NCBI GenBank assembly: GCA_002269645.1
Contig: NIVC01001187.1
Coordinates: forward strand, 372,001 to 436,000
Direction of reading: 5' to 3'
DNA: 64,000 bases
Source: Macrostomum lignano
Lineage: Eukaryota
The stretch's first letter is position 1. Each line of letters begins with the position of its first letter. The notes under the pieces are model-generated. The model made no database searches and was not told the DNA's origin. It saw only the letters and a list, made by a program, of their open reading frames with translations. Below, piece after piece: positions 1-64,000 of this stretch. Made by a program: the position numbers and the translations under genes.

Positions 1-964
1 GGGGAATTGCTCAAATCTCTGTGTTCAAATGGGGGAACTGCTCAAATCTCTGTGTTCAAATGGGGGAATTGCTCAAATCTCTGTGTTCAAATGGGGGAAT
101 TGCTCAAATCTCTGTTTAAATGGGGGAATTGCTCAAATCTCTGTTTAAATGGGGGAATTGCTCAAATCTCTGTGTTCAAATGGGGGAATTGCTCAAATCT
201 CTGTGTTCAAATGGGGGAATTGCTCAAATCTCTGTGTTCAAATGGGGGAACTGCTCAAATCTCTGTGTTCAAATGGGGGAATTGCTCAAATCTCTGTGTT
301 CAAATGGGTGAATTGCTCAAATCTCTGTGTTCAAATGGGGGAATTGCTCAAATCTCTGTTCAAATGGAAGAATTGCTCAAATCTCTGTTTAAATGGGGGA
401 ATTGCTCAAATCTCTGTGTTCAAACGAGGGGAATTGCTCAAATCTCCCGTGTTCAAACGAGGGGAATTGCTCAAATCTCCCGTGTTCAAACGAGGGGAAT
501 TGCTCAAATCTCCGTGTTCAAACGAGGGGAATTGCTCAAATCTCCCGTGTTCAAACGAGGGGAATTGCTCAAATCTCCCGTGTTCAAACGAGGGGAATTG
601 CTCAAATCTCCCGTGTTCAAACGAGGGGAATTGCTCAAATCTCCGTGTTCAAACGAGGGGAATTGCTCAAATCTCCCGTGTTCAAACGAGGGGAATTGCT
701 CAAATCTCCCGTGTTCAAACGAGGGGAATTGCTCAAATCTCCGTGTTCAAACGAGGGGAATTGCTCAAATCTCCCGTGTTCAAACGAGGGGAATTGCTCA
801 AATCTCCCGTGTTCAAACGAGGGGAATCGCTCATATCTCCGTGTTCAAACGAGGGGAATTGCTCAAATCTCCGTGTTCAAACGAGGGGAATTGCTCAAAT
901 CTCCCGTGTTCAAACGAGGGGAATCGCTCAAATCTCCCGTGTTCAAACGAGGGGAATTGCTCAG
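1..964. repeat. Minisatellite, 32-33 bp unit GGGGAATTGCTCAAATCTCCCGTGTTCAAACGA
   Basis: ~30 tandem copies, truncated by window start; left and right halves use different variants. Confidence 0.95.
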
Positions 965-1061
965 ATAGTCAAGTGAAGAACAGGTGAGAGAATCGCTGAG
1001 CTAACGAGCCGCTAACACATCCAACTTGCGCAAAGCAATCGTCGTCCCCCCCATCTCCCAG

Positions 1062-1958
1062 GACCGCTTCAACGTGTTCGCCCGGCTCCGCCTCGTCCAC
1101 GCCTACTCCAGCGGCCATTCGCGCCGTCAGCTGCTCCGCGTCCACCTGCTGGCCATTGCCGCCTTCGCCTACCTCAGCCTGGTGAAAACTCTGCCAGCCT
1201 GCGATGTGGAAGGCCTTCTAAGCCTGCCGGACACCTCGGACGATTACATGAACCTGCACGCGGCCGTGCTGAAGACCGTGACCTCGCTCATTCAGATTGG
1301 CCAGACTCAGCTGGTTGAGACCCTCGGCCTGCGCTACCATCACGGCCTGCTGCCCAGCCTGCTTCGCCGTGCCGTCAGCAGCATCGTTAGCAGCGGCGGC
1401 GCCGCCTCAGGCGAGTCACCGCTCACCCCGGCCAGGCTCAAGCAGGCCACCGCTATACTCAGCACGCTGTACCACATCACATCGTCTCATGATAGAATGT
1501 CGCCTTCGCCCAGCCTGCTGGATCCGCTACTGCAGCTGGTGCAGTGGCAGGCCGCTCCGGACAACTGGCTGGGCCTGTGCATCCGGTCTGTCCGGGTGCT
1601 GGACTGCCTGTGCAACTTGGCGGCCAGCCAGGCCCGCCTGCCCGGAGTCCTGTTCTCCGCCCTGCTCGGCCGGCTGCAGGCCGAACTGCAGCTGCAGCAG
1701 CAACAGCCGGCCAACTGCCTGCAGAAGCTGGGCCTATTGAAACGCCTGCTTCATCTGCTCAAACGGCTGGTTACTGAGCCGGACTTTGCCGATTCTGTTC
1801 GACGCACCGTGGACTCCGGACAGCTGCTCCGGCTGGTCCGCTGCCTGCTGGACTGCGCGCCAGCCCTGCGCTTTGCCGGCGCCGACCTGCTCGCCGCCTA
1901 CATTCAGCACGAGCCTTCGTCACTGTCCGCCATGCAGGAGAGCGGCATCACTGATCAG
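1062..1958 (+). CDS. HUWE1: HUWE1 exon (N-terminal ARM region, DUF908/DUF913)
   Basis: tctcccag|GACCGC ... GATCAG|gtgaga. [16 protein letters not shown] and [19 protein letters not shown] resemble HUWE1 (LLFTHIRLAHGFS; FQEPSLLSSLQDNGLTD). The 5' boundary is somewhat uncertain. Confidence 0.85.
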
Positions 1959-4900
1959 GTGAGAACTTCGGCAGATTTTGTTGGGTTGGAAATTTTCATA
2001 ATTTCTGGCTATACCTGTGTGAAAGTCAAATTAGCGAGATTTTTTAATTAATAAAATTCTAATGAGGATCATAAAACTTTATACACCATTCTTACAAAAC
2101 AAATCTTTTCATAGGGAATAGGAAGAGATCTTAGGGTTAATTTCAGAGTAAGACATGTACATTAATCCCAAGAGTGGGACATGTACACTAATCTCAGGGT
2201 GAGACCTGTACACTTATCTCAGGGTGAGACCTGTACACTTATCTCAGGGTGAGGCCTGTACACTTATCTCAGGGTGAGGCCTGTACCATGTACATTAATC
2301 TCAGGGTGAGACCTGTACATTAATCTCAGGCTGAGACCTGTAAGCTAATCTCAGGGTGAGACCTGTACAATTATCTCAGGGTGAGACCTGTACATTAATC
2401 TCAGGCTGAGACCTGTAAGCTAATCTCAGGGTGAGACCTGTACATTAATCTCAGAGTGAGGCCTGTACATTAATCTCTGGGTGAGACCTGTACATTAATC
2501 TCAGGCTGAGACCTGTAAGCTAATCTCAGGGTGAGACCTGTACATTAATCTCAGAGTGAGGCCTGTACATTAATCTCTGGGTGAGACCTGTACATTAGTC
2601 TCAGGGGGAGACCTGTACATTAATCTCAGGGTGAGACCTGTACATTAATCTCAGGGTGAGACGCACATTCGTCTCAGAGTGAGACCTGTACATTAGTCTC
2701 AGAGTGAGGCCTGTACATTAATCTCAGGGTGAGACCTGTACATTCGTCTCAGAGTGAGACGCACATTCGTCTCAGAGTGAGACCTGTACATTAATCTCAG
2801 GGTGAGACCTGTACATTAATCTCAGGCTGAGACCTGTAAGCTAATCTCAGGGTGAGACCTGTACATTAATCTCAGAGTGAGGCCTGTACATTAATCTCAG
2901 GGTGAGACCTGTACATTAATCTCAGAGTGAGGCCTGTACATTAATCTCAGGGTGAGACCTGTACATTAATCTCAGGGTGAGACCTGTACATTAATCTCAG
3001 AGTGAGGCCTGTACATTAATCTCAGGGTGAGACCTGTACATTAATCTCAGGGTGAGACCTGTACATTAATCTCAGAGTGAGACGCACATTCGTCTCAGAG
3101 TGAGACCTGTACATTAGTCTCAGAGTGAGACCTGTACATTAATCTCAGGGTGAGACCTGTACATTAATCTCAGGCTGAGACCTGTAAGCTAATCTCAGGG
3201 TGAGACCTGTACATTAATCTCAGAGTGAGGCCTGTACATTAATCTCAGGGTGAGACCTGTACATTAATCTCAGGCTGAGACCTGTACATTAATCTCAGAG
3301 TGAGGCCTGTACATTAATCTCAGGGTGAGACCTGTACATTAATCTCAGGGTGAGACCTGTACATTAATCTCAGAGTGAGACGCACATTCGTCTCAGAGTG
3401 AGACCTGTACATTAGTCTCAGAGTGAGGCCTGTACATTAATCTCAGGGTGAGACCTGTACATTCGTCTCAGAGTGAGACGCACATTCGTCTCAGAGTGAG
3501 ACCTGTACATTAGTCTCAGAGTGAGACCTGTACACTAATCTCAGGATGAGACCTGTACATTAGTCTCAGAGTGAGACCTGTACATTAATCTCAGGATGAG
3601 ACCTGCTTATTGCTCTTAAATGACAAGTTTCCATGCGCTAGCATGTAGTTTCAGGGTAAGAACTCAGACAGTCGCCTATGTCACCCAATCCAGGTGCTGG
3701 ACTCGCTGAAGGTGCCTCAGCACCGGGACCTGTTGCTGAACCTGCCACCGATCCTGGCCGCCCTGTCGCTGAACCAGCGCGGCGCCGACGCAGTCCTTCG
3801 TCGCGGCGTCCTCCAGCAGCTGGTGTCGATATTCGCCGATCCGGCCTACCTGCCAGCGCTGACCGCCAAGAAGTCCATGCAGCCGGCCGCCATGCTAGGC
3901 AGCCTGGCCTCCGAGGTTGTCCGCAACGACCAGCGCCTGAAGGACGCCGTTGTTGAAGCCGTCAAGGACTCCCTCACCCGCCTGGTCGAAGAGGCCAAGG
4001 CATCCGCTGCCGCCGCCGCCGCCGCCGCCGCCTCTGCAACGGCTTCCGCGGCCAAGTCGACCGCCTCGCAGGACGACGCGTCCGGCGGCGGCTCGTCCGG
4101 TCCGGACGAAGACGTCGTCATGCAGGACGCTTCGTTCGCCTCGTCGGTCTCCACCGGAGGCGCCGGCAGCAGCGGCAACGGCGCCGCTGGTACGTCGAAC
4201 GTTGGCGCCAATGCTACCACCGGCGGCGCCGCCGCTGCGGCCTCCAGCGACCCCGGCGCGGCGTCGAACCGCGCCAGCCGGCTGCTCGTGTTCGCGCAGT
4301 CAATGGTGTACCGCACCGCCATCGAGCGGGCTGACAGTCAGATCGCCGCCGGCTCGGTTGACTCCGCCGCATCCCGCGCTCTGGTCGACGCCGGTGTCCT
4401 GCCGCTGCTGCTGGAGCTGGCCGCCCAGCTTCGCCCCGCTGAGCCCGCCATCGGTCACGTGGCCACCTTCATCCGGCTGCTCGTGATGGCTGACGCCGAT
4501 CCTGAGCAGATGGTGTCCACTCTGCTCAGCCTCATCAACGATCAGCTTCCGTCCGAGTGCAACCCGCGCTCAGCGGCCATCTGCAGCCTGCTGGAGCGGC
4601 TGGTCAGCATCAGGGAGCTGAGATCCTCCAGCCTGGCCAGGTTTGCCGGCGCCCAGCCGCTGCTAAAGAAGCTGCTGTACCAGCTGTACCGCACTGCGGC
4701 CTGGCAGTGCGCGGAGGCTGCGCACCAGGTGCGTGGAACTCCCTTTACCGATTCCCGCATGATCCCATCATCGAGATCTCCCACGGTTTTCCTTGTAGCT
4801 TCTCAAAGCTTATAGTGTTTGCCTCATCTCTTATCCCTAAATCCCGTCGCGCATCTCTAAGCATCCTCCCGTCCCAATGCTGCTGATCCCCTTCCCCCAT

Positions 4901-7900
4901 CCCAATGCCGCTGATCCCCATCCCAGATCCCAATTCTGCTGATCCCCTTATCTGATCCCAATGCCGCTGATCCCCATCCCAGTTCCCAATTCTGCTGATC
5001 CCCTTCTCTGATCCCAATGCCGCTGATCCCCATCCCAGATCCCAATGCCGCTGATCCCCATCCCAGATCCCAATGCCGCTGATCCCCATCCCAGATCCCA
5101 ATGCCGCTGATCCCCATCCCAGATCCCAATGCCTCTGATCCCCATCCCAGATCCCAATGCGGCTAATCTCCATCCCTGATCCCAATGCGGCTGATCCCCA
5201 TCCCTGATCCCAATGCCGCTGATCCCCTTCCCAGATCCCAATGCCGCTGATCCCCATTCCCGATCCCAATGCCGCTGATCCCCATCCCAGATCCCAATGC
5301 CTCTGATCCCCATCCCAGATCCCAATGCCGCTGATCCCCGTCCCAGAACCCGATGCCGCTGATCCCCGTCGCAGATCCCGATGCCGCTGATCCCCAATCC
5401 CAGATCCCAAAATCCCATCGCCTATCTTAAGATCTCCCTAATGATCCAAATCGATATTTTAATCCCTAAATACCACACAATACACATCCCATTTTTAAAA
5501 AAATCCTCACTATCCCCTGGATTGGATATTTGCATCTTGATAACTCATACCCGTCCACAAATTCATCTCAATGTCCAACCTACCCAATTCCCCGCAACCC
5601 CGCCAGATGGACGTAGACACGTGCGACACCCTGTCCCAGCTGGGACTGGACGGAGTCTGCGAGCCGGCCTGCAAGAAGCCGAAGCAGGCCGCACTGCTCG
5701 ACCCAGAGCAGCTGGCCTGTCGGCAGGCTGTGAGCGCCAGCGTTCGATCAATCTTTGCCGCCCTGTTCAAGCTGTGCACGGCCGGGTCCAGGTCGCTCTA
5801 CACCGGTTCCCAGATGTCGCTGGACAACTGCAAGACTATCGTGCACACCTTTCAGGATCTGTTTGCCATGGAGGGCGCCGAGGGCAAGGACCCGAAGGTG
5901 AGGCTTTCTGTGAGAAAACTGGGACATTCAAAATGTAGCTATAGCCATTGGGTCATTCGAGCTAGTCGTGACGTCATTCATTGTAGCCATTGGGTCATTC
6001 GAGCTAGTCGTGACGTCATTAATTGTAGTCATTGGGTCATTCGAGCTAGTCGTGACGTCATTCACTGTAGCCATCAGGTCATTCGAGCTAGTCGTGACGT
6101 CATTCACTGTAGCCATCAGGTCATTCGAGCTAGTCGTGACGTCATTCACTGTAGCCATCAGGTCATTCGAGCTAGTCGTGACGTCATTCACTGTAGTCAT
6201 CGGGTCATTCGAGCTAGTCGTGACGTCATTCACTGTAGTCATCAGGTCATTCGAGCTAGTCGTGACGTCATTAATTGTAGTCATTGGGTCATTCGAGCTA
6301 GTCGTGACGTCATTCACAGTAGTCATCAGGTCATTCGAGCTAGTCGTGACGTCATTCACTGTAGCCATCAGGTCATTCGAGCTAGTCGTGACGTCATTCA
6401 CTGTAGCCATCAGGTCATTCGAGCTAGTCGTGACGTCATTCACTGTAGCCATCAGGTCATTCGAGCTAGTCGTGACGTCATTAATTGTAGTCATTGGGTC
6501 ATTCGAGCTAGTCGTGACGTCATTCACTGTAGCCATCAGGTCATTCGAGCTAGTCGTGACGTCATTCACTGTAGCCATCAGGTCATTCGAGCTAGTCGTG
6601 ACGTCATTCACTGTAGTCATCGGGTCATTCGAGCTAGTCGTGACGTCATTCACTGTAGTCATCAGGTCATTCGAGCTAGTCGTGACGTCATTCACTGTAG
6701 TCACCAGGTCATAGAAGCTAGTCATGACGTTATTAATTTAAGTCGTAGTCATTCCCTGCTGTCATAGGGTCATTGCCTTTTGTCATGCGGTCATTCCCTG
6801 TTCTCACAGTGTCACTCCCTGTAATTCGTTAATACTGGCATTGTCATTCACTGAAGTCATGCAGTCGCATTGAATCTCTCTGCCTTCCACCCTCCCGTAG
6901 GTGACCTGCCGGACTGCCAACGCCTTCCTGCAGCTGTTCTGCGGCCTCCAGCCGGACCGCCTGCCGCCTGACATCGCCAACTTCCTGGTATTCGAAGGCA
7001 TCTCTACCGTGGGCGCCTTCATGTCGCTGCTGCCCCGGGCGATCAATCAGGGCTTCGCCGACGAGGCTCTCGTGGAGTCCTGGCTGGCCTGGACGCAGCG
7101 CTTCGCCGCCAACTACAAAACTGACGACGGCAGCCGGCTGGAGGATCGCCTGCTGCCCGCCTTGATGCCGCTGTGGAACCGCCTGCCAGCCAAGGAGCTG
7201 CTGTCCGAGACCGGGGCCTGCAACCTGCTGTCCATTATGCGCCAGCTGCTGGCCTGGTGGTCCGCCGAGCCGGACATGGTTGAGCCGCCTATGCTGCTAG
7301 CGGATGGTAAGCAGCAGTCTGGCGGCGCCAGCGGCTCCGGTGCCGGCACCTCGGCTGGGGCCGGCGCCACCGGCAACAGCGACAACCAGAGCGTCCGCCG
7401 GCTCATGGAGATGGGCTTCTCCCGCCGGCTCTGTGTTGAAGTGCTTCGGGTGGCCACGAACTTTGAGGAGGCCGTTGACACCCTGGTCCGTCGCCAGGGT
7501 GAGGAGCAGCTGCTCGGCGCCGATCTGCTTTCGCCGGACGACGACGCCAGCGAGGCCGCCGACGACGACGGCGAGGCTGGCGATGGAGGCGCCGCCGGTG
7601 GCGCCGGGTTGAGTGCCGCGCAGCAGCGCCGGGCGGATTTGAAAGCTGAGTTTCTGCAGCGCCAGCTGGGGCCCGGCTGCCTGAAAGTGTTTCGGCATTT
7701 CAAATCCGCGCCAATCCCGCATCACGTGGCCGGAGCTCTGGCCGCCACAGGGGACTCCCAGCTCATCGATCTGGCATTTGAGGTGACTGCTCTGTAATTG
7801 GTTCATACCCATTCTACACACTGATCCCATACCCATCCCACACTGATCCCATACCCATCCCACACACTGATCCCATACATCCCACACTGACCCCATACCC

Positions 7901-10900
7901 ATCCCACACACTGACCTCATACCCATCCCACACACTGACCCCATACCCATCCCACACACTGATCCCATACCCACCCCACACACTGATCCCATACCCACCC
8001 CACACACTGATCCCATACCCATCCCATACACTGATACAATACCCACCCCACACACTGATCCCATACTCATCCCACACACTGACCCCATACCCATCCCACA
8101 CACTGATCCCATACCCACCCCACACACTGATCCCATACCCACCCCACACACTGATCCCATACCCATCCCATACACTGATACAATACCCACCCCACACACT
8201 GATCCCATACTCATCCCACACACTGACCCCATACCCATCTCACACAAATCCCATACCTATCCCACATACTGATCCCATACCCATCCCACACACTGATCCC
8301 ATACCCATCTCACACAAATCCCATACCTATCCCACACACTGATCCCATACCCATCCCACACACTGATCCCATACCCATCCCACACACTGATCCCATACCA
8401 ATCTCACACAAATCCCATACCCATCCCACACACTGATCCCATACCCATCCCACACACTGATCCCATACCCATCTCACACAAATCCCATACCCATCCCACA
8501 CACTGATCCCATACCCATCCCACACACTGATCCCATACCCATCCCACACACTGATCCCATACCCATCCCACACACTGACCCCATACCCATCTCACTGACC
8601 CCAAGTTCCACAACAGCAACTCCGAGCGCCAGTTTCCAAGCTAAATATGCTTTTATTAATCCCCACCCCAGGCCGCCTTCTCGGACTTCCCGGCCAGCTG
8701 CCGGGACCAGCCCCGCCTGCTGCAGCTGGTGCTGCTGCTCTGCCACCGCTGCAAGCTCTCCTGCGCACAGCAGGCCGTCAAGCACCGCCTGCTGCCGCTC
8801 TGCTACCAGGCCCTGATGCGCCAGTCGTCCTCCGCCGAGTCTGCGGCCGCCTTCGACAGTCTCTGCCTGCTGGTTGACGCGCACGAGCGCCTCGCCGCCG
8901 CTGGCCAACTTCGCCGGCGCGTCCTCGAGCGAACCGCCCGTCTGTCCTCCTGGGCCGCGCTGGACGAGCGCATCGGAGTCTGGGAGCCGCTGGCCGCCGA
9001 GCCCAACGCCTCGCTAGACCGAGCCTGGCGGGACGGCCGGTACATGTGCCGATTTCCTCAGCTGGTTGGCCGCCGGGTTGCCATGCTGACTCTGCCGGCT
9101 CAGTTCACTGAGAACTCTGGCAGGCCGCTGATGCTGAGCCTCACGGAGTCTTCGGCTGACAATTCTGCCGCCGCTGCCGCCGATGCTCAGCCGCTGCTTG
9201 AGCCGATGTCGCCTGCCGAACGGGATAGCCTTGCCAGGTTCGACTGGAAACTCTTTTTCCCTATTAAATCTCCCAATCTAAATCCAGAAATTCCTCCCCA
9301 GATACAGAAAATCCTTAATCTTAATATCAGAATCCCCTTCCGCAAACCTGAGAAATCCTCAATCCGAAACGGAATTCCCTTCCCCAAACCTGAGAAATCC
9401 TCGATCCGAAACGGAATTCCCTTCCGCAAACCTGAAAAACATTAATCCCAACAAAAATCCCCATGTCAATTTGCCCGTTTCCAGACAGCTGCTCTCCACC
9501 ATTCGGCCTGGCGCCGGCGCCTCTCGCCTTGAAGCCGCTCTCCAGCTTCTCATCCGCCTCATCTGCTCCGATCCCGGCCTGGCAGCCGAGCTGTGCTGCT
9601 CAGCCGGCCTGGCCGATCGCCTGCTGGCTCTGGCCGGCCAGGGAGCCGGGGTGCAGCACCTGTGCTGCCTGGCGCTGCACGCCGTCTTCCAGGACGCCGA
9701 TGCCGTCGCCTATGCCGCTTCGAACCTCGTTCGGCGCCATCTGCACTACGGCGCGCCAAGCTCGCGCCTGCTAGGCGTGTCCGGCCGGTCGCAAGGCGCC
9801 AAAAATTTGCACTACCTGCTAGCCGTGCTGACCCCGGCTCTGTTCAGGGCCTACGAGCCCACCTGCGATGCCGTGCGCCAGCTGGCCTCGCTTGCCATCG
9901 ACAGTGCCGCTCTGCGGGAGGGGGGCACCCAGCGACTGATGTACCAGGTGTGTGCAGACGCATACGAAATATTCTTTTTGCCACAATCAGAGAGTATCTT
10001 CGTAAAACCTCTTATACTCACTCTATCTTCTGTGAGAATCTTCCTTAAGGTCCATCGTAAATTGCTTATACCCTGAGAGCCACCCTAGTACCCTAAAAAC
10101 CTCTCCTCTCCAGTACCTTAAGAGCCGCCCGAATACCCTGAGATCCGCCCCAATACCCTGTGAACCACCAGAATACCCTCTGATCTTGATCTTGATCGTG
10201 AACCTTGACCTCAAATACCCTGAGAACCTTAAATACCCTGAGAACCTTGACCTCAAATACCCTGAGAACCTTGACCTCAAATACCCTGAGAACCTTGACC
10301 TCAAATACCCTGAGAACCTTGATCTCAACTACCCTGAGAACCTTCACCTCAACTACCCTAAAAACCTTGATCCCAAATACCCTGAGGACTTTGACCTCAA
10401 ATACACTGAGAACCTTGATCTCAAATACCCTGAGAACCTTAAATACCCTGAGAACCTTAAATACCCTGAGAACCTTGATCTCAACTACCCTGAGAACCTT
10501 GATCTCAACTACCCTGAGAACCTTGACCTCAAATACCCTGAGAACCTTGACCTCAAATACCCTGAGAACCTTGACCTCAAATACCCTGAGAACCTTGATC
10601 TCAACTACCCTGAGAACCTTCACCTCAACTACCCTAAAAACCTTGATCCCAAATACCCTGAGGACTTTGACCTCAAATACACTGAGAACCTTGATCTCAA
10701 ATACCCTGAGAACCTTAAATACCCTGAGAACCTTAAATACCCTGAGAACCTTGATCTCAACTACCCTGAGAACCTTGATCTCAACTACCCTGAGAACCTT
10801 GATCTCAACTACCCTGAGAACCTTGGTCTCAAATACCCTGAGAACCTTGGTCTCAACTACCCTGAGAACCTTGGTCTCAACTACCCTGAGAACCTTGGTC

Positions 10901-13900
10901 TCAACTACCCTGAGAACCTTGGTCTCAAACACCCTGAGAACCTTGGTCTCAAATACCCTGAGAACCTTGATCTCAACTACCCTGAGAACCTTGATTCCAT
11001 ATAACCTGAGAACCTTGACCTCAAATACACTGAGAACCTTGATCTCAAATACCCTGAGAACCTTAAATACCCTGAGAACCTTAAGTACCCTGAGAACCTT
11101 GATCTCAACTACCCTGAGAACCTTGATCTCAACTACCCTGAGAACCTTGATCTCAACTACCCTGAGAACCTTGATCTCAACTACCCTGAGAACCTTGGTC
11201 TCAAATACCCTGAGAACCTTGGTCTCAACTACCCTGAGAACCTTGGTCTCAACTACCCTGAGAACCTTGGTCTCAACTACCTTGAGAACCTTGGTCTCAA
11301 ACACCCTGAGAACCTTGGTCTCAAATACCCTGAGAACCTTGGTCTCAAATACCCTGAGAACCTTGGTCTCAACTACCCTGAGAACCTTGGTCTCAACTAC
11401 CCTGAGAACCTTAAATACCCTGAGAACCTTGGTCTCAAATACCCTGAGAACCTTGGTCTCAAATACCCTGAGAACCTTGATCTCAAATACCCTGAGAACC
11501 TTGATCCCAAATACCCTGAGAACCTTGATCCCAAATACCCTGAGAACCTTGATCTCAACTACCCTGAGAACCTTGATCTCAACTACGTTGAGAACCTTGA
11601 TCTCAAATACCCTGAGAACCTTGATCTCAAATACCCTGAGAACCTTGGTCTCAACTACCCTGAGAACCTTGGTCTCAACTACCCTGAGAACATTGGTCTC
11701 AACTACCTTGAGAACCTTGGTCTCAACTACCCTGAGAACATTGGTCTCAACTACCTTGAGAACCTTGGTCTCAAACACCCTGAGAACCTTGGTCTCAAAT
11801 ACCCTGAGAACCTTGGTCTCAACTACCCTGAGAACCTTGGTCTCAACTACCCTGAGAACCTTAAATACCCTGAGAACCTTGGTCTCAAATACCCTGAGAA
11901 CCTTGGTCTCAACTACCCTGAGAACCTTGATCTCAACTACCCTGAGAACCTTGATCCCAAATACCCTGAGAACCTTGATCCCAAATACCCTGAGAACCTT
12001 GATCCCAAATACCCTGAGAACCTTGATCTCAACTACCCTGAGAACCTTGATCTCAACTACCCCGAGAACCTCCCTAATGAAGTCCCACAATCGCCCAGCC
12101 AAGAACTCGCCGCCGCAGTGTTCCAACCCTCCCGCCAACCGCAGACGCAGGAGCGAAGTTCCGCGCCCAAGGAGCAAAGCCCTCCGCCCCTGCGCGACTG
12201 GCAGACCAGCCTGCTGTCAATGCTACTCGATGCCGTGCTTCTCGACCAGCCCGCGGCGAGCCTGGCCGCCGCCTTCCAGCAGTCGCCCCCTAGCAACCGC
12301 TCCGACACTAGCAGCGACGAATCCGCGCCGGACGCTGCCGCTGGTGGCGACGCGGCCTCCGATGCAAAACAGCAGACCACCTGTCGGAAGTTTGCTCTCG
12401 CCCTGCTAATTGATTTGGCCAGGTAAACTTTGCACCCTGTGTGAGCGTGTGCAGGAGTCTGTGCCTGTGTACTGTGTACTGCATCACTGCCGAATCCCCG
12501 CTCCCCAACTGGCAGGTGCTACTCGGTGGTCGCCAGCCACCTGCTCCGCCAGCCATGTCTGTCTCGCATTATTGACCGATTCGCCGTGCAGAACCGCTGC
12601 GACTCTGTTGAGCACGGGCTCAGCTTCTGCCTGTTAACTGAGGCCATCAACGCCTGCCCGAACGATGCCGACATTATCAACGGCCTGGTGACCGAAATTC
12701 GATCCGCTCTTCATCGAGCCGTCCATCTGGCCGACCCGGACGCCAGGTGCACGGCCCTGTTCAGCCTGGTGAATCTGGTGCAGCTGATGGCCACGCCGAT
12801 CGCCCGGACAGCCCAGCGCCGCGGCCTCCTGGCCGATCTGGTCCGCCTGCCTCTGGCCATCGACAGCGGCGTCAAGGCCGGCCGGGAGCTGCTCTGCCAC
12901 CTGCTGACCGCCCTGCACCTGCTGTGCGACCTGTGCCAGGAGGATCCGCGCCGCAAGGACACCGGCTATCACGCCTTCGACGGCTATCACGAGCTGCTGC
13001 TTGGCGACCCGGCACTGGCCAATCACCTGCTGCTGCGCTACTCAGACGGCCACTCCGATGTCTCCAGCAGCCTGTTCGGCCTGCTAGGCGAGCGCCGGCC
13101 CTACGGCCAGGCCCGGGCGGGTAACTTCATTGCCGAGCACCACCTTGGCGGCGCCGCCTTGTCCCACTCCGACAACCGGCACATGGTTGCCCTTGGCAAC
13201 GACGACGACGAAGAGGAAGTGGAAGAAGACGATGAGGAAGAGGAGGAAGCTGTGAACGCCCAGCCGCAGGAGGCTGAGCAGCAGCAGCAGGACGATCGTC
13301 CGGACACTCCAGCCGTGAACCCTCTTTCAGCTGCCGAGCCGCAGCCTGCAGCTGAAGCTCCAGCTTCGTCGTCTCAGTTTTCGGCGCGCCCGCCGACTCT
13401 GGAGCCGCCGCCGGTAGCCGCGGCTACCAACGCCGCCGCCCACGAGGCCACCGCCAATTTCGACAACGCTCTGCAATCGATCGCTGATCGTTTGAACGTC
13501 CTGGAGGCCGCCGCTACCGCCAGCGACGATGCGCTTGCCGCGGAGAACAACGACGGAGGTGAAGACCAAGGCGAGCCGGCCAATGCCGTCATCGGCGCTG
13601 CTGCAGCTGGCGGCGACGCGCAAGCCGAGGACGATGACAATCTGATGATCGAAGACGATGAAGATGACGAGGATGAGGAGGAAGACGAAGAGGAGGAGCA
13701 CGATGAAGACGAGGAGGAAGACGAGGAGGAGGAAGAGGAGATGATGGACGCTGACGGCGGGGCGGAGCTGTCTGTGCCGGAGAGCGAGGACGACACGGAC
13801 GAGGACGAGCGGCTGGGTGACCTGGTGCGGGTGCAGCTCGGCGAGCTGGGCGAAGACGACGACTTGAGCAACGATTTAGAAGCCGTGTTCCAGCTGGCCG

Positions 13901-16900
13901 GCGGGGGCGGCGGCGCCGGCGGCCACCTGGACATCCGTGAGCGGCTGGCCGGGCCGCGCCTGAACTACCTGCAGATGCGCAACTACCGCAACCCCATGCT
14001 CATGCCGTATGGCGCCTTCCGCACTCGGCACGCCGGGCATCGGGCCGGCCGCGTTGGCGCCGGTGGAAACGCCGCCGCCGCCGCTGCCGCTGTCAGTTCG
14101 GACGCCGCGTCGCCGTACAATTTGTTCGGCTCCGCATTCGCTGACGGCTCAGACCAGCTGAGCCAGACCGCCAGGTGGCGAGGCACCCTGCAGCATCCGC
14201 TGCTGATGAGCAGTTCCGATGGTGCTGCAGGCGGCGCAGGCGGCGGCGGTCAGAACTCGCCGGATCACGAGGGCGCCATCTTACACTACGTGAACCCGGA
14301 CCGGCCGCCGCTGGTTCGCAGCAACGCTATTCGGCACGGCTCGCACGAGGCCCTGGCCAGCATGGAGCGGCTCACAGCCGAGTCTGGCGGAGACTACCCT
14401 GTGCACCAGCTGATGCGGGAGATGTCCAACCAGCAGCAGCGGCCGGACCTCATGTACCGCTGGGCTGAGCTGGTCCGCCTGCTGTCTGGCAGGGAGCTCG
14501 GCGACCTGCTCTGTCTAGCCAGGATCGAGGTAGCCACGGCGCTAGAGGCCGAGCGGCGAACCGAGTTGGAGTCGCGCCGGGCCGAGCTGGCTAAGCAGCA
14601 GACGGCCAAGCAGCAGCAGCAGCGGGCCAGGGAGATTGAAGCCGCCGCGGCCGCGGCAGCCGCCTCATCTGGCTCTGATGCTCAGCAGGAAGAGGAGCAG
14701 CAGCAGCAGCAGCAGCTCGAAGCCACCGCGGCAGAAGAACCCGACGAAGAAGAAGAGTTGGCTGCAGCAGCAGAAGCCGCCGAGGTGCCCAACATTGCAG
14801 AGGAGGAGGCTCCTGAGGAGCAGGCGGCAGCGGCTACTGCGCAAGCTGGCTCAGTGGAAGAGGCCGCACCGCAGCAGCCTCAGTCCCAGCCGCCTCCGCT
14901 CGTGCCCATCGTTGCCGAGCCGCCGCCGCCACCGCCGCCGCCTCCACCTCCATCGCAGCCGGCTGTTGAAGAAGTTCCCGAAGAAGAAGCGCCTCCAGCC
15001 CCCGTTCCTATGGAAACAGATGCGGACTCGGGTGGCTCGCAACAGCAGCAGCGGCAGCAGCTCGAGGACGAAGCTGCGGACGAGGAGCTAGTAGATGCTA
15101 TCGCCGCGGCCGCCGTTGCCGCAGCAACTACTGACGCCGCGGCCGCCGTTGCCGCTGCTGACGAAGGCGGCGCGTCTGGTGGTGGCAGACAAGCGGAGGC
15201 TTCCGCCGCTGCGGCCGGCGCCACCGCCGGTCCGTCCAGTTCATCGGAGTCCGCCAACTACCTGTTTAACGACGTTGATCCTGCCTTCCTGGAGGCCCTG
15301 CCCGAAGAGCTCCGCCAGGAGATCATCGCCGAGCAGCTGCGGCTTCGTCGACTTCAACAGCAGACGGGAGCGGCAGATCTCAATCCGGAGTTTCTGGCAG
15401 CTCTGCCGCCCAGCATTGCCGAAGAGGTGCTGCAGCAGGTGAGAGAGAATTTTGAGTTTCATCTTCTTGAGTGGCTACTATCCAGTCTCAGTAGTGTGTG
15501 GGTATATTCTGACATTGCCGTATTTTCATGCCTGCCAGGTGAACCGCGAGCAGGCCGGGCCAACCAGCAGCTCGGCCGCCCAGCCAGACGAGGCCATCGA
15601 CCCCAATGCCTTCCTGGCCACGCTGACCCCGGCGCTGCGCCGCGAGGTGCTTTCAGAGATGGACGACGCCACCATCGCCGCCCTGCCTGCCGATCTGGCC
15701 GCCGAGGCCAGAGCTCTGCGACGCCAGCAGCAGCAGCAACAACAGCAGCAACAACAGCAGCAGCAGCAGCTGCATCATCATCACCAGCTTGATCACGAAG
15801 ACTGGCCGCGATTCCCACCGCGCTATCGAGAGCGGGCCAACGCCACGGCCGCCAGCTACTACCGGGTGCTGTACAACCTGCCCGCCAGGCCCGCACAGCC
15901 TCTTGGCGTCGGCGGCAGCGCTACAATCCGGCGCGCAATCGGCGGCGGCTCCTCCAGCAGCGGGGCTGGCGGCGGCTCAGGCGGCGGCTCGAGCGGCAAG
16001 CCGAAGCCGCTAGTCGACTGCGAGTCTCTGACTGTCTGCGTGGCCCTGCTGTGCTGCGACAGCGACGTTGTCCGCCAGGGCTGCCGGATGCTGCTGCACC
16101 GCCTGGCCGCGCACCCGCCCACCCGCCTCTGGCTGGCCAAGGCCCTGCTCGCCATCATCGCCTCAGCCGAGACCGTCCAGCAGCAGCAGCTTCTCGACGC
16201 CCCAGCCGCTGCCACAGTTGGCGGCCTGAACTGCCTGCTGGATCTGCGGTTTCGCGGCCAGTTCGGCCAGCCGCAGCGGATCTTCGCACTGCCCCGGCCG
16301 CCTCCTGGCGTCAAGCTGCGCTCCCCGCCCACGCTCTGCCTGCACCCAGACGCCTGCCCAGTGGTCTTGCGCGCCTGCCTGCAGTCCCTCACCGAGCTGG
16401 CCGAGACCGAAGAAGCCGCCTTCCTCAGCCCCTACGGCCCGTCTGAGTCGGCTGCGCCAGCCGACACCGGCGAGTTCTGGAGGCTGCTCCGCCATCTGGA
16501 CGGCGGCAGCATCGGTGTAGCCTCGCCCGGTGCCGCTCCCGGCGGCGCCTCCGCCTCGGCTTCGTCGGCGTCAGCTGCGGCTTCGGCGTCAAACGCGGCG
16601 GCAAGCTCGGCGCCGTCAGCCGACCAGGAGGACCTGTTCCCCTCGGTGTTCCAGCTGCTCAGCCATCCGCTCATCTGTCGCCGGGCCGAGCTGCTGGACC
16701 AGCTGCTTGAACTGCTCGTCATCTGCGATAGCATGGCTCGCGACCACATGACCCGGTTGGCCAGGCCGCCCCGACCCCAGCAGCAGCCACCGCCGCCTCC
16801 ACCGCCGCCGCCGCCGCAGGAGCAATCACAACAGCAGCAGCAGCAAGAAGAAGAAACCCAGCAGCAGCAGCAGCAGCAGCAGAGCCAGGCGTCGTCTCAG

Positions 16901-19900
16901 CAAGCCGCTGCTCAACAGTCTCAGCAGAAGCAATCGCAACAACAACTACCAGATCTTGGCCGCGTGCCAAATCTAGAAGCTCATCTTCGTCAGCTAGTTG
17001 ACGTCCTGGTTGGCAAGCTGCCAGTCACCGACCAGGGCCTGGAGAATGCCGGCAAGCTGGTGCCGCATCTGTGCCGCTACGGCCGCCGGGTTGAGGACTG
17101 CCTGCTGTCCAGCCTGACTGACGGCCTGCGGCACCTGGCCGGACAGCTGGAACGGCGGCTGTCCCGGCTGGCTGACGAGCTCCAGGATCACCTGGCCAAG
17201 GCCCAGCAGCAGCAGCAGCAATTGTCTGCTTCCGCTTCTGGCAGCTCCGCCTCTCTGCAGCAGCTCGAAACTGCCACGGCCTCCTCAAGCAGCAGCGGCG
17301 TTGGCCGCGTCCTCCAGGACCGCTTCAGTGGCGCCAACGTGGTCCTTCGCGCCGATGCTCTGTCGGGCTATGCGCCGCCGCGCGACCTTGCCCTGCCCAG
17401 CCTGGCCGCGCTGGCGAACGATCGGCACCTGCAGAGGCGGCTGCTCAAACTGCTCAACATGCTCGGCCAGCTGGACAGCCAGGGCGGCCGGGCAGCCGAG
17501 GTCAGCCAAGTCCTTGAGCCGCTATGGGCCCGGCTTAGCGAGTGCCTGAGCCTGCTCAACCAGTGCGAGGACCCCAACTCGGTGCTTGTGCTGCAGACCA
17601 CCGTCGAGTCCTTCTTCGTCGCCTCCGGCGGCTCCCGGGATCAGGCGGCCACCCTGCGGCGACTGGCATCAGCCGGCGCCGAGACCAACAACTCCGAGCA
17701 GCTGTCCCACCTAGACCTGGAGATCAGCGCACCCGAAACCGCCGCCCCGGCCGCTCCGTCTGCTTCCGCTACCAGCACCACGCCGAAGGAGCCGGCGGCC
17801 GACAGTCAGAAGGCCTTCCTATTGAGCTTTGCCACCCGGCACCGCGGCCTGCTGAACCAGATCCTCCGCCAGCAGACCACGCCGCTGACGCGCGGCCCAT
17901 TCGCCTGGCTGGCTGAGCACCCGCGCCTGCTGGATTTCGATGTGAAAGTGCAGTACTTCCGCAGCCAGCTGGACAGCGGCAGGCCGCGCAACACCGAGAC
18001 CGTGGCCGTCAACAGGCAGCGCGTGTTCGAGGACTCGTTCGCTAAACTGCATAGGAAGTCTCGGAACGAATGGAAACAGCATTTCCAGATTCATTTCCAG
18101 GTGGGCTTTGTACTAGTAGCTATCTAAGTTCCCCTATGCTGCCTGGGGATTGGGGAATCGCCCCTTAAACTACATGGGGATTTGGGAAGAATCTCCCCTT
18201 AAACTACATGGGGATTGGGGAAGAATATCCCCTTAAACTACATGGGGATTGGGCTAGAATCTCCCCTTAAAGTACATAGGGATTGGGGAAGAATCTCCTC
18301 TTAAACTACATGGGGATTGGGCTAGAATCTCCCCTTAAAGTACATAGGGATTGGGGAAGCATCTCCCCTTAAACTACATGAGGATTGGGGAAGAATCGCC
18401 CCTTAAACTACGTGGGGATTGGGGAAGAATCGCCCCTTAAACTACATGAGGATTGGGGAAGAATCGCCCCTTAAGCGACATGGGGATTGGGAAAGAATCG
18501 CCCCTTGAACTACATGGGAATTTGTGAAGAATCTCCCCTTAAACTACATGAGGATTGGGGAAGAATCGCCCCTTAAACTACATGAGGATTGGGGAAGAAT
18601 CGCCCCTTAAACTACGTGGGAATTTGTGAAGAATCTCCCCTTAAACTACATGGGGATTGGGCTAGAATCTCCCCTTAAAGTACATAGGGATTGGGGAAGA
18701 ATCTCCTCTTAAACTACATGGGGATTGGGCTAGAATCTCCCCTTAAAGTACATAGGGATTGGGGAAGAATCTCCTCTTAAACTACATGGGGATTGGGCTA
18801 GAATCTCCCCTTAAACTACATGAGGATTGGGGAAGAATCTCCTCTTAAACTACATGGGGATTGGGCTAGAATCTCCCCTTAAAGTACATAGGGATTGGGG
18901 AAGAATCTCCTCTTAAACTACATGGGGATTGGGCTAGAATCTCCCCTTAAACTACATGAGGATTGGGGAAGAATCGCCCCTTAAACTACGTGGGGATTGG
19001 GGAAGAATCTCCTCTTAAACTACATGGAGATTGGGGAAGTATCTTCCCTTAAGCTACATGGAGTTTAGGGAAGAATCGCCCCTTAAACTACATGGGGATT
19101 GGGGAAGAATCTACCCTTAAACTACATGGGGATTGGGGAAGAATCTACCCTTAAACTACATGGGGATTTGGGAAGAATCTCCCCTTAAGCTACATGGAGT
19201 TTAGGGAAGAATCCTGAATTATTACAATAAGCTTTCTGTGAATTCCGCAGGGCGAGGAAGGCCAGGACGCGGGCGGGCTGCTGCGTGAATGGTACGCCAT
19301 CCTGAGCCGGGAGATCTTCAATCCCAATTACGCGCTGTTCAAGGTGAACCCAGGCGATCAGGTCACCTACACGATCAACGCAGCCAGCCACATCAACAAC
19401 AATCACCTGACTTATTTCAAATTCGTTGGCCGCCTCATTGCCAAGGCCGTGTACGACAATAAGCTGCTGGAGTGCTACTTCACCAGGGCCTTCTACAAGC
19501 ACATCCTGGGCCTGCCTGTGAACTGCAGCGATCTGGAGAGCGAAGACTACGACTTTTACAAGGGCCTGCGCTTCCTCCTGGAGAATGACGTGGCTTCCCT
19601 AGGCTACGAGCAGACATTCTCCACCGAGGTGTCCGTGTTCGGCGTCACCGAGACTCGCGAGCTCGTGCCAGACGGTCGGAACAAGGTGGTCACCGAGGAC
19701 AACAAGGCGGAGTACGTGGCCCGCGTGTGCCAGGAGCGGATGATCGGCTCCATCAGGCAGCAGCTGGCCGCCTTTCTCGAAGGCTTCTACGATATCATTC
19801 CGAAGCGGCTCATTAGCATATTTAATGAGCAAGAGCTGGAGCTGCTCATCTCCGGCTTGCCGACTATTGACATTGACGACCTGCGGGCCAACACCTTGTA

Positions 19901-21294
19901 TGAGAAGTACTCCGCCACTAGCCCGCAGGTGAGCGCTGATTAGCTGGCTTTCTTTTATTGGTTACTGGAGTGTCAGGTGGTGATTCGAGGTGTCAGTTTG
20001 TCACAATATATTGGTTGTCAGATGATGATAATCTGGGATTCTGGGTGTCATTTGGTAATCTGGATGTCAGCTGGTAATCCGAGGGTCAGATGGTAATCTG
20101 GGGGTCAGATGGTAATCTCGGGGTCAGATGGTAATCCGGGGGGTCAGATGGTAATCTCGGGGTCAGATGGTAATCTGGGGGTCAGATGGTGATCTGGGGT
20201 CAGATGATAATCTAGGGGTCAGATGGTAATCTGGGGTCAGATGATGATCTGGGGTCACATGATAATCTAGGGGTCAGATGATAATCTAGGGGTCAGATGG
20301 TAATCTGGGGTGTCAGTTGTTAATCTGGGTGTCAGCTGATACTATTGGGCCCGGGGTGTCAGTGAGTAATCGTGAGCATCTTAATAATTTTGTTGATATG
20401 ACTAGAAACTCTTTAACTTGAAATTCTGCTCCCTCCGTCGCCTCAGATCCAGTGGCTCTGGCGGGCTCTGCGCAGCTTTGACCAGGCCGACCGGGCCCGG
20501 TTTATTCAGTTCGTCACGGGCACCAGCAAGGTGCCGCTCGGCGGCTTCGCCAAGCTGGAGGGCATGCGCGGCCAGCAGAAGTTCCAGGTGCACCGGGACG
20601 GCCGATCCACCGACAGGCTGCCGACTGCGCACACCTGGTGAGCTTTTGTATTTTGAATAACTGGTTTTGCCTTTTTTGACCTTTGACCTCAACAATTCCT
20701 CAGTAACCTTTTCTTTCGAATTCTTTTCGAAGTGACCTTTGACCTCGATTCTTTTATGGTGACCTTTGACCTCAGTTATTTCACAGTGACCTTTGACCTC
20801 GATTCTTTCATGGGGACCTATGACCTTATTTTCATGGTGACCTTTGACCTTATTTTTCATGGTGTCCTTTGATCTCGATTCTTTAATGTTGTCCTTTGAC
20901 CTCTTTTCTTTCGTGGTGACCTTTGACCTTATTTTCCATGGTGTCCTTTGACCTCGATTCTTTCTTGGTGACCTTTGACCTTATTTTTCATGGTGTCCTT
21001 TGATCTCGATTCTTTAATGGTGACCTTTGATCTCGATTCTTTAATGGTGACCTTTGATCTCGATTCTTTAATGGTGACCTTTGATTAAACTACTGGCTCT
21101 GCCTGCGAGCTTACTAGTGCAAGTCATGCCATGGTTACCAATGCCTGATTAACACTGGGACTCGAACCCCCCGCCTCCGTTGTCCCCGCAGCTTCAACCA
21201 GCTGGACCTGCCAGTGTACGAGAGCTACGAGAAGCTGCGCGAGATGCTGCTGCTGGCCATCACGGAGTGCTCAGAGGGCTACGGCCTGGCCTGA
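1062..21294 (+). CDS. HUWE1: HUWE1-type HECT E3 ubiquitin ligase, 12 exons in window (5' end upstream of window)
   Basis: Exons 1062-1958, 3694-4728, 5607-5897, 6901-7782, 8672-9237, 9485-9947, 12145-12422, 12516-15438, 15539-18100, 19251-19928, 20447-20637, 21192-21294. All introns are GT-AG with matching phases; total 10869 nt = 3622 aa + stop. Domain order matches HUWE1/Tom1: N-terminal ARM region, UBA, WWE-like, acidic disordered region, three UBM repeats, HECT ([15 protein letters not shown] ... PTAHTCFNQLDLP). Confidence 0.96.
2150..3605. repeat. Intronic minisatellite, 25 bp unit CTCAGGGTGAGACCTGTACATTAAT
   Basis: ~57 copies in HUWE1 intron 1959-3693. Confidence 0.95.
3694..4728 (+). 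CDS. HUWE1: HUWE1 exon (DUF913 region)
   Basis: caatccag|GTGCTG ... CACCAG|gtgcgt, 345 codons. [14 protein letters not shown] and [18 protein letters not shown] motifs; poly-Ala/Gly insert. Confidence 0.9.
4865..5410. repeat. Intronic minisatellite, 28 bp unit GCTGATCCCCATCCCAGATCCCAATGCC
   Basis: ~19 copies in HUWE1 intron 4729-5606. Confidence 0.93.
5607..5897 (+). CDS. HUWE1: HUWE1 exon
   Basis: ccgccag|ATGGAC ... CCGAAG|gtgagg, 97 codons, phase 0/0, GC-rich coding composition. Confidence 0.85.
5935..6735. repeat. Intronic minisatellite, 42 bp unit containing TGACGTCA
   Basis: GTCATTCGAGCTAGTCGTGACGTCATTCACTGTAGCCATCAG x18 plus 1 degenerate copy. Confidence 0.96.
6901..7782 (+). CDS. 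HUWE1: HUWE1 exon containing UBA domain (~7393-7488)
   Basis: cccgtag|GTGACC ... TTTGAG|gtgact. [31 protein letters not shown] carries the UBA MGF motif. Confidence 0.92.
7805..8600. repeat. Intronic minisatellite, 24 bp unit CCATACCCATCCCACACACTGATC
   Basis: ~32 copies in HUWE1 intron 7783-8671. Confidence 0.94.
8672..9237 (+). CDS. HUWE1: HUWE1 exon containing WWE-like domain (~8951-9142)
   Basis: accccag|GCCGCC ... GCCAG|gttcga (phase 2). [29 protein letters not shown] aligns by eye with the HUWE1 WWE ([29 protein letters not shown]). Confidence 0.85.
9334..9440. repeat. Short intronic tandem repeat, 42 bp x2.5
   Basis: CCCTTCCGCAAACCTGAGAAATCCTCAATCCGAAACGGAATT repeated in a 247 bp intron. 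Confidence 0.85.
9485..9947 (+). CDS. HUWE1: HUWE1 exon
   Basis: gtttccag|ACAG ... TACCAG|gtgtgt; phase-2 entry completes AG|A (Arg). Helical ARM-like sequence ([25 protein letters not shown]). Confidence 0.87.
10190..12070. repeat. Intronic minisatellite, 24 bp unit CCCTGAGAACCTTGATCTCAAATA with 18 bp deletion variant
   Basis: ~80 copies in HUWE1 intron 9948-12144; source of the 694/734 aa spurious ORFs. Confidence 0.96.
12145..12422 (+). CDS. HUWE1: HUWE1 exon
   Basis: caaccgcag|ACG (alternative in-frame acceptor gives start 12151) ... GCCAG|gtaaac; ends [12 protein letters not shown]. Confidence 0.8.
12516..15438 (+). CDS. HUWE1: HUWE1 giant exon (acidic disordered region, UBM1-2)
   Basis: ctggcag|GTGC ... 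CAGCAG|gtgaga, 2923 nt open. D/E-rich tracts, QHPLL motif, [18 protein letters not shown] and [21 protein letters not shown] motifs. Confidence 0.93.
15539..18100 (+). CDS. HUWE1: HUWE1 giant exon (UBM3 to start of HECT)
   Basis: ctgccag|GTGAAC ... TTCCAG|gtgggc, 854 codons. [14 protein letters not shown]; [12 protein letters not shown] ... [12 protein letters not shown]; [11 protein letters not shown]. Confidence 0.94.
18145..19215. repeat. Intronic minisatellite, 34 bp unit GGGGATTGGGGAAGAATCTCCCCTTAAACTACAT
   Basis: ~31 copies in HUWE1 intron 18101-19250. Confidence 0.95.
19251..19928 (+). CDS. HUWE1: HUWE1 exon (HECT N-lobe)
   Basis: ttccgcag|GGCGAGGAAGGCCAGGAC ([15 protein letters not shown]); [15 protein letters not shown]; [15 protein letters not shown]; ends CCGCAG|gtgagc. 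Confidence 0.97.
20030..20345. repeat. Intronic minisatellite, ~19-20 bp unit GGGTCAGATGGTAATCTGG
   Basis: ~15 copies with degenerate edges. Confidence 0.88.
20447..20637 (+). CDS. HUWE1: HUWE1 exon (HECT C-lobe)
   Basis: cgcctcag|ATC: [34 protein letters not shown] ... LPTAHT-TG|gtgagc. Confidence 0.97.
20670..21085. repeat. Irregular intronic repeat with core GTGACCTTTGACCT
   Basis: ~15 copies of ~27-30 bp in the last HUWE1 intron. Confidence 0.88.
21192..21294 (+). CDS. HUWE1: HUWE1 last coding exon
   Basis: ccccgcag|C TTC AAC CAG: (C)[33 protein letters not shown]. The catalytic Cys codon is split TG|C by the last intron. Confidence 0.97.
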
Positions 21295-22384
21295 TCTGCC
21301 ATATCTGCCTGCACTCCTGACTCACACCAGCCCAGCTCACTGAGCTAATGAACCTTTGTTTCTCTTTGTTTATTTTGTTCATTGTCAGAGCCGCAAGAGC
21401 GCCTTGTCTGTAGGCGGGCATCTCGCGCTGTCTTTTGCTTATCGAAACGTATTTTCTTGTGTTTCTGTCATCGGGGCTCCATGGGTCACCGGGTTGTCGG
21501 CAAGCACAATGGACTCCCACAGGCCCCTGTCCGACAGGTGCGCCTGTAGAACTGAACAGCTTCAGCCTCTCTGGTCTCAGTTCCGGCTTCATCTGGCACT
21601 GTCCGCATCGCTTTGCTTTCTTTTGTCCTTTGTCCTGTTTGCTCGTTCACTCTGGCATTTAGGTCGACCTTATGAATACAGCAGTAGTTGTCTCTCACTC
21701 CCTCTCTCTCTCTGTGTGTCTCGCAACATCTAGTTACTAGCACCGCCTGTCAGCTAATCTGCTCTCTACCTTATCCAGCTATTTTGCAGTCTGTGCCCGA
21801 GCCCCCCTCTAGCCTCTCTACTTTAAGTAGCGCGTTGCAATCATGCGCGCAAAGAAAACTTATTTTGCTTAATCTAATTATTTTCTCACCTGCCCCGCAG
21901 TCGGGAATTTTTCTCTATATTCAGATTGCGCGCAGTCCGGGCGCTTCGCCGCGGGCCTCTGTTCGAGTTTTATTTTTTCCCCGGGTTTCATTTGCGTTCG
22001 ACTTGGTTCCGCTTTAAATACCTTGAATTCAATTTCCGCCTGTCACTGCCGGCCTCCACCAATGGCGAGCTGCGGTCTGCAATCCAACAGTTTAAACTGC
22101 GCATTGTTTGATAGATGGCTGGGCAGCGAGTGAATTTCAGCAATCCACTGTAGTCCGCTTCTCTTTATTGCTACCTGTGTGGATTGCCCACCCTATGCAT
22201 GATGTTATACCTTAGCAAATGCATCTACTAAATATATTGAACTCTTGCACACCAACTGAAAAATTACCACAAAACAGGCACTCGCTCTGGCATTGGTACA
22301 AAAACTTTAATTCTCTGCTTTGGCTCTGAGCTGGCCGCCTTCACTGCTGCTCCATTTTTATACTTTCAACTGATTCTCCTATAT

Positions 22385-22515
22385 CCCTTCCCCATCTCCC
22401 TGCCCTCCCCATCTCCCTGCCTTCCCCATCTCCCTGCCTTCCCCATCTCCCTGCCTTCCCCATCTCCCTGCCTTCCCCATCTCCCTGCCTTCCCCATCTC
22501 CCTGCCTTCCCCATC
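22385..22515. repeat. 17 bp tandem repeat CCCCATCTCCCTGCCTT
   Basis: ~7 copies downstream of the HUWE1 stop. Confidence 0.9.
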
Positions 22516-22889
22516 CCTGTCCGTCCCTGTCTCCCAGCCGCTAGAACAGCGATGAAAAATGAAGCATACTTTTTTCTGGATCTCATCAAACGCGCCGAAA
22601 CTCCTAAAGAATAAAAAGCACCGCTTGCTCTCTCCGGGATCTGCCTGACTCGGCTGTGTGTGTTGGTACCTGCGCACCTGTATTTAGCCAGCCTTGGTCC
22701 GCAGCCAGCCCTCCTCACACACGCAGAGGCCCGGCTCTGCACTGCTTGAGGCTCAGTCCCGGGCTGAGTTTATTTTGCGTATTGAAACCGCCGGTCCACT
22801 GCAATTTCCCGTCGCAGCCCCCACCTCTCTGAATGCTCTCGGACCTGCAATGGATATGCTGGGGCTGAGCGCTACTCCACTGTGGCTTC

Positions 22890-22895
22890 AATAAA
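22890..22895 (+). promoter_or_regulatory. Candidate polyadenylation signal for HUWE1 (alternative AATAAA at 22610-22615)
   Basis: AATAAA hexamers downstream of the HUWE1 stop; usage cannot be determined from sequence. Confidence 0.35.
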
Positions 22896-23139
22896 ATCTG
22901 CTCTGGATTGGGGCAGGCAGGTAAATAGAGGCTCAGGCTTCGCCCCCCCCCCCTTCACAGCCGGCGCTCTGTCCAGGCCTGAAGAAGTGCCCGCATAGCG
23001 CCCGGCTGCGGAGCTGCAGACACCGGAAGAGCCGATAAGAGATGGCGGGCTGGCTTGGACTTGGTTGCTGGGGTGGCCGCTGCTAGCCCTGGCAGAGAGT
23101 CAGTTCAAGGGCATGCTGTGTTTGGGAGCGTCTGTTAGT

Positions 23140-23845
23140 TCCTGGTCATTGCTGTTTGCCTCTGAGAGTGCCTGGTCATTGTGGTTTGCCAGTAAAAGTG
23201 CCTGATCATTGTAGTTTGCCTGTCAGAGGGCCTGGTCATTGTGGTTTGCCTGTGAGAGTGCCTGGTCATTGTGGTTTGCCAGTAAAAGTGCCTGGTCATT
23301 GTGATTTGCCTGTAAAAGTACCTGATCATTGTGATTTGCCTGTCAGAGGGCCTGGTCATTGTGGTTTGCCTGTGGGAGTGCCTGGTCATTGTGGTTTGCC
23401 TGTGAGAGTGCCTGGTCATTGTAGTTTGCCTATCAGAGTGCCTGGTCATTGTGGTTTGCCAGTAAAAGTGCCTGATCATTGTAGTTTGCCTGTCAGAGGG
23501 CCTGGTCATTGTGGTTTGCCTGTGAGAGTGCCTGGTCATTGTAATTTGCCTGTCAGAGTGCCTGGTCATTGTGGTTTGCCTGTGAGAGTGCCTGGTCATT
23601 GTGGTTTGCCTGTCAGAGGGCCTGGTCATTGTGATTTGCCTGTCAGAGGGCCTGGTCATTGTGGTTTGCCTGTGAGAGTTCCTGGTCATTGTGGTTTGCC
23701 TGTGAGAGTGCCTGGTCATTGTGGTTTGTCTGTGAGAGTGCCTGGTCATTGTGATTTGCCTGTCAGAGGGCCTGATCATTGTGGTTTGCCCGAGAGAGCG
23801 CCTGGTCATTGTGGTTTGCCTGTCAGAGTGCCTGGTCATTGTGGT
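23140..23845. repeat. Minisatellite, 30 bp unit CCTGGTCATTGTGGTTTGCCTGTGAGAGTG
   Basis: ~23 copies. Confidence 0.95.
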
Positions 23846-23869
23846 GTCACTGCCTGGTCAGTCTTGTGC

Positions 23870-25187
23870 AGGTCCTGCCCGGGGTGTTACAGTCATCATG
23901 CTATCAGGTCCTGACCGGAGTGCTGCAGTCATCATGCTATCAGGTCCTGACTGGGGTGCTGCAGTCATCATGCTATCAGGTCCTGACCGGAGTGCTGCAG
24001 TCATCATGCTATCAGGTCCTGACTGGGGTGCTGCAGTCATCATGCTGTCAGGTCCTGACCGGGGTGTTACAGTCATCATGCTATCAGGTCCTGACCGGGG
24101 TGCTGCAGTCATCATGCTATCAGGTCCTGCCCGGGGTGTTACAGTCATCATGCTATCAGGTCCTGACCGGAGTGCTGCAGTCATCATGCTATCAGGTCCT
24201 GACTGGGGTGTTACAGTCATCATGCTGTCAGGTCCTGACCGGGGTGTTACAGTCATCATGCTATCAGGTCCTGACCGTGGTGCTGCAGTCATCATGCTGT
24301 CAGGTCCTGACCGGGGTGCTGCAGTCATCATGCTATCAGGTCCTGACCGGGGTGCTGCAGTCATCATGCTGTCAGGTCCTGACCAGGGTGCTGCAGTCAT
24401 CATGCTATCAGGTCCTGACCGGGGTGCTGCAGTCATCATGCTATCAGGTCCTGACCGGGGTGCTGCAGTCATCATGCTATCAGGTCCTGACCGGGGTGCT
24501 GCAGTCATCATGCTATCAGCTCCTGACCGGTTTGCTGCAGTCATCATGCTATCAGGTCCTGACCGGGGTGCTGCAGTCATCATGCTATCATGCTATCAGG
24601 TCCTGACCGGTTTGCTGCTGTCATCATGCTATCAGGTCCTGACCGGGGTGCTGCAGTCATCATGCTATCAGGTCCTGACCGGGGTGCTGCAGTCATCATG
24701 CTATCAGGTCCTGACCGGGGTGCTGCAGTCATCATGCTATCAGGTCCTGACCGGGGTGCTGCAGTCATCATGCTATCAGCTCCTGACCGGTTTGCTGCAG
24801 TCATCATGCTATCAGGTCCTGACCGGGGTGCTGCAGTCATCATGCTATCATGCTATCAGCTCCTGACCGGTTTGCTGCAGTCATCATGCTATCAGGTCCT
24901 GACCGGGGTGCTGCAGTCATCATGCTATCAGGTCCTGACCGGGGTGCTGCAGTCATCATGCTATCAGGTCCTGACCGGGGTGCTGCAGTCATCATGCTAT
25001 CAGGTCCTGACCGGGGTGCTGCAGTCATCATGCTATCAGGTCCTGACCGGGTTGCTGCAGTCATCATGCTATCAGGTCCTGACCGGGGTGTTACAGTCAT
25101 CATGCTATCAGCTCCTGACCGGTTTGCTGCAGTCATCATGCTATCAGGTCCTGACCAGGGTGCTGCAGTCATCATGCTATCAGGTCC
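23870..25187. repeat. Minisatellite, 36 bp unit GCAGTCATCATGCTATCAGGTCCTGACCGGGGTGCT
   Basis: ~36 copies, directly abutting the 30 bp array; two 8 bp stutter insertions (~24583, ~24843) 260 bp apart. Confidence 0.96.
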
Positions 25188-25483
25188 TGCTACACTCCCG
25201 CTCCCACTGCCGGTCAATGCAAACAGAAGCCGGCCCCACAGCCAATGGCGCGCTACGATAGCAGGCAGCAAAGCAGTGGGAGATTTCTCCTCCAATAGTT
25301 GCCGGTCGTCTGAGCCTTCTCGCTCCACCCTTACGCTCAGCCAGCCAGTTTCTCATTAACCCAGCCTATCCCCCTGTTCCCCTGCCCCTCACCTCGCCTC
25401 CGCCATTTACTTTTAGCCTGCTGTTCCGGTCTGACAGCCCGAGCAGCTCATAGTGTTGAGACCGCGTGCCCCACCGGAAGCCA

Positions 25484-49832
<24,349 letters not shown>

Positions 49833-50159
49833 GGCTGTCAAGGAAATGAAAGTTTGCATAGAAACTCAGTATTGCTCTGGCGAGCAACAGCTGAGCAGGG
49901 CGCCAAGATGAAGCTGCAAAATAATTGAATACTCACTCAGACCCGCGCCCAGCCTCCCGCCTTCACGAGGTTTCCGTTAAATTTGTTTTACTGATTGCTC
50001 GTTTTTCACTGTTGTCTAACTGACAACGGGACTGGAAATCTCTCCGAATCCTTTTGTACGCTCATTGTGATCTGATATTTTTTGTATTGTTATTCCTGCT
50101 TGGTGAATGGAATGATTGGAGTTCGTGAGTGGGCGAGTTGGTGAAAGAAACAAATTCAA

Positions 50160-50360
50160 TTTGGTGAATCGAAAATGGTGAACGAGTGAATCGCATATGG
50201 TGAATGAGTGGATCGAAGATGGTGAATGAGTGGATCGCATATGGTGAATCAGTGAATCGAAGATGGTGAATTAGTGAATCGAAGCTAATGAATGAGTGAA
50301 TCGAAGATGGTGAATTAGTGAATCGAAGATGGTGAATTAGTGAATCAAAAATGGTGAAAA
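50160..50360. repeat. 22 bp repeat GAATCGAAGATGGTGAAT(G/T)AGT in putative stomatin 3'UTR
   Basis: ~9 copies. Confidence 0.85.
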
Positions 50361-50524
50361 TGGAAAATTGATTCCACCTGGAGAAGCTGGACAAAGTCAC
50401 GGAAGTGCTGACCCAGGCACAACCTCATCATTTTTGCGCCTGTTCCATATTAAAATCTATTTTACTAATCCTGGTACTCGCCCCGCTTGTCATTTAAAAT
50501 TTTGTTAATCTGTTTCACATAAAC

Positions 50525-50530
50525 AATAAA
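50525..50530 (+). promoter_or_regulatory. Candidate polyadenylation signal of the stomatin gene
   Basis: AATAAA ~690 nt after the stop, followed by U-rich sequence (attttcttt...tctctttttctgt). Confidence 0.55.
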
Positions 50531-50847
50531 ATTTTCTTTAGCTGAGCAAAATCTCTTTTTCTGTACAAAGAGCCCGCGAGCCTGAATCGGCATCAGATTA
50601 AGTAACGCGCTTCATCACTTTGCAGCTTCTCAATTTCATTTCACAATTTTAATTTAACGGCGAAACTCGTAAATACATTGCGATTTGAGGGGTCAATAGC
50701 TCAACTCCATTTCATGTGCGGTTATTAACTGATCAGTTGGACACCACAGCACCGGGTTGATCCCTCAAATCACTGAGCCGGAAATCTCGCTTTAAATTTT
50801 CTGCTGTCAGTTCGATTTTGTTTCTTCTCGTATAAAACCAGGTTTTC

Positions 50848-51295
50848 AGGTTGTCAGATGTCAGATTTTCGGATGGTCAGGTTGTCAGATGTCAGATTTT
50901 CGGATGGTCAGGTTGTCAGATGTCAGATTTTCGGATGGTCAGGTTGTCAGATGTCGGATTTTCGGATGGTCAGGTTGTCAAATGGTCAGATAGATTGTCA
51001 AATAGTCAGATAGGTTGTCAGTTATCAGATAGGTTGTCAGTTATCAGATAGGTTGTCAGTTATCAGATAGGTTATCAGTTATCAGATAGGTTGTCAGTTA
51101 TCAGATAGGTTGTCAGGTTGTCGGATGGTCAGGTTGTCAAATGGTCAGACAGGTTGTCAAATGGTCAGACAGGTTGTCAAATGGTCAGACAGGTTGTCAA
51201 ATGGTCAGACAGGTTGTCAAATGGTCAGACAGGTTGTCAAATGGTCAGACAGGTTGTCAGGTTGTCAGACAGTCATATTGCCAAATTGTCAGACT
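50848..51295. repeat. AGGTTGTCA-core array with 31, 19 and 20 bp units
   Basis: Three successive sub-arrays between the stomatin and CNB-domain genes. Confidence 0.9.
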
Positions 51296-51566
51296 GTCAG
51301 ATTGCTAACCTGTCAGACTAGAAGACTGTTCATAGCCGCAGTCTCAGTGATGAAGCATGCAGTTCTAAAAATAGCATCTGAATTTAAGCGTTTCCTCTGA
51401 AGGTCATAAAAAGCGCTGAGTGGGATGCGGCTACCCGAGTGTCTATGGCAGTCAGTGCGCCGGCTTCATTGCTGCTTTTTGCTCGAATTTTTTGCAATCT
51501 GTAATTCTTTCCGGCTTCTAAACGAATTCGGTCGAAAAAGTTTGAGATCAGATTAGCTAGCCGGCA

Positions 51567-53686
51567 ATGGAGAGCCGGCTCATCGACTGCACCCACCAGG
51601 ACGCCCTGAAGGAGTTCCTGCTGCTGTTCGGAGTGATTGACAGGCTGCCGATGACCTGCCACCTGGACTGCTACGCCAAGTGCTGCCTGGTGAAGCACAG
51701 CTTCGTGAAGCGGCGGCTGCCTGCGCACTGCCTGCTGCTGTGCAGCGGCTGCCCCATGGACTCAATGTTTGTGCTCATCAACGGCCAGCTAGAGGTGCTG
51801 GCTCTGGCTGGTAGGCCGTCACCTGGCTGCGCCTTCTGTCTGCCCTTCATCCGCCTATCCGCCCATTCATCCTCCCCTTCAGCCCCTTCATCTTTCCTTT
51901 CATCTTCCCTTCATTCTCCCTTCATGCGTCTCTTCATCCGCCCCTTCAACCGCCCCTTCAACCGCCCCTTAACCGCCCTTCAACCGCCCCTTTAACAACC
52001 CCTTCAACCGATCCTTCAACCCCCTCTTCAACCGCCCCATCAACCGCCCCTTCAATCGCTCCTTCAACCGCCCCTTTTAACCGACCCTTCAATCGCCCCT
52101 TCAACAACCCCTTCAACCGCCCTTCAACCGCCCCTTTAACAGCCCCTTCAACCCCCTTCAACCGCCCCTTTAACTACCCCTTCAACCCCCTCTTCAACCG
52201 CCCCATCAACCGCCCCCTTCAACCGCTCCTTCAACCGCCCCTTTTAACCGACATTTCAATCGCCCATTCAACAACCCCTTCAACCGCCCTTCAACCGCCC
52301 CTTCAACCGCCCCATCAACCGCCCCTTTAACAACCCCTTGAACCGACTTTTCAACCGCCCCTTCACCCGCCCGGCTACCGCAGGCACCAGCCAGCGAGTA
52401 CCCGATGCGGACCCGCTGGACCCAGCAAGAGCGGTGCGCCTGACCGAGTTCCGAGACGACTGCGTCATCGGGGTGGAGTGCCTGAGCTCGGCCGGCATCG
52501 TGTCGCCCGTGACGGTCCGCGCGGTCACGGACTGCATTCTGTACGAGCTGAAGCGGCAGGATTATCACGCCATGATCCGGAGCCTCACCTGCGGCATGGA
52601 GCACAAGATGGCGGTGCTGCTGAGGCTGGCCCACCTGCCCAAGACGTGGCACATTGTCCGCAGCAGTCTGTACGACGAGATGACCCTGCTGGAGAAGTAC
52701 AACGCCGCGCACGCCATCGTCAGGCGGCTGGTGGTCAAGAAGGAGGTGCTGCTGCGGCAGAGCCAGGACCCCGGGGCGCTGGTCATGATTGAGAAGGGCT
52801 CGCTGCAGGTGCGGCCGGGACTGGCGCCTGGAGACTGGGAATGAGGCAGAGGGACATAATGACGTGAGCTGGGGTAGAGCGGGAGAGGTATTGGAACAAT
52901 TGGGGTGAGAGAGAAGGAGGGGAAGGCTGAGGGAAAGGGGGGAAAGACAACAGGGGAGGAAGTGAAAGACAGAGGGGAGGGAGGGGAAGTGAAAGACAGA
53001 GGGGAGGGAGGGGAAGTGAAAGACAGAGGGGAGGGAGGGGAAGGCAGAGGAGAGGGAGGGGAAGGCAGAGGAGAGGGAGGGGAAGGCAGAGGAGAGGGAG
53101 GGGAAGGCAGAGGAGAGGGAGGGGAAGGCAGAGGAGAGGGAGGGGAAGGCAGAGGAGAGGGAGGGGAAGGCAGAGGAGAGGGAGGGGAAGGCAGAGGAGA
53201 GGGAGGGGAAGGCAGAGGAGAGGGAGGGAAGGCAGAGGAGAGGGAGGGGAAGGCAGAGGAGAGGGAGGGGAAGGCAGAGGAGAGGGAGGGGAAGGCAGAG
53301 AAGAGGGAGGGGAAGGCAGAGGGGACGGCAGGCTGAGCCTCTCCCCTCCCCGGCAGATCAGGTACTACAAGCGCGGCGCGGGCGGGAAGATCACAGAGGC
53401 GAAGGTGAACCTGAGCGACGGCAGCGTGTTCGGCTTCAAGAATTTCTACAGCCACATCCTGTGCCTGGGCCAGCAGCTGGGCAGGGGCGGTCGGCTTGGG
53501 CAGCAGTACAGCAGCCTGGTGCTGCCGGGCCTGGTGATCCAGGCCAGGGCCCTGGAGATCTCCGAGGTGGTGCTGCTGGACGCTGAGCTGTTCATCCGGT
53601 ACAGCAGGCGAGATCCGGGCTGCGTGATCCGCAGCCTGCTGTCTGGCGACCAGTTCGCGCGGGTGCACGACATCCGGCTGAACTGA
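51567..53686 (+). CDS. Protein with two degenerate cyclic-nucleotide-binding (CNB/Crp-fold) domains, CNBD1/2-like, 3 exons, 332 aa
   Basis: Exons 51567-51810, 52384-52808, 53357-53686; phases 1 and 0 consistent; 999 nt. CNB-like strands LLCSGCPMDSMFVLINGQLEV...VTVRAVTDCILYELKRQDY and VLLRQSQDPGALVMIEKGSLQI...GSVFGF. Additional upstream exons cannot be excluded. Confidence 0.72.
51935..52370. repeat. 12 bp repeat CCCCTTCAACCG
   Basis: ~35 degenerate copies in intron 51811-52383. Confidence 0.92.
52935..53330. repeat. Purine-rich 21 bp repeat GGCAGAGGAGAGGGAGGGGAA
   Basis: ~17 copies in intron 52809-53356. Confidence 0.93.
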
Positions 53687-53784
53687 TCGAGGCTTCGGGA
53701 CGCCTGTGCGAGGCGGCGGCTGTTCGGCGTCCGCGTGCCGGACACAGCTGGACAAGTTTTCCAATCTGTGAAAAATTTTCCCAG

Positions 53785-54632
53785 ATTTTCCCCAACTTCC
53801 CCGAATTCCCCAACTCCCCCTGAATTCCCTAACTCCCCCTGAATTCCCCAACTTCCCCCTGAATTCCCCAACTCCCCTGAATTCCCCAACTTCCCCCTAA
53901 ATTCCCTAACTTCCCCTGAATTCCCCAACTTCCCCTGAATTCCCCAACTCCCCCGAATTCCCCAACTCCCCTGAATTCCCCAACTCCCCTGAATTCCCCA
54001 ACTCCCCCGAATTCCCCAACTCCCCTGAATTCCCCAACTCCCCTGAATTCCCCAACTCCCCTGAATTCCCCAATTCCCCTGAATTCCCTAACTCCCCTGA
54101 ATTCCCCAACTCCCCCGAATTCCTCAACTCCCCTGAATTCCCCAACTCCCCTGATTTCCCCAACTCCCCTGAATTCCTCAACTCCACTGAATTCCCCATC
54201 TCCCCTGAATTCCCCAACTCCCCTGAATTCCCCAACTCCCCCGAATTCCCCAACTCCCCTGAATTCCCCAACTCCACTGAATTCCCCAACTCAACTGAAT
54301 TCCCCAACTCCCCTGAATTCCCCAACTCCCCTGAATTCCCCATCTCCCCTGAATTCCCCAACTCCACTGAATTCCCTAACTCCCCTGAATTCCCCAACTC
54401 CCCGAATTCCCCAACTCCCCTGAATTCCCCAACTCCCCTGAATTCCCCATCTCCCCTGAATTCCCCAACTCCACTGAATTCTTTAACTCCCCCGAATTCC
54501 CCAACTCCCCGAATTCCCCAACTCCCCTGAATTCCCCAACTCCCCTGAATTCCCCAACTCCCCTGAATTCCCCAACTCCACTGAATTCCATAACTCCCCC
54601 GAATTCCCCAACTCCCCTGAATTCCCCAACTT
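53785..54632. repeat. 18 bp repeat AATTCCCCAACTCCCCTG
   Basis: ~46 copies downstream of the CNB-domain gene stop. Confidence 0.95.
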
Positions 54633-55629
54633 CGCCGAACCCTCCAAATTCTGTAAAGTTGAATTGGACTTCTTTAAGCTCTTCAAGTTGCTATAAAAGT
54701 CCAGAAGCAGACAGATCCAAGAATTCTGAAAACGCCATGATGTTGAGCACATTAAAGCTACGTGACAAGTCTGTAGAGATGATTCCGCATGTTTTCAACA
54801 AGATTGATTATGTCTGCCGCAAATCGGCCAGCCTGGCTTGTCATCTGCATTATATTTGTTTTAATCAGTAATTCAAAAACTAGTAAATAATTAATTAGGG
54901 ATCGGATTAAGGGAGGGAGAGTTAAAAAAACAAACAGAAGTGAACCTTGAGGCAAATAAGGCCAAGGCAGGGCATGTACAACAGGCGAGTCGAAGCGGCA
55001 TGTCGGTCTGAGTTCAAACAGAAGTGGAGAATGAGCTGCGAGTAGCAGATGATGGGGTGGTGCAGGCTTCTCTCGTGTTAGGGAAGGTCACTCTTAGTTC
55101 ACTCCGGTACGTGTACGTGCTGACAGCTGCTAAAAATTACTGCGAGTAGTTAAAACAAAAACAAAAATAAATAAATCAAACACACGATAAAAAGCGGAAA
55201 GGAAAATCTGTATTAGCTACTCATAGTATAGTAATAGTTTTATTCGCGTAGAGAACGAACTAGTTTATCGCATGGGTATCTACTGCTAGTATAAAATTTG
55301 TCTAAGCGAGAGACTTCAGTCACGGATGACATGGAGCAAACCAACAGTTATAAGAAAACGATTTTGTCAGTAGTATGGTGCGACTGTTTCACTGAAATTG
55401 TACTGTAAATAAAGCAAATCTGTGTCTAGTTTTGTTAAAGTACATCTGAGGCGCCAATTTTCGTATCGAGTAGCAGGGTTATTCCCGTGTCTGGAGGGCA
55501 GGAGAGGGAGCAATCAAAAGGAGGTTTTGCTTTGAATTCAACAAAGGCTACAAAATCTAATTTTTGTCCCTAATTCGGAAGCTGCTAAAAATAATTAGGA
55601 ATCGTAGGGGTGCCATAGAAAACAGTGAA

Positions 55630-56132
55630 ACCAGCCAATTAGGGGTGGGTGGCTTAGAACCAGCTAATCAGAAGCCGAAGGGGTGGGTGGCTCAGAACCA
55701 GCCAATCAGAAGCCAAAGGGTATACGGGTGACTCAGAACCAGCCAATCAGAAGTCGAATGGTATGTGGGGTGACTCAGAACCAGCCAATCAGAAGCCGAA
55801 GGGTATACGGGTGACTCAGAACCAGCCAATCAGAAGCCGAAGGGTATGTGGGGTGACTCAGAACCAGCCAATCAGAAACTGAAGGGTATACGGGTGACTC
55901 AGAACCAGCCAATCAGAAACTGAAGGGTATGTTGGGGTGACTCAGAACCAGCCAATCAGAAGCCGAAGGGTATACGGGTGACTCAGAACCAGCCAATCAG
56001 AAACTGAAGGGTATACGGGTGACTCAGAATCAGCCAATTAGAAGCCGAAGGGTATACGGGGTGACTCAGAACCAGCCAATCAGAAACTGAAGGGTATGTT
56101 GGGATGACTCAGAACCAGCCAATCAGAAGCCG
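55630..56132. repeat. 41-42 bp repeat GGGTGACTCAGAACCAGCCAATCAGAAGCCGAAGGGTATAC in NCX 3'UTR
   Basis: ~12 copies; the last copy overlaps the NCX stop codon. Confidence 0.95.
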
Positions 56133-56499
56133 TCAATGTAGCAATAATTCTCAAGCGAGGACACTAGAATGTAGGTGCCCCAGAGGCTGAAGAAGGCCAT
56201 GGCGGTGGCTATCTTGGCTGGCCGGGGGCCGCCCAGCTCCCCGCCGATGGGCTTGAGGCGGCGCAGCAGCATGATGATGACGGCCAGGAAGGCCTCGGCG
56301 CAGAACAGAGTGACGGAGAAGCCGAGGGAGCCGGCATGCACCGTGAACTCGCTATCGATGGACCAGTGATAGATGGCCGCGATGGACCAGGCCACACCGA
56401 TGCCAAGGAAGACGTTCACCGCGTTGCTGCCCGTCACGTTGCCCACCGAGCTGTCGGCGTAGGCGTCGCCGATGGCTGCCACCTTCGAGGCAAAAGTGT
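56123..56499 (-). CDS. NCX last coding exon
   Basis: ctcccgcag|ACACT: DTFASKVAAIGDAYADSSVGNVTGSNAVNVFLGIG...GELGGP...YCYIDGF*. Confidence 0.97.
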
Positions 56500-59400
56500 C
56501 TGCGGGAGGGGATTTTTATTAGATTATTAGAGGCAGGGGGGTTGTGTGCACCCTGGCGCACTTTAAGCGACATTGGCGCACAACCGGCGAGAGGCATTAC
56601 TGCCCATTCCGCCGACTCCCCTGAGCAGGCATACAAGCGCGCTGATACGTACGCAGGCACACACTCACACAGGAGTGTACAGCGGCCCTAACTTTATTTT
56701 AACGTTAGGCATGTACACTTCACTGCGCCTTGGGGGGTTGGCTCTCAAGGCCGTTAATTGCACGAGCAGAGCCAAGACGAGATTCCAATTCAGCCCCAAA
56801 TTAATGTGACTGCACTTGGAATCGAGCCTGGGTCGCTGGCACACCAGAGCAGCTGCGCTACCGCTGGGCTACGGCCCCCCGCGGGAGGGGATTGTTGTTT
56901 TGAATAGTTTAGAGCACTGCTTTGAGCACTGCTTTGAGCACTGCTTTGAGCACTGCTTTGAGCACTGCTTTGAGCACTGCTTTGAGCACTGCTTTGAGCA
57001 CTGCTTTGAGCACTGCTTTGAGCACTGCTTTGAGCAATGCTTTGAGCAATGCTTTGAGCAATGCTTTGAGCACTGCTTTGAGCACTGTTTTGAGCACTGA
57101 TTTGAGCACTGCTTTGAGCACTGCTTTGAGCAATGCTTTAAGCAATGCTTTGAGCAATGCTTTGAGCACTGCTTTAGCACTGCTTTAGCACTGCTTTGAG
57201 TACTGCTTTGAGCACTGCTTTGAGCAATGCTTTGAGTACTACTTCGAGCTCTGTTTAAAGCACTACTACTTCAAAGTCAGAAGTCACACAGCTGTCACTC
57301 ACCTGGAAGGCTGGTGCCGAGAGCGACAAAGGTGATGGCTGTCACGGCGTCCGTCAGACCCACTGTGCAGCCAAAGCTGGACGCCAAGTCCCCGATGACA
57401 GCTGTGAGCATGCCGATGACCGTGATTGACACGTTGAAGCAGAGCCAGCCGCCGGCATAATCTGCGGAGCGGATTAAGGAGCAAAAGACGGACATTTCAT
57501 CGCCGCCGCAAATCAAAGGCGTGTCCATTTCGCTGACACCTGGATTCGTGCGCAGTCGCGTGCTCACACGGGGTGTACAGGGGTCCTGACTTTCTCATCA
57601 TCCACAGGCATTTCGTACTCTTTCTCTGTGCCTTCGAACCCGCGCTCGCCCCCTTTTCGTTGAAGCTTTGGACTTTGATCTTCTAACAGGAAGAAGCATG
57701 GACACAGGCACAAAAATCCCCTTTTCCCATCTCCACCCCAGCCTCCCGCCATCCTTCATCATGCATCTTAAATTGAAAAGAGAATGTAAATTCAAAACGG
57801 GAATGGCATAGCAATCGATGGTAGCCCATTGTGCCCCAACAAGGCACTCAATTCTATTATTTTATTTTTCTTTTTTCCTTCCGTTGTAAAGAGATGCAGC
57901 CGGGAGTCTGGGATATGGGGAGTCGATCCGCCTATCGATAAGCGATAAGAGCTCCGTGATGCTGGGCATGCTGGGGGGGGGTAACACAAAACAGCAATCC
58001 GAGCTCTCTCTGGCAAAAATTGATTTTTTACAAATCAAACCTTGGAATCTGCAGCATGCAATTTTAATATTCCCATCCAGACCCGGATATTCCCAGATGG
58101 CAAGCCTCATCAATGCATCTCCACAGCCCCCACTCACGCTTCGAAATCCTCACACCCTCCCCACACCCTGCTCACACCCTCATCTCACCCTCCTCTCACC
58201 CTCCTCTCACCCTCCTCATATCCCTCCTCAATATCCATCCTCACACCCTCCTCATATCCCTCCTCAATATCCATCCTCACACCCTCCTCATACGCTGCTC
58301 ACCAGTGGGAGGCACAAAAGCGAACAGCAGCTTCCAGAAGATGGTGAGGAAGTGCATGATGTAGTCTCCACAGGAGGGCAGCTTCTCTTCTCCATCACCT
58401 GTGCCGTCTCCTTCGTCCTCGTTGCCATCTCCTGAAAACGGTGGATTTTAGAAATTTGCACTCGTCCAACTCCTAGGATCAGGCCAAGAACTCGATTCGA
58501 ATGGAGTACGGACTCACCCGCGCTAACAGTGATGGCCTCAATGAACTGCTCCTTCCAGGAGGAGGTGCCCACAACCAGTGACAGGTTGGCCTTCTTCAGC
58601 ATTCTGTCTACCGTGTTCTGCAGGGGGGGGGGTTGTGGGCTTGGGGTGCTCTGACATTTTGGTACCCACGCCACACAGCCCCTCACCCACCCCACAGCCC
58701 CTCACCCACCCTACAGCCCCTCACCCACCACACAGCCCCTCACCCACCCCACAGCCCCTCACCCACCCTACAGCCCCTCACCCACCACACAGCCCCTCAC
58801 CCACCCCACAGCCCCTTACCCACCACACAGCCCCTCACCCACCCCACAGCCCCTCACCCACCACACAGCCCTCACCCACCACACAGCCCCTCACCCACCA
58901 CACAGCCCCTCACCCACCACACAGCCCCTCACCCACCACACAGCCCCTCACCCACCACACAGCCCCTCACCCACCCCACAGCCCCTCACCCACCCCACAG
59001 CCCCTCACCCACCTCACAGCCCCTCACCCACCTCACAGCCCCTCACCCACCCCACAGCCCCTCACCCACCCCACAGCCCCTCACCCACCTCACAGCCCTC
59101 ACCCACCCCACAGCCCCTCACCCACCCCACAGCCCCTCACCCACCTCACAGCCCCTCACCCACCCCACAGCCCCTCACCCACCCCACAGCCCCTCACCCA
59201 CCTCACAGCCCCTCACCCACCCCAGTCACCCACCCCAGTCACCCACCCCAGTCACCCACCCCATCACCCACCTTGAACTCCACGCTCTCCACAATGTTCA
59301 CTTTAACTCTGGTCAACTCCCCCAGCCTGGGCCGGCCGGCCATCTCAGTCTCAGCGCAGTCGACGTCCTCCTCGAGATGGGGGCCTGCGGGCGAGCGCCA

Positions 59401-61657
59401 AGGCGGGCTGGTTGGCTATTCCAAGCAGAAATGAGCCCAAGTTCAAGCGACCCCCGGCGCTGCTGTGTAATTAACGGGCAACAAACCAAAGCTGAAGCTG
59501 CGGGCGAAGACAGGCTGCGCTGTGCCGGAAGTTCTGCTGGCTGAGGGGCGCAACAGGCCGGCCAGATGATGGGGCAAAGTCAACGGCTCAGCAAAGTCCC
59601 ACACAGACAGACACACGCGCAGGGGAGGCTGGGGAAGCCAAAAAAGCGGGAGGGGGATAACAAGCGAAGGAATTCCCCAGAGGATAATTTTCCAAGTTTT
59701 CTCCCGGACACTTCCTTGGCAGAAAGGATTTCCAGAAATAAGATTGACGCCCGGCCAAGACAGGCGCGGAGGCTGGACAGCGATGAAGATGATGATGCTG
59801 ATGAGGTCAGGCGTGACGCGCGGGTTTATGGGAAGAAAAGTCCAGTCCGTGTCGGCACCCCTGGACTTAATGAAGAAGATGTTCCAGGCGGGGGCGGTGC
59901 CCGGCACTCCCGGAGCTCTAATTACCTGGCCTCAAGACCAGACTAAAATAACAAAATAAATGCAAACGGAAAAGCTTCCGGTCGGTTTTGTTAAAGTGCA
60001 AAACTTCGGTAGAGACTGGCTTAATGACTGCATGCGCGTCAATAATGCTTTGTTAGTCAATTTTAGTCAATGGATTAACAACGGTACAACATTCGGGTGG
60101 CAACAGAATGCAACAACAACAAATGACTCTGGCAGAGGGACTGAACTGATGGAACAGGCTGGGTTCAATAATGCAGTTCCCATTTGCCATCACCACAGTC
60201 TGGCATTGACAATGTTCAAAGACGTGCAAACTTTTTAGCGAGATGGAAGCGTCCACTTGACTGAGGCTTCGGGATCTGATTTGGCTCAAGGACTACCATA
60301 ACTATCACAAATTACACCTGAATGTCATCGCACCTTTCTCGGAATCTTCGCGCCTCTGGCCAGCTGGAGATTCTGCTTTTGTTTGCATTTGATTTTAAGC
60401 TGGATGCTTGCTTGCGGCACTGTAATCCATACTGTAATCCATACTGTATTCCATACTGTATTCCATACTGTATTCCATACTGTATTCCATCCTGTATTCC
60501 ATACTGTATTCCATCCTGTATTCCATACTGTAATCCATCCTGTATTCCATACTGTATTCCATACTGTATTCCATACTGTATTCCATACTGTAATCCATAC
60601 TGTATTCCATACTGTATTCCATACTGTATTCCATACTGTATTCCATACTGTATTCCATACTGTAGTCCATACTGTATTCCATACCGTATTCCATACTGTA
60701 GTCCATACTGTATTCCATACTGTATTCCATACTGTATTCCATACTGTAGTCCATACTGTATTCCATACTGTAATCCATGCCTCAGATGGTGTCTGTTTAC
60801 TTCAAAAAATGTCTGTTTATCACAGAGTGTCTGTTTCCTCGGAAGGTGTCTTATTACTCAGAGTGTTTCTGGTTTAGCCTAAAAGGTGTCTGTTTATCTG
60901 AGATTGTGTCTGTTTATCTCAGATTGTGTCTGCTTTATCTGAGATTGTGTTTGTTTATCTGAGATTGTGTCTGTTTATCTCAGATTGTGTCTGTTTATCT
61001 GAGATCGTGTCTGTTTATCTGAGATTGTGTCTGTTTATCTGAGATCGTGTCTGTTTATCTCAGATTTTGTCTGTTTATCTCAGATTGTGTCTGTTTATCT
61101 CAGATTGTGTCTGCTTTATCTGAGATTGTGTCTGTTTATCTCAGATTTTGTCTGTTTATCTGAGATTGTGTCTGTTTATCTGAGATCGTGTTTGTTTATC
61201 TCAGATTGTGTCTGTTTATCTGAGATCGCATCTGTTTATCTCAGATTGCGTCTGTTCATCTCAGAGTGTGTCTGTTTATGTCAGATTGTGTCTGTTTATC
61301 TGAGATTGTGTCTGTTTATCTGAGATTGTGTCTGTTTATCTCAAACAGACGGTTCTGTCCCGTCAACACGGCTCAGCAGGGGATTCCTTTGAAGCGCCGA
61401 GAAGTGCTCAGCCCCCCCTCCCAAAGAACTGCAGCCTCGGTCCACTCCGATCGAACTCAGTAGAGAACCGGGTTTTCTGCTGCTTTGATCCGAGAACTCT
61501 CGGGCGAGCCCGCACTCCCCCCCCCATCAGCCCCATAAGGTGAACTTTGCTCCGCTCACCGACTTTCTTCATCAGGATTGGCTCGCCCAGCTCCACGAAA
61601 AAGAAGACGTTCTTCTGGTACTCCTCGTAGTCGATGATTCGAACATTGATAAACTGC
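56123..61657 (-). CDS. NCX: Na+/Ca2+ exchanger (SLC8/NCX), 3' six exons (CBD2 end, C-terminal TM block, alpha-2 repeat)
   Basis: Minus-strand exons 61657-61560, 59384-59272, 58617-58518, 58431-58303, 57461-57303, 56499-56123, phases consistent. Motifs: GRPRLGE...ESVEFKNTVDRMLKKANLSLVVGTSSWKEQF, LPSCGDYIMHFLTIFWKLLFAFVPPT, GTSLPDTFASK, GNVTGSNAVNVFLGIG, ends YCYIDGF*. Remaining exons lie beyond 64000. Confidence 0.95.
56812..56878 (-). mobile_element. tRNA-derived SINE-like head / tRNA pseudogene in NCX last intron
   Basis: Minus strand GGGGCCG TAGCCCAGCGG TAGCGCA...GACCCA GGCTCGATTCC AAG: perfect Pol III A box and 1-mismatch B box at tRNA-like spacing (43 nt). Acceptor and T stems do not pair. 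Confidence 0.5.
56908..57265. repeat. 12 bp repeat GAGCACTGCTTT
   Basis: ~29 copies in the last NCX intron. Confidence 0.95.
57303..57461 (-). CDS. NCX exon
   Basis: ctccgcag|ATTAT: DYAGGWLCF...IGDLASSFGCTVGLTDAVTAITFVALGTSLP; G|gtgagt. Confidence 0.96.
58140..58290. repeat. Short degenerate CCTCACACCCTCCTCATAT repeat
   Basis: Includes a 36 bp duplication, next to the NCX donor at 58302. Confidence 0.7.
58303..58431 (-). CDS. NCX exon
   Basis: gttttcag|GAGAT: GDGNEDEGDGTGDGEEKLPSCGDYIMHFLTIFWKLLFAFVPPT; G|gtgagc. Confidence 0.96.
58518..58617 (-). CDS. NCX exon
   Basis: ccctgcag|AAC: NTVDRMLKKANLSLVVGTSSWKEQFIEAITVSA; G|gtgagt. Confidence 0.96.
58670..59271. repeat. 19 bp repeat CACAGCCCCTCACCCACCC (minus: GGGTGGGTGAGGGGCTGTG)
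   Basis: ~31 copies starting at the NCX donor 59271. Confidence 0.95.
59272..59384 (-). CDS. NCX exon (CBD2 C-terminal strand)
   Basis: gcccgcag|GCCCC: GPHLEEDVDCAETEMAGRPRLGELTRVKVNIVESVEFK; AAG|gtgggt. Confidence 0.92.
60418..60778. repeat. 12 bp repeat CCATACTGTATT
   Basis: ~30 copies. Confidence 0.96.
60785..61345. repeat. 20 bp repeat GAGATTGTGTCTGTTTATCT
   Basis: ~27 copies, abutting the 12 bp array. Confidence 0.94.
61560..61657 (-). CDS. NCX exon (CBD2, equivalent of vertebrate mutually exclusive exon A/B)
   Basis: attttcag|G CAG: QFINVRIIDYEEYQKNVFFFVELGEPILMKKV; G|gtgagc. Resembles NCX1 ISVKVIDDEEYEKNKTFFLEIGEP. Confidence 0.9.
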
Positions 61658-62139
61658 CTGAAAATTGGGCGGGCGGCAGGCTTGGGAATCAAATCCCATC
61701 TAGAATCCCAGGCGGCTCCCCCGCTCCCCCCAATCTGCACTGAACTCGCGGGGCTTCAGTGATGGATGGCCGGCACGCAGTGACTGACCCGCATTGCTGC
61801 CGCCTACTCGCCGCCTTGAGCCCTCCGGCAGCTTCATCCCCAGCTCCTACCCGAGTTTGTTATTTCTGCTCCTGCCGGGGCGGGCGGGGAGGAGAAAACG
61901 GGAAAAGTGGAAGAGCTGCGGGCGAAAGACGCTGCTTTTGGAATGAGGCGAATTCGCATCGAATGAATGCATGGGGAATCAGCTCGGGCCGACTGCCGCC
62001 TCCCCCTGCCGCACTGCTGCCCAGCCTCAGGAGTCTGCCGCCTCATCTTTCGCCCCACTTTTCCCGGAGCTGGCTCGCATGTTTTTTATTGCTAAGTGAG
62101 GCTGAGTTCCCTGCTCACACCGGCCTTCATCATGAGTCC

Positions 62140-62660
62140 TGCACCGCCTCTCACTCAGGCTGTCACTCTGGCTGTCACTCCAGATTTCACTCCGGCTTTC
62201 ACTCTGGCTTTCACTCCGACTGTCACCCCGGTTGTCACTCCGGGTTTCAACCCGGCTATCACTCGGGCTGTCACTCCTGGTTTCACTCCGACTGTCACTC
62301 TGGGCTTCACTCCGGGTTTCACTCCGGCTGTCACTCCGACTGTCACCCCAGCTGTCACTCCGACGACTGTCACTCCGACTGTCACCCCGGCTGTCACTCC
62401 TGGTTTCACTCCGACTGTCACTCTGGGCTTCACTCCGGGTTTCACTCCGGCTGTCACTCCGACTGTCACCCCAGCTGTCACTCCGACGACTGTCACTCCG
62501 ACTGTCACCCCGGCTGTCACTCCTGGTTTCACTCCGACTGTCACTCTGGGCTTCACTCCGGGTTTCACTCCGGCTGTCACTCCTACTGTCATTCCGTCTC
62601 TCACTCCGCCTTCACTCCAACTGTCACTCCGGCTTTACTCTTTCCGTCATTTCAGCTTTC
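62140..62660. repeat. 12 bp CACTCCGGCTGT-type repeat with 123 bp higher-order period
   Basis: TCACTCCTGG recurs at 62271, 62394, 62517. Confidence 0.92.
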
Positions 62661-63114
62661 ACTCTTAATCTCACTCCGATTTTACTCTAGCTGTCTAATT
62701 TAGCTCCAATTTAGCTCTCTAAAGCCGAGCTCACTCCACAAAGCCGCACAATTGCACCCAAATCCCAAAACGAATGACTTGGGGGATAATTTGCCGGGGG
62801 AGAATTTTGGACAATTTCGTCAATCGCCGGCATTCCGAGGCGCCGCCAGGCCGATCGGTCGGAGCGGCCCGTCAGTTTCAAGCGTTCGCTGGAGCTCTTC
62901 CAGCTCTTCCCCATGGTAGTGAAAAACTCCCAATCCAGTGCTGGGATATTTTTCCCAAAAAAGTCTGGGTGGATTTTTCGGAACATTTCTGGTGTCATAA
63001 AAGTCGCCGCAATTCAATTCCGGCCGCTTGGTGGGATCCGAACTGCATGCGAGTTGCGGATCGTGCGGCGGATTAGTGAGAAAGTGCATTCAGACAGGTT
63101 TCATAGACACTTTC

Positions 63115-64000
63115 GATGGAGAGTCAGATGCTCAGGATGGAGAGTCAGATGCTCAATATGAGAGTCAGATGCTCAGGATGGAGAGTCAGATGCTCAGGAT
63201 GGAGAGTCAGATGCTCAGTATGAGAGTCAGATGCTCAGTATGAGATTCAGATGCTCAATATGAGAGTCAGATGCTCAGGATGGAGAGTCAGATGCTCAAT
63301 ATGAGAGTCAGATGCTCAGTATGAGAGTCAGATGCTCAGGATGGAGAGTCAGATGCTCAGGATGGAGAGTCAGATGCTCAATATGAGAATCAGATGCTCA
63401 GTATGAGAGTCAGATGCTCAGTATGAGATTCAGATGCTCAATATGAGAGTCAGATGCTCAATATGAGAGTCAGATGCTCAGTATGAGAGTCAGATGCTCA
63501 GGATGGAGAGTCAGATGCTCAGGATGGAGAGTCAGATGCTCAGTATGAGAGTCAGATGCTCAATATGAGAGTCAGATGCTCAGGATGGAGAGTCAGATGC
63601 TCAATATGAGAGTCAGATGCTCAGTATGAGAGTCAGATGCTCAGGATGGAGAGTCAGATGCTCAGGATGGAGAGTCAGATGCTCAATATGAGAATCAGAT
63701 GCTCAGTATGAGAGTCAGATGCTCAGTATGAGATTCAGATGCTCAATATGAGAGTCAGATGCTCAATATGAGAGTCAGATGCTCAGTATGAGAGTCAGAT
63801 GCTCAGGATGGAGAGTCAGATGCTCAGGATGGAGAGTCAGATGCTCAGTATGAGAGTCAGATGCTCAATATGAGAGTCAGATGCTCAATATGAGAGTCAG
63901 ATGCTCAGGATGGAGAGTCAGATGCTCAATATGAGAGTCAGATGCTCAGTATGAGAGTCAGATGCTCAGGATGGAGAGTCAGATGCTCAGGATGGAGAGT
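63115..64000. repeat. 20-21 bp repeat GAGAGTCAGATGCT + (CAGGATG|CAATAT|CAGTAT)
   Basis: ~43 copies, truncated by window end. Confidence 0.96.

What the first reader, a model, noticed from the sequence alone, without database searches (positions are those of the whole stretch)
55630..56132. 3'UTR array amplified from the NCX stop-codon junction
Seen: on the minus strand the gene ends GAC GGC TTC TGA TTGGCTGGTTCTGAGTCA. The repeat unit is CGGCTTCTGATTGGCTGGTTCTGAGTCACCCGTATACCCTT, so the last ten coding nt including TGA are the start of the first unit. Established: NCX/SLC8 C-termini conventionally end in ...GF-stop (NCX1 YCHIKGF), so this sequence predates the array. Inference: the array arose in place by duplicating the stop-codon junction. 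This gives direction to the origin of these minisatellites: local amplification, not insertion.
Basis: partly seen in the sequence, partly recalled or inferred. Interest (0 to 1): 0.7.

Follow-up and report, generated by a model that had tools for sequence, protein, structure and literature searches.

The report
Minisatellite seeded at NCX stop codon
A 41-base tandem repeat in a flatworm (Macrostomum lignano) sodium/calcium-exchanger gene begins ten bases before the end of the coding sequence, so it was almost certainly copied from that spot; this is a tidy but ordinary example of how minisatellites are born.

Summary
On the minus strand, an intact NCX/SLC8 last exon (56499..56123) ends GAC GGC TTC TGA. 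A 41-bp array (56132..~55641, 12 copies plus a partial 13th) starts at the C of GAC, so copy 1 holds the last 10 nt of the CDS. GF-stop ends 213 of 240 homologues. The 30 nt upstream of copy 1 show no similarity to the unit. The unit occurs nowhere else in the window. Origin in place, by a tandem duplication across the stop codon followed by 2- and 4-unit block duplications, is therefore well supported. It leaves the protein unchanged.

It could not be checked against close relatives. The window is Macrostomum lignano, identified through HUWE1-like hits at 99-100% identity. The nearest reachable NCX sequences are 73-79% identical, with saturated third codon positions and no alignable 3'UTR.

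At least two groups of arrays share unit cores between distant loci.

Functionally this is most likely a neutral 3'UTR VNTR in a genome known to be repeat-rich; half of this window is tandem repeat. Low novelty, low interest.

The parts
56123..56499 (-). Last coding exon of an NCX/SLC8 sodium/calcium exchanger gene (AG acceptor at 56501-56500; ...LENYCYIDGF; stop TGA at 56125..56123)
   Evidence: Spliced with exons 57303-57461, 58303-58431 and 58518-58617 (all GT-AG), it gives an uninterrupted 254-aa C-terminal region. Pfam Na_Ca_ex, E=3e-24. 73-79% identical to the best homologues.
56090..56132 (-). Copy 1 of the array (43 nt), the junction copy: its first 10 nt are the last 7 coding nt plus TGA
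   Evidence: It is 98% identical to copy 5. The 30 nt upstream show no similarity to the unit.
55716..56089 (-). Copies 2-10 (41-43 nt each), the homogeneous body of the array. Two head variants (CGGCTTC, with CGACTTC in copy 10, and CAGTTTC) and two tail variants (CCCGTATACCC / CCCC(A)ACATACCC) give 83- and 167-bp higher-order periods
   Evidence: Mean copy identity is 0.935-0.936 at lags 2 and 4, against 0.884-0.885 at lags 1 and 3.
55641..55715 (-). Copies 11-12 (38 and 37 nt), diverged distal copies with a shortened tail (GCCACCCACCCCTT)
   Evidence: They are 74-85% identical to the other copies and 89% to each other.
55625..55640 (-). Partial, degenerate 13th copy (AATTGGCTGGTTTCAC) that lacks the CGGCTTCTG head; distal edge of the array
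55239..55244 (-). First canonical AATAAA downstream of the stop codon, followed by a T/GT-rich stretch; putative poly(A) signal, implying a 3'UTR of about 900 nt of which about 55% is the array
   Evidence: No AATAAA, ATTAAA or other common variant lies between 56122 and 55270. Its use is inferred, not shown.
57303..57461 (-). Penultimate NCX exon (DYAGGWLCF...ALGTSLP)
58303..58431 (-). NCX exon (…GEEKLPSCGDYIMHFLTIFWKLLFAFVPPT). Its donor GT (58302/58301) is the first base pair of another array, 58147-58302

Best explanation
A tandem duplication of about 38-41 bp arose in place in the Macrostomum lignano NCX gene. Its left breakpoint lay 10 nt inside the coding sequence and its right breakpoint about 30 nt into the 3'UTR. 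The first copy, together with the upstream exon, recreates the original sequence, so the protein (…YIDGF-stop) is unchanged and the duplication is silent at the protein level. The two-copy seed then grew to 12-13 copies by replication slippage and/or unequal exchange, partly in 2- and 4-unit blocks. Recent events involved the stop-codon end, while the distal end has decayed. The array now makes up roughly half of a 3'UTR of about 900 nt and is most likely a neutral VNTR, one of about 45 arrays that fill non-coding DNA in this window. Shown: the anatomy, the sharp boundary inside the CDS, the ancestral status of GF-stop, the uniqueness of the unit in the window, and the higher-order structure. 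Inferred: the slippage/unequal-exchange mechanism, neutrality, and inclusion in the mRNA.
For: The array and its register start at 56132, inside the CDS. GF-stop ends 213 of 240 homologues, and the C-terminus aligns without gaps. The 30 nt upstream of copy 1 match the unit tails at 4-7 of 30 positions. The unit core is found only in this array, 12 matches against 0 expected, and it shares at most 7 nt with any other array unit in the window. Copy 1 is 98% identical to copy 5; copies 1-2 are 97.6% identical to copies 5-6; identity at lags 2 and 4 exceeds that at lags 1 and 3; copies 11-12 are only 74-85% identical to the rest. The gene is intact, with GT-AG introns. The array RNA has no unusual structure, z=+1.06. 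No poly(A) hexamer occurs before 55244. The host genome is known for an unusually high fraction of simple and tandem repeats (PMC5730564), and 49.7% of this window is tandem repeat.
Against: No close orthologue or homeologue could be examined, so the pre-duplication state is not observed directly. The distal partial copy matches unit positions 10-21 rather than the unit start, which a simple L-U-U-R duplication does not predict; a later deletion of about 10 nt must be assumed. The core TTCTGATTGGCTGGTTCTGAGTCA is almost invariant in copies 1-10. That could reflect constraint rather than recency. Neutrality is assumed, not tested.
Confidence: 0.85

Rival explanations
1. The array, or a transposable element carrying it, was inserted just after the stop codon from elsewhere, and the 10-nt match to the CDS end is coincidence or microhomology at the insertion site.
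For: Some other arrays in the window do belong to unit families shared between distant loci, so units can spread in this genome. A genome-wide search for the 41-mer was not possible. A scan of JGI metagenome contigs found nothing, but that collection is not expected to hold this species.
Against: A 10-nt in-register match to the flank has a probability of about 1e-6. Microhomology at insertion sites is usually 2-6 nt. The unit is not found elsewhere in the window. A self-comparison of the window with tandem repeats masked finds no dispersed element. Nothing in the sequence around the array suggests an insertion: no target-site duplication or terminal repeat was noticed when it was read, though no inverted-repeat search was run on it.
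Confidence: 0.04
2. The array arose in place but is kept by selection as a functional element. It could be a multi-site 3'UTR module (12 repeats of a protein- or miRNA-binding core). It could instead act as DNA, as a cluster of CCAAT-box-like (AGCCAATCAG) and AP-1-like (TGACTCA) sites spaced 41 bp apart.
For: The 24-nt core TTCTGATTGGCTGGTTCTGAGTCA is invariant in 8 of copies 1-10, and variation concentrates in the head and tail. Both motifs are present in every unit of copies 1-10.
Against: Invariance over 10 young copies is expected from recent duplication alone (copies are 86-100% identical). There is no RNA structure signal. Palindromes are not significantly enriched among the window's units. 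About 45 other arrays with unrelated units occupy comparable non-coding positions. There is no conservation in the nearest relatives' 3'UTRs. No promoter context exists, because the array lies between two convergent genes.
Confidence: 0.08
3. The array pre-existed, and a deletion fused the CDS to a unit that happens to encode Gly-Phe-stop; that is, the C-terminus was recruited from the repeat.
For: Nothing specific; it is only that the direction of copying is not observed directly.
Against: The C-terminus aligns to homologues without gaps up to the last residue (LENYCYIDGF against LENYCYIEGF in P0122 and P0018). The chance that an arbitrary 9-mer encodes G-F-stop in frame at exactly the ancestral position is about 1e-4.
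Confidence: 0.01

Closest known systems
Minisatellite birth by local tandem duplication or slipped-strand mispairing (the Haber & Louis 1998 and Taylor & Breden 2000 models; cited from my own knowledge, not read here)
   Same: The unit falls in the 10-100 bp range. The array is built from pre-existing unique sequence at the locus. Interspersed variant repeats and higher-order blocks are present. One edge has decayed.
   Different: The seed straddles a stop codon, so conservation of the protein dates the seed sequence. No clear short direct repeat flanking the original unit could be identified. The proximal edge copy is young (98% identical to copy 5) rather than decayed.
3'UTR VNTRs of transporter genes, e.g. 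the 40-bp VNTR in the human SLC6A3 (DAT1) 3'UTR (own knowledge)
   Same: A unit of about 40 bp, about 10 copies, located in the 3'UTR of a solute-carrier gene.
   Different: The DAT1 VNTR lies well downstream of the stop codon and is not derived from it. Polymorphism and expression effects are documented there and are unknown here.
[quoted passage not shown]
   Same: The window matches M. lignano HUWE1-like proteins at 99-100% identity and is 49.7% tandem repeat. The NCX array is one instance of that landscape.
   Different: The papers I read give genome-wide percentages only. I found no description of individual arrays, of arrays abutting exons, or of this locus.

Membership tests
Minisatellite / VNTR | Head-to-tail tandem array with a unit of about 10-100 bp | tested here: met
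   TRF: period 41, 11.8 copies, 87% matches. 12 copies of 37-43 nt in register.
Minisatellite / VNTR | Interspersed variant repeats or higher-order structure within the array | tested here: met
   Two head and two tail variants; 83- and 167-bp periods score higher than 41 bp.
Minisatellite / VNTR | Copy-number polymorphism between individuals or haplotypes | not testable with these tools
   Only one sequence of the locus is available. No M. lignano reads or second haplotype could be reached.
3'UTR element (transcribed into the mRNA) | Lies between the stop codon and the poly(A) site in use | tested here: inconclusive
   The array starts at the stop codon. The first AATAAA is at 55244, 400 nt beyond the array, and no variant hexamer occurs inside the array. 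No transcript data were available.
Dispersed (transposon-borne or satellite-family) tandem repeat | The same unit at several unrelated loci, or embedded in a repeated element | tested here: not met
   Within the 64-kb window only: the core is unique to this array; it shares at most 7 nt with other units; no dispersed repeats appear after masking. Genome-wide status is not testable. The JGI metagenome scan was empty.
Coding tandem repeat | Repeat units are translated | tested here: not met
   Only the first 7 nt of copy 1 are coding. TGA at 56125..56123 ends the ORF at the position where homologues end.
NCX / SLC8 sodium-calcium exchanger (host gene) | Na_Ca_ex membrane domain with the GTSLPD alpha-2 repeat, and a C-terminus ending ...YC.I.GF | tested here: met
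   Pfam PF01699, E=3e-24. tblastn to 17 homologues. 3350 homologues at E<=1e-30.

The most novel reading that the evidence does not exclude
In M. lignano, minisatellites may be born preferentially at RNA-processing or translation landmarks. Here one array starts 10 nt before a stop codon, and another starts exactly at a splice-donor GT. That pattern would point to a transcription- or processing-coupled mechanism of repeat initiation, instead of arrays simply expanding until selection on exons stops them. Alternatively, the NCX array could be a selected multi-site regulatory module.
Probability: 0.05. Interest if true: 0.55.

Novelty: new member of a known kind. Interest (0 to 1): 0.15.

Why it matters
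The overlap with a conserved stop-codon junction gives rare internal proof of the direction of copying. The unit must derive from the gene, so this array arose in place. It also shows that a tandem duplication across a stop codon costs the protein nothing. This helps to explain how arrays can come right up to coding sequence in a genome where half of the local DNA is tandem repeat. It does not change the general view of how minisatellites originate, and no function is indicated. It does carry a practical warning: gene models and 3'-end mapping in M. lignano must cope with arrays that touch exon boundaries.

Tried and rejected
(1) Close orthologues. Two protein searches with the NCX C-terminus gave best hits of only 73% (last exon) and 79% (four exons). 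Their contigs L001, L002 and L003 have GF-stop but different codons, TAA stops and no array. The L003 3'UTR aligns no better than shuffles, and third codon positions are 59% identical.

(2) An exact look-up of the 119-aa last-exon ORF in public assemblies found nothing on record.

(3) A scan of JGI metagenome contigs for the 25-nt core gave 0 hits. This is uninformative for a flatworm.

(4) The first attempt to name the organism used a 656-aa HUWE1-like exon and returned nothing, because low-complexity words swamped the search. An exhaustive HMMER search with ORF 1005-2048 then identified M. lignano.

(5) Rfam and tRNA scans of the window found nothing.

(6) RNA folding of the array gave z=+1.06, no signal.

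(7) Palindromes are not significantly enriched in the units of the window's arrays (29 of 500 shuffles reach the observed sum).

(8) I considered and dropped a link to array 41541-42386. One edge copy there reads TGATTGG-N7-CTGAGTCA, but the consensus units share fewer than 8 nt.

(9) Literature searches for M. lignano minisatellites and for SRR30276812 returned nothing specific. Wasik et al. 2015 is not held.

Full report
**What is there.** On the minus strand the sequence reads ...GAG AAT TAT TGC TAC ATT GAC GGC TTC TGA TTGGCTGGTTCTGAGTCA.... The ORF ending at this TGA (56125..56123) is the last exon of a sodium/calcium exchanger. I defined the last four exons as 58518-58617, 58303-58431, 57303-57461 and 56123-56499. 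All have AG/GT borders. Spliced together they give an uninterrupted 254-residue C-terminal region ending LENYCYIDGF-stop. This region hits Pfam Na_Ca_ex at E=3e-24 and 3350 NCX homologues at E<=1e-30. The gene is real and intact at its 3' end.

**The array.** TRF finds one array at 55647..56132 with period 41, 11.8 copies and 87% matches; the 83- and 167-bp periods score higher.
- In register there are 12 copies of 37-43 nt, from 56132 down to 55641, then a partial 13th (AATTGGCTGGTT...).
- Copy 1 starts at the C of GAC, so its first ten bases, C GGC TTC TGA, are the last seven coding bases plus the stop codon.
- The 25-nt core occurs 12 times with up to 3 mismatches, only here, against 0 expected.

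**Is the junction sequence older than the array?** Yes.
- 213 of the 240 NCX homologues retrieved end in Gly-Phe.
- The window's C-terminus aligns to theirs without gaps to the last residue.
- The three relatives whose DNA I could fetch all end in GF-stop at the same position.
- The repeat register ends abruptly inside the CDS. The 30 nt upstream of copy 1 match the tails of the other units at 4-7 of 30 positions, which is the chance level.

An array brought in from elsewhere would match ten flanking bases in register with probability about 4^-10. A C-terminus recruited from a repeat would have to encode G-F-stop in frame at the ancestral position by luck, roughly 1e-4. The unit was therefore copied from the gene end. 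This is a tandem duplication whose left breakpoint lay 10 nt inside the CDS. Copy 1 plus the upstream exon restores the original sequence, so the event is silent for the protein.

**How it grew.**
- Copy identities are higher at lags 2 and 4 (0.935, 0.936) than at lags 1 and 3 (0.884, 0.885).
- Copy 1 is 98% identical to copy 5, and copies 1-2 are 97.6% identical to copies 5-6. Growth therefore included 2- and 4-unit block duplications, and recent events involved the stop-codon end.
- The distal copies 11-12 are shortened and only 74-85% identical to the rest. The 13th is a fragment lacking the CGGCTTCTG head. So the array is young and sharp at the gene end and decayed at the far end.
- Copies 2, 4, 6 and 7 carry CAGTTTCTGA, which would read Ser-Phe-stop if it were ever copied into copy 1. 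Copy 1 keeps GGC.

**Transcript context.** No AATAAA, ATTAAA or other common variant lies between the stop codon and 55270. The first AATAAA is at 55244 and is followed by a T/GT-rich stretch. I infer a 3'UTR of about 900 nt, with the array making up about 55% of it. This is not shown by data. The array RNA has no unusual predicted structure (z=+1.06).

**Whose genome.**
- The best NCX hits were only 73-79% identical.
- An exhaustive HMMER search with the HUWE1-like ORF 1005-2048 returned UniRef proteins of Macrostomum lignano at 99%, 99%, 95% and 80% identity, with everything else near 30%. By tblastn they match the window at up to 100%.
[quoted passage not shown] It is a hidden polyploid with a recent whole-genome duplication (PMC10468722).
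- The window also holds a HUWE1-like gene (DUF908, DUF913, UBA, UBM), a stomatin-like gene (Band_7) and a cNMP-binding ORF, all on the plus strand. NCX converges on the cNMP-binding ORF tail to tail.

- Orthologue or paralogue alignment was not possible at a useful distance. L003 (79% aa, a spliced transcript contig) ends GAG GGA TTC TAA GCTGCAG. L001 and L002 (73%) end GGC TTC TAA and GGC TTT TAA. None has an array. The L003 3'UTR aligns to ours no better than shuffles, and third codon positions are only 59% identical. Formally these relatives lack the 'GGC TTC TGA TTGG' junction, but at this divergence that says nothing.
- The genome-wide search for the 41-mer was not possible. The unit is absent from the rest of the window and from JGI metagenome contigs.

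**The generalisation fails.**
- The window is 49.7% tandem repeat, with about 45 arrays.
- The NCX unit shares at most 7 nt with any other unit.
- Other arrays do share cores. Arrays 30667-31587 and 63119-64000 share 15 nt (TGAGAGTCAGATGCT). Array 32341-32505 shares 10-11 nt of the same core with each of them. Arrays 4872, 37981 and 48111 share a 10-11-nt CCCAGATCC-type core.
- 19 unit pairs share at least 9 nt, against 3.8 expected. The two 15-nt matches exceed all 100 shuffles.
- These related arrays share no flanking sequence; a self-BLAST of the window with tandem repeats masked finds nothing.

Some unit families are therefore dispersed or convergent, and local birth from unique sequence is not the only process.

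**Function.** I found nothing that requires one.
- The core TTCTGATTGGCTGGTTCTGAGTCA is nearly invariant in copies 1-10. On the plus strand it carries an AP-1-like TGACTCA and a CCAAT-box-like AGCCAATCAG.
- Young copies are expected to be alike in any case.
- Palindromes are not significantly enriched in the window's units.
- The location, between two convergent genes, is not promoter-like.

I put selected function at about 8%.

**Verdict.** This is a correct and careful observation. The in-place origin of this one array is well supported by internal evidence (confidence 0.85), though unconfirmed by comparison with close relatives. Its kind is well known: a neutral 3'UTR minisatellite in a repeat-rich genome. 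Novelty: a new member of a known kind. Interest: 0.15.

Noticed in passing
window 1-64000: 49.7% of the window is tandem repeat, in about 45 arrays with mostly unrelated 8-47-bp units. Most introns of the HUWE1-like and NCX genes hold one 'private' array that fills much of the intron. For example, array 7804-8603 fills about 90% of the intron that starts at the donor near 7784 and begins 20 nt after that donor.
   Followed up: partly
window 58147-58302 (minus strand): An 11-bp array (GGGTGTGAGGA-like) begins exactly at the GT (58302/58301) of the splice donor of NCX exon 58303-58431. Many of its units contain GTGAG, so they are potential cryptic donors. This is a second array abutting a functional junction.
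   Followed up: partly
window 5942-6734 (plus strand): A 42-bp array (14 codons) is open in frame within ORF 5571-6767 of the HUWE1-like gene. It aligns to repeated residues of the UniRef M. lignano models P0243 and P0244. Either it is a coding minisatellite, or those gene models read through an intronic array.
   Followed up: partly
window 30667-31587, 32341-32505, 63119-64000; also 4872-5410, 37981-38463, 48111-48623: Arrays at distant loci share unit cores: up to 15 nt of TGAGAGTCAGATGCT in the first group, and a 10-11-nt CCCAGATCC-type core in the second. They share no flanking sequence. They are dispersed or convergent unit families of unknown origin.
   Followed up: partly
window 1005-16000 (plus strand): The HUWE1-like E3 ligase gene (DUF908, DUF913, UBA, UBM) is very divergent. 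Outside Macrostomum, the best hits to ORF 1005-2048 are about 30% identical. A 656-aa stretch of the large exon 12445-15789, rich in Ala/Glu/Gln runs, found no homologue in the word-indexed search.
   Followed up: partly
window 26793-28669 and 46141-47832: There are very long microsatellites: (TTAG)n of about 340 copies merging into (AGTC)n-type 8-mers, and (AGTT)n of about 280 copies.
   Followed up: no
window 55716-56089 (copies 2, 4, 6, 7): The head variant CAGTTTCTGA would encode Ser-Phe-stop. Gene conversion of this variant into copy 1 would replace the conserved C-terminal Gly. Copy 1 retains GGC.
   Followed up: no
window 41541-41618: One edge copy of the 30-bp array in the stomatin-like gene reads ATGATTGGGTCAGTGCTGAGTCAG. 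It resembles the NCX unit core (TGATTGG-N6-CTGAGTCA), but the array consensus does not, so this is probably chance.
   Followed up: yes
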